The position numbers were made by a program, and so were the translations under genes. A stretch of 64,000 nt of DNA from Guillardia theta CCMP2712 (taxonomy: Eukaryota; Protista; Cryptophyta): positions 62,001 through 126,000 of the forward strand of contig NW_005434639.1 in assembly GCF_000315625.1 (NCBI RefSeq), read 5' to 3'. The notes under the pieces were generated by a model. That model worked only from the letters and a program-made list of their open reading frames with translations, made no database searches and was not told the origin of the DNA. Positions 1 to 64,000 of the stretch are shown in pieces (position 1 is the first letter of the stretch; the number at the start of each line of letters is the position of its first letter).

Positions 1-99
1 GAGATGGAGATGGAGATGTGGAGGAGGGTGGTGGGATGGACAGAATGAGGGAGAGAATTCAGAAATTAGCGCTGTACCAGACTTTGTTTCCTCTATGAT

Positions 100-1993
100 T
101 GTTCATCATCGTGTTTCCTTGTTTTGACGTTGCATCTTGGACACAGGGCTCTGGCAGCAAGCGGCAATGGGTGAAAATCGGCTGACAGCTTTGGTTCTTT
201 GCTGATCAAGAGACGCGCAGATCTTAGTCAGGCATGGCAGCGGCCTCCTCGGCACATCGTCGACAAGGTTTGATGATCGAGGGAGTGGTTGGAAGGGAGG
301 AAGAAGATGATGATGTGGTTGTGGGTGGAGGCGAGGGAGGAGGCGGAAGAGCAGGCGGTTGAGGAGGAGGCGGCGGGAGAGGAGGAGGAGGAGGAGGAGG
401 CGGAGGACGAGGTGAAATCTGTTCAGATCGAAAGCCTGCTGGAGCTGGGGAAGTCCAACGCGGCCATCAAGAACCATCACACTTTGATTGATTATTCTTT
501 AACCGAGCGACAGGCAAGGGCTGACATGGGGTATGAGGAGCAGGTGACCGAGTTTGCAGATAGAGGACGTTAGGAGGGACTGGGTTGAGAATCGACAGTG
601 GGAGAACAGAAAGCGAGAGATAAAGGCTCTTGACCGATCATTCGACGGCCAGAAGACTAACACGCCAGGGAGAAGTCCCAAAAGGTCGTCCGTTTCCTCC
701 CTTCTCCTCCTCCTCCTCCTCCTCCTCTTCCTCCTTCTCCTCCCTTCCTCCTCCTCCTCCCTTCCTCCTCTTCCTCCTTTCTCTCCCTCCTCATGATCTT
801 CTTCTCCCTCTCCTCCTCCCTGCAGCAACTGTGTGTGATGGAGTTGGATCAGCCCGAAAGACATCACCATGAACATGTACACGGGTGAAATCGTCCAGGT
901 GACAATACCATCAATCCCTCGGCTTCCTCTGACCTGCAGCCGTCAAGACGCTGAAGGGAGGACCCAAGAACTGGCCACAAGAGGTCGTCGCGCACATCCA
1001 GAGCCTCCTGCAGCTGGGATGGAGCGATGCCAAGGTGAGCTGGTGAGAGGAGANNNNNNNNNNNNNNNNNNNNNNNNNNNNNNNNNNNNNNNNNNNNNNN
1101 NNNNNNNNNNNNNNNNNNNNNNNNNNNNNNNNNNNNNNNNNNNNNNNNNNNNNNNNNNNNNNNNNNNNNNNNNNNNNNNNNNNNNNNNNNNNNNNNNNNN
1201 NNNNNNNNNNNNNNNNNNNNNNNNNNNNNNNNNNNNNNNNNNNNNNNGAGGGGCGTCGTCTGTGGCTGCTAACAACCACCTAATATTCCCCGTTATCCCC
1301 CCACCTGATAACTGAAGAAGAAAGAAAAAGGACACCCCCCAAGAAAAAAAAAAAAAAAAACCACTCTCCAAAAAAAAAAAAAAAAAAAAAGCCGTTTTTT
1401 TTTTTTTTTTTTTTTTTTTTTTGGTGTTGAGAAAGTAGAGGAAGTGGCTCTCCCGCCCTCGGAGGCGGCCGACACGCCGCAGGAGGAGGAGGAGGAGGAG
1501 GAGGAGGAGGAGGAGGAGGAGGAGGAGAGTCTTCTGGGCTCTTGAGTAACATGCTCGTCAGGTCGGCCTTGTCCGCAACCTCCCGCTGCCCAAGAGCCCG
1601 AAGGATTCAAAGTCTGTCTTGACTCCTCTCCCTGCTTGCCTCCTGCTGAGCAGACCCCAGGATGTGCAAGCAGCTGGAGCAGGACACTTACATCAAGGTG
1701 GTTGTGGTAGATGACGCGCTGGGGATGATGGTTGGAGAAGGTCAAGACTCTGATCTTGGAGGGAAAGACGAACACAGGTTTGCTGTCCCTCCTCGCACTC
1801 TCGCTCCTCCTCTCATTGCCTTGCCTGCAGCTATCATGAATCATCACTGGATAGTGGACCAAGAGATCTCAGAAGCGCACGTACGACTGGAGAGATGGGG
1901 AAGGCGGCGAGAAGAGGAAGGAGGAAGGGATAAAACTTTGGGGAGGAGGATTGGAGAAGGGAGGGAGAGGAGAAGGGAGAGAAGGAAGAGGCG

Positions 1994-2024
<31 letters not shown>

Positions 2025-3120
2025 AAAAGAGGGCGAGAACGCGGAAGAGAACGAGAAGGAGGAGGGGGAGGGGGAGGGGGAGGAGGAGGAGGACTAGGAA
2101 GTCTGTCTCACTCCGCGTGCTCAGATCGAGTCCGTGAGGACAGCGGTGGAGAAGGAGATTCATCTCAAGTCCAAGGTCCTTAGCCCCGTCAGCCCCCGCC
2201 CGGTCGCTGAGCCTGCGGCAGGAAGGAGCTCTATCCCCTCCCAAACCCAAACTGAGGATCCCAGACCTGAGCAGGTCCCCAGCTGGAGCTGGCCGTGAGC
2301 AACTGAAGGTCTGCTGGCAGGAGCGACATGTCAGTCATCCTCTCGCTACTCAAGGAGGGTAAGTCCAACGCCTACGTCTGCAACTTCCACGCCCTCTGCA
2401 CCCTCGGGCTACAGGAGTACCAGGTCGACCTCCTGCTGCTCCTGCTCCTGCTCCTCCCTCCGTCCCTCCTGTTCATCTTCTTCTAACTCGAAAACCTGCA
2501 GTATTATCAGGAAAACTCCTACGCCAACTCCATCTCCTCCTCCTTCTCCTCCTCCTCCTCCTCCTCCTCCCTCCCCTCCCCCCTCCCCCCTCCCCCCTCC
2601 CCCTCCTCCTCCTCCTTCACTACCACATCCTCTACCACCTCCTCATCCTCCTCCTATTCCTCCTGCTGGTCCTCCTGCTGCCAATGACACTGCCATCAGT
2701 CTACTCCTAAACCGACGACTACGGCATGGACGAGGGAGAAGGGCAGGGACAACGGCGGGAGCAGGTGAAGAAGGAGGAGAAAAATAAGCACGGAGACCGA
2801 AACATTCACTAAGACGATATGGAGGGAGAGAGGGCCCTTGGACGAGCCCTGGTCCTGCTCATGATCATGGACAAGTTCTAGTCCTACTACGCCTGATGGA
2901 AAGTACGAGTGAGACTGAGCCTTAGCCCTGGACCTGGTCCTGGAGCTAGAGGACGAGGAAGAGCACAAAGTGTATGTGACTGTTACTGCTCCCGCTCTTG
3001 CACCTGATGGAGAGGAAGACGGATATGAGTACAAGATTGTGATTTTGACGATGAATTGTTCGTGCCTAAATGCTGGGGAATTGTCAAGAGAACTCCTCTC
3101 CTTCCCCATCTCATTCCCAA
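100..3120 (-). pseudogene. Diverged, probably decayed tandem paralog of the downstream GT49-type glycosyltransferase gene
   Basis: 2430-3090 aligns by eye with 6230-6890. ORF 2696..3460 (KITILYSYPS...GARAGAVTVTYTL...LELVHDHE...KGPLS...NVSVSVLI) matches the neighbour (KIIVFSTNLYSFPS...AGAGAETVSYSL...LELQQDHECFKGPTS...NGSVLVQI). The intron acceptor context (cctgcagtatt.tcagg.aaactcc) and the EQEQEQ run are also conserved. Weaker collinear matches lie at 1600-1860 and 440-700. In-frame stops are present and two gaps interrupt the region. Confidence 0.55.
1054..1247. other. Assembly gap (N run)
   Basis: Run of N. Confidence 1.
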
Positions 3121-3173
3121 TCCGCCTGTTCCAGACCCTGTCAAGATGAGACAGAGACGAAGAGAGAGAGGAG

Positions 3174-3273
3174 NNNNNNNNNNNNNNNNNNNNNNNNNNN
3201 NNNNNNNNNNNNNNNNNNNNNNNNNNNNNNNNNNNNNNNNNNNNNNNNNNNNNNNNNNNNNNNNNNNNNNNNN
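3174..3273. other. Assembly gap (100 N, true size probably unknown)
   Basis: Run of exactly 100 N. Confidence 1.
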
Positions 3274-3472
3274 GGAGGAGGGAAGGGGTTGGAGGAGGAG
3301 GAGGAGGAGAGACACTGAGGGAGAGCAGGACGAGCTGCTCAAGAAGGCTCACAAGGAGCGCCTGCGCCTCAAGACGGCAGAAAAGGTGAGGAGAGCAAGT
3401 CCAGCAGTCACCCGAGCTGACGTCCAGCAGCTGAAGCAGCAGCGCCTGCTGGACTCGCACTTCACCATCTGA
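3274..3472 (+). CDS. 3' end of an unidentified gene (…ELLKKAHKERLRLKTAEK|LKQQRLLDSHFTI*), with its 5' part lost in the gap
   Basis: Coding-like codon usage, a plausible short intron at ~3385-3430 (gtgagg...ctgac...cag), and a stop at 3470-3472 convergent with the GT49 gene. Confidence 0.45.
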
Positions 3473-3530
3473 TGCGGCAGCTTCGAGGGGTTCGGTATTA
3501 GCTGGGGGGTTAGCTGGGGGAGTCAGTAGG

Positions 3531-6221
3531 TCATCTTTCTTTACTCAATATGTCATGTCTATCCATGTTGACGATGAGCTGCTCGGGATGAGCTGGGAAG
3601 GGAGAGGGAGGGGGCAGGTGGGGGAGAGCGTGGGGGAGGAAGAGGATGGCGGTGCGATGGTAGACCTTGGTGCCGAGGTCGTGGAAGACAGCCTCCGTCA
3701 GCAGGTCGCACAGCTGGACTCCCCGCTGGTCGAAGAGCTGGGGGTGGCCGCAGAGGGAGGAAGGATGAAGGCGGAGGGGGAGGAACCGGTCGCAGCCCTC
3801 CTGGAGGGGGCAGGGGGAGGGGGAGAGGGGGAGCGAGACGCCGGAGGGCTCGGAGGTGAAGTGGAGGAAGGAGACGTTGAGCGAGTCTCCCAGTCCGACC
3901 AGGGCCCTGCGGTCGAAGAGGAGGAGGGAGGAGCCCAGGACGCGGTGGAGCCGGGCGAGGACGGGCAGCTGTTGGAAGCAGAGGGAGCGGAGGAAGAAAT
4001 TTCTGGTGCTGGAAGGCTCGGCGAGGAGGTTCTGCCTGGCGATGCCGACGGCGATACCGTCCCAGAACTTCTCGAGGAGGCGGAAAATCTCGAGGTGGGA
4101 GAAGTGCCGGAGAAGGGCGAAGGGAGGCACGAAGCAGGGCAGCTCGGTGTCCTGCTGGAGGAGGTTGTCGTCCCAGCTGGGGTAACCGATGATATGGTCC
4201 ACCACAAACTGAGAGCACCAGGAGCTCTGACTCCCCTCCGTCATGAGCCGCGCGGGCATGGTCTTCTGCCGCACCCTGCTGATGTTGCAGAGCCTCTTCC
4301 TGCCCAGCTGGCAGTTGACGTCCTCCTCGTCCGGCATGTGCACAACGAACTCCTCCAGCTGGACCCAGAACTCGAAGGAGTTCGCGGCGGCTTCCAGGAC
4401 GAACTGGGCCTTGTCCCCAGCAAGGAAGTGGAAGCGAGAGTCGAACAGACCCCCTCCGTGCACCCCGGGCCAGCTGGACTTGTTGAGCACGAAGTAGGGC
4501 TCCCACCAGAAGGTGTAGAGCGCCTGGTACGGCTCCCAGCTGCTGCCGGGCTGACTGAACCACCGCCGATAGTCCGTGGCGAAGTGGGAGTGGTCGGAGC
4601 CGTGCAGCCCCGGCATGAAGGCCTGTCCCCTGCTGTGCCGCTGCTGCAGCTCCTCCCTCGTGATCGCCTCCACCTCCAGCCGCGGCTGCCTCCCGAGGAA
4701 GGAGAAGTTGCCGGCCCTGGGCCAGGGGAGCGTCTTGGTCTTGAAGCAGGGAAGCACGAGAGCGAGCGGCCTCCTCCTCCTCGCCGAGAGCTCCGCCCAC
4801 CTCCTCTCGAGATTGGAGGCGTTGCCCGAGGGCATGAAGTCGATGTCGAGGTAGAGCAGAAGGTCTGTCCCCGAGCTGTTCACTGCGTGCCAGCGGAGGA
4901 AGTTTATGGGGAAGAGGAGGAGCGTGCTGCTGCTGCTGGGAGCGGAAGCGTTGGAGAGGAAGCAGGAAGAGAAGAGCCTGACCGTGACGTGCTGGCAGCG
5001 GGCGGAGGAGAGGGGGAGAAAGATCTCTCGCACGAACACTTCAAGCTCCTTCCTCTCCTCCTCGTTCATGCCGTAGAAGACGACAGAGAGAGGCCCCTGC
5101 CAGTGAGCTGCAATGTGCATGGCGTTGGACGCACGGTCGATGCTGGCGATGGTCGCCAAAGTGATGCTGCTCGCTGCTGGGGCAGGGCAGCGCACCATCG
5201 CCTCCTCGTCCTGCCTGATGCTCGTCTCGTCGCACCGGAACTTGGGACGCGTCCTGTCTCGAACACGCTCCTCCTCCGTCCTCTCGAGGACATGAAAGAT
5301 TGTCCGCTGGGTACAGGCGACTGTCACCCCCGACTTGTCAAGCAGGAGGAGCTGAAAGGAGAATAGCCCAGCAGGCAGAGGAAGCGTCTCCTCGCAACGA
5401 ACCTCCCCTTCTCCTGTCTTCTCCTGGGAGCAGCGCTTGCAGAGGGAGGTGGGAGGACGTTTCTGGGGCAGCTGCCTGTCCCAGCAGGAGGAAGGGGAGC
5501 GAGGAGGAGAGGAGAGCTGCTGGTAGCGGATCTGCATGCCCCAGTCCTGGCAGGAAGACGCAAAGTCATCGGGGAGACCGTGGAGGATGAAGGAGAGCTG
5601 GACCCGAGAGCCGTTGGAGGAAACGACTCGCTGCTGGTCCGGCTGCTGGAGGACGAGGAAGGGAACGACCTCTTCCTCCCTCCTCCTCGTCATCCTCTGA
5701 CATCTCACCTGCCCACCCTCGACGACGCACACGTGCGAGTCTCGTGCCCCTCCCGCTCTTCCTCCCCTCCTCCCTCCTCCATCTCCTCGGCAGGAGGTAA
5801 TCTCGTCCTTGGCTGAGCCAAGCAAGACGGACCGTAGGAGGGAAGAAAAGTTGCAGGAGGAGGAGGAGGAGGAGGAGGAGGAGGAGGTAGATCCTTGCTC
5901 GAGGAGATTGTAGAGTTCTCCCCACATACTCCACTTCAGCATGACGACGCCAGCCTTTGAAAGCGAGCTGGCCTCCTCCACCGAGAGAACGAAGTCCGAG
6001 GAGGAGGAGGAGGAGGAGGAGGAGGGAAGAAAGGAGGAAGTGAAGCACAACTGAGCCTGCGGGTGTTGCGAGCACGTGTCGGAGACGGCAGCGAAGGAAG
6101 GAGGGTCCACGATGTGCGAGTCTGCCGAGAGGAAGGAGAGAAATTCGTACGTGCGGAGAGGAATCGACTGAGAGAGCTGCCAGCTCAGCAAGAACTTCCT
6201 GTAGAGGGAGCGACAGCCGCC

Positions 6222-6265
<44 letters not shown>

Positions 6266-9200
6266 CCTTCCGTCCTAGTTGTTCATCGTCATCGAACAAG
6301 AAGACCTGCAGTATTGTCAGGCAAACTCCTCCACCAACGTCATCTACTCCTCCTTCACGACCCATTCCTCCTCCTCCCTTCTCCGCTCGCCCCTCGCCCC
6401 TCCTCCCTCCTCCTTCTCGACAACAACCACTACCACATTCTCCTGCTCCTCCTGATCATCATCATATATCACCTGCCGGTCATCACCATGCCATCGAGAC
6501 AAGTTGAAGTCTGCTCCTCCACGGATGAAGAGGGCATGGACGAAGGAGGAGGGCGGCAGCAGCTGCCGGAGGAGGGGAAAATCGAGCAAGGAGATCTGAA
6601 CAAGCACGGAGCCATTCTGTAGGAGGAGACGGCAGGAGGTCGGGCCCTTGAAGCACTCATGATCCTGCTGAAGTTCGAGGACGAGTCCTCCTCCTCCGAT
6701 GTAGGATGGAAACTTCCCGTCTGCACGATTCAAGGCCCTGCACCTCCTGCCAGAGCAAGACGACAAGGAGTAGCTGACAGTTTCTGCTCCCGCTCCTGCT
6801 CGCTCACTTGCATCAGATGGAAAGGAGTACAAGTTTGTTGAGAAGACGATGATTTTGGCGGCAGAAGAGTTCCTGCCTATCATGAAGGGAATTTTCCGCA
6901 CATCCACCGTCTCATACCCGATCGTACTGCAAACAGCCCCTGTTCGACAAACAGAGGAGGAGGAGGAGGAGGAGGAGGAGGAGGAGGAGGAGGAGGAGGA
7001 GGACGAGGACGAGGAGGACGAGGAGGAGGCAGCTCTAATGTCTCTGCAAAACGACAGGGAGGGACGGAGGAAGAGGCTGCGAGAGAACACTGCATCCTTC
7101 ATCGCGTACGCCACCACCAGATCATCCGCCATCAGCCTTGCAAGGAAGGAGTGCGCGCTCTCCGCAGGATCCCCCATCCTCCTCGCCACCTCCTCCATCC
7201 CGGAGGCCGTCAGAACCACCGAGTGAGCACAGGAGGACCCTGTAATCCTCATCCACCTCGAGGAGGTTAGAGACGACCTCCTCTCCGCACAGAGCTCGTC
7301 GCAAGTCTCCAGCAGGAGCAGCTGGGCGTCTGCTGGAACATCCCCCAGGGCTTCTCGCAGTTTGCGGTTGACGTTGACGAGGGAGTCAAGGAGGAACAAG
7401 TCGGAGTGGAAGAGGACGAGGAGAGAATGACCCTCGCCCTTCGCCCTCCTTATGAGCTCCACATGGTCGAATGCAGTTTCTTCCCTTCCTCCTAGCAGTG
7501 GGTCTCCTCCTGCTCCTGCTCCTTGCCCTGCTCCTGCTATTCCTGCTGCTCCTGCTCCTGATGAGGAGCTTTCACCGAGGGGAGAGAAGATCCCGTCCAG
7601 GGCCGCACATCTCACGCTCTCGATGGTCGTGAAACCAACCTTGCTCAGCGTCTCCCTGCTGGACTCCAGCTGGTGCTGGGACGGCGAGCAGTGCAAGAGG
7701 AAGACAGGAGCAAAGATGAGGGAGGAAGGAGGGAGCGGGAGAGTTTCCCTTCTCCTCCTGCCCTGGTCGATCATGGCCGAGGATATCAGAGCTGCCTCTG
7801 GGAAGAAACCTACGCTACCGGCCTCATCCTGCTGGGCGTCAGCTGCTGGGAGAGGGCAAGAGGAGGAGAGGCTTACTCTTCTCCCTTCCTCCAAGAAGTT
7901 CAAGAACTTAGACACCTTGCTCCAGGGGAAGATGAGGATGGGGGAGGCAAATAGGTCATATGACTCTACGTCGCACACACCTCGAGCCCCACGATCTTCT
8001 CCCATCAGGCAAACCTGCGAGAACCTTTCGCAGCTCCCGTCCTCGACGGACTTTGCGGTGCAGAAGACAACGAGCTCGAAGACGAACCCTCTCGTCATGC
8101 TCAACTTCCACATCTCCCTCGCCAGCTCCAGCCGCTGCCGCAGCATCCCGCCCTTGGCGACCTCCTCATACGACTCCAGCTGGGAGAGGAAGAGGACGGC
8201 GGAGTCGAACTTCATGGATGGCTTCAGCCTAACCCTCCTCTCGTCGTGGATCAAGAAACACACAGACACGAATCTCCTCCTCCCCAGCTCCTCCACCACC
8301 AGAGAGATGGGTCTTGACTGAATGTGTCCGTTCACTGTGCTGGGTTTGACCGATACTGACAGGTTGCAAGATGTCTTCCCCCAGCAAGCATGATCCCGTC
8401 CGAACTCTTGCGCTTGGAACATGCTGAACCTGTCTGAACATGCCCTGAGCTCCTGGCAAGCTGTGTCGCTGCACACAACATGGTGATACGGACCCAGGAG
8501 ATGTCGATTCCGACTGATGGGAAACAGGATGAGCATGCCAGTTTGCGTCATAGCCGAGCAAGTTGTCTTCTCTTCTACCCTCTCTCTCCCCTCTTTGACC
8601 TCGTTCTCTTCCTCCCGCTCACACTCCCACAGCTCTCTGGACAAGAAAAAGAGCTTGTCATGCGGGGATAGGGAAGAGACATTCACGATGTACGCAGAGG
8701 AGACAGAAGTTTCCAACAGAAAAGTCACCTCAGCTCCTTCCTTTCTTCTGCTCTCATACGCAACGAGAGAAATTTCTCCCGTTCCTCTCGTGACATCGAA
8801 AGCTCCTCTCCGAGCGGAAAACATCGTCATCCTCTTTCTCTTGACAAGATCCCGCAGAAGTAAGGAGGGATGGAGGAGGAGTCTGGTGCCCATACCCGCC
8901 AAAATCTTCGCACAAGCGTCTCTGCCATGCAACATAGCATGTACGTCACTCTTCTCTACCCAATTCCGACTCGACCAAGATTCCAACATGTCCAACTTGA
9001 TCACATCCACGAACGATGAAACCGACGACATCACCTCCTCCATCATGCTCGGAAACTCTCTCAACAAGAGAACCTCAGCAAGCTCCAGGTCCATGAAGAG
9101 GAAGAATAAGTTGCCATGTTTCTCAGAATCTGCCAAGGCTCTTTGGTAGAGAACGGATCTCGTGAGGAGGGTGTCAAAAAAGTCTTCTTCCATCCATGTT

Positions 9201-9544
9201 TCCGCCACAATATCCGATGGCCTGATCCCCTCCTGCTGCAGCCTACCAGCGTCCTTGTGATGTATGACGGGCATCGAAAACATGCTCAGGTCGCTGCCAT
9301 TGTAAGCATTCAGCAGCTCTCTCGTGCGATTCGTCTCCTTGGATCCGTCTTCCACCGCAAGGACCATGACTCGAAAAGGGGAGGGACAGTCATTGCCGTG
9401 CCGTCCCCTCTGTATGAAGGAGCAGGGAGCATGTATCATCGAGGAAGCATGATGGGATGACTCTGATGCCGTTGAATCTCCTCCTCCCTGCCCCGCCTGC
9501 ATGAGCACGGCTGCCGCCACCGCCAAGAGCAGGAGCCGGGGCAT
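3531..9544 (-). CDS. Secreted/Golgi multi-domain glycosyltransferase, ~1948 aa, with a C-terminal GT49 (LARGE/B4GAT1-like) domain and central GT25-like region(s)
   Basis: ORFs 6344..9544 and 3531..6365 join through a phase-0 intron at 6306-6472 (CAG|gtgata...ctgac...tgcag|GTC). There is an N-terminal signal peptide (MPRLLLLAVAAAVLMQAG). GT49 motifs include ITLAT..SIDR, WQGPLSV, FPINFLR, LYLDIDFMPS (DxD), ALVLPCF, TDYRRW, WEPYFV, FDSRF...GDK and FVVH. Confidence 0.85.
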
Positions 9545-10126
9545 GGATCCCGGGAGGCACCACCCCCACCCCCATTTTCCACTCCATCTGCTCCCCTAGA
9601 ACAATGGTCATTACCACCACCCCCTCCTCGTCCACGACTTTTTGGGCTCTGGCGGGGGTCCGATATGACCCAAAAGAGCCCCAGCTAACACCAGAAATCT
9701 CATCCCCCTCATTCACACCTAGCCTTTCGCTGGCTCCCAGCTGCCTCTCCCTTTCTTGTAGCCTCTGCCTGAGGCGGACTTGTTTCCTTACTAGCTTGGC
9801 AGCTCCTGTCAGGCCAGACTTATCCGATCTACTTGGACAATGATCGACTCAGTGCCAGATCCCGGGCCCGGCGAGCCGCTACCAAACCCGGCGTACACCT
9901 ACTAGGCTGCCTCTGGACATCTATGGTCGGAAACTTGCAGTGCCAGACTCCCGCCGGCAGCGGCGCCGTCACACGATGAGATTGCCATCACTGAAGTCAA
10001 GGAAAGTGCCCCGGCCAAGATTGAGTAGCCTTGGCAGTGCCGTGACGGACAAGTTTTCAATGGCTTCTAACAAACGGCCGAGTTCCTAGGGACATGCCAA
10101 CTGCGACAGGTCTGGCATGCTACGCT

Positions 10127-11626
10127 CTAGTTCATGAAGACAGGGTTCAAGATCTGAATGTCGGCAGGAAGCTCCTTCCTGTTCATCTCGTTCTCCTCCA
10201 TCACCTGCGGTGGAAAACTCAGCGGGGAGAGGCTCCTGCATCATGCATGTCTTTTCTCACCTGCTTCCTGCCCTCTGCGATCTTCTCGGTAGGAAAGTAG
10301 GAGAGGAACTGATCCAACTTTTGTCTGTGCGAGCAGATCAGTCGGCGGCGGGTAACGAAAGTTGACGGGGAGGTCGAGGGGAGGGGACGAAGCTGCATGC
10401 CAGTAGAAGGCAGGGCGAGTAGGGATAAGGGACGTCACGACAGCAGAGGAGTAGGAGAAGAGGGAGAGGGGGGGATGAAGTCCTCCTTCCTCCTATCAAC
10501 CTGCATGATGTCAGCGCCTTGATAACAAACTCCTTCTTGTCCGCAGAGAGCTCTGAGACCTGGAGGGGAGGGTGAGAGGAAGAGAGAGTGCGGGGCGATG
10601 ACGTCATCGCAAAACCTTGAGCTCTCTCGGCTGCTCGTCAAAGTAGTCGAGGATGGTCTGCAGGTCCTGGACAGCCTGGCAGAGGTCGGGTCACTGGCAG
10701 CGATGGCGGGAGGCAAGCTCCTCTCGACCTCTCTGCCGATCTGACTGCAGTCATTGATCTGTGAAAGAGAGTTATGCTCCGGAACATCGACGAAATTGAC
10801 CAACCTGGTTCGGCTTCGCGAATGCAGATGCTTTGGTGATGATGTCATTCATCTTGTAGTTTTCGATCATCATCTTGGTCGCCATCTGCAATGATTGACG
10901 CCATGAGGAAACTTTCCGCCACCTGCCAACATGCACCTTGATGTTGTTCCTCTGCAGATCACGAAAGTTCCCCGTGTTGATCAGGCGCGCTTCCTTCATA
11001 TTCAAGTCACTTTGTATGTTGAGCACCGTTCACCTTACCTGCAAGGTAGCTTCCTGTATCCTCAAGATCGCCACAATCGCTGTCTTCAGCGGATCCGCAT
11101 CCACCTAGAGGTTCTCCATGGTTCATGAAGCGATTCAACTGGGGCTCAGGGAACCTCGGGCTTCACATTCTTGTACTGATCCAGGACGCTCTGAGAGGGC
11201 TGGGATGGAGTGTCGGTAGAAATATCTCCGTCGACTGCAAGGCCCGTCAGTCTCCAGACATGAAGCCCAGCATGGAGCAGCACCAGCAGAGCTTGAGTCA
11301 GCATCGGGGACCAGACCCTCTGCTTGCATCCGTCTCAGCTCCTTCTGCTTCTCCTTCCTCCGCTTCTCTGCCATGAACTCTTCGAAGGAAACTTGCGCGT
11401 ACGCCTCGGAAGGACCCCATGCTGCCACCAGGCCTGAGCACAAGAGCCCAGCCAGGACTTCGCGGCGTTCCATGTTCATGCTGATCGAGCAAGAGCTAGC
11501 ATGCCGGCGGGAGGCTCGCAGAGACAGACTACTTGGATTTCCAGTGACGGAAAAAGCAAAGCTGGTCAGGGGAAGAAAGGAAACGAGAGCAAGGAGACGA
11601 ATCCAAGTCAAGCTGCACACGAACAT
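10127..11626 (-). CDS. Plastid thylakoid-lumen-targeted conserved hypothetical protein (about 9 exons)
   Basis: The signal peptide MFVCSLTWIRLLALVSFLPLTSFA|F is followed by a Ser/Arg-rich transit peptide and then a twin-Arg Tat signal, ERREVLAGLLCSGLVAAWGPSEAYA. The spliced helical mature region reads …AIVAILRIQEATLQEARLINTGNFRDLQRNNIKMATKMMIENYK…AVQDLQTILDYFD…KLDQFLSYFP…ILNPVFMN*. Confidence 0.75.
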
Positions 11627-12169
11627 CTTAATGAACGCTGTCAACAAGAGGAAAGTCAGAGCAAGACAGAAAATCGGATATCTTATGAATTTCAATCCGA
11701 TCTCGGAAATCGAGTTTAGCCTGCGTGCTTTTCTCTTGTATGCTAAGATTCATGAAGTGGTGAAAAGAAACCAGAACAACAATGACATTAGAATCATCAA
11801 CCACCAATGTTCGCACAACTTTCATTCCATGTCAGCATAACCATGACCTCCTTTATATCGTTCATACGTTACACATTCAGTTATCAATGATCCGGTCCAC
11901 CCGTGACCCCTGCAAAGCGGCTTGCCGCCGGGTACCGTACCGGGCCCCCCGGGCCCGGGCGGGCCGGGCCCAGGCGGCCCTGAGTCTGATCAGTCACGGC
12001 GCCGCAACTTGACGCTACAGTGCGGTCCGGCCGGGCGAGCCACGAGGCTCAGGCCTCTTCATCCCGTTGAGAAAAAGGATGATGATGATGATGATGATGA
12101 CTCTCAGGATCATCATGCGGCCACCGGAAAAAGAGTCACTGAGTGGAGGAGGATGACCGTCTCAAGAGG

Positions 12170-12575
12170 ATGAGAATGAGGATGACTCAGTGAGGAGGAA
12201 GATGACTCAGTAGGAAAGGAGGAGGAGGAGGAGGAGGAGGAGGAGGAGGAGGAGGAGGAGGAGGAGGAGGACTCAGTGAGGAGGAGGAGGAGGAGGAGGA
12301 GGAGGAGGAGGAGGACTCAGTTAGGACGAGGAGAACTCAGTGAGGAGGGGGAGGAGGAGGAGGAGGACTCAGTGAGGAGGAGGAGGAGGAGGAGGAGGAG
12401 GAGGAGGACTCAGTGAGGAGGAGGTGGAGGAGGAGGAGGAGGGGAGGACTCTGTTAGGATGAGGAGAACTCAGTGAGGGGGGGGAAGAGGAGGAGGAGGA
12501 CTCAGTGAGGAGGAGGAGGAGGAGGAGGAGGAGGAGGAGGACTCAGTTAGGAGGAGGAGGAGGACTCAGTGATCT
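12170..12575. repeat. Compound satellite: (GAG)n runs punctuated by about 12 GACTCAGT-like motifs, with a ~130-bp higher-order duplication
   Basis: Directly visible. The block gactc.gttagga.gaggagaactcagtgag occurs at ~12315 and ~12447. Confidence 0.9.
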
Positions 12576-13008
12576 TGAGGACGAGGATCAGGATGAATGG
12601 ATGATCATCGGATGATGAGCGGCCGCAATGACTTCACCGCAGCAATGCCCGGTATGATTGGGCTAAGGAAAAGATGCCGAGAACAAGTGAGGAGGGGAAC
12701 GCGAGTACAACGACTCGGCTCTACATACATTACGTGACGCTCACCTCGCCAAGACCCTTCGGCTGCCTCCTCCTCCTGCTCCTCCTCTCTCGCATGCGAC
12801 ATCGTCCCCATCCGCCCCTCCTCCCTGCCCCTCCTGGACACGTACCCGCTGTCGTGCTGGTCTCGTCTCCCTCCCCCTCCCCCTCCCTGCCCTCGCCTTC
12901 ACATCAAGCCCTCGCAAGTGCAAGTACAGACAGCATTCGCTTCATTCCTATCGTACACACGCTCTATCTTACATAAGGCCCTCCGCCCTCCCCTCGCTAT
13001 CCTCCTAT

Positions 13009-13320
13009 CTACATCTTGTCCAGGCGTGCTCCGCTGCTCTTGTCGCTCCCCTGGGCTTGCCGCAGACTGGCGGCCGCTTTCGTCCTTGCTGCCAGGATGC
13101 TGTCTAGCGCCATGCCCTTGCCCGCTCTGTCCCCGCACGGTCTCGTCGCGACGTCGGGTGCGAGAGGGGACCTCGGCAGCCTGGCGGGCTTGCAGCTGGT
13201 GTACCAGACCTCCTGCTGGGGCAGAGAGATGAGCGGGGAGGGGCGCTGTCTGTCAGCAGGGGCGGGAGGCTTGCGGCAGGCTGGCTGATGGCAGAGGATG
13301 AAGGCGGCAGGCTGGCACAT
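13009..13320 (-). CDS. Small intronless protein, family copy A (103 aa, MCQPAAFILCHQ…GMALDSILAARTKAAASL…)
   Basis: The ORF is conserved in three near-identical copies and has TATAAA at 13364-13359. A diverged fourth paralog conserves this reading frame. Confidence 0.65.
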   Translation of the reverse strand: MCQPAAFILCHQPACRKPPAPADRQRPSPLISLPQQEVWYTSCKPARLPRSPLAPDVATRPCGDRAGKGMALDSILAARTKAAASLRQAQGSDKSSGARLDKM

Positions 13321-13358
13321 GTGCTGGTTGGTGAGGGGGAAGGGAGGGAGGGGAGCTG

Positions 13359-13364
13359 TTTATA
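13359..13364 (-). promoter_or_regulatory. TATA box of copy A
   Basis: TATAAA lies ~44 nt upstream of the ATG and is conserved in copies A, B and C. Confidence 0.55.
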
Positions 13365-13869
13365 GAGGGGAAGTCGAAGGCGGAGGTGTTTTACTACTAC
13401 GTATCCGAGGAGAAGGGAAAGGGAGTGTTTTCGAAAGCATATCCGCCGGTCATGGTTCAATGGCACACCGGCTGCTCCCGTGCCGGAGGCCCACGTTCAC
13501 CGTCACGGCGCCGCCGCCGCGTGAGGTGACTCAGTCATCGGGCCTCACTTCACTGAAGACAACCTGAGTGTCACGGTGCCGGGTTACTGTGACGGTCAGC
13601 CCCGCCCGGTCCGCCGCCGACGGGACCGTGGACCGTACGGACTCGCTAGCCGCTGAGCCTTTCTTTCATCTGGTGTTGTACCGTACGATAATCCGAGGCT
13701 GTGCTACGGTACTCATTTTGACTCGGAGTACTGGCGGCAGCGACGGCTAGGCTACTAGGCTACGAGTTCCATTGTCGGTCCTGGAGTCCCGGCGGGGGGC
13801 CGCGCGACGGCCGGGCCCGGCGCCCAAACCCGGTTGAACCGGCAGTCCGAGGCCAGGCTTCAAAGACTC

Positions 13870-13875
13870 TATAAA
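13870..13875 (+). promoter_or_regulatory. TATA box of copy B
   Basis: TATAAA lies 47 nt upstream of ATG 13917. Confidence 0.55.
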
Positions 13876-13916
13876 GACCTCCCCTCCCCTCCCCTTCCCC
13901 CCTCACCAACCAGCAC

Positions 13917-14228
13917 ATGTGCCAGCCTGCCGCCTTCATCCTCTGCCATCAGCCAGCCTGCCGCAAGCCTCCCGCCCCTGCTGACAGACAGCGCCCCTCC
14001 CCGCTCATCTCCCTGCCCCAGCAGGAGGTCTGGTACACCAGCTGCAAGCCCGCCAGGCAGCCGAGGTCCCCTCTCGCACCCGACGTCGCGACGAGACCGT
14101 GCGGGGACAGAGCGGGCAAGGGCATGGCGCTAGACAGCATCCTGGCAGCAAGGACGAAAGCGGCCGCCAGTCTGCGGCAGGCCCAGGGGAGCGACAAGAG
14201 CAGCGGAGCACGCCTGGACAAGATGTAG
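13917..14228 (+). CDS. Small intronless protein, family copy B (103 aa)
   Basis: Near-identical inverted copy of A (L->Q difference in ARLPR/ARQPR). Confidence 0.65.
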   Translation: MCQPAAFILCHQPACRKPPAPADRQRPSPLISLPQQEVWYTSCKPARQPRSPLAPDVATRPCGDRAGKGMALDSILAARTKAAASLRQAQGSDKSSGARLDKM

Positions 14229-14719
14229 ATAGGAGGATAGCGAGGGGAGGGCGGAGGGCCTTATGTAAGATAGAGCGTGTGTACGATAGGAATGAAGCGA
14301 ATGCTGTCTGTACTTGCACTTGCGAGGGCGTGATGTGAAGGCGAGGGCAGGGAGGGGGAGGGGGAGGGAGACGAGACCAGCACGACAGCGGGTACGTGTC
14401 CAGGAGGGGCAGGGAGGAGGGGCGGATGGGGACGATGTCGCATGCGAGAGAGGAGGGGGAGGAGGGAGCGGGAGGGTCAAGACGCTGGTGAGAGGACATA
14501 AGCGAGACAGCTGGACAGTTGCAGGACATGTTTTCCACGCTCACCCGGCATGACGCAACGTCATCAAGGGAAGAGAAAGATACAGGGCAAGCAGCGATCG
14601 ATTGTTGTGCTCATTCAATCATACATCTATACATCGTCAATAGACTTTTGTACATGTCGGTTGATGCCGGCCTTCTCACATTCATTGTACACCCTGGGTT
14701 GCTGTTTGTTCCCTTGTAT

Positions 14720-15025
14720 CTACAACTCCTTTGCTTGGCATCGAGCGTTTGCGAGTAGACTAGCCTGGACTTTCTTCCTTGCAGCCAGGATGCTCCCTAG
14801 TATCATTCCACTCCTGCACTGACCGTCGAGGCTCTTGGCCGGCTCAATAGGCATCTGACACCTCATCGATGCAGGCTTTTCACTTTCGTGCCAAGTCACT
14901 TTTTCAGGGAGAGACACCCACGTCGCTCGCCTCGCAGGTAAAGAAACGCTTTCTTCAAAGGCCCTCTTAACTCCCGCTGAGCTCTGCATGTCAGGAACTG
15001 TGCATACATCCTGGGATTTCCACAT
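14720..15025 (-). CDS. Small intronless protein, diverged family member D (101 aa, MWKSQDVC…)
   Basis: WVSLPEKVTWHESEKPA matches LISLPQQEVWYTSCKPA, and GMILGSILAARKKVQASL matches GMALDSILAARTKAAASL. Length is similar. Confidence 0.6.
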   Translation of the reverse strand: MWKSQDVCTVPDMQSSAGVKRAFEESVSLPARRATWVSLPEKVTWHESEKPASMRCQMPIEPAKSLDGQCRSGMILGSILAARKKVQASLLANARCQAKEL

Positions 15026-15750
15026 CGCGTTGGAGTATCCGCTTGTCACGGGTCGAGTGGAAAAAGGAGCTCGAGGAGAAGAGATGAGGAGTAAGGAGAA
15101 CAAATGGAGAGGTTTCTGCAAGGAAGGAGGAAGGGGCGGGGGCAGGTGCGGGGGTGGAATGGTCTGCCACCACAGTGAGAACGAGAAGGATGCTTGAAAG
15201 GTCGGGGGAGAAGGAGGAAGAGGAGTACTACCGACGAGAAGCGAGGGAGGGCAAGGTTTGTACAGGGCTCGATGTCCGAAGAAGGTGAAGAAGAAAAAAA
15301 ACTTAAAGGTAGAGCAGAAGGGTGGGGTAGTATTTGGTTGAAAAGGGGGTCCTGATCCTGCCAAGAAACGGAGTGGGGTGGGGTCTACATTGAAGAAGGC
15401 AGAAGCCTAGAAAGGGTGGGTGTGGAGAGGACTTTTAGATGGTGGGGTGGAGAGTTTAACTGCAGGGATATTTGACCGCCGGGGTGGTGTCCGAGTCCGA
15501 CTCAAGCGGGCCCGGGGGTCCGTCACTGACGTTTTAAAGCCACACACGTGAGCAGGATCCGGTATGGCTGAGGTGATTTGTACTGATAACTTTTAGTCAA
15601 GCCGCGTCCTTTAACTGCAGCGACCAGTCTACCTTCTCAGTCACGCTTCTGCCATGCCCCTCCCGGATAAGCTTTCGAAAACACTCCCTTTCCCTTCTCC
15701 TCGGATACGCAAAACACCTCCTTTCCTTCTGACGCCTTCGACCTCCCCTC

Positions 15751-15756
15751 TATAAA
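15751..15756 (+). promoter_or_regulatory. TATA box of copy C
   Basis: TATAAA lies 48 nt upstream of ATG 15799. Confidence 0.55.
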
Positions 15757-15798
15757 GACCTCCCCTCCCCTCCCCTTCCCCCCCTCACCAACCAGCAC

Positions 15799-16122
15799 AT
15801 GTGCCAGCCTGCCGCCTTCATCCTCTGCCATCAGCCAGCCTGCCGCAAGCCTCCCGCCCCTGCTGACAGACAGCGCCCCTCCCCGCTCATCTCTCTGCCC
15901 CAGCAGGAGGTCTGGTACACCAGCAGCAAGCCCGCCAGGCTGCCGAGGTCCCCTCTCGCACCCGATGTCGCGACGAGACCGTGCGGGGACAGAGCGGGCA
16001 AGGGCATGGCGCTAGACAGCATCCTGGCAGCAAGGACGAAAGCGGCCGCCAGTCTGCGGCAGGCCCAGGGGAGCGACAAGAGCAGCGGAGCACGCCTGGA
16101 CAAGATGCAGATAGGAGGATAG
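15799..16122 (+). CDS. Small intronless protein, family copy C (107 aa; stop TAG changed to CAG extends the C-terminus by QIGG)
   Basis: Near-identical to A and B; aagatgCag versus aagatgTag. Confidence 0.65.
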   Translation: MCQPAAFILCHQPACRKPPAPADRQRPSPLISLPQQEVWYTSSKPARLPRSPLAPDVATRPCGDRAGKGMALDSILAARTKAAASLRQAQGSDKSSGARLDKMQIGG

Positions 16123-16605
16123 CGAGGGGAGGGCGGAGGGCCTTATGTAAGATAGAGCGTGTGTACGATATGAATGAAGCGAATGCTGTCTGTACTTGCA
16201 CTTGCGAGGGCGTGATGTGAAGGCGAGGGCAGGGAGGGGGAGGGGGAGGGAGACGAGACCAGCACGACAGCGGGTACGTGTCCAGGAGGGGCAGGGAGGA
16301 GGGGCGGATGGGGACGATGTCGCATGCGAGAGAGGAGGGGGAGGAGGGAGCGGGAGGGTCAAGACGCTGGTGAGAGGACATAAGCGAGACAGCTGGACAG
16401 TTGCAGGTTAAGTGCAGGTATGTTGTCGGAACTACTCGGTGAGCAGAGCTTGACGTTACTCCCACATATGGTGGGTTTGATCTACCTGTATCCCCATCCT
16501 CCCCGTTCTCGCATCTTTTCCTTCAGCTCCATCATCGCAGATGCTCGTCATCGTCGCCATCATCGCTGGTTGCACTGCCAGGCCAGCTTGCCGTGTCACT
16601 TGCGA

Positions 16606-18402
16606 TCATAAGTTCAGTTGTCTGTGCAGCCGCCGAGCAATCTCCTCGTCTCTGCTGCAAGCAACATCGCGTTCGCTCCTGCCCTGGTCATCAGGAACCC
16701 ACAGCTGCTCCTCCCTGCCTCCATCCCACCTGGCCAACCTTTCCGCGAAGACAGTAGAGGAGGATTGCCTGTACAGATATTTGTGACGCGAAGACATCAG
16801 GAGCTTAGAAACCTTGATGATGCAGAGTGCGAGGTTAACTTTCGATTGAGGGATCCGAGCTGCTGCTGAGTCAGTTTATCTCTTCCCTTCCCCTACCTCT
16901 TTCCCCCTTTTGCCATTCTCCAACTAAAATCTTTCTGAATTCTTTTCTCCTTCCGAAGTTTCTCCTCTCCATCCTTCACTTGAGACATCGAAGTGTTCCC
17001 TGGCATCTCCGTCCCCAGTCCCTGCCTTGCCTATACTTCCCTCCTCTTCCCTCCCCTCCGACATCCTTCACCTTGAGAGCTCGGCAAATTTCATTGCACG
17101 TATGCGTCTCAATGAACCTGCAGGGAGACTCAGAAACCTGGTTGCATTTCAAACTCTTCTCCCCATTCCCCCCTCCTCTTATCGCACTCGCTGCTCGCAG
17201 CCACCAAACTCTAACTCCCTCCTTCTCACTTGTTGATCCCCTTCATGCCGCAGTTTCCTAGCCCATATCCTTTGCCATCTTTCGAATGGATCTCTTCGAC
17301 ATGTCAGATGATTCGTCTCTCCATCTCTCTTCTCACGAGGGTCAGTGAAGTAGTTCCCCACCCCCTGGATGTCGCATATGAGCAGCTCCCTCCTGCAAAA
17401 GCACGTGTCAACAAGACCAGGTGAAGAGAACAATCAGACAAAGAGGATAAGATTCGGATGCTGCAGCAGGGGCTGGAGCTAGAGGATGAGAACTCAAGGA
17501 CAAGAATGACAGACAGGTACAGATGAGAACAACAAGGACGAGGACGAGGACAAGGACGAGGACAAGGACGAGGACAAGGACGAGGACGCACCCAGAAGAT
17601 TCGAACGTAAAGTGGCTGAAAGCCTGCGGAGCTTTGAGGCTCGTCGTAACACTTCCATAGTTGTCGTTGTGTTTCACGTACTCCCCGCACATCACCTGAG
17701 CGTACAGTGACCGAAAGGACTCCCTCCATGGGAACTGGCTCAGACGACAAACACCAGGTGACCTACAGGTTCAGCCGTGCAAACCCTCCCATTCGAGAGC
17801 TCCAGCACGTAAGAAGGAACGAAGGCGATCTTCTCTCTGATGTTTGCAAGCTTGTTGAAGTCGTCAGCGTAACTCTGAGCGATCATGTTGAGCTTCGCGT
17901 CCTCATAGTACACCTCCTTGGCCTCCTTCGTCTTGTAAAACTTGGCGACCCATGGGCTCCTCGTTCCGTCCGCATCAATCTCCCACATTCTGTGCTGCAT
18001 CGCAATGCCATGATGAGCGGAGATCTTTGATCACATGCGGATCTCATGGAGATTTTTCACAAAATGGAAAACGATTACACGATGAAGGTCGACGAGACTA
18101 AGGGAACCAAGACGCAGCGCTGACGTTCAGATCGCAATAGTAACAAGGATGAAACTATGGTCAAGGAGGCATCGAGAACAGGGTGACAGGCTCAAAGATA
18201 AGAGGGCATAACAACTTTTCATCGGAGGGTGGGGAGCAAGTCGATGAGTAGAAGAAGGGTGAAGGAGGATGAACTTGTTTACCGCTCGTCTCATCCCTCC
18301 TTCCTCGAAACTCTCGTCTTCTATCTTCACTTCGACTTCACTCATCGTCCATTTCCCGCTCATCGACATCCAGCATCCTTTTCGCCCTCGGCACCTCGCC
18401 AT
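16606..18402 (-). CDS. Alpha-kinase (eEF2K/MHCK-type atypical Ser/Thr kinase), multi-exon
   Basis: Spliced motifs include FEEGGMRRA|HRM, WVAKFY, QSYADDFNK, AEP|VMCGEYVKHNDNYG, PQAFSHFTFESS, LLICDIQGVGNYFTDPQIHS, GYGLGNCGMKGI and FIETHTCNEICRAL. The C-terminus is DEEIARRLHRQLNL*. Confidence 0.92.
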
Positions 18403-19460
18403 GCCGTCGCTCTTGATCTCAAACCTTTAAATCACGTCTGCAGGATTCTGACCGGGAATTGTGCTGCCTATATTCTCTGTCAGCTAACTTATTTATTTGA
18501 GGAATATCTATTTAGCTATTCGCCTTCCCTGTGCGGCGACTGTTGTGGTTGTGAGCTGGTTCCATCCCCACAAGATTTACCACCCCACCCGCTTTTAAGG
18601 GGGTCTTAAGAGGTAATAAAGGGGGTTTGGAACCTGAAGGTAGTGGACAGCAAAAACAATATTGGAGTGCACCGGTGGGTGTAGAACAGAAGGATTCTGA
18701 GGGGGTGGGGTACTTATAACGGAACAAATGAAGGGTAGGGTTCATTCGAGTATAGGTATTTTGGAGGAAAGGTCTCTGAATCGACATGGGAAAATGGAGG
18801 GTGGGGTAATGAAGAGAGTTTGAAGATGGGGTAGGTTATGTATGCTTATGGGTAGGGTACACGTGCTTTAATGGGGTGTAGGGGGTGGGTGGGTGGGATG
18901 CTGTTGAATGGCAAACTGGCATTCACAGTATGGGTGGAAGGGTCGAGGGAGGAGGGAGGGGAGAGGAGAAGGTGAGGTGATGATGGGAGAAAATAGCATG
19001 GCAGTAGGACAAGAACTGTGCAGATGGAGTTGGCAGTTTCAGTGTTGTGAGCTGGAAATCGGTCGCAAGACGATCCTTGTTTACAAGGAGTACCAGGTCC
19101 CTGATCAGTATCATATACAGGACGAGAAGGAGTGTATAGGGGAGAAGAGGAAATCTTGCTCAAGCGGGTTACTTGAGATATCAGATAGCGCGGAGAGCAT
19201 TGGTGCCCACCTTTTTCTCGACAACAATTCATGACAACTGTGCTTGCACGCGCTGGCTACAACCTCCTAGTATCCGATCGTTTTCTCTATGAACTTTGGG
19301 AATGAGCTTCAAGGATTGGCATTCTGAAATATTTTGCAGATGAAGGCATAGAATCCCTTTGAAGATGCATCGGTGAGGCTAACCGTTCAGTCCCTGTGCA
19401 TTGGCCCACGAGCGTCGTCGGCGAGGTTGGTTGGATCTTGCTTCAGGTGGTGGATGGAAG

Positions 19461-22400
19461 ATGAGCCCGCTGCATGAACTTATCTTGCTCACGTGGAAGA
19501 ATTTGGAGAGACAAGTCTCTGGCAAAGCTGTCAATCACGGTGATGGCGCGGCAGGGAACCATGAGAGGGAGCCTGTCGTGCGCGCAGCAGAGGGCGACAT
19601 AGGCAGTAGCGACATTATCTCGGGGAACGCTGTGGATTACCTCCTTCATCCCCTTCCGCTGGATAGAGCAAACAAGCTGATAGAGACTCAGTTGATAGAC
19701 TACGTGACGGATGCGTTTGCCAACGATCCAGGAGAGGCATCGCCTACCAACTCAGTCGCTGGCCCCATGACAGGACGCAGTGGACCGCTTTGTGACTCCG
19801 CTGACTCACATCGGACCAAAGTAAATGGGGTACACAATGGAGCAAGACCCAAGGCAGCAGAGTGCTCCAGGGCAGATGGAGCTGGTTGTAAGAGCCAGAC
19901 TGACTTCTCGTCGAGCTCGAGCGAAGGCAGGGAAACCGTGTACAGCAATGGAGGCCAGTCGCTCCGAACGAGTTATGGAGGACTCATGGTGAACTTCGTG
20001 CGAGAGCACTCGAGCCTACTTAGGATTGTTGTCTTCATCTCCCTGTGCTACTCCTGTTGTGTACTGTTCCCCGCTCATCGCGCGAGCTCTGCCTTGACAG
20101 AAACATGTCGTGGTCGGAGTTGTCACCTGCTGACAGCGGTGCCGACTTGGAGCAACTACTCGGCAAGGCAGCTGGCGTTGCCGTTCAACCCCCTCTCAGA
20201 GAAGATGGAGGAGGTCAGGAACAACCCGCTGCAGCAGAACCTGACGGCGAAGGAGCATTGTGACTTGGTACAGCACAAGATCTCAAGCTGCAATGCCTTG
20301 AGAAGCATGCAGGCTACAGACCTTCTCCACCATCAAGGTTTGACTTGCTGGAACTGCGATCTGGTCGGAGCTTCGATGTTGTGCGAGAGACTGGGAGCTG
20401 GATGCCCGCCTTGTCAGGACAAGCTGCTGGTCCTCGCTCGCTCGAGCGCGAATGGCCTGCGATTGTTTCGCTCCATTTGCTCCCTTGGCCCCGCGCTCAC
20501 TTACCGGAGGAACTTCCTCAAGGGAAGATCGGGAGCCGTCAAGGAGCAGTGGAAGCTGAACTCGCGGTACCCTCACGGATATGGTGGGAGTGGGAGCAGC
20601 AGGAGCGAGCAGGGCAGCAACTCGTCTGCTCCTCCTCCTCCAGAGCCTGCAAAAGTAGCGACATTGCCAACTACCTTGATCACTGCCGTATGCCTGCTCT
20701 CTATGACCACCTGTTTCCTCCTCATGGCCAACAGACGATCTCCTCCTCCTCCTCCTCCTCTTCCTCCTGCCGCCGCCGCCGCCGCCGCCGCCGCTCGTAA
20801 CCTTGCAAGCTCCCCGCAACAGCAGCAAGGGGAGAGAGTCGTGGCAACGCCGAGATCTCCCAGGGGACCGAAACCGGCGCGTCCAAGACCCTCACCCTAC
20901 GTATCAGGAGGGAGGTCTCCCTCCTCCACCAGCTCCAGCCCGACCATGGGCGAGGAAGCGAAGTTCAGCCCGTGGGATGCGACACAGAAGGCCGCGGAGA
21001 GGATGCAGCGACCTGCCTCTAAGGATGACCGCAGCATGTTCACCAGCACTCCCCCGCCACAGCAGACTCCACCTCCACTACAAGGCTGTCCGCGCTTCCG
21101 ATCTCTGGCAGTCAAGAAAGCTGCTGAGGCGATCGCGGGGAAGTCTGACGACTGTGCTGATGCGAGCAGCAACAGGGAAGGAAATGTGGGCTTGCAGGAA
21201 GGCAACACCCCAGAAAAGATTGGTTGTCACAAGGACGCGGAGGAGAAGAGAGCTGGTTTTCACCGCTAGGCTCAAGCTGGTTGCTTGACGCGTGCAACTC
21301 TTCTGATTCAGCTCGTGCAAGGACGAAAAGACGACAACAGTAGAAATGACAAACAAGGAACGAGCGAGCAAAGCTCTCCTGAAGAAACTACTGCTGCTGA
21401 TTCTGCTCCTCCTACTCCTTCTGCTCCTGCGTCTTCTGGAGCATCGGTTGTTGAAGGTGTGTGTCGTTCCTGGATGAATCTTTCTTGACCTACCATCCAG
21501 GTGAAAGATCAAATCACCCGCAGAGCGGCACTGCTGGACAAGATGGTGGGGAAGTGCTGGAGGAGGAAGAGGCAGACGAGGAGGAAACAGCCCAGCATGA
21601 CGGGGGGAGCATCGGGCTCGCGTCAGACCTGCGCAAAGAGCAGGTGAGGAGCTCCGATGTGCGAGACTGAAAGTCCTGACGAGGCTCCCGTTGCAGGAGC
21701 GAAAGCCGATCGTGGGGAAGATCATGCTGAAGGGGAGGAAGGAGAAGAAGGACGGAGGGGCGATGCCAACCCCTGTCGATCTCTTCCAGTCACCCAGTCC
21801 TCGACCCTCCGCCTCGAGCTGTCAAAAGCTTCAACCGCCAGGTCAGGGCCGTGGAGGTTCAGAACCTGATATGACGGTGCCACCACCCCCTCCTCCCCCT
21901 CCCCCTCTCTCTTCCTCAACCGCTACGCTCCCCCGTCCTCCGCTGCCTCCGCCTCCTCCTCCGCCTCCTCCCTCTCTAGTCAAACCCGCCGCTGGGAAAG
22001 GCTCGGGGGTTGGCCCTCCCCCTCCTCCCCCTCCCCCTCCTCTTTCTGGTCCGGGACAGACCAAAGGTGGGGGAACCGCTTCTCCGATGCAGGACACAGG
22101 CAACAAGATCAGCAAGTCGTGGGATGTGATCCAAAAGTATCAGTTCATCACCAAGTGCATGAATGGGGAGGGGAGGGGGGAGAGCAGGAAGAAGGCTTCC
22201 AGCTCCAGGAAGAAGCTGGTGAAGTGTAAGAGCAGCCCCGAGAAGGAGCTGCTGAAAGAGGACGAGGCGTCAGGGTCCAAGGAGAGGAAGGAGCTAGTCA
22301 GGTCTCAGTCCATGTTGTCGGTCAAAGACGAGCTGGAGGGAAAGAGCACGTACATGAGACAGGTACTTCCGTCCTTCAGCCCGACTCCTCCTCCCCCTTC

Positions 22401-23636
22401 CCACTCCTTCTCCTCCTCCTCCTCCTCCTCCTCATTTCCCCTCTCCTCATGATCATCATCCCCCACTCCTCCTCCCCCTAATTCCTCCTCGTTCTCCACT
22501 TCCTCGCATGCATCCTCGTCTGAGCCCGAACAGGTTATGGAGGATCGCAAGATCTTCGGCGAGATGATAGAGGATCTCATCCCTCAAATCGAGGAGTTCG
22601 AGTCCGACGACTTCGAGGACCTGCAGCTGTTTGTTCAGGAGGTAACATGCTGTCCAACATAACTCTCCCCTCTCCCCTCCTTTCCTGCTTTCCCCCTCCT
22701 CCACCACCATCATGTGCTCTCCACCCCTGCGGTCCTACTCAACACTCGTCCCTCCTCGCTCCCCCTCTTCTCCACCCTCCCCTCCTCCCCCATCAGGTTC
22801 CCACCCCACTCCTCAATCCTTCTCCCTCCCCTTCCTCCCCCCCTCTCACTACCTACCACAACCCCCACTTCCGCTGAGCTCTTCCAGGTGGAGAAGCGTC
22901 TCTCCCTGCTCGTGGACGAGCGCATGGTCCTCAAAGGTTTCGCTGCATGGCCGGACAAGAGGATGGAGGTCCCCTTCCTCCTCCTGCCTCGCATGCTCAC
23001 GCTGAAACCATCCCGCAGGTGCTGCGGGAGGCGAACGGGAGGATGCAAGACTTGAAGCAGCTCAAGGCCGCCATGGATCCCTTCGGCTCTAAGTGGATCA
23101 AGAGGAGCTCGCTGGCCGACGAGCTGCAGGCCGTGGAGGACAAGTTCGCGTCGCTGCAGACCACAGGTGGAGATGCTGCCTGTCCGTCCTGCCGCTGACG
23201 CCTCCTGCCAGTCGAGTGGTACGCGAGAAGCGAGGAAGAGCTCAAGAAGAACTTCGCCAAGCACAGGGTTCCCTTCGACTTCCGCATCCTCCTGGAGCTC
23301 AAGGAGGTGGCCGTCTCCCTCGCCAAGTACAGCATGCAGCGGGTGCTTGGCGAGATCCGACCGGCGGGGATGGAGGGCAAGCAGGCATGCCATAGGATGC
23401 AGGTGAGATGCAGCATGACCCTTGACCGCTGCTGACGAGAGGAAGCAGATGCTGCTGCAGCATTCCATCAAAGTATCCTCACCTCTCTCAACCTCCTCTC
23501 CTCCCACTGACGTTCGTTCTTCTTGCAGTTCGCCTTTCGCTGCCACCAGTTTGCGGGAGGCTTCGACGAGGAAGCTTCAGCTCTGTTCGGACGCCTTCAT
23601 GACGAGTTCACTGCGATGATGCAGAGCGAGTCCTGA
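19461..23636 (+). CDS. CHUP1-like protein with two hydrophobic segments, a polyproline region and a CHUP1 C-terminal domain; the start is uncertain
   Basis: The spliced C-terminus reads DELEGKSTYMRQV…DLQLFVQEVEKRLSLLVDERMVLKGFAAWPDKRMEVLREA…KFAFRCHQFAGGFDEEASALF. This matches plant CHUP1 motifs (EIENRS, LVDERAVLK.F.WPE.K.DALREA, FAFRVHQFAGGFD). Poly-Pro lies at 21880-22040. Confidence 0.82.
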
Positions 23637-23981
23637 TGCTCGTCGACTTTTCCTCTCTCCCTCTCCCTCTCCCTCCCCCTCCCTCCCTCCCTCCCTCCCT
23701 CCCTCCTTCACTCTAACCCCATCCATCGCAATCCCAGCCTCTTCTTTCCCTCCCTCTATCCATCACTCGCTTTCCCTCCTTGTTTCTTCGTTTTTCCTTC
23801 CTTCATCCCTGTCTCTTTCTCTTGTTATTCTTTTCCCTTATTCATTGTCGGCACCTTGTGCCCCATCAGTCTTATTCTTTGTGTTCGATGTCACAAGTAA
23901 AAGATTTCGTGCTTCCTTCGGTTATTGATTCGCTTTTCACCATGCCTTCCTCCTCCTTTTGTCATCTTACCCTCCCCCTCC

Positions 23982-24081
23982 NNNNNNNNNNNNNNNNNNN
24001 NNNNNNNNNNNNNNNNNNNNNNNNNNNNNNNNNNNNNNNNNNNNNNNNNNNNNNNNNNNNNNNNNNNNNNNNNNNNNNNNN
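23982..24081. other. Assembly gap (100 N)
   Basis: Run of N. Confidence 1.
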
Positions 24082-24176
24082 CGTTCTCCGCCTCTACCTG
24101 CTCGCTCCCACTATCCATATTTTTTCACCCTCCGATGGTCACATGAACTAGTACCCCCATATTTTCGATAATATGC

Positions 24177-27100
24177 ATGACATTGAAAGGGTGGGTGCGC
24201 CTACGGGCCGTCCCTGACATGTCCGACAACCTTGGCGCGCCTTCTGCTCCTTGCTCCTCCTCCTCCGCCTCCTCCTCTCCCCTTCCTCACCCAGCATGGT
24301 GCTCTCAACCCTCCCGCGTCCTCTACCCACCAGCTCACTCTTCTTCCCTTCTCCACTCGCGCCCGACAGCCCATGCTTCCTCTTCCGCAGTCTCCCGCAC
24401 TCTCTCGGATCAGCTCACCGCCTCTCCTCTCGTCTCCTCCTTCCCTGTTCCAGCACAGGATCCTTCCTCTCCTCCTCTTCCTCACCCTGCTGCTGACTCC
24501 GTCTCAATTGGCCTCTCTCTCTTCGCTCCAGAAGTCCGCACCCAGAACAAAATCGAGAACTTCCGTGGAGCAGGGAAGACAGAAGGGCCCCGGACTCTCT
24601 TCAACCTGGTTGATGATGATGCTCGAACTGGCAAGGGAAGCATTGACAACGAGCATGAGAGCGCGGAACCGTCCTCGCTCTTCGCAGCGGGAACCGATTG
24701 CCTGGCGCCCTTCACTCCGGCGCAAGAAGAGGTAGCAGAGTGGAAATTCCCGAGCAAAGAGAACCAGAGAGGAGGAGTTTGGCTGATAGGGAGCAGAGTG
24801 AAGCTGTACTGGGAGGATGACGATGAGTGGTACGAAGGCAGAGTGCTGGACTTCATCTCCACACCTCAGCACGACAGTCATGGACAGTTCGGGTGCTTGC
24901 ACAAGATCGAATACGTAGACGGGATTTTCTCAGAAGTGATCGATGAAAATACAGTCTGGCAGTATCTTGCAGATGCGAAGACGATAAAGAAGCTGAGGAA
25001 GTACAACGAGCAGCGACAGTCTTCATCGGCAGCTGCAGCCTCGACATCAAAACCATCCAAGTCAACTGAGCGGTGACGGGGAATCGAGGGGTGGAAGAGG
25101 GAGGATGATGTTTGAGCAGGAAGGAGCGGCGGTCTGATCCGAAGAAGAAGGCCAGGAAGGAGGGGAGAGGAAGGGAGGGGGAGGGGGGGGAGGGAGAATC
25201 AGCGCAGCAGACGTCCCAGGGAGAGCGCAGGTTTATACACGCATGCTTTCTTTCTCATGAGCCCTGAAGGAGATGTTGATATGAGCAGCTCAAGATGTTC
25301 CCGGACGAACATAAGCTTTCATGAGTCTGACTGTGAAGCCTTCGAGGTCTGTCCTCCCTCCTCCTCATCCTCCTCCTCCTCCCACTACTCTTCCTCCCAC
25401 CTTCTTCTCCTCCTCCCACTCCCACTCCCCCTGACGCATTGTCTTCCTCGTGCAGTCCGACGAAATCTTCGCGCCCAACAAGGTGCAGAGGTGTTTTGTC
25501 GATGCTTGTAGCTGACGAGCAGCAGCGCAAGAGGGGGAGGAGTGAGACGTCCAAGAAGAGTCAACCAAGAAGCTGCTCTCCCTCCAAGGGATCAACGGCC
25601 TCCGAGCCTGCGCAGAACTTGAACTCCTTGAGGAAAAAGGTGAGTCAGAACACCAACAACAATGCCGTCAACGTCATCATCATTATCATCATCATCACCA
25701 CCACCACCACCATTGACATAGTCACCAACATAATCATCGTCCTCCTCGTATCTCGACCAGCAGCATGATAAACATCACCACACCACCATCACCATCGCCG
25801 TCTCTTTCATTTCAGAATAGAATGCCATAAACTGACTGGTGGGCGGTGAACAGAAGCTGCATGTCAAGTTGGGACGTCACAAAGTCCACAAAAATTTCCT
25901 GTACGACAGTATTGACCCGCTGTACATGGGATGCAGACTCGAGCTGAAGGAGGAGGGAGGATGGAGAAGATGCAGCGTCATCAAGATCTTGAGCGACAAT
26001 CAGACAGCTCGGCTGCTCTTGGACGACGGGCTGACGGTGCGGCAGGGGGAGCAAGAGCAAGAGCAGAAGGAAGATGAGAAGCAGAACGAGGAGGAGGAGG
26101 AGGAGGAGGAGGAGGAGGAGGAGGATCAGAAGCAGGAGGAAGAGGATCAGATGCAGGAGGAAGAGGAGGATCAGGAGGAGGAGGAAGTGCTGGTGGTTTT
26201 GGTGGTGGTGAGATTTTCTTTGTGGCAGGAGGTGGAGAGAAATTTTTACCCCTACGAAATGCACAGGGCACCGCCGACGGGTCTCTACAACCTTGCGGGA
26301 GACTTGAGGTATCCACCCGCCTCCTGCTGTCGGCAGAGGTGAAGGAAGTTTGCAGGCTGCCGCTGGGACTTGACTCGTGGGATGAAATGAGGCCGGGATG
26401 TCACATCCGTGCGCTGTTCGACGATGGTTTCCACTACCTCGGCATCATAGTATACGAGAACGCGAGCGAGGTTCCTTCCTCTTCCCTCCCTCCTCCCTCC
26501 TCCCTCCTCCTCCCTCCTTCCTCCTTTTCCACTCCTCACTCCTCACTCCTTCTTCCTCCCTCCCCCTTTCCTCCCTCAACGCTTCCTCCGCTCCTCTTGA
26601 GCTCCTCCTGCTTCTCCTCATGGTGCTATCTGGTGTACGAAGCTTGTTTTCTCTTCTTCTCCTCTCCATGATGCACTTGCCCATCTTCTCCCCTTTCATC
26701 GTCTTCTTCACCTAGCCATACATGGTTCTGATTTTCAGCCAGTGCAAGGACAAGAGGTCGTTTCACATCATTTTCGAGGACGGCGATGAATTCGACGCCA
26801 TGGTTATAATCGTCCTCCCACTTATGCCATTTTTCCTTTCCTACTCCTCTCCTTCCTACTCTCACGCTCGCCTATTTCTCCCTCTCCTCTCTCCTCTCTT
26901 CAACCTTGCCTCTCTCTTCTCCTCTCTCCCCTCTTCTCTCGTCCCTTCCTCCTCTCTCCCCTCTTCTCTCGTCCCTTCCTCCTCTCTCCCCTCTTCTCTC
27001 GTCCCTTCCTCCTCTCTCCCCTCCTCTCTCATCCCTTCTCCACTCCTCTCCTTGTCTCGCATGTTTCCTCCTTACTCGTGATCCCTCCCTCGCTCACCAC

Positions 27101-27741
27101 TCAGCAGGTGCCGGACCCTGAGATCAGCCCCGTGCCCCTCTACTGCAGCGAGTGGCTGCTAAGGATGGGCAGCAAGTGGTGGGGGCATCGATACGCTGCT
27201 ATGCTGCGGGCTGGGCTGGAGGCGAAGATAAGGACAATGGGAGAAATGGAGGAAATAGTGGAGAGAGAGTACCCCCGAGAAGGTAAGAGGAGGGGAGGGG
27301 GGGGAGGGTAACCAGGGTACGGGAGAAGGAGACTGTCAGGAGGGGAAGAAGAGGAGGTAGAGGGAGGGGGAAGGGATGAAAGAGGAAGAGAAGTGAGGAA
27401 AGAGGAAGAGGAGGGAGAAGGAGAATGGATAAGGAGGAGGAGGAGGAGGAGGAGGAGGAGGAGGAGGAGGAGGAGGAGGAGGAGGAGGAGGATTTCGCTG
27501 ACATTGGTGGTGAAAAGCCAAGCACGGTCATCACTCCCGTCACTCGCACTTGTCATCGCATCACTCGTCAACGGAAGGCAGTTGGATGAACAGGGACGAT
27601 CATCACGTGCTCAAGAAGATTCGACTTAGAGAAGATGGCTCTTATATCGCCAAGAGAGACTTGCTAAGATTTGTACGCTTCCCCCCTAAATCCCCTCACC
27701 CCTCCCCTATTCCTCCTCCTCCTCCTCCTCCTCTTCCTCCA

Positions 27742-27837
<96 letters not shown>

Positions 27838-29201
27838 ATTTGTTTCCTCCACCGCCCTCATCCTCGTCCTGCACTCCTCCTCACCTCTTTTGTGTACCTC
27901 CTCCCTTCCTCCTTCCCCTTCATTTCTCGTTTTCTCCCATTCCGGCTTGCAACCTTTCCTCCCTCTCCTTCTTGTGATAACCACAACTGCTACCACTGCC
28001 AGCTCCTTCCTCTTCTCCTTCCTCTTTCCCATTTCTCTCATCACCGCACTTCAATGTCGTCCCCGCCTCTTCCTCTTCCTCCCTCCTCGCCCTGCTGCCC
28101 CTCACTCCTTGTTCGCAGGTCAAACAACGGGGAGGAGTAGCAGCGCTGGATGAGAGGAAGGGATGGCACGAGGTGGTGAAGCTGCTGCGGGTGAATCATC
28201 CCAACATGGAGGAAGCATGCCGGCTCCTGCGATCCTGGTCGCTAGAGCCCAAGAACCACTTCCACAAGGATCATGATAGGGGCGGGAAGGAGAGGGAGGG
28301 AGGGGAGGGGAGGGGGGGCGGAGAGGAGAAAGAGGTAAGTTTCATCCCCCGCTACATCGACTGGGGGAGAGAGCAGGTACCTACCTGCCTTTACGAGGTC
28401 CACAAGAAGATTCTTGTCTCGATCTTTCCGCCAGAGCTCATCGCCGATGGGGAGGTGCTGAAGCATTCGCAAGCCTGGAAGAAGTGTGCCCTGATAGGAA
28501 ACGCCTGCTCCAAGAAATGCTCCTGCCCCTTCACCACCGCCGAGGAGCTGCATGACGGCATAGAGCGACAGCGGGCAGCGAGGAGGAGAGTCGGCGACGA
28601 GGACAGGATGGAGGAGGAATTTGTGCAGGAGGAGCGTAGCAAGGGCAGGGATCGCAGATACCAGTTCCAGCCTGCAGACTGCAACGACTTCCTGGTGAGG
28701 TTTAAGGCAGCAGAAGATGAGGAGGAGGAGTCGGCCGACGAGGACGCGCCCAATGACTCGGGCTACAGCATGCAGAACCCCTTCGTCGACCCCTACATGT
28801 ACCACCGGTGCTGTGGAATCACATTCCTGCGCAAGAAGGACCTGGTCCTCCACTGGGAGAGGCGGCACAGGGACGGGGTGGTCCCTTGCGACCAGGGGTA
28901 CGAGGAGCTAGGAAAGTCTTCTCGCACCAGGATCAACATGTTCGGGCTGGGGCGGCCGATGGTGCTGAAGCAGGCGGAGCTGACGCTCAGCACAACCCCG
29001 GCAGATGTGCTGGTGTACAGGAGCGATGGAGGAGACGGCGAGATGAGCAGGCAGGGGACGGGGGGGAAGAACGGAAAGTTCCTGTCCTCACAGACGCTGG
29101 AAGCACGACTGGGCCCCTTCGCCGGGCTGGTGGCCGACCGTCTCCCACACTTCCTCTTCCAAGAAAGCGAGCCAGCTGGTCCTGACCTCGTCATCCGATA
29201 G
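24177..29201 (+). CDS. Putative chromatin protein with several Tudor/Agenet-like domains and a C-terminal C2H2-like zinc finger, multi-exon
   Basis: LIGSRVKLYWEDDDEWYEGRV…HKIEYVDG is a PDS5/MSH6-type Tudor. Further Tudor-like segments are GCRLELKEEGGWRRCSVIKIL…LLLDDG and PGCHIRALFDDGFHYLGII…FHIIFEDGDE. The zinc-finger-like motif is CCGITFLRKKDLVLHWERRH. Boundaries are approximate. Confidence 0.6.
26910..27035. repeat. Intronic 30-bp tandem repeat, about 4 copies (ctcttctctcgtcccttcctcctctctccc)
   Basis: Visible directly. Confidence 0.9.
27742..27835. repeat. (CAT)n microsatellite, about 31 units, intronic
   Basis: Visible directly. Confidence 0.97.
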
Positions 29202-29469
29202 GATCGAGGAGGGAGAGGAGCGCGTGAAAGGAGAGGAAGAGAGGCAAGGGGAAGGGGACAGAGCCAGGTGAGGGAAGGGAAGGGAGAGCAGAAGACGGTG
29301 AAAGGCGAAGCAGATCATACAAGTATGATAGCTATTACTAATTCCGAATCAGAGGGAGGCAATGTAGATACCGATAGGAAGGAGGCCAGAGCTCTAGAGC
29401 AATACAGGGACTTCACCCATGATCCTTTCGACGCCTCTGCTGTCTCCCCAGCTATTCCTCCCCTTTTCT

Positions 29470-30537
29470 TCACACCGAGACCACGCCCACGTGGTCAATC
29501 TTGATCTCCACATCCTCCGCACCAGCAGCCCCAGCTGCCTTCCCCTCCCCGCTGAGCTTGCGAACTTGGTCCAGGACCTCGAAGACGCTCGGGCGCACGT
29601 CAGGGTCCACCAGGAGGCAGCGGCTGATTACGTCGAGGAGAGCAGCAGAGTACATCTGGTCCCCGCCCTTTCCTGTGGGGAAGGAGAACCTGCCGCTGAG
29701 TATGGAGAGGGGGGACTGAGGATCGAAAGGGAACTTGTTGAAGCACATGTTGTAGAGGAGAACGCCCAGGGCCCACACGTCCACTCGCTCGTCGATCCTC
29801 TTCCTCTGGTACAGGTCCACCATCTCCGGCGCTCGGTACGCGAGCGTCGTGAACTTCTGAATACGCTCCTCCTCCTCTAGAATGTCCTTCCTGGTCTCAT
29901 AGACCTGCGCCCTCGTGGTAGCAGAGCCGAAGTCGCATAGCACCAGCCTGACCCTCCCAGGAGAGGAAGCATCCATCTCCCCGTGCAGCAGCACGTTCTC
30001 CAGCTTCACGTCCCTGTGGGCGATCGGAGGGCTCTGCGAGTGCAGGTGGGCAACGGCGTTGCAGACTTGACCGAAGAGGAGAAGAAGGGCTTGCTCCGAG
30101 AGCACCTGCCCCTCCTCCCGCAGGCGATTCATCACGTCCTGCAACCCGCCGCCAGGATAAAAGTCCGTCAGCAGCAGGACTTCCGTCGCTATCACCCCGC
30201 CGGGCAAAGCTATCTTTCTCTGTGCCGAGGATCGGTATCGTACGATGTTGGGATGGAGAGGGAGCGTCTTGAGGAGCTCGATCTCCTCTATCGCCCGCGC
30301 CACGTCGTCCCTCTCATGGCAGACTATCCTCTTCAGCGCAAGAGTTCTTCTCCGCTCCAGCATGTCGTACGCTACATGAACGAAAGAGTAACCCCCTTCC
30401 GCGATCACCGGCCCAATCCTCACACTCCTTCCTGCGACTTCCACCAGCTCGCCAAACCCGAGGAAACGCGGGAGGTAGCGACGATAGACCGTCTGAATGA
30501 GCGAGAAGATGCGACTGAAGCAATTAAGAGCCTCCAT
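29470..30537 (-). CDS. NAK-family Ser/Thr protein kinase (AAK1/GAK/STK16-like), intronless, 355 aa
   Basis: Motifs include IAEGGYSFV, ALKRI, HPNIV, PPIAHRDVKLENVLL, LCDFGSA, KFTTLAYRAPEMVDLY and DVWALG. Confidence 0.93.
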   Translation of the reverse strand: MEALNCFSRIFSLIQTVYRRYLPRFLGFGELVEVAGRSVRIGPVIAEGGYSFVHVAYDMLERRRTLALKRIVCHERDDVARAIEEIELLKTLPLHPNIVRYRSSAQRKIALPGGVIATEVLLLTDFYPGGGLQDVMNRLREEGQVLSEQALLLLFGQVCNAVAHLHSQSPPIAHRDVKLENVLLHGEMDASSPGRVRLVLCDFGSATTRAQVYETRKDILEEEERIQKFTTLAYRAPEMVDLYQRKRIDERVDVWALGVLLYNMCFNKFPFDPQSPLSILSGRFSFPTGKGGDQMYSAALLDVISRCLLVDPDVRPSVFEVLDQVRKLSGEGKAAGAAGAEDVEIKIDHVGVVSV

Positions 30538-31470
30538 GGCTGCTCAGCGCATTCGATGAGCGCAAAAGCACAAACAAATTTGGTCAGATAAAGGGGGGCA
30601 AGCTTGGCCGAGCGAGCTGAAATTCGATGGAAATAAGAAGGTTGGAACAAAGAGGAGGACAGAGAGGAGAGGAGAAGAGGAGGATCAGGTTGGGGGGTAT
30701 TGCATGATACTGGCCCGCACAAATCGAAAGCAGCCAAGCGCTACGGTGGGGAAGAGGGAGGAGAAACGAAGGCAAAAGAAAAGACAGCACGATCAGAGAG
30801 TGACTGTGCGGTCTGTGGCCTCTGACAACGAGGACGAGGACGAGGACGAGGAGGGGGAGGAGGACGAGGAGGGGGACGAGGACGAGGACCAGTCTGTTGT
30901 GGCAGGGGACCCGGCAGGCAGGGGGCAGGAGACAGCGGGGAGGGAAGAAGGGGTACTAAATTGGGGCAATTTTAGGGTAGACCTGACCGGAGGGTGAGGA
31001 GATGGGGAATGTATGGGTACTTATTGGGGAAAGAGGGGGTACGGTTGACCACCCTTACCCCTACAACCCTTCCAATAACCCCTACCATCTCTATAGGCTC
31101 AAAAAGTACCGGTCCATCTAGTCAACGGCAACCGTTGATCGGCCATGCGGCGCGAACAGCGACAGACGATGTCGTCGTGTCCTGCTCCTCCTCTCGTCCT
31201 CTTGTGCCGAGGATCGAGAGGATAAGAGAAGACGAGGAGGAGAGAAGGAGAGGAGGAGAGGAGGAGAGGAGAGGGGGAGAAGCGGGAGTTGTTGAATGGC
31301 AAGCGCACGGCGGATGAACTTCGGAAGAGTACTATTCCAACCGTCGTTTTAGAGCATGATTGACTCTGATAGAATCTCTAGGAAAGCTCAACTGAGCAAG
31401 GAGCTTGTCAATGTGATCTGGTCTAGTCACTGACATTTTCAATGGGCTCAGTCTCCACCTTTCAGCCAGA

Positions 31471-33426
31471 ATGTCGACAGAGCAGAGAAAAGCTGCTTTG
31501 GTGCGACTGGGGTAATGATGAAACTTGAGCCAATAACTCGCCATGGGACTGACGATCTCCTGCTAGATACTTCGGCGAACCTTCCTACACATCCATCGGA
31601 GAGCCTTATGACAACAAGGGCAACAAAGACGAGCGATCAAGTAGACCCTCTGCCATCGGGCGCTGCTGTTATGACTTAGTTTGCAGAGGGGTTGCAACTC
31701 CTGGGTACCATCTCGAAGAAGGGCAAGTACAGGTTGGCGCGTGATGGAGACGTCGACGTTGGAGCTGATATGGATCGATAGCATGATCAACGGATACTTC
31801 GATTCCAAGTACAACGCCGTGGGCTGTGGAGTTGGTTGCCCTTACACGACATTGGACAAAGTACAAGCGTGAGTGCCGGAGAGCAGAAAGTGTCGAAAAC
31901 TAACGTTTGATCTTAAGGCAAGAAAACCTGGCTAAGAAGAAACTTCAGATATCTGTCAGCCTCTGCCTTCCTACGTCTCGGATGTGACGCCTCGTGTGAC
32001 AGGAAAACCCATGGAGGCCGGCCAACCCTTCCAAGAAGGCGGGAGGAACCGGGTTGGGTAACCGAGGAAGTCATTATGGTACTGTCAACTACATTGGGGC
32101 GAAAACTCCAGCGTTTCCCTTCGGTGGAAGGATCGAATACGTGAGTTGCACACCAATCCTCTTCCACTTTGTCTGCTGCCGCCACCTTCCCTTCCTCTCC
32201 CTCCCTCCATCGCTCGCTCGCTCCTTCAGTGCAGTGCCTCTTATGAAGAGTCCCCAGGTTCCGCAAGGAACGATGGAAAAGCTGAAGCGATCAGACGTTC
32301 ATCATGATCCTCCCAACATCGTCACCAACCCAATCAAGCGCGGAGGGTTCGGCTTCGCCAACAACACTATCGGAGTCCCTCAGAACGCTGGAGAAAGGCG
32401 TCAGTGGATCCAGCAAAGTTGCTATTTCTATGCGGCCGATCCCTACGATGGAGCCAGGCGAGTTTCTCGTTGGTTCTGCATGTGACTGGAGCATCTGAAA
32501 TCCCAGCAGAGAAAGGCGCAAAGAGGAGCGGGAGAGAGCTCCCAAGAACGTGAGCGATGCTCCCTTCAGGCCGGCAAGTTACGCGTTCCATGGAGGTGAG
32601 AGAGAGGAGACGGCAAGGGCTGAAACCAAGGGAGCTCACCGGCTGATTTTCTAGGTCCTGGCCGGTGGGTGGGAACGAAAGTTGGAGACAAGAAGAGCTA
32701 CGGCGGACAGGTAAACTGCCTATCGTTACCCTCCTCCGTTCGCCTCCCTCCTCGCCTCCCTCCTCTTCCCCCTCGTCCACCTCCGTTCTGGCTCATGCTT
32801 GGATGGCAGATCAATCCATATCCTGAGTGGGTAGCCGATCCCTACATGGAGAAGAAGCGAAGGTGAAGGGACTAGGAGAGTCAGGGCGTGAGTGACGGAG
32901 AGCGGCAGAGTTGTCTCAGAGGCTGAAGCCTCCCGCGAGCCCTTCCGGCCTTCAAACCCTTCCAAGAAAGCTGGGTGCGTTCAGTCGCTTCTTTCCCATC
33001 AAACTTTCGCCCTCCCTTGCCCTTGTCCCAAGCTCTGTTTACCTTGTACATGCCATCTCCTAGCCCCTCACTCGCCGTTGTGTTGCAGACCCGGACTGTG
33101 GGCAACGCTGGGGACCAAGAAAGGAGGACTGATGCACAAATTCCCCGAGTACAAGGAGGATTTCTTCGGGAACAGGCAGATGATTGAGAAGGAGGAGCGG
33201 AAGAAGTTCAGAGAGTTCCAAGAGAAGGTCAGATCGTTTCTTGTTCGCCTGCAACATCCTTCTCATATTATCCTGCAGATGAATCGCCCGGCATTTTCGG
33301 CGACGGTGCCCGCACAGCCGAGGTAGGAGGGAGGGAGAGGCGGAGAGGCGGAGGATAGGAAGAGCTGAGAGGAGCGGCAGGTCGACCAGGACAGTCTCCA
33401 TCTTCAAGATGAACATCAAGATCTAA
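31471..33426 (+). CDS. CFAP96: Cilia- and flagella-associated protein 96 (C4orf47/DUF4586-like), multi-exon
   Basis: The spliced product reads MSTEQRKAALVRLG|YFGEPSYTSIGEPY…GYFDSKY…GSHYGTV…PNIVTNPIKRGGFGFANNTIG…YAADPYD. It matches remembered CFAP96 motifs (RIGLFSEMEYITVGDKY, GYFD, GSYYGTI, NLYTNPGKKGTGYGYANITIG). It ends SIFKMNIKI*. Confidence 0.78.
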
Positions 33427-33899
33427 TCTTTCTCGTTCGTACGCAATTCTTATCCCCTCCATAGGACAGCTCGCAATCAATGTAAATCAGAACAACTTCT
33501 ATTGATATAAGTATAATGAAAAAAGGTCAATCTCAGCCCATCGCTCGCTCTCCCCTCGCTCCCTCCCCCTCCAATCATCAACATCCATTCTTACCTCCCC
33601 CCCTGCTTCTCTGCTCCTCCTTTCACTCCCCCATCCCTCCTCCTTCATACAAGTATCGTCCCCTCAATGTCCATTCACAGTGAAGCGAACTCGCATACTG
33701 TCTCTCCAGATAAAAGGCACATTAGCGGGCCACCTACGGTGTGAAGCTCAGCGAAGATCATGACATGTGGAGGGGGTGAGTACGAAAGGTCCAAAGAAGG
33801 GGAGGAAAGAGAGAGGACAGAGGAAGGCGACAAGAAATGAGGAGAGGCAAGGGAGAGGATCAAGGAGAGACTGGGGAAGGACGAAGGGGAGAGCGAGGA

Positions 33900-34528
33900 G
33901 GGGATGAAGGAGAGAGTCTCACGGTATCATGTTCCTTCGCTGCGATCTCGGCACTCCTTTAGATCCTACGTCTCTCCTGCAGGCGTCGGTGAGGGATGGC
34001 CCGACCGTCCCCATGCAGCTCTCTCAGTCTCACCGCACGGCTGAAGCCTTCGGGGTGGAAGAGACTTGAACGGTTGAGACTTCTCTGTGATTCTTCTCCA
34101 GCTCCTCCACTTCGTTGATCTCCGCGATCGTCTGGCATGCAAGCAACATGAGGCAGGCGCACATGCTGTCAAGCGCCTTCACCTTATCCTTCCACGCTTG
34201 AAGCAAGACCTCATCGTCGATCGTTTCAATTTCAGGCGGATCTTCAACCATGTCGTAGATCTTCGTGAGTTCCATGGCTAACAACTTTGATCGCTTATTC
34301 GCTTCTGTCAAGATTGACTCAACGTCCGTCCGCAGCCGCTTCAACCCTTGAGAGTTGTCAGAGGGTAGAAATTCAGGGCAGAATACTTCTCTCCGTACCT
34401 GCCGCATCGTCGGGCACTCCCTTCTCCACCGCTTCTTCAAAGCTCCGAACAAAGATGTCCTCCAGGCGAGCAAGCTCGGGGAGTCCAAGCGTGTTCGACT
34501 TGAGCCGCTGCTTGCTGACTGACTGCAT
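33900..34528 (-). CDS. Hypothetical coiled-coil protein (MQSVSKQRLKSNTLGLPELARLEDIF…), multi-exon, 3' end uncertain
   Basis: A short GT-AG intron at ~34348-34398 joins the frames, and the exons are helical and acidic. Confidence 0.5.
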
Positions 34529-35538
34529 CCTTTCTGGGTCAAAGCTTCACGGCTCCTTCACTGATGGCACTGATAACACTCATCATCTTTCTATTCACAG
34601 AGGAGAAGGAGAATGTTGACAAGGAATGAGGAGATCATCAAAGAAACGTCAGGATAACTTCAGAGGCCTCAGCAGTATGAAGGCTTTGATCAGGGTTTGA
34701 CTGTGCGGCTCTTAACTATCCCATCTTATCTCTATCGTGACATGGTGCCATCTGGTAATTCGAACATGTGGAACAATACATCTCATCGGGCTCTCAGAAT
34801 TTCTGTTAGCACTCGCAGACTCCTACTTTGAATGTCTGGTGACCTGGAATGTTGTCGAACAGATGTTCAACCATGATTGCTCATGGCTGCCCTTCTAAGT
34901 TCCTCTCCTTCTCCCTAATTCTCTCATTGTTGCTCCTCTCACCCTGCTCCCTCCCTCTCTCTGCCTTCCCTCCCTCCTACAACCTTTCCTCCTCCCTCCC
35001 TCCTCCCTCCCTCCTCCCTCCCTCCTCCCTCCCTCCTCCCTCCCTTCCCCTTGCCCAGCCTTCCAGCATCAAACTCCGACCGTTACATCTATGGCTGGGC
35101 TCCACAACGGCCCCGGTGTGCCCGATCATGGCCGCTGACTCAGTGAGAGGGGCCGGCGCGGCCGGGCCGGTCACCGAGTCCGCGCTCGGCGCGGCCCGCC
35201 GGGCCGGTGACTGTGACCCGGTCGGACCCGGGCAACTAGTCACTCGGACGGTTGAAAGCCTCAGTCCGACCGTACACCGGGCCGTGTCAACGTGTTCAGA
35301 CGCCGGACGGTTGCGCCGCTTCCGCAGTGCTGGCCGCTCATCGGCTCGGTTGAGGGGCATATGCCAGGGCCTGCATCAGGGCCCCCCCGGCAACAGGGCC
35401 GGTAACAGGGCCGGTATCAGGGCCGGCATCAGCTGCGGCATCAGCGCCAGACTCGGAAGGGGATGAGGGCCGCTGGGATCGGAGGCTTCGCCGGATCAGG
35501 ATCGGAGTTCTGCTGGTAGCTTCGGTCGTAGCGACGAC

Positions 35539-37600
35539 ATGGAGGCGTCCAAGGTGAAGGCAAAACTTCATGCGCCCGCACTGCTCCTCCCCTCCTCCAC
35601 TTCCAAACACTTGTCAGCTCTACCTTCCCTCCCTCTCCCCTCCCTTCCCAACCCTTCCCCTCCCTCTCTCTCCCCTCCCTTCCCTCTGAGGTGCGTGCAC
35701 GGTTTGACCTGCATGGGATATAGGGAAGAGGAGCCGCCTCCGACCAGCAGGCGAGGAAAGGGCCCATCCGATACACCGGCATAGTGATAGCATTGGACTC
35801 AAAATACCTGGGGATCACATCGAAAGAGCATGCGCTGAGCAAACAAGACGAGATGTCGACCATGATCGCTCACGCCTTGCAGTGCGAGGTCAGTCATACG
35901 GTTGTGATGCATGCCTGTTGTGACCGTACAACTCGAGCAGGAGCAGTGTCAAACAGATCAGATCATGGTCAAGGCGGAAGACGACGCCATTCTTGTCACG
36001 ATGCTCGATGCTGTCGGCCCTTCCGCCAAGTCAGCCAAGGTTTTGAGCCAGGAGCTGCTGATGCAAGCCTTCAACCCGATGAGCGAACTCTACACGTGAG
36101 CGAGGACCCTGGAGGGAGATGGCGGCTGGAGGTGATGGCGGATGTCACAGGGTAGCCAAGGAGCTGTTCAAGGAGAAGAGAGGGGCGAGGAGTGAGGTCA
36201 AGGCAAGCCAGTCAGCGTCCATGCTCGTGGAGAAGTCAGAGTTGGATCAACTCTCTCAGCTCGTGAGATCACTGTTGACTGACGGTCGCACGAGTGACGC
36301 TGTCGTATGCTGTACCAACAGATGAAAGACGCGACTAGTCTCTCCTCCTTGATCGAGCTTGAAGTCAAGGAGCTGCGAAGTCAGCTGGGTTCATCTGTAT
36401 TTCAGGTACGAGGAATGAGTCAGCGAGATATGAGATGACTTGACCTGATTGCTTGACAAGGCGAATGGATCTCAAAACGCTCATCATGGTTCTGATCTGC
36501 AGTCAAAGCTCTTGGAGTTTGAGAACGTAAGTTAATGTGTTTGTTTTGCATCGCATCAACCACCACCGTTGACCCATGTCGACAGGAAACAGACGTCATG
36601 AAGAGGCTCGAGAGTCTTCGTGAGGTTTCTCATCAACAGAGTCAGCATCGCGCTACCATCTTGTCCCACTTCGAGCGAGCTCTGGTTCGCTGACGCTCGC
36701 CTCTTCCTGCTCCTGACCTGCTCCCCTCAGGCCGACACTCAAGCTGACCTCAAGGCAAAGTTCGCTCGCACGCCAGATCATCATGGCGACCGGACGCAGG
36801 AGAAGTTTGCATACTTCTCTGATCCGCGACACAACTCCAAGCATGAGACTTACCCGTCATTCTTCAGGTGAGAGTGAGAAAGCACGTCAGAAGTCGCTCT
36901 AGTCGTTGATGACTCATTGCAGCTCACCGTCCGTGTCAAACATCTCGAGCATTCGAAGGCGCCCCTGGAGCACAGTAGAGGAAAGCAGCGAGCGGTGAGC
37001 ATAAGATCTCGTGTCATGGTTGTGTGACAGACGGCAGGCAAATCTTGAAGGCCAAGTTGCCGTTCCGCACCGAGTGGGAGCACCAGCAGGACCTGGCTGA
37101 TATCAAGCAGAAGCTAGACGAGGTCATTCCCTCCTCTAGATTCCACGACCGATCGCAGAAAGATTCCAAAGGTGACTCTGAGTTCACCTCCTCCCCGTGC
37201 TGAGCGTGTGCTGCAGACACGAGGCCGTCCAAAGATCCACATCGTGACCCCTTGCCTGATGAGAAGCAGGAGGATACACAGGTACGAGTGGGAATGACCT
37301 CTGCGCGCTCCTTACTTCAAAGCAGGACGATTTCTTGCAAGTAGTCGATGAACGCGTCTCCAAGCTTCTAGGAGCTCTTGACTCAGTGCGAAAGTCTCTC
37401 TCCCCTTCCAAATGAAAGGACGGCAAAATACGGCGATGTTCAGACTCGTCGCATGTCATGTGCTGTCAGACCTGAAGACAAGTTTTGACTCGGGGTGAGA
37501 GACTGGAGAGCTCTGGAGGTGCAACGAGCTCAAGGCCTCTGGTTGTGTATGGATCATAAGGAGGACGCTAGGCCTTGCTCTGCTTATCGGCTACCTCTAG
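35539..37600 (+). CDS. Hypothetical protein with more than 10 short introns, partly coiled-coil
   Basis: A chain of short exons with gt...ctgac...ag introns (e.g. EQCQTDQIMVKAEDDAILVTMLD, VAKELFKEKR, LIELEVKELRSQL, DLADIKQKLDE). No recognisable domain. Confidence 0.5.
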
Positions 37601-37756
37601 ATGCGTTAGAGGATAAGAATGCAGGACAACCGAGATCGCGCGTTCCTGCTGGCTCCTTGTTGGAGGAGGCAACCTGCTTTTCCCCTTTCGTTTGATAAAA
37701 AGCTTTGAGTGTTTTCACCACCTTTAACTTGTATCACGACACTAGACTGAGGACCC

Positions 37757-37981
37757 TCAGTTAAACTGAAGCACAATCGCCGCCGTGTCATCAAGTTTGC
37801 CGCCCGTCCATGACTGTCAGCCATCAAGAATAGACGTGTGAGGAGTAGAAAGTGATAAGACAGACGGTCAGGTACCTTTCCAGCCGCTTGAGCTTCGAGT
37901 CCGTAAGGAACGACCACCTGGACAAAATATTCATCGCGAATCCTCCTCCTCCTCCTCCTCCTCCTCCTCCTCCTCCTCCTC

Positions 37982-38012
<31 letters not shown>

Positions 38013-39810
38013 GATGCATTACCAGCTCACCGCTACTCCGCCACCTCTTTCCCTTCTCCTCTCTTCCTTGTCGTTTCATACCTGTGGGTCTTCCTGCACC
38101 TGGCGAGCATAGCCGACAAGGGCCTGGCACATGGCACGTCAGAGCGGCAAGCGCTCATCCTTTCCATCTACTGACCTGTGCCATGGCGTTGGGTCCCTGG
38201 CCCTCAGTAGCTTCGAGGAGGTCGATGATTTGACTGTCGTACACGTTGTCGTACAACCCATCGCTGGCGATGATGACGATCTGCAAGCGAGGTTCAGAGT
38301 CCATCCGCGCACTGGAGATCGAGCATACGTCTCCTGAAGCAAGGGGAACACGGATTCTCGTAGCGAGGTCGACGGTGTCTGTTTCAAAGCATCAGCTGCG
38401 AGCACCGGCAAGACGGAGGGGAGGGGAGAGAGAGACCTGGGCTGTTGCCTCCAAGTTGGAAGGGGCAGTTGAAGTAGTGCATCTGAGCTCAAGTCAAGCT
38501 TGTACAGGCACGCGAGACCTTCTCCTCCTACCTGCGGGACAGTCTGATACACCACCTTCATCTGCCCATCCTGCCCCTTGCGGACCACCTTAATGCCTTC
38601 AACACATCCGTCATGGCGGGAGATAGGGCGCGGCAAGGTCCCGCAGGATCACCTGAGTCTCCCACGTTCGCTCCCTTGAGGATGGTGTACCCTGGCTCTG
38701 ACTTAGTGTCGACAGACACCTGGACGTCAAAGTGAACGAGGAGGAGGAGGAAGGGAGCACAGAATTCGCTCACAACGCAGGCGGTAGAAGATCCTACGGT
38801 CAGGGCGTCGTTGAGAGCACTGTAGGCGCCGTCAAGGGCCACCAGAGGATCGACCTGAGCAGAGTGAGAGAAGGAGGTGATAGCCAGTAGCCTTACAGCC
38901 TTCTTCTGCTCCCTCTGGCGCTGAAGAATGCCGTAGGTAGTCCCAGAGAGCTGGTAGGAGTACAGATCTCCGAACTCGCTCTTCTGAGCTCCTGTAACTC
39001 CGTCGAACACGCCATAGTCGTAGTCGCCCGCAAACCACGCATCCTCCATGGCGTGACGGGGGTCCGCAATCTCCGACACTCCCGCAGTCCAGGTCAGGGG
39101 GCCGGTGCTGACCGACGTGAGCTGGGGGGCCATGTTGGGAAGGTTCGCCTCCTCTGCTCCGATGAGCTTCTCAGTCGCGCTCTTGAAGGCATCGAAGAAG
39201 CCCATCCTGAGGGCGACGTGCCCCTGTCGAGACTCCCTGAGAGCAGGGCGAACGGACTTGAAGGACGCGGTCGACTTGGCAAGCATGGGCGAGAGCCCAT
39301 GAGGGGCAAGGAATGCCTGCGAATAGAGAGGACAAGGGGAGGTAAGAGAAAGACCAGGATTACTTTCATGCTCAAAAATATCCACTCTGAATCCTAACTT
39401 GAACTTCCCTTATCAATACATCAACCTCGTTTTCATTCTCGAGTGAAACGTCACAAAATGCAACATCTCTTCAAAGTGCCTGTGCATTCCGAAAATGACC
39501 TCTACCCCTACTCATGTTCGCTTCTGTCTATGTATCAATATATTCTCATTCCATGATTGGATCCTCCTCCTCCTCCTCCTGGTCCTCCTCTCTTCATATC
39601 CAACAATTTTGCCGTGTTGTTCAGAGTCGATCAATGACAAATGCTAAGATGCTATCTATGACATGTTGATCCATCTTCAGCCGCAACATTTTCATCATCA
39701 CATCAAACAGAAAAACTTCTGACTTTCTTTCTACATCTTCATACCTCTGTTCTTGTCGCCATGGTCGCCGCCACCGCCACCATGGCGATCTTTGCGCGGA
39801 TCCCTGCCAT
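37757..39810 (-). CDS. Plastid-targeted PP2C phosphatase, PTC7/PBCP-like, multi-exon
   Basis: Exon 1 (39745-39810, MAGIRAKIAMVAVAATMATRTE) splices to AFLAP…, giving a signal peptide with an A|F junction. PP2C motifs include EDAWF, GVFDGV, GSSTACVV, ANVGDSG, HYFNCPFQLG, ASDGLYDNV and GGKLDDTAAIV. Confidence 0.88.
37941..38010. repeat. Intronic compound microsatellite (CCT)n(ACT)n
   Basis: Visible directly. Confidence 0.9.
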
Positions 39811-40850
39811 CTTTTGCAAGCTATACCCCTACCCCTCCTCCAAACCTATTCCTTCCACCCCTATTTTGACCACTTACTACCCCGCCTTCAGTATGGTCCC
39901 ACTGACCCCATCGAAACTCACCCCCAAATCGTATGCTTATGTCAGGAAAAGGGGGGTAGTGCTACCCCATGTCAATTCACCCCCTACCCCATGAATAATT
40001 ATAACACCGGTGATTTCCCTTCAAAGTAGTACTATAAATCTGTTGAGTACCCGTGTAATTTTATCAAGTACCCCAATATATTTACTACCCACCTTCTCTG
40101 TACCTCGCTTGACCACGGGTGGTTTTCATAGACTTGGTATGGGTAGAGGTTGACTTCAGATGATCACGGAGGGAGTATTGCGCACGGGTGGGGGTCACCA
40201 AGTTTTCTATCATAGGGGTATTTTCATATGAAAATTGCTGTCTAAATGAGGGGTGTACAAGTCTTCCTTTTATGTGAGGGGGTAGGTGGTGAAAAATTTC
40301 CGAACAGGTGGGGTAGTGCTTGTGAGGTTTCAACGGCCGACACACAATGGAGGTGAGATGGGAAAGATGGGCGAGGATCGGGGGAGAGGCGGGAAGCAAG
40401 AGGAGGGGAGGAGAGGGAGGAAAGGGAGAGAGAGATACGGCATGATCTCTAGAGGAAGCGCAGTAGATGAGATGAGGAAGAGATGGATGAATAGAGGAAT
40501 CACTGGGTGGTTTGTACGTCGATGGAATAATCGAACCCATGAAGGTAGGAGCGAAGGAGCGAAGGAGGATGGAAGAAAGTAGAGGCAGAGAGATTCAGGA
40601 AGCAGAATGAAAGCGAGAGGTGGATGTTTGAATTTGAATTTAGACGGCAATCTTTACGAAATTTCCAGAGAAGTGACAATGACGATTGAGGTGGGAAAGG
40701 GGAACTAGTTGATAAGAAGGGTCGAAAACATTTAGAGGAGGAAGAGGAGCTGGTAGATAGCTGCAGAGAAGCAAAAAAATTGTTCTTAGCACTGACGAGG
40801 AACAGGATGTCGAAGAGCTGACAGATTCGGCCTGTTCGAAGATCCGAAAA

Positions 40851-42586
40851 TATGTCCAGCAGAAGAGAGTGAGACTTCAAAATGACATATGTTGCGTCGT
40901 TGATGAGATCGACTCTGGCGATCTCCTTGATAATGATACCAATGATGATGACGATGCATCTGTCTCTCCCTTTGCAACGATGATTTTGATCGCGGCGGTG
41001 GCGCTTAGAAGGGAGGGGGGAAAGGGAAATTTGTGCTATGAACCGCTGGAGTGATTGGGGTCGGGGGCTCCTCTTGAGCTGAAGGCTTCTTCAGGTCAGG
41101 CTCGATCCTTTCTTCGAGGCCTACGACAGGCTGCGTCATCGCGCCATCACTCGCCCTCAGTTCTTGCGAGCGCTGAGCGCGGCGGTGAAGAACCAGGTGT
41201 ACATCTCGCCGCAGGAGGAGGAGGCTATCTTTGCTTCCTTCTCCCGCCCTGATCAGATGGTCAACTATCGCAACTTCTGCGATCACTGCATGCAAGTACA
41301 GGTGCTCCCTGCTGTTGCCTCCTCCTCCTTCCCCTCCGCTCCGCTCACATCCCTTGCTCGTCCTTGTTAGAGAGATCTCGAGAAACAGCCCTTGATTCAG
41401 CTGGCTGAGGACGAGGCCCCGTCGCGTATCCGCCATAATGAGCTGACGGACAAGGTAGCTTCATCCTAGTCCTTATCTCCTTCCTCCTTCTCCCTCCTCC
41501 TTCCTCCTCTTCCTTCCTCTCTCCTCCTCACTCCTTGGCTATCCTCCTCCTTCCTCCTCCTCCTCCTCCTCTTCCTCCCATGTTCTCGTCGACCTGTTCT
41601 GCATGACTGGCTGAAAGGACGAGATTTATTTCCACAACACTCTGCTCCCAAAACTTCAGCACATCGCACGTGAGCAAGGTGAGACATAGAGCGCAAGGAG
41701 GAGGAGACGGCAAGCTAAGCAGAGGATGCAGGACTAGTTGTCAAGAACAACTTCCTCGATNNNNNNNNNNNNNNNNNNNNNNNNNNNNNNNNNNNNNNNN
41801 NNNNNNNNNNNNNNNNNNNNNNNNNNNNNNNNNNNNNNNNNNNNNNNNNNNNNNNNNNNNTACGTACGTGTACCCCGACCCCCACCCCCGCCCCCCTCCC
41901 CCCTCCCTCCCTCCCTCCTCCTCCTCCTCCTCTACTTTCCTCTTCTCCTTGACTTTCTCCTTCCTCGTCCTTGATCGAATGGATGGTTATGCTCCTTGCT
42001 CCCTATCGTCTCGCTCCTCGATCTTGAATCCTTTCCTCCTTTATCTCACGATCTTTCCGGCATCTCATCCTCCTACCATGTTACCTGCTGCCTGCTTCCT
42101 CCACTAATTTTATGAGTGCAGGCGAGTGACGAAAGGCCAATTCCTCCGAGGATTGCCAGACAAATTTCAGGTGATAGAGGAGAGGAGAGGAGAGGAGAGG
42201 AGAGGAGAGGAGAGGAGAGGATTGGGGAGAGGAGAAGATACGAGAGGAGAGGAGAGGATACGAGGATAGAGGGGAGGTCAAGGAGTGTCAAGCTGATTTT
42301 CTATCGGCAGGTCGCGTGCTCCAAGAGCGACGTCGAGATCCTCGTGCAGAAGTACGGCGTGAAAGGTGATGACGGAGGGGGAGGAGGGAAGGGGAGGAGG
42401 GAAGGGAATGACAAGATTGTCCCCAGACATGTTTGGGACAACAGTCGATGTCGACTATCACTCGCTCCATTTGGATATCTCAGGTGTCCTGCTCCTGTCC
42501 TATTCGTCGCATGCACCTCCTCCGCTCTTCTTCATCCCTTTCTCCCTATCCTCCTCCTCCTTCCTCTCCTGCTCCTGCTCGTTCCT

Positions 42587-42626
<40 letters not shown>

Positions 42627-44540
42627 CGCCTTTAGACAAGGCAGTAGGCTGACTTCAATTCAGGGTCTGACCCTGCGCTGAGCCTGCCGGATGGGTTGAC
42701 TCAAAGCACCATCGAGCAAAGGCAGAGCCACATGGACGCGATTCCCAGGATCCCCGTCCTATCCCAGCTCGAGCGAAGAGTGCGACAGGTCTCCTCCTCC
42801 TCCTCCTCCTCCTCCTCCTCCTCTTCATCGTCGTCTTCCTCCTCCTCCTCCTCCTCCTCCTCCTCCTCCTCTTCCTCCCCCTCTTCATCGTCGTCTTCCT
42901 TGTCGTCTTCCTTGTCGTCTTCCTCCTTGCTGTCCTCCTCCTCGTCCTTCGCCTCCTTGCTGTGCTTCCCCTCCTCCTTCTCCTCCTCTNNNNNNNNNNN
43001 NNNNNNNNNNNNNNNNNNNNNNNNNNNNNNNNNNNNNNNNNNNNNNNNNNNNNNNNNNNNNNNNNNNNNNNNNNNNNNNNNNNNNNNNNNNNNNNNNNNN
43101 NNNNNNNNNNNNNNNNNNNNNNNNNNNNNNNNNNNNNNNNNNNNNNNNNNNNNNNNNNNNNNNNNNNNNNNNNNNNNNNNNNNNNNNNNNNNNNNNNNNN
43201 NNNNNNNNNNNNNNNNNNNNNNNNNNNNNNNNNNNNNNNNNNNNNNNNNNNNNNNNNNNNNNNNNNNNNNNNNNNNNNNNNNNNNNNNNNNNNNNNNNNN
43301 NNNNNNNNNNNNNNNNNNNNNNNNNNNNNNNNNNNNNNNNNNNNNNNNNNNNNNNNNNNNNNNNNNNNNNNNNNNNNNNNNNNNNNNNNNNNNNNNNNNN
43401 NNNNNNNNNNNNNNNNNNNNNNNNNNNNNNNNNNNNNNNNNNNNNNNNNNNNNNNNNNNNNNNNNNNNNNNNNNNNNNNNNNNNNNNNNNNNNNNNNNNN
43501 NNNNNNNNNNNNNNNNNNNNNNNNNNNNNNNNNNNNNNNNNNNNNNNNNNNNNNNNNNNNNNNNNNNNNNNNNNNNNNNNNNNNNNNNNNNNNNNNNNNN
43601 NNNNNNNNNNNNNNNNNNNNNNNNNNNNNNNNNNNNNNNNNNNNNNNNNNNNNNNNNNNNNNNNNNNNNNNNNCCCTCCTCCCTCCTCCCTCCTCCTCCT
43701 TCCTCCTTCCTCATGCCTTCCTCCTCGTCTTTCTCTTTCATCCTCATCCTCATCGTCCTTCCTCTTTTCTCTTCCCTCCTCTCTCCTCCGCATCCTGCCC
43801 CATCTTCTTACCCTTCACTGCAGGCAGCAAGGCTTGCTAAACTACCTCGCTTTCGTCCGCGAGGTTCCTTTCCTCCCTCTTTCTCTTTCCTCCTGAACCT
43901 CCAACAAGGTTCGAGGAAGCCTCCGCAGGAACAGGAGAGTTATCGTGGAAGAAGTTTACAGGTTGGAGGAGGAGGAGGAGGAGGGTGCGTGTTTCCTTAT
44001 GCTGTCTGCAGCTTCTGCTTCCTCAACACAGGATTGATCGACATGCAAAGACTGTTCGAGGATTTTGATGCGGTAATCCTCACTCCCCTTGCACGTCCTC
44101 TCCTTCCCTTCCTTCCTCCTCCTGTCCATCTGTCCGCCTTCTCCCTCCTCGTCCCTTCCACCTTCCCTCTTCCTCCCTCCTCTCTTCCTCCCTCCTCCTC
44201 CCTTCCTCCTTCCCTCCTCCTCCCTTCCTCCTTCCTCCTCCCTTCCTCCTTCCCTCTTCCTCCCTTCCTCCCTCCTCCAACCTCCCTCCTTCCTCCACTT
44301 CTCGTCATCTTACTCGGAGGGCCGCAGAACTTTCACCCTCGCAGCATGGACGGCTCCTTGTCTTACCAAGACTGCCTCCGAGACCTCGAGGACGTCGGTT
44401 GCCCTTGTCTTGCCTCCGCTCCCTTACACCCCAGCAGGGCGTCAGCTTGAGACGAGCTGGTCGAGCTCCGACCGCTGAAGACCTGCTGGACTACTGGGCT
44501 ATGATCTCATTTAACCTCTCAGATGAGCAGGTGGATTTAT
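40851..44540 (+). CDS. EF-hand-repeat protein (EFCAB6-like, possibly flagellar), multi-exon and interrupted by two gaps
   Basis: EF-like segments include FFEAYDRLRHRAITRPQFLRAL, AIFASFSRPDQMVNYRNFC, VEILVQKYG…DVDYHSL and MQRLFEDFD…MDGSLSYQD. Boundaries are uncertain. Confidence 0.55.
41761..41860. other. Assembly gap (100 N)
   Basis: Run of N. Confidence 1.
42178..42260. repeat. (AGAGG)n pentanucleotide repeat, intronic
   Basis: Visible directly. Confidence 0.85.
42990..43673. other. Assembly gap (684 N)
   Basis: Run of N. Confidence 1.
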
Positions 44541-44924
44541 GCTCGTTCCTCGCCGTTCCCCTCCCCTCCTCTACTCTACTCCCCTCCCCTCCCCTGCTCT
44601 GCTCTGCTCCCCTCCCCTCCCCTTCTCCTCTCTTCTCCCCTGTCCTCTCCCCATCCTCTTTTCCTTGTTGCATAATTCCCTTTCCCGACCTGAACAACGT
44701 TGACGTCTGGCAATGCAGTTTGAATTTTGTGTCCGTCGCTCGAGGAGAATATGAGCACGAGAAAGAGAAACGAAAAGATGAAGATGAAGGTAGAGAAGAG
44801 AAACGATGAAAGTTGGGATATATGCTGGACTTCTTGACCGATTGAGATGTAAACACGTAACAACTTGTTAATATGTTGATAACACTAGTAAATCTACTCA
44901 CTGCACTACCACCCTTGGCTCCCA

Positions 44925-47900
44925 TCACTGCATGCTGGGCTCTAGCTCATCAAACTGCTCATCCTCTCCGTTCAGGTCAGGCAGCGCGTCTTCGATCCTC
45001 CTGACGTTCTGCTCCACCTCCTCCTCTCCTCCCTCCTCTCCCTCCTCCACCGTCGCTGGATGCAACATGAACTCCCTCGCTCCTCCCCGACTGGCCGTCT
45101 GCCATGACATCAGCTTAACTCCAGCTGGAGTCGACCAGGGTCTCACCTGGACCTTGCTGCTCGTGACCTCCGGCTCCAGCTCGGCGAAGTCCGCGGGCTC
45201 GGCCATGCCGAACTTGTCGCTGAGGGAGGGGTCGAGAGTCAACTCGACGTCTGCGTCCGGGTTGGGGTAGATGGAGTGGAACTGGAGGGTGACGAGATCT
45301 GCTGACGTCACAGGCTCCATCTTGCCTGACGAGCTTTTGCTCCACACAAGGGACGACGCCACCTCCTCCGGCTCCATCCTGATGGAGGGAGGCAGCCGTT
45401 CTAGCCCAGCCATGTCCTCCCGTGCCAGCATGTCAGCCTGCTCGTTCTGCGGCTCCTCCTCCTCGTAGTTGAGGAACAGGTTCTCGATCTCGCGCCCGGA
45501 CATGCGCGCCTCCTCAACCGCAGCGTCTGCCCCGTTCTGATGGACGAGTTTGGTGGTGACCTGAGGGAAGGGGGTCAGAGGCCGTCGGAGCACAAGCTCA
45601 GTGCCAACCTGCAGCTCAGGAGTTTCCTCCTCCAGCAGAGGGTCCAGCACCTTGGACTTCATCGAGAGCAGGCTCCTGTAGGCAAAGAGGAAGGCAAGGA
45701 TGGCCAGCAAGCCTCCGCCCCCAGCAGAGATGGCCAGGATGACTGCTGGCGTCCAGAACTTTGCGCCTCCCTTGACTGGGACAGGAGCTGGAGTCGTGCT
45801 GGAAAGGAAGGAGACGGCTGGGGTGGTGGAAGGGGCGTTGGTGGTGGTGGACGACCCTAGCACGTTAGTCTGCTCTGTCGGCACGAGGACGACGGTGTAG
45901 ACCGAGAAGCTGAGGGTCTTGACGCTGACGGTACCGTTGACAAGCGTCGGTGGGAAGGGGTGCGGGACGAGGACGTTGTCGACAATCTGTCAAGGTCAGG
46001 ATGTCAGCGCCCAGCAGAGGAGCTGAGAAAAGTCCCCCCCTACCTTGAACACGGCGAGCTGCATACCACCACTCAGCATGGTCGAGTCGATCTCGACAGG
46101 GAAGTTCATGGTCACTCCGGGCTCCGGGAAGGTGAGCGGGGAGGGCTGGAACTCTAGAGCCTGAGACACGCTCTGACCCCCTACGACAAGAAAAGAGTCA
46201 GAGGTTGCCGCTTCTTCCTCCTCCTCTCCCACACTCACCTTGAGGGACCGTGACCGGAGCCGAGTAGATCGCTACAGACGCCGGCTGGGCGACGGGCCAC
46301 ACGCCGGGAGGAACCTGCATGCCAGCTCCGTTGTCCAGCTTGACGGCTGCTCCGACCACGGGGTCGATACTGACCACCTTCTTGGCTATGGTGTAGCCGT
46401 AGCAAGGAGCGCTGGAACTGCATCGGCTGCACTCCTGCACCGCAGTGCTGCTGTTGCATGTGGCCTTGACGAGCTTGTCGCAGTGCTCGCAGCACAGGCT
46501 GTCGACGTTCGCTACCCCACTGACAGCAGCGGCGGAGTCCGTGGGAAGACCAGCACAGTCAGAGTTCTGCAAGCACTGGGCTGAGTTCCATGCGCCGGAC
46601 ACGCTACAGCATTCCTCCTGCAAGGCAAGGTCAGCGAACAAGGAGGGAGGAGCATAGAACGTATCAAGTACCTTAGAAGGAGCGTAGCCGTCCTGGCACT
46701 TGCTGGGACAACTGGCGCTGGTCATCTGGAGCAAACTGTTCCTGACGACCATGTCTGTGTACAGCTGCGCGTCCTGCTGGGACTTGGAGCAGAGTCGGAC
46801 GGGCACGGTTCCGCTGCAGAAGCTCGAGGAAGGGACGGTAACGAAGGTCGTGTAGCAGCCGAAGGTGTAGGCCCTCTGTACCTGCCCGATCGCGCTGGTC
46901 GTGACCTGACCCTGCGAATGGACAGAGATCTTGAAGGAGGACGCGAGTGCGTCAGTTATGACTGGCAAGAACAAGTCTGCGATGCTCGGGATCTTGACCG
47001 TCACCGTCTTCCATGACTGCACCTGACCCGAGAACTTGAGGACGAATGCACTTTCGTCCTTTGACCAAGTTCCTGAGGGAGTCGCCATTGGCTGGACGAC
47101 GTCTGCTCCCTGCTGGGAGGAGCAAGAGGCCGCCGAGCTGGGGAGCGTGTCATTACAGAAGGTCCCTCGGAAGGGAGGGAGGCAGGTGCAGGTGCCGAAC
47201 TCGTTGCAGAAACCTTTCTTCTCCAGCGAGTTGCAAGTCGCCGCATCATCGCAGAAATAGGAGCACGTGGGCCCATACCAGCCAGGAGCGCATGCCTCTG
47301 GGACTAGGCAGCCGTCCTGCCCTTGCTGGCAACGGCTGTGGCTGACGGAGGAGACAGAGAGGGAGGGCAAGAGCCGTGGATAGCACACTGACTTGGCGGT
47401 CAACCCAGTCAGCTGCTTGCTAGCGCCGGAGTAGAGGCTGGGGACAAGGACGTGGACTGAGTCACTCTGGTTGAGGTTGAACGGCAGAGCAAACGCGATC
47501 GAGATGGAGGGCGACTGGCCGACGATCGTGGGGTCGAACGACAAGGAGGAGGACAGGACGCCATGGACTGGGAAGACGGTGTCGAAGTCCTGTCTGAGGT
47601 GTTCTTGACCTGCCTTCACAACCTCCATCGTGATGCCTGACTGCTTGTCCACTCCTGAACTTGGGATCTGCATGCCTGCCGTGGCCGCCAGGGTGATCTG
47701 GACCTTAGACATGGCGGCGAGGGAGCCAGCAGCGACCAGGAAGGAGATGGCAGAGGACTCCAGGTTTGTCTCCCATGTGACGCTGACTAAGGGCGATACT
47801 GAGACGCTAAGAGCGACTGCGGGAGTCTGAAGGAAGAACCCTGGAAGGTATACCCTGACTACGTCGGAGACTTGCAGGCCCGGAGGCGAAAGGAAAGAGA

Positions 47901-50900
47901 ATTGGACGTTGAGCCCGACCCCCGATGATCCTGGTGTGATGAGAATGGAGGAATCTCTGAAAAGAGGTTCGAAATGGGTCACGTCAGTGATCAAAAACCT
48001 CCTCGTCGTCATCGCAAGCTGCGGGAGGTCAAACTCGATGCTCGCTGCATCCTCGAGCCTGTAGTTGCCCTGCGGCAGGACGTACAATCCTGCTGATGTG
48101 GGGATGTGAAAGGACAGAGTCTGGAAGCCCTTGATCGCTTCACTCGTCTTGATCTCGATGTGTTGATTTGAAGAGCTCCAGGAATACGACAAGAATGTGA
48201 AGGTATCCGAGGAGTTATTCTCCACAACCAGGAAGTTGTAGTCCTCGAACTTCTGCTGATATCTCCTGTCAAAGAAGTACTTCCTCTCCTCCCACGCGCA
48301 GTGGTTGCGCATGTCAGAATATTGCAACCTGCACTGATAGCTCCTCACCCAGTCCTCGTCTCCTTGCATGAAGGGAAGCTGGAGCCGTATGATGGTGCCA
48401 GCGGGGAGGTCAGAGTTCAAGTGCACAGTGAGCGACAAGTTAGACAAGCCGGACGAAGAGACTTCTTGGATCACCAGCTCCTCGTTCGAGATGAGAGGAG
48501 GAACGGCAGAGGAGTAGGAGACGACGGTGGAGGAGGTCGGTACGAACGAGCTGACGGTGGAGTCAGCCATGGTACCAACGACCATCGTGGTGACGTTGAC
48601 TGACAGCCCTGTCTCTGGCAGCATTACTGAGCCTGCAGGGATGGTGATCTTGAATTCACCCGCGTACGTCTGCTTGAAGAGGATGATCAGGCCTTCTGAC
48701 TGGCACAGAGTACCCTGCGAGCACGCCGAGCAGGCGTCGGAGGAGGGGCCCTCGTTCCAGAACCCTTGGATGTTGATAGAGGGCGATGCCTCGAGCGAGA
48801 TGGACTTGGAGTAGGAGATGAACCCTGGAAGTTGAAGGAAGAAGGCGTCTCCGGCCATGATCTGCTGCAAGGCGACAGTCTGCAAAGTCATCGCCGAGCC
48901 GTTCAATGGCAGGGGAGAGTACAAAATTAGCCGGCTGCTGGTAGAGAAGGCGACGACCCTGGCGACTGTGCTGAACGGCCGGGGAGACACGTTCCCGTTG
49001 ATCGAGGAGATCGAGACTGTGAAATTCTTGTCGTCTTTTGCTACTCCTTGACTTGGAATGGAGATGGACAACGCTGAAGGGATAGTGACGGTAATGAGCG
49101 TGCTGGCCGCCACTGCCGATGAGACCTTCATCTGCAAGGTGTAATCAAGGTTACTCCAACTGGACTGCAGAACGCAGCCACTGGGTATGGAGCTGACTGC
49201 ACCGTTGGTGAAAGAGCTTCCTTCGAAGTTGGGCAGCTTCAGTGCGATCGTATCCCCGACGTCGAGACTCATGGACAGGCGAAGCTGGAGGACGATGCTG
49301 ACTGAAGTTTTCACCTCCAGCGGGGAGAAGGAGAGGCTGGCAAGGGAAATAGCTCCGACTGGGTTCACGACAGCAAAGGACGTGGCGGGGATGGGAGAGG
49401 AATAGCTGAGAACGCTGAATCTGAACTGGTTGTCATTCTTCCTGACCCCATCCAGGGGTAATATGAGCCCCAGGCTGATCGTGAAACGAGCGGCCACATT
49501 CGCCAGGACCCTCTTTCTCAGCTGCACGTCCACGTACAACCCAGGAGAGCTGGGACAGACGGAGGAGGAGCAGGCGCGAGCGGTCGCGTTGAAATCCTCC
49601 GTCACCATCTGGACATTGCTGAAGGCTCCTTCCTGCTGGAACGATGGCAGAAAGACTCTCACCACATCGTTGACCTCGAGGGCGAGCTGGCTGGTGAACT
49701 GCAAAGTGACGTCATTGGCCTGGTTCGCTACCCCGGGAGTCATAGCAAGGGACGTGGTGGAACCGAAGTATCCGATAGGTGCAGATGCGTCAAGAGGCCT
49801 GGGAAGCGCTGGACCGAGAGTGGCGGAGCAAGAGATGAGGAAGGAGCTGGTGTCTCTTGGGATCGCCTTGAGGGGACTGATGAGGCCAAACGACGGGGGA
49901 ATCTGGACGCTGTACTCGACGAGCTGGGGAACTTGCTGGGTGCAAGTTAACGTTAGAGTGAACGTCAGTTGGTTCCACTTCATTACGCCGAAGGAGGAGC
50001 CAGCGACGGTCACAGTTTGCAACGACGTCCTAGTGAAGTCCGTGAGGACAAGGTCGATGGTGTCCCCGACAGAGATGTTGAGGGAGTAGGTGAAGAACAG
50101 CTGAATCTCATTCGATCCCCCGGCACTGCCCGGGTCAAACTTGACTTGACTGTTCAAGAACACGCCCACTCCTTGTGAAGAAGTGATGGAGGTCGGCTGA
50201 ACCTTGCCGAACACAGAGTCGATTCCTATCTTCACCCCGCTTGCGTCCTTTTGGATCCCGTTTGCGGGGAGGAAGAATCCTGCGGACTGGGGTATAAGGA
50301 TTGTGAACAGCGTGTTGGCCAGCACAAACTGAGTGGGGCGGACACTGAGGACCTTGGAGTACTGGTTCCAGGAGCAGGGGAACGAGCAACTGAACCCGTT
50401 GATCACAGTGTCGTTCACAGGGAACGACTGAAGGTACAACGAGATGTTAGCCGTGACGTTCATGTTCATAGAAGTCAAAAGCTCGAACTTGAGGCTTGTC
50501 GGCTGGTTCGCAACAGGATTTCCGAAGGACAACTTGGCCTGTTTTAGCGCTCCTACACTATACAGGCTGCTGAAGGGAGTCGGCAAGACTGGCCCTGCAG
50601 CCGCGTTGGTGGAGATCGTGATGTCTTGTTGGCCATTCTGAATTCCATTAGCTGGGAGTGTCAGCCCAGTAACGGTCAGGGAGACTTTGACTCCTGCTGG
50701 TCTGAGAGACGCCAAGACGATGTTGACGACGGAGCTTGCAAGGGCTACCGATGACGTGGCACCTTGTGGCTGGATCGCTGGCGTGCCGGAAAAACCGGGC
50801 AGGGCGATTGAGAGTTTCTCCCCCGGTCTGATGTCCATGGACGGAACAAACTCCACCAGCATGTTGGCCTGTTGACCCGCGTACACCAGCTGAGGTGAAG

Positions 50901-53900
50901 GGAACGAAAGCGACAGGCCGCCAAAGGAGCCAACGGCCTGCACGCTGTCCACCCGATAGGGGCCAGTCTGCCCGAACGAGGCATTGGAGCGGATATAATA
51001 GAAATTGCTCGCGTTGACCCCCTGCGGCGGCAGGCGCAGCCCGGCAGCAGCTGGGACTGTGATGGAGATGGGAGAATCCGAGGCTATCAAGGTCTTTGTG
51101 AACAAGGCTAGCGTGTCTTGCGAGCTTGTCCAGATGCCATACGACCACTGAAAGCTACTGAGCTGAATGGTTGAGGTCTCGGCAGCGCCAGATATCTTGA
51201 AGCCAGGGAGTCCCACGAGGATGTTTTCTCCTTGCTGGATCGGAGCGGAGAGAGAGAAGGAGACGACGACTGAGCTGACCTGACCGGCGACAGGGGTCCC
51301 AAAGAGCAACGAGGAGTTGTAGATCTTGCCGATCCTGTTGACCACCTGCACTGGTGTTGGTAGAACCGGGCCGTTGGATGCGTCCGTCGAGATCAACGCT
51401 GAGATGCTGGCGACGTTGCCGACCTGTCTGACGTCCTTGATGTACATGTTGATGACTTTCCAGGCTGGTATGACCTTGTTGGGTACTAGCGTGAACTTCT
51501 TCGATGCGAGATCCCACGTGACTGAGGAGAATGAACCTGAATCGTCCTGGACCTGATATGTCTTCGAGGTGCCAGAGTAGTTTGTGAGCGATACTTGGAC
51601 TTTCTCTCCGACGAGAATTTCCATAGTCGCTGTGAAGGCGAACTGAATGTCGATGATGCTGTCGTCGTCAGGGTTTGCAAGGAACCTCAAGAGGGCAGAG
51701 GAGAAGCTGCCGAACGGCTGAATGTTCTCAACAAAAAGATCCTTCACCAATCCAGAACGTGAATCCAGCGATAAGGATATTCCCCGGTAGCCCTTGACCA
51801 GACCAGCCAAGGGAGTTCGCAACTGAGGCAGAACAATGGTTGTGCTTTGCAAGGCAGCTGTTGCTTGTGGGAACGTGTACGACAACATGGTAACAAAACC
51901 GTCAGTCACTTTGGTAGTGAAAACAACCGAAGGGTTCGCAGTCGAAGGCCTTGCTACGGCTTCGAAACCTTGCAGCACTACAGTGATGTTGTCATTTGCT
52001 GCAATTCTCATCAGAGGAACCAGGGTGAGGCGGACGTCCACGACTGTGTTTGCAACAGGAAGAGAAAAGCTGACGGAGGTGTCGGAGAACGCGCCTACTG
52101 GGAGTATGGAGAGGATCTTGGCAGGCAGGACGGGCCCGGCAGTTGCGTCCGTTGCCATGGTAAAAGTCACATCGTCTCTCACGCCCAAGGCTGGCAGCAT
52201 CAGCCCCCAACCTGTAATGGTCATCTCCACCTGTGCCTTAGCTGGGACGTCCTGCTGCAAGGTGAGGATAAGATTCGAAGAGTCCTTCTTCCACTCGATC
52301 GCCAAGGGGATCGAGTTGGCAGCCACAATGTTCCTTGTGAGATCTGCAAAGTTAGAGTTCCAGGTGAATCCAGGGAGGTTGACGACGACGGTCTCTGCAG
52401 CCTTGAGAGCCTGGGAGTAGGCGAACGCAACGTTGAGGTCTGAGAGGGTGGCTCCTGGCCTCGGAGGGAAGTAGGAGATGGCGTTGCTGACGAACTTGCC
52501 GAACAGCTGGACCTTTTGGATCTTCGTGGGCTGAATGGTTCCCAACGGAGACCTGCAGGAGAAGGTGAAGACTGAAGACGGCGAAATGCCCTCTGGTGGG
52601 GAAATGATGCTGTTCAGTGCCAAGATCACGATCTCCACTCGCTGGGATATTTCAGCTGTCGCTTTCAATGTCACAGTCGGCTGTCCGGTCTTGCTGTCAA
52701 CGGACCAAAGAGCTGTAAAACTTGACGAGACGTCGAGCTGCAGAGCAGCAGGCAGCCCTGAGGCTCGGGAGAAGAGCGGGAGCAGGAGGGTGCATTCATC
52801 GTTAGCCTGGAGGCCACTGACGGGCCAGAACTTGAAGGTGATGTCGACGGGGGAGGAGGCGACTGGCGGAGTGAAGGCCAGTTCCATGTTGCCAGAGATA
52901 TACCCGACCGGCTCGTAAGACGTTGGCACGGGGAGGATCTTGCCGTCGACAGCATCGATTAGCATCGAGATCGGGACCTGCGAGACCCCGTCCGATGGGA
53001 TGGTGAGCCCCGCGTCCTTGCCCAGAGTAATGTTGATTAAAATGCTTGCTGGAATGAAGTTGATGATGGAGATGCGCAGAGCCGACTCTCCAGGGACCCA
53101 CACGGCAGACAAGTCTCCCTTGATGGAACCGAGCAGGAAGCTGGTGACATCGATGGTGGTGGCGCTGGAGGCAGAGGAGGCGTTGAGCGAGAACCCTGGG
53201 ATAGTCAGCACTATCGTATCTCCAGGCCGGAGGGCGTTGGATAGCGAGAACGCAACTCGGAGCTCCGTGATGGCGTTTGCCACAGGAGGAACGAAGAATA
53301 TCCTGGGGCTGGTGATGAAAGCTCCTACAGGCTGTACGTTGCTGATCGCGACGAAGTCGGAGTTGCCATACAGGCCTGAGACTTTGATTCGTATCTTCTG
53401 ATCGCCTCGAGTTACCCCGTCTGACGGCAAGAGCACTTGGAGCTCTGGACTGGACAGGATGTTCACCTGGATGGCTGTGATGGAGTTGGTTATCGCCTTG
53501 ACGACGCGGAGTGTAAGGAGGGCCGTGCGGTTGTTCCAGGTCGCCACGAGCGACTCATCGCTGAATCCCTGGATAAGGATGCTTGCATGCAGCGTCCAGT
53601 CGCTCGAGTTGCATACGGAGCACTGGAGTTGGAAGCCGTTCAGCTCCACCGTGAAGAAATCACCAACGACTAGCGGCCTGTTCACCACGAACGCCATTGA
53701 CAGGTTAGCAACCTGCCCGGCCTTGGCGTTCTCTCCGAAGACGACGGAAGTGTTGAACACGGCAGCTACCGAGTCGATCTGGACGAAGGGCAGCGGCAGC
53801 AGGACTGGGCCGTCGGCGCAATTAGTAGAGAGCGTGTAGTGGTGCAAGGTGTCGTAGGCCATTCCTTGAATCGGGAGGTTGATCCCAGACAATGAGGAGG

Positions 53901-56900
53901 ATCCGTATACTGTTAGCACGACCTTGGTGTACGGCAGCACGACGGCGCGCATCTGAATCGTCAGTGTCTGATTGTCAGTCGCCCAGTAAGCAGCGTTGGT
54001 CAACGCGGGAGGGGAAGAGAAGACGGAGTAGAGACCGTTGGCTCCTCCGAAGAACGGCAAGGAGACGAGGACGCGTTCTCCTGCATTGATCAGCATACTT
54101 GCGGTGAAGCTGATGGTCACGTTGACTGAGGCTCCTGCTATCTTGGGAGTGAAGCGGAGCTGAGAAGTGCCGAGGAATGATCCGAACAGCTGGACAGCAG
54201 CTGAGGGGGTTGACAGCACCTTCCCGTACACTCCTTGGACGACAACTCTGAAACTGTCGCTCGTTCTGCCTGTGATGCCGTCGAAGGGGAACAGAAACCC
54301 AAAGTCCGACATGAAGAGCAATCTAACCCGCTGCTCAGCTCCGACCTCCTGCAAGACCTTGAGCGAGAGGGACTGAGAGGCTGGGTTCCAGGCTCCAACA
54401 TCGAACATTGGTCGAGCTACAGCCTCCTGGTTCAGATAAGCAAAGTCGGCTGAAGGGGCCGACAGGTTGCTTCTCCGGAATCCCGGGAGGTAAAGGACCA
54501 GCTCGTCGCCTGCCATGAGACGGAAGTTGAAAGTGAGACTGTAAGTTAAGTTCACAGGGACGCTCTGAAAGGAAGAGCTGGGTAGGAACTTGTAAGTGAG
54601 TTCGGATTCCAAGATCGCTCCGATTAGAGAAAGGCTCTCGACCGGTCGGGAAGAAATCGGACTTAAGATAGAGTCCACCCAGAACAAAACCGTTGTACAG
54701 TTGCAAGCATTCGTACTGAGACAGTTGCAGCCGTTGTACTTCTGGATGCCAGTGAGGGGAACTTTCAGCCTCTCGGACGCTGGAACGAGCAGAGTCACTA
54801 GAGTGGCGGGGTTGACGTCGTGGATGGTGCTGAAGGTCAGGACATGGCTGCCGGCATCCCACGTTGCTGTTGAGTTGAACGTTGAGTTGCTGTAAGACGT
54901 GTTGAGCGATGTGAAAACCTTGACGGGAGTTGACAGGTTACGTGAGAACCCTTTGAGCCAGAGGTTGATCTTTGACCCGGCGGGGATCAACTGTGTAGGA
55001 GTGAACTCGAAGGTGATGGAGGAAAAGACTCCGGCCACTGGCGTCCCGAAGATCAACGACTCTGAGCGAGCGAAGGAGCCAACGGGAGAGACGGAGAGCA
55101 GGGATGTAGGCGGGACAAGACAGGAAGAAGAGTTGAGCGAGATCTTGATATCCTTCTGATTCAGCGACAACCCATTCAGAGGGATCCGGATCCCGCTAGA
55201 GCTCGGCACCACCACACTCACTACTCGCCCTTTCGACACGAACGTTGCAGCCGTGAAGACGATCCTCGGGGGGCTGGAGGCCCCGTCCCAGGTGGCCGTA
55301 GGGAACATGTCAGCCTCCTCTCCCTGGGTAGCGAAGGTGTAGCTGCAGTCGTTGACCATGCTGCACTTGTAGAAGCCTGGCAGGTGCAGGATGAACGACT
55401 CGCGAGCTGCAAGGTTGCAGCTGAATCGCATTTCTACCGTGAAGCTCGCTGGCTCGTCGGAGAGCCTCGGCTGGAAGTCCAGCAAGGAGATCAGGACGGT
55501 GCCGACCCCCGGAGAGTGACTGATGGGCTCTTGGTAGACCGGCATGGCGGTAGCGATGGAAATCAAGTTCTGATCGTCGTCCTTGTACAGTCCGAAGGGT
55601 CCGATCTCAAGGGCTGACAGGGCAACCAGGTGGATAGAAACATTACCCTCGACGTTCTGCGCCAACAGGAAGGACAGAGTGGATGTGGAGCTGTCCCAAG
55701 ACGCTATGGGAGCAGGGAGAACCTGCTCGAGCTGCGAGGGGTTACAACCCATCTCCTTGGATTTGAACATTTGAGCATTCAGTCCTACCGCCGATGGTCC
55801 TGTCATCCCCTGAACAACCGCGGACACCGTGTCGCCGAATGAAAGGGGCATACCTATCCATGCTACCACCTTTACGGACACCCGAGACCCTCTGTAGTAG
55901 CTTGACAAGCAGATTTCCGAGTTTGAAACGACTCCCAACGGATCAGTCGAGACCTTGTAGTAGAGTCCGTCCAGCTTCGCGTTGTATCTATCGAAGGTAA
56001 CGACGGGCTGGATGCCGTTCATGGGTAACTTGACCTTGAAATCCTTGGAGAGGGTCAGGTTGAACACTTGTTCTGCAACAAGATCCTGCATCGTTGAGAC
56101 GAAGATCTGGTTGTTGTACCATCGGACCTTGGTGAGCTGGCAGGTAGGATACACCGACACGAAATCCGATTGATTGACCAGCGAGCTCGAGAAATCTTTG
56201 ACGGTGATGCCCATGACGGTATTGGCGGATATCACGAGGTTTGTGTCCAGCCCCACTGTGATGCCTGAGATGGCGTTGGCGCTGGCTGGATCAAAGGACA
56301 GGTGAGGCAGGGATCGGAAGTAGCCGACGGGGGTGATGTCATCGAAGTTGGTATCCGGGATGATGGCAGACGATGTGATGGCAGACATGTACAAGCTCTT
56401 CTCACTCTGCATCAGCCCTGTTTCTGGGACTCTGAATCCGATGTCCTCAAAGATTATGACGGTGCTGTACTCGTTCACGGGAACAAGCTCCTGAGCCGTC
56501 AACTTCAAGACCTTAGTATCCGCGTTCCATGATGCAAGCCTGATCTTTCCGACACATCTGAGAGGATACTCTTCGCACACGTACGGTTCACTCAAGACCT
56601 CGAAGTTGGTGATGCCTTGGTTGACATTTGCAACGCTGAATCCAGGAAGGGTAACAGAAAGAACCTCTCCTGGCTTGAAGTCGATGCTCAGTGCAAACCC
56701 GACGCGAAGTCGCACGTTGACGTTGGTCTGTGGAGGAATGGCTTCCAACTTAGAGACGACGACGTCGGCATAAGGCTGGACGATGTCAGAAGTCAGAACT
56801 GACACCGCCGGCACTCGCCCAACGGAAGGGATGTACGCTTGAATGGTCAGCGAAGGGTCGTTCATCTGCAGCCCTGCCTTGGGCGTCATGATGTAAGCAC

Positions 56901-59900
56901 TTTTCGGGATCGTGACCTGCACGAGAGAACCGGAAAGGATGGGTTTAGCGACCAGGAGCATGAGCATCTGCGAGGAGTTGAACCAGAGCGACTGTTCGAT
57001 GGCACCGATCGGGATGGATTCAACCTTGATAGCCAACGACTCGTTGTTGTTGGAGAAAGGATTGGGCACTTGTTCCAGCGTCTGCCCACTGAGGATAAGG
57101 TTTTCATTCTCGATCTTGAAGCCGGGCAGGTACACAGCTACCCAGCTCTGAGCATCGAGCGCATACTCCTGGCTGCAGTCGGTCTGTGAGGGTCCGCGGA
57201 CCGAGACAGGATAGAATTTGACGACAATCTGAGTGGCGGTACCGGGTAACGGCGGGACGAATTGAATCTCTGAACGAGAAATCATCGATTCGACTGTCGG
57301 CGAAGACAGGCGACTGGTCGATAAGACTACTCCATTGCGAGCCGTCATGGAGTAAGAAATGCCGCTGGCGTCGTCTGCTAGCAAGCCACTCCTAGGCAAT
57401 GTGATGCCCGCTGTGATAGGGATGGTGATTTGGTTGTTTGCTCCGCTTGCTATCGGCAAGCCCACGTACAGCCTGACAGTTCGATCGGCCTTGCTCCAAG
57501 TTCCTCTGCTGATGAAATCTCCTGACGACGTCGGGACAAACTCAGAGTCCTCTCCGTCGAACCCGGGAAAGGTCACAGTCAGCACGTCACCGTTGACGAA
57601 TGCCATTCTGTTGGAGAAGGAGACGGTGATGGATGCAGCGGAGAAGGGAGAGAGGCAGTACTGTGTGCAAGCTGAGTTCAAGATGCAGAGGAACTGGCAA
57701 CTGGTTGGGATATTCTGCTTCTGTGCAGCAGTCAGATCTGCGCAAGTGTCGAAGGAAACAGCAAAGCTGTCGAGATATCCGATGGCTGCACTGATGGGAA
57801 CCAGAGACGATGCCGTGTTGTCGCTCTTGATGATTGTAACGAGCAGTTTCTTTGAGTTGATCTCTAGGACAGACTGCGGCAGGGAAATCGCATTCTCCTG
57901 GGGGATTTCGATGGAGAATCGAGAATTTGACGAGGCGTTGGAGTGAAGAATAATCTCAACCTGCCACCTTGTCGCATCGTACGACCCCGAGACGTTGAGC
58001 GATGAAACTAAGGTCAGAGGCCCCGTGACCCCTCCGAAGCCTTGGAGGGTCATCAGAATCCGATCCCCTGGCTCCAGGTCGACGTAGTTGCGCACCTGTA
58101 GCGTTACGGCCGTGACGTCCCCTGCCTTGGGAGGGTCGAAAGAGATGATCGGGCGAAGGACGTCCGAGGTTCGAGGGGAGAAGGGGAAGGGACAGCTGAT
58201 CTCAGGGTCACAAGGCAGCTGTCGACTCGTCTCCCCGAAGAATCCTACGTGTTGGACGTTGGTGATCTGAGTGGGAGGCACCGGCCCGTCAGAAGCTTCG
58301 CTGCTCACCAGCAAGGTCAGCAGGTCAGTCGCCAGCCCCTCCTCGGGGAGCCTGACAGATTGTGCGTCTGCTGGCATGATGATCGTGAGGTCAGTATCAG
58401 CTGGGATGTTGGCCGCGTACTTGACGGTCAGGACGAGCTGTTGGGTCTCGAGTATCCACGAGGCCTGAGCGACATAGCTGCCGCACCCGATGGTGTCGGA
58501 GTTGGCATCGCAGAGCTTCGGGATTGATTGAGCAGAAATGACTGGGCGACTGGGGCCGAAGAAGAAAGGCAAAGTAAGAGTGATCGTCTCGAGGCTCTGA
58601 AGCCTCATTGAGGCTCTGAAGGAGAATATGATGTCCGAAGGCATGCCGGGGAGAGGGTTGGAAAAGGTCAGCGTCGGGGAGACGCCGAAGGATCCAACTG
58701 GAGTGCAGGTGAGGGCTGGTTGAGGTGTGAGAGGTCCTGAGCCAGCGTTTGAACCCAAGAGGAGGGTCTGGTCGTTTGTCTTGAGGCCCGTGGACGGAAG
58801 GAAGAGACCGATCTCCTCTCCGATCACGATGTCGACTTGCGTGAACTCCTCCACAAACTCGGCGACGGTCATAGTCAGGATGTTCTGCTGCCTACTCCAG
58901 GAGGCGTTCAGCACTGTCCCGTTGGGAGTGCTCTTGACCTGGAACTGACTCTTGCCGTACCCTCCGGTGAAACCGACGAGGTAAAGGCTGATTTCATCGG
59001 TCGGATACAGCCTCATCCTCGCCTTGAACTTGAAGTAGATTCGGGTGATACTCTTGGCCCTGCCCCTGCCCAGGAAGCTTTCCTGACAGGCGATGCTGTC
59101 TAGAACTCTAGAGCTGTTGTATCCTGGTGGCTCGAAACCTCCAAAGACCGAACTGCAGATGCTTCCGATGCTGTCAAACTGAAGGTCAGCGATGTCGAAG
59201 GAGCCCTGCTGGTACACGGCTGGCGATGAGGTGATGGGGTAGCCCAGGACGGGCCCGGACACGGCGTTGGTGGAGATGGTGATGTTTCTCTGGTTCTTGA
59301 CCACCCCCTTGACTGGCAGCCTCACCCCTGAGGTAGAGGAGATCCAGATCTGGATCGGAGTCTCGGCCTCGATCTCGCTGCTGACTGTGAGCGTCAGGCC
59401 GGCGTTGTTGAAGTTCCAGGAGGCGTCCGGAGATATGTAAGGAGTGTTGGGGACAACCGGAACCAGCGAGAGGTTGCTAGCGAGAGAGAAGGAGGGGAGG
59501 CGGATGAAGATCTCATCCCCACCAACAAGGTTCATGATCGCTTGGAACCAAATGGTGATCTCGCTGGGGTTTCCTGCCATCTGCGGCTTGTTCGAATGCT
59601 TGAAGCTCATGTTGAAGAAAGAGAAGTCCCCGGCGAGGTAGATCCCAGGAGACTTCATGATGGAGGTGGGAACATAGATCCCTTGGTCGAAGTTGGCCGT
59701 GGAGACCTTGAGCTGCTGCTGGTTCACCGAGATTCCTTGTCGGGGAATCATCATCTGCAGGGTTGCGGGGACGGTGATCTCAAGCTTCTGGTTAGCGGGT
59801 CTGGCAGACTTGAAGGAGATGATCAGCGTGTTGGTTATATTGACCTTACGCTCAGTCCAGTAGTGATCAGTGACCTTGCTTCCATTGTCAGAGTAGCAGA

Positions 59901-62900
59901 TCCTCGGGATTGAGAAGTAGGCGGTGGTGGCGCAGGTGAAGTTCTCGATCTTGTACACGAAAGGGACCCACTCGTACGAGTAAAACTGATCGTTGATCAC
60001 CTGGCTCGTCGTTGCGTTCGTGAAGAACTGCGGCAGGTGCAGCACAACCTGACTTCCGGACGGGATGTCCATCAAGGGAGTGAAGCTGAAGATGATGGCG
60101 GAGACAGTCGCTGCCTTCGGCGGGTTGAAGGCAATGCGGGTATCAGCAAAGTACCCAACCCCAGGAGTGAAGTCAATGGACTTGGGAGGATAGCTTGACA
60201 CAGCGACGGTCAGGTCCAACGAGTTTGTCTTGATGCCGTTGACTGGCAGGTAGATTCCGAGCGAGGACGGAAAAACGACGCTGACTTGCTGTCCTCCCTC
60301 CACCTTGTCATTCGCGCAATGCAGCCATAGGACTAGCGTGCTCAGGTTTTGATTCCACCTAGCCGAGAACCTCGACCCGTCAGGACCGGAGAGCGAGTGA
60401 GCCAGTATCTCCTGGGAAGAGTAGAAGAGCGGCAAGTGCACATGCACCGTGTCGTAGTCTTGGAGCGTGTAAGCTGGGATGAAGCTGAAAGAGATCGCAA
60501 CAGGAACACCAACCTGCCTTGGTACGAACTCAGAAATCTCGGCGAATGTCATGAACCGAGTCTGGTTCAGCGCGATGGGCGAAGACGAGCCCAGCACTAT
60601 GAGACGGAGGGACTTCGCATTGGCTTCTACGAACTTGTGATCGACCTCGAACCCGCTGTTGACGCCTGGTAATGACAAGCCTAGGACGATCTCCTGGTTG
60701 ACAGGAAGGTCTCCTCCACTTGTTAGTGTAATGTTCAAAATCCCTGTAAAGGCCGGGCAAGAACACTCAGTGAAGTTTGTCTGACATGTGCAAACTCGAA
60801 TCTGTTTCAGTTGGCTGGCAAACGAGAGGTCCTCGTTGGAGGTGGAGTTCACTGTCGATGCCACGTCAACAAACCTAGGGTTCACAGACCTTGACAGTTG
60901 CAGGAAGGTCGAATTCGGAAAGTAGTAGAAGACGTTGCACAGGATCTCATCGCTGAGTTCTAAGTTAACGATCTTGATCATGTACTCTTCCAAAGTTTGA
61001 TTCATTGTGATGTCATGCAAATTGCAATTCAACGATGTCAAAGAAAAATTTCTTACTTGATGCGGATCAGTAACGGTTGTTGAGCTCACTGCTGAGATCC
61101 CTGGCAAGGCACAAAACAGGACATCTGAAGTCCGGACAGTCCTCAAGAGAGTGAAATTGAGCTCCAGTCTGAACAGGCCCCAGCTTGAAACAGGTACGAT
61201 GACCAGTGAAGGCAAAAGTTTGAAGGTTCCGAAAGTGAGGTCGACAAAGGAGAAGTCACCATTGTTACAAGATGCCGACACTGCCAAGGCGGACAACTTG
61301 TAGGAATCGTAATACGTGGGATTCTTGGGAGAGTAGCCGTTGTGGAATGCTATCTCGATCACTGCTGTCGTGAACGAAGTGATTTGTTGTCTTACACTGA
61401 AAACAATCTCTGTGCTGTTCCAACTCTCCACGGTGAACGATTCATTGGAAGGAGACACTGTCACCTGGCTAGTTTCGGCGCTGCCCGGGGCCGAAGGAAA
61501 TTTGAGAACGATCAAATCGGCAGCTCGCAAGTGGTCGGAGTATGAGAACGAGACCTTGACCTTATAGAACTTTTGATCCTGTTCATTCCCAAAGTGGAGA
61601 GTTGCATTGACAAAGTATCCAACTCTGCTCGTTGTGAGCAGAGGAAGCCCCGGATAACTTGTGATGATGCTGTGTTTCGCCTTGGTTGACACGTTCATGG
61701 AAATGACTCCTCCGTCGTCTGCGTTCAACTTGACGCCAAGTATGGATGGGAGCACAAGGTTGATTGCCGTGTGATTGCTGAAGTTACGCGCAAATGTAAC
61801 ATTGATCGTGTTGTCTTTAAACGAGATCTGCTTGAAGTTCTCGTTCGGGAGGATACAGGTCATGGCTGCAGTAGACGTGTTGTTGTCCATGTGGATTCCA
61901 GTCAAGGCTATCACCATGATGTCATCAACAAAGAAGTCAAAGTTTGCAAACACAAAGATGCTCAGCTCGATCGCCTCATCATACTTGAGCGGCGTTGCCA
62001 CGGCGTACGATCTAGAAAAGGTTCCCACTTTCTTCAGCTGAATCACTGGAACAGGATCTAAGAACCCTCTTGAAGTCTCAGCGCTGATATTCGCCACCGT
62101 GATGCCCGTTAGCGGGATCCTGATGTTGGCAGAGGTAGCGATCAGAATGGAAACCTGCGTGCCCGCGTTGACATAGTCGCTGATGCGCAGGTCCAGTCGC
62201 TGTTGCCTTGCCTCCCATGCTGTGGACGTGCAGACGTCGGGAGGAATTGAACTTTGCGGACGGAAGCAGAGGTCGGTCGGGCCCGACATGTTGTACAGCC
62301 AGATGGTGATGAGGTCGGAGGGGATCAGATTCTGGTCAGGGCTGAACTGAACGAAGATGGTGGTGATGGAGCCAGGGGAGGAAGGGTCGAAGGAGACTAC
62401 GGGCTGTTTTCCCGCTGTCACCCAGTTCATGGAGACCACCGCTCCGCTAGAAAGCGACCCAGGTCTCATACTAAGAGTTCCGTCCGCAGCGTCCGTTCCG
62501 ATCATGAGCGTGGGAGAGTTCTCCGGCAGGTAGGCTTCAGGAAGCATGAGGCCGAGACTAGATGGGATCTCAAAGCTCGCCTCGTCTCCTCGGTTGAAGC
62601 AGAACCCAGGTTGAATCGTGATGACCAGCATGTCGGTAGAACACCAGGTCGACCATGTGACGGTGTAGTTGACCACAGGCGAGACTCGAGGGATCAACGT
62701 TGTGTTGCCTGCCTGCTGCACGAAGTCAGCGAGCAAAGCTTCCAGCTCAAGGAGAGCTGGAGGTTTGCCGACAACTGTCGAGTCGCAAGACACGCGCTGC
62801 CCGGCTACTGTGTCGTTTGAGTTGTTGAAGGTGGAAAGAACCAAACTTGCGTCTTGAACAGAGCATTCAAACCCTTTGCTGCATTTCGAGAAGTTTGTCT

Positions 62901-64000
62901 GCAGGAACGGGAACAGGTTTTCCGCGGGAGTTTCGACGAATTGGAAATTCGTTGCACTCGACAAATTTGCCTCTTGAAAGACTACGTGCTCTGTGTTGAC
63001 AGACTCCTGCGTCTTCTGGAAGTGAGGGAGCCTGAGGAAAATATTGTCGTAGGCGAACAACTGGACTGAAGTCTTGAACTGCAACTTGAGCTTGACCGGT
63101 TGGCTGGTGACCCGGGGGATATAACTGAGCGTTGCAGACTCGAAGGCAGCGACTGACTGCGGCTCTATGAAGATCCATGGCAGCGAGACGGCTGGTGATT
63201 GGAATTTTTCCTGACCTTGGAGCTCTGTGTAAAAGTCTCGTAGAGTCCCACAGCTGGAGTTCGTTGTCCAGTTGCAAGGTGACAGATGGAGCAGTCGGAG
63301 CGTGATGTTGTGACCTGATAGCGGTACGCCAGAGCTCGGCAGCCTTACCCCGTACGAGCTGGAGACGGTGAAGCTGATCTGTTCCCTTGCAGAGAAGTTC
63401 CTCTCGGGAGAGATGTAGACTGCAGCACAGGTGCTCGTCACCAACATAGTCACGTTGAGGCCTTCGTGTACGTCGTTGAGGCTCGTGCAGGAGGCGTTGC
63501 AGCGTTGCTGACAGACATCCTGGGAGCTGTTGAAGAACGAGAAACTCTCGCATTGCTGCATGAGGGCTCCGGCGTACCTCAAAGGGTCAGAGCAGAGTCT
63601 CACGCATTCAGCGTTACAAGCTGCCGTGACCTCGGCCTGCTCTGCCACCTGGTTGACGTGAAACCCTGGGAGGATGAACTGCAGCGAGTCCTCTCGTATC
63701 AAGTCGATGTCAAGGGAGAACCCAAACTTGAGGTCTGTGACTTCGTTGGCAAACGCGGGGGTACTGAACTGCAAGCTCGGGCTCAGCGCAAAGATCCCGA
63801 CGGGCTGGGAAGCCTTGAGGGCGACGGGGTAGACGAGGCCGCTGGACGCGTCGGTCCACACCTTGAAAGACTGGTTGCTGCCTGCTATGCTGAAGGCTGG
63901 GGTCTTGAACCCCTCGCTCTTGGGTATCATAACAGATACATGATCTCCCCTGCCGATCGGGCGGTTCACCACGAGCCGCAAGGTGGAGCTGGCAGCTGAC
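44925..64000 (-). CDS. Giant (>6200 aa, 5' end outside the window) type-I membrane surface protein: tandem ~130-aa beta-rich repeats, EGF-like domain, Cys-rich region, ZU5-like domain, S/T stalk, TM helix and acidic cytoplasmic tail
   Basis: An open frame runs from 46239 to 64000. Introns at 46181-46238 and 45987-46043 join it to ORF 44925..45884. The TM helix is AVILAISAGGGGLLAILAFLFAY. The EGF-like segment is CAPGWYGPTC…CNEFGTCTCLPPFRGTFC. The repeat consensus is roughly VG.F....L.F.P..AG….L..GD.I...LPGF…W….L.L…IP...GI.LP..G. Confidence 0.88.

Follow-up and report, generated by a model that had tools for sequence, protein, structure and literature searches.

A lineage-restricted family of expressed, intronless small-protein genes with two conserved short motifs in the cryptophyte Guillardia theta

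Do four short reading frames crowded side by side on Guillardia theta CCMP2712 contig NW_005434639.1 represent genuine genes, and if so, what kind of protein do they encode? All positions refer to the whole 64,000-nt stretch of this contig that was analysed (the window). The four ORFs are found in the ORF list where the initial annotation had placed them, arranged as two divergent pairs, A(-)/B(+) and D(-)/C(+), and three of them sit within longer repeat units.

13009-13320, - strand: gene A, intronless 103-aa ORF, stop codon included (ORF list and RNA)
13917-14228, + strand: gene B, intronless 103-aa ORF (ORF list and RNA)
14720-15025, - strand: gene D, 101-aa ORF, diverged paralog with both motifs
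15799-16122, + strand: gene C, 107-aa ORF (ORF list and RNA)
12763-13351, - strand: repeat unit of A, 589 nt, with a short leader, the CDS and ~250 nt downstream
13886-14474, + strand: repeat unit of B, 589 nt
15768-16356, + strand: repeat unit of C, 589 nt

The A, B and C ORFs (103-107 aa) are ~99% identical to each other; C carries CAG in place of the A/B stop codon TAG, giving it four extra residues. Overall identity among the 589-nt units is 97-98%, and A and B differ at just four positions within the inner 540 nt. These three copies are either young or gene-converted.

RNA contigs and reads show transcripts from all four genes on the predicted sense strand. A 276-nt RNA contig is colinear with A over 13058-13333, accompanied by RNA-seq reads on the - strand, and a 270-nt contig is colinear with C over 15792-16061. 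For B, raw RNA-seq reads on the + strand span the bins 13824 to 14375 without a joint. The transcript of D is as follows.

14600-15225, - strand: D transcript, 627-nt colinear RNA contig; CDS 15025-14723, stop codon 14722-14720

Reads with a poly-T loose end before 14600 place the D poly(A) site at 14600. Its 5' UTR is at least 200 nt long, and the sequence of 15026-15225 contains no CAT on the + strand, that is, no upstream ATG. In the raw RNA-seq run the read strand switches with gene orientation (A -, B +, D -, C +), and contigs from three further RNA runs are likewise colinear with the genes. The adjoining gene (16412-17293, - strand) has four GT..AG introns of 44-212 nt that are spliced in the same runs; the contrast drawn in the initial annotation, of an intronless cluster in an intron-dense genome, is therefore real.

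The diverged gene D shows which parts of the protein matter. Its product shares 32-40% identity with that of A, varying with the alignment, and retains SLP..W..S.KPA and GM.L.SILAAR.K..ASL; the alignment bears out the divergence and motif retention originally noticed. When protein A was searched against all six frames of the entire 87-Mb genome, D came up at E 1.3e-3 and further paralogs, on contig C39, scored E 8.5e-7 and 4e-3, which places the resemblance beyond chance. Conservation in the family is confined to short islands: a Trp-containing stretch, which in this subfamily reads W-[VI]-S-L-P-E-K-E-x-W, and a C-terminal amphipathic helix, G-M-x-L-x-S-I-L-A-A-R-x-K. When A is compared with D and with family members E and F, dS is saturated, dN is 0.48-0.81, and omega is ~0.3 where estimable. 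Motifs kept across saturated silent sites fix the reading frame at the protein level, as had been proposed. P0001, a 95%-identical relative of A, differs by 12 amino-acid changes, none of the 12 in a motif core. Comparisons of A, B and C with P0001 give omega values of 0.63-0.87 from few changes, and suggest that the bulk of the sequence is nearly unconstrained. Judged from these sequence comparisons, the proposed purifying selection holds for the motifs, which are under constraint, whereas the remainder evolves fast.

These observations bear directly on the reading that the copies are non-coding repeats or transposon fragments, with ORFs arising by accident in G+C-rich DNA. There are indeed many overlapping ORFs in other frames, and the flanks of A, B and C are as conserved as their coding sequences. 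Nonetheless, motif conservation is confined to one frame among paralogs whose silent sites are saturated, the genes give rise to polyadenylated sense-strand transcripts, and the copies form local clusters rather than dispersed identical insertions, with no terminal repeats or transposase nearby. This reading is largely refuted, and we regard it as scarcely credible.

The elements upstream of the genes are as follows.

13359-13364, - strand: TATAAA box of A, 44 nt upstream of the ATG; also present in metagenome contig L027
13870-13875, + strand: TATAAA box of B, 47 nt upstream of the ATG
15751-15756, + strand: TATAAA box of C, 48 nt upstream of the ATG
13400-13445, no strand: 46-nt upstream element common to A, C (15664-15709) and contig L027

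The 46-nt element forms an inverted repeat (I4), its A and C copies being 98% complementary, and is missing upstream of B. The initial annotation had read the TATAAA boxes, described as lying ~45 nt before the ATG, as parts of bidirectional promoters driving a rapidly inducible (stress or light) regulon. The spacing stands for A, B and C (44-48 nt) but does not extend to D or to the 14 other family members checked, none of which has TATAAA within 200 nt of the ATG. The notion of bidirectional promoters is not supported, as the pairs have no one common core promoter: A, B and C each have their own TATA box, and the spacers measure 596 and 773 nt. An inducible regulon would fit the TATAAA boxes of A, B, C and the metagenome ortholog, the shared 46-nt element, and the amplification of genes without introns. 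It is nonetheless unlikely, given the many members without TATAAA. Furthermore, a k-mer search of 16 upstream regions for a shared cis element returned only C/T-rich tracts, barely over shuffled controls, and the word depth of A-D in three RNA-derived contig sets, from reference-type runs only, is similar in magnitude to the neighbouring gene's.

Profile searches of the G. theta CCMP2712 genome found at least 27 additional or related loci, which fall into four subfamilies. Family size thus exceeds the four-gene local cluster, at no fewer than 30 loci on about ten contigs genome-wide.

Member loci by contig: C35 (4), C39 (2), C29 (2), C3:991-1001k (~10), C3:46.7k, C163
Continued: C298 (2), C77 (3), C97 (at least 5), C358, C33

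Members outside the query profile score 2e-6 to 1e-19. The predicted products are 80-110 aa long, Pro/Ser/Ala-rich and all basic (pI 9-11.5). Public annotation includes one of the at least 30 loci, GUITHDRAFT_108229, which is the C33 member.

A candidate distant branch of ~15 loci lies on contig C1 (merged alignment A7). D matches a C1 member at a BLASTP E of 0.002, and hhalign aligns the family with the branch at E 1.9e-4 (probability 48%), both motifs in order. The small-gene cluster at C1:859-873k ('LSWQHVLFP ... ISLP..F.LE ... EGMLLRSL') has the same module, [WFY]-I-S-L-P, a short linker, and G-M-L-L-x-S-L-x-x-A-x-K, and, like the family, is intronless, clustered and restricted to Guillardia. 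Its proteins differ in having an extra acidic N-terminal half, a linker of ~12 residues versus 25-35 in the family, and no AAR core. On these alignments the branch is probably homologous, and the family would then probably comprise 45 or more loci.

Does the family extend beyond G. theta? A word-index profile search returned one annotated protein inside this species and three proteins outside it, all from metagenome project PRJEB17505. A full HMM scan of 1.8 billion representatives gave P0001 and one spurious bacterial repeat protein, the 826-aa P0002, whose score is inflated by 'ANWTSGPNKNVWFKF' repeats and which is no relative. A JGI metagenome scan produced 193 pattern matches, none confirmed by tblastn. 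The sole IMG/VR contig matched (L061) aligns over a Pro/Arg/Ser-rich stretch interrupted by stop codons; the match is spurious and offers no hint that the family came from a virus. The motif and HMM searches proposed with the initial annotation thus found G. theta paralogs and, outside, the three PRJEB17505 proteins only; no homolog was detected beyond the lineage at profile sensitivity.

Domain searches agree with the original description of a small-protein family that is uncharacterised and carries no known domain. There was no Pfam match above threshold for 11 family members or for the long upstream-open ORF of D, and a PDB search returned no relatives. A DNMT1-RFD (PF12047)/Rb_C match on GUITHDRAFT_108229 (20.1 bits, E 7e-4) falls below the 22-bit gathering cut-off. 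The Pfam scan of ten other members gave no DNMT1-RFD match, and the C33 member found no DNMT1 match in the PDB; since the match was not reproduced there, it was treated as chance. ESM Atlas feature searches with E and one C1 member gave no usable match (best 0.81, within the shuffled-protein range), and a literature search turned up no publication about the family or GUITHDRAFT_108229. A-D are genuine, expressed, intronless nuclear genes of G. theta, belonging to a lineage-restricted multigene family.

How might such proteins act? AlphaFold2 models, though of low confidence, match the earlier suggestion of a SILAAR helix in an otherwise disordered protein. The model of A (mean pLDDT 62) has a single helix at residues 71-91 and that of D (mean pLDDT 66) a single helix at 74-96; in both, the SILAAR segment is the sole predicted helix and the rest is predicted to be disordered. 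In D, pLDDT peaks over the two motifs only (76-81 at residues 31-50 and 72-80 at residues 71-90). Family products are accordingly predicted to be mostly disordered. We consider it reasonably probable that they form a lineage-restricted set of disordered proteins and work by binding a cellular partner via short docking motifs. In this proposal, drawn from the pattern of conservation, the proteins would serve as short-motif ligands: the C-terminal helix would dock onto a folded cellular partner, the Trp/SLP stretch would provide a second contact, and copy amplification might raise dosage or diversify the linker.

Several known short motifs were compared with the aligned members by eye and set aside, since their defining positions are not conserved family-wide: the WH2 domain, the GoLoco motif, the ESCRT MIM1 motif, the B56 LxxIxE motif, 14-3-3 mode II sites, the histone H3 ARTK/AARK tail and a Kemptide-like RRAS site, which occurs in E only (RRAT in D).

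A more specific version of docking would make these proteins PP1 regulators that bind via RVxF and SILK motifs. Typical PP1 partners are small, basic, disordered proteins, as the family products are or are predicted to be; 'SILAAR' superficially resembles SILK, and the Trp motif carries KVTW in D, RTIRF in C33 and LTIRW in C3b. A regex scan of 19 members was run with two RVxF definitions ([RK]-x(0,1)-[VI]-{P}-[FW] or [KRL][KRSTAMVHNQ][VI]{FIMYDP}[FW]) and one for SILK ([GS]-I-L-[KR]). A canonical RVxF at the Trp motif was found in just those three of the 19; C97b carries REVTW too, but in the long C-terminal tail and not at the Trp motif, and no match to either definition is seen in A, B, C, E, F and most other members. 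SILK is matched by none of the 19, the family core being [SN]-I-L-A-A-R. In inhibitor-2, SILK precedes RVxF, and the motif order in the family is the reverse. We therefore hold PP1 regulation to be very unlikely.

The N-termini raise another alternative, that the proteins are small O2-/NO-labile regulators with a Met-Cys N-degron, their Cys2, once Met is removed, being oxidised by a PCO/ADO-type dioxygenase and the protein then degraded. A Met-Cys start is found in A, B, C, P0001, E, the C29 copy and every C97/C358 copy, so that this start recurs in three of the four subfamilies despite little other N-terminal similarity, and PCO_ADO Pfam matches above cut-off lie at C25:595165-595694 (exon matches of 40 and 36 bits). 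On the other hand, Cys2 is missing from D and F and from the C3, C163 and C77 copies, and may just as well be acylated or reflect simple inheritance. A search for arginyl-transferase gave no ATE_C match and, for ATE_N, a score of 18 bits (E 0.2); domains divided among exons may have been missed. The N-degron reading is, in our estimate, very unlikely, to about the same degree as PP1 regulation. A bolder extension would treat all 30 to 45 or more loci as a concealed set of ligands that are unstable under certain conditions: most members would expose Cys2 once Met is removed and be destroyed through the PCO/ADO-dependent N-degron under O2/NO, such that the SILAAR helix titrates one conserved hub only in hypoxia or darkness. 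It is a long shot, slightly less probable still; if true, such a set would be an oxygen-sensing module independently invented in a cryptophyte.

The simple two-motif grammar offers a direct handle for a partner search by pull-down. Public annotation has missed nearly the whole of an expressed family, which implies that gene counts and 'orphan' statistics are too low for G. theta, the reference genome among cryptophytes. The locus is also a clean case for the birth and amplification of intronless small genes in an intron-dense genome. As it stands, it adds one more uncharacterised lineage-specific family.

Known systems offer further points of comparison. Inhibitor-2, inhibitor-3 and NIPP1-type PP1 proteins are, like the family, small, basic and disordered, and combine a hydrophobic/Trp docking stretch with another short motif and a helix; the family has no sequence similarity to PP1 regulator families in Pfam or the PDB. 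The Cys2 N-degron substrates, plant ERF-VII and animal RGS4/5, share the Met-Cys start of most family subfamilies, and G. theta has a PCO/ADO-like gene; in contrast to these substrates, the family has no universal Cys2 and no sequence relation to them, and the ATE_C and ATE_N searches did not detect an arginyl-transferase in G. theta. There is also a likeness to taxonomically restricted (orphan) families of small intrinsically disordered proteins that are locally amplified. As in such families, no homolog is detectable beyond a single lineage, the disordered products are short and basic, the genes form local clusters, tandem or inverted, in which young copies are nearly identical, and evolution is fast outside short motifs. 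Unlike them, the G. theta family is unusually large (at least 30 loci), nearly absent from annotation and intronless in an intron-dense genome, and its two-motif grammar is defined and holds from one subfamily to the next.

The cluster at 12786-16407 represents one site among many of an extensive small-protein family that is restricted to the Guillardia lineage, nearly all unannotated and predicted to be disordered. The initial annotation had described small paralogs in divergent pairs, and the ORF list and the sequence agree: in the order A, B, D, C, the genes form two such pairs.

13009-13320, minus strand, gene A (103 aa)
13917-14228, plus strand, gene B (103 aa)
14720-15025, minus strand, gene D (101 aa)
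15799-16122, plus strand, gene C (107 aa)

Genes A, B and C are enclosed by 589-nt repeat units (12763-13351, 13886-14474 and 15768-16356) of 97-98% mutual identity, with A and B differing at only 4 of ~540 positions. Their proteins are 99% identical; in C, a CAG replaces the TAG stop and adds four residues. D shares 32-40% protein identity with A (the value varies with the alignment), and both motifs survive in it, as had been claimed: the Trp/SLP stretch (SLP...W..S.KPA) and the SILAAR helix (GM.L.SILAAR.K..ASL). A GAGGAG-rich minisatellite (12166-12600), built of 32/41-nt units ending GACTCAGT, directly adjoins copy A. Elsewhere in the window, G+C falls sharply to 0.37 at 42001-44000, as compared to 0.50-0.63 in the rest.

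All four are real, expressed, intronless genes. In an RNA-seq run of raw reads, sense reads cover each of them and strand tracks gene orientation (A and D minus, B and C plus). A poly-T loose end on reads just ahead of 14600 represents the poly(A) tail of the minus-strand D mRNA. A 627-nt RNA contig covers D colinearly (14600-15225), as do contigs of 270-276 nt for C and A, and no intron joints were seen in A, B, C or D among the reads and contigs. The adjoining gene (16412-17293, minus strand) is spliced in the same runs at four GT..AG introns of 44-212 nt, which shows the contig sets to be RNA and bears out the intron-dense genome of the initial annotation.

16678-16728, minus strand, intron of the adjoining gene (three RNA contig sets)
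16768-16811, minus strand, intron of the adjoining gene (same sets)
16860-17071, minus strand, intron of the adjoining gene (same sets)
17116-17227, minus strand, intron of the adjoining gene (same sets)

The 5′ UTR of D extends for 200 nt or more, and reading its sequence shows no upstream ATG, so MWKSQD... begins at the first AUG.

The TATAAA boxes noted at first are present ahead of A, B and C, 44-48 nt from each ATG.

13359-13364, minus strand, TATAAA of A
13870-13875, plus strand, TATAAA of B
15751-15756, plus strand, TATAAA of C

The three genes have separate core promoters, placed in spacers of 596 and 773 nt, and the proposed bidirectional promoters are not upheld. With regard to the inducible regulon suggested at first, TATAAA is restricted to this copy type and its metagenome ortholog; it is missing from the 200 nt upstream of D and 14 other family members. 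Among the family's upstream regions, the only common elements are C/T-rich tracts. A 46-nt upstream element, in which two CGGATA repeats flank TTTCGAAA, is common to A (13400-13445) and C (15664-15709) at 98% and absent upstream of B. The metagenome relative mostly retains the element (contig L027, about 95-140) and lacks its TTTCGAAA palindrome.

In a whole-genome six-frame search of the 87.1-Mb assembly (669 contigs), in which the window is C35:62001-126000, protein A retrieved D (E 1.3e-3) and two paralogs on contig C39, E and F (E 8.5e-7 and 4e-3). Silent sites between A and D, E or F are saturated (pS 0.64-0.81; dN 0.48-0.81, Nei-Gojobori), and omega is ~0.3 where estimable. W-[VI]-S-L-P-E-K-E-x-W and G-M-x-L-x-S-I-L-A-A-R-x-K are conserved in this one frame only.

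Scanning 1.8 billion representatives in full by HMM returned only P0001, a metagenome protein, and a bacterial repeat protein that we regard as spurious. Word-index searches found P0001 (88% identity to A), P0003 and P0005, all from a single metagenome project (PRJEB17505), and one annotated G. theta member. The P0001 contig matches A/B/C DNA at about 95% throughout, TATA box and UTRs included, so its source is a very close relative. Since dS is 0.027 among A, B and C and 0.056-0.090 between them and P0001 (omega 0.63-0.87, on few changes), the copies arose by duplication, or were made alike by gene conversion, once that relative had split off. The motif cores contain none of the 12 amino-acid changes that separate A from P0001. 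Constraint is concentrated in the motifs. JGI metagenomes gave no confirmed match, and the single IMG/VR match is low-complexity sequence with stops. A to F are absent from a 5.8-billion-protein collection and hence from public annotations. The sole annotated family member is 'hypothetical protein GUITHDRAFT_108229 [Guillardia theta CCMP2712]', identical to the 78-aa product of C33:130019-130252 (L052:1501-1734, minus strand), so the cryptophyte origin assumed at first is correct; it is A+T-richer and Lys-rich, with a textbook RVxF (RTIRF). In line with the reported lack of a known domain, Pfam gave no match for A and D or for representatives of every subfamily, and a PDB profile search was empty. 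The C33 protein alone had a sub-threshold Pfam match to DNMT1-RFD (20.1 bits), which a PDB search with that protein did not reproduce.

This analysis adds the true extent of the family, its motif grammar and a probable link to contig C1. Genome profile searches, a kind of check proposed earlier, together with open-frame reading turned up no fewer than 27 loci (E < 1e-4), which fall into four subfamilies, with the divergent C33 gene outside all of them.

Subfamilies, their contigs and motif pairs
Subfamily 1: C35, C39; RRAxWVSLPEKEVWY ... GMALxSILAARxK
Subfamily 2: C3:991-1001k (about 10 copies), C29; M-R/C-x-VTVLWSEVSLSAAP ... SCLENILAARRK
Subfamily 3: C97, C358; MCSISPVSWSRVSLSS ... SCLDNILAARVK
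Subfamily 4: C163, C298, C77, C3:46.7k; PRSTIKIAHVSAWS ... LLLGSVMAARSK

Members are 78-160 aa long, all basic (pI 9.1-11.5) and mostly Pro/Ser/Ala/Gly-rich. The subfamily-2 copies on C3 form a dense 10-kb cluster of mixed orientation (991500-1001200), where copy C3:991584 has a 360-codon open frame running beyond the usual stop, apparently through stop loss. Copy counts are lower bounds because an assembly gap (a run of N) breaks the subfamily-4 copy at C298:2597-2752 (L008:453-725, minus strand). A further small-ORF cluster, at C1:859-873k, was located with a degenerate pattern, and its ORFs, once read, showed a module in common with this family, [WFY]-I-S-L-P ... G-M-L-L-x-S-L-x-x-A-x-K; D matches a C1 member at BLASTP E 0.002, hhalign aligns both motifs in order (E 1.9e-4, probability 48%), and a merged-profile search recovers about 15 loci there. 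From these sequence comparisons, a distant kinship is probable, though not proven.

AlphaFold2 predicts a single helix in A (71-91; mean pLDDT 62, pTM 0.24, 13-row family alignment) and in D (74-96; mean pLDDT 66, merged alignment), with confidence in D peaking over the two motifs only. Both models suit a protein that is disordered apart from a helical recognition element, much as first envisaged. The family proteins are fast-evolving basic chains with conserved islands, amplified locally, and we infer a role for them as short-motif ligands. Their amphipathic helix near the C-terminus (L-x-x-I-L, which is hydrophobic, followed by A-A and R-x-K) would dock onto a folded partner, with the Trp/SLP stretch as a second contact. 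A Cys2 N-degron is conceivable, if tentative: proteins of three of the four subfamilies start Met-Cys (A/B/C, E, C29, C97/C358), and the PCO_ADO thiol dioxygenase family has exon-wise matches above the Pfam cut-off at C25:595165-595694, but no arginyl-transferase was detected in the genome (ATE_C unmatched; ATE_N weak only, C12:416115-416270). For the short-motif ligand reading, an analogy that suggests itself is PP1 docking. SILK occurs in none of 19 members, and just three of them (D, C33 and C3b) have a canonical RVxF where the Trp motif lies, so we do not place the family among PP1 regulators, although a PP1-like docking logic is possible.
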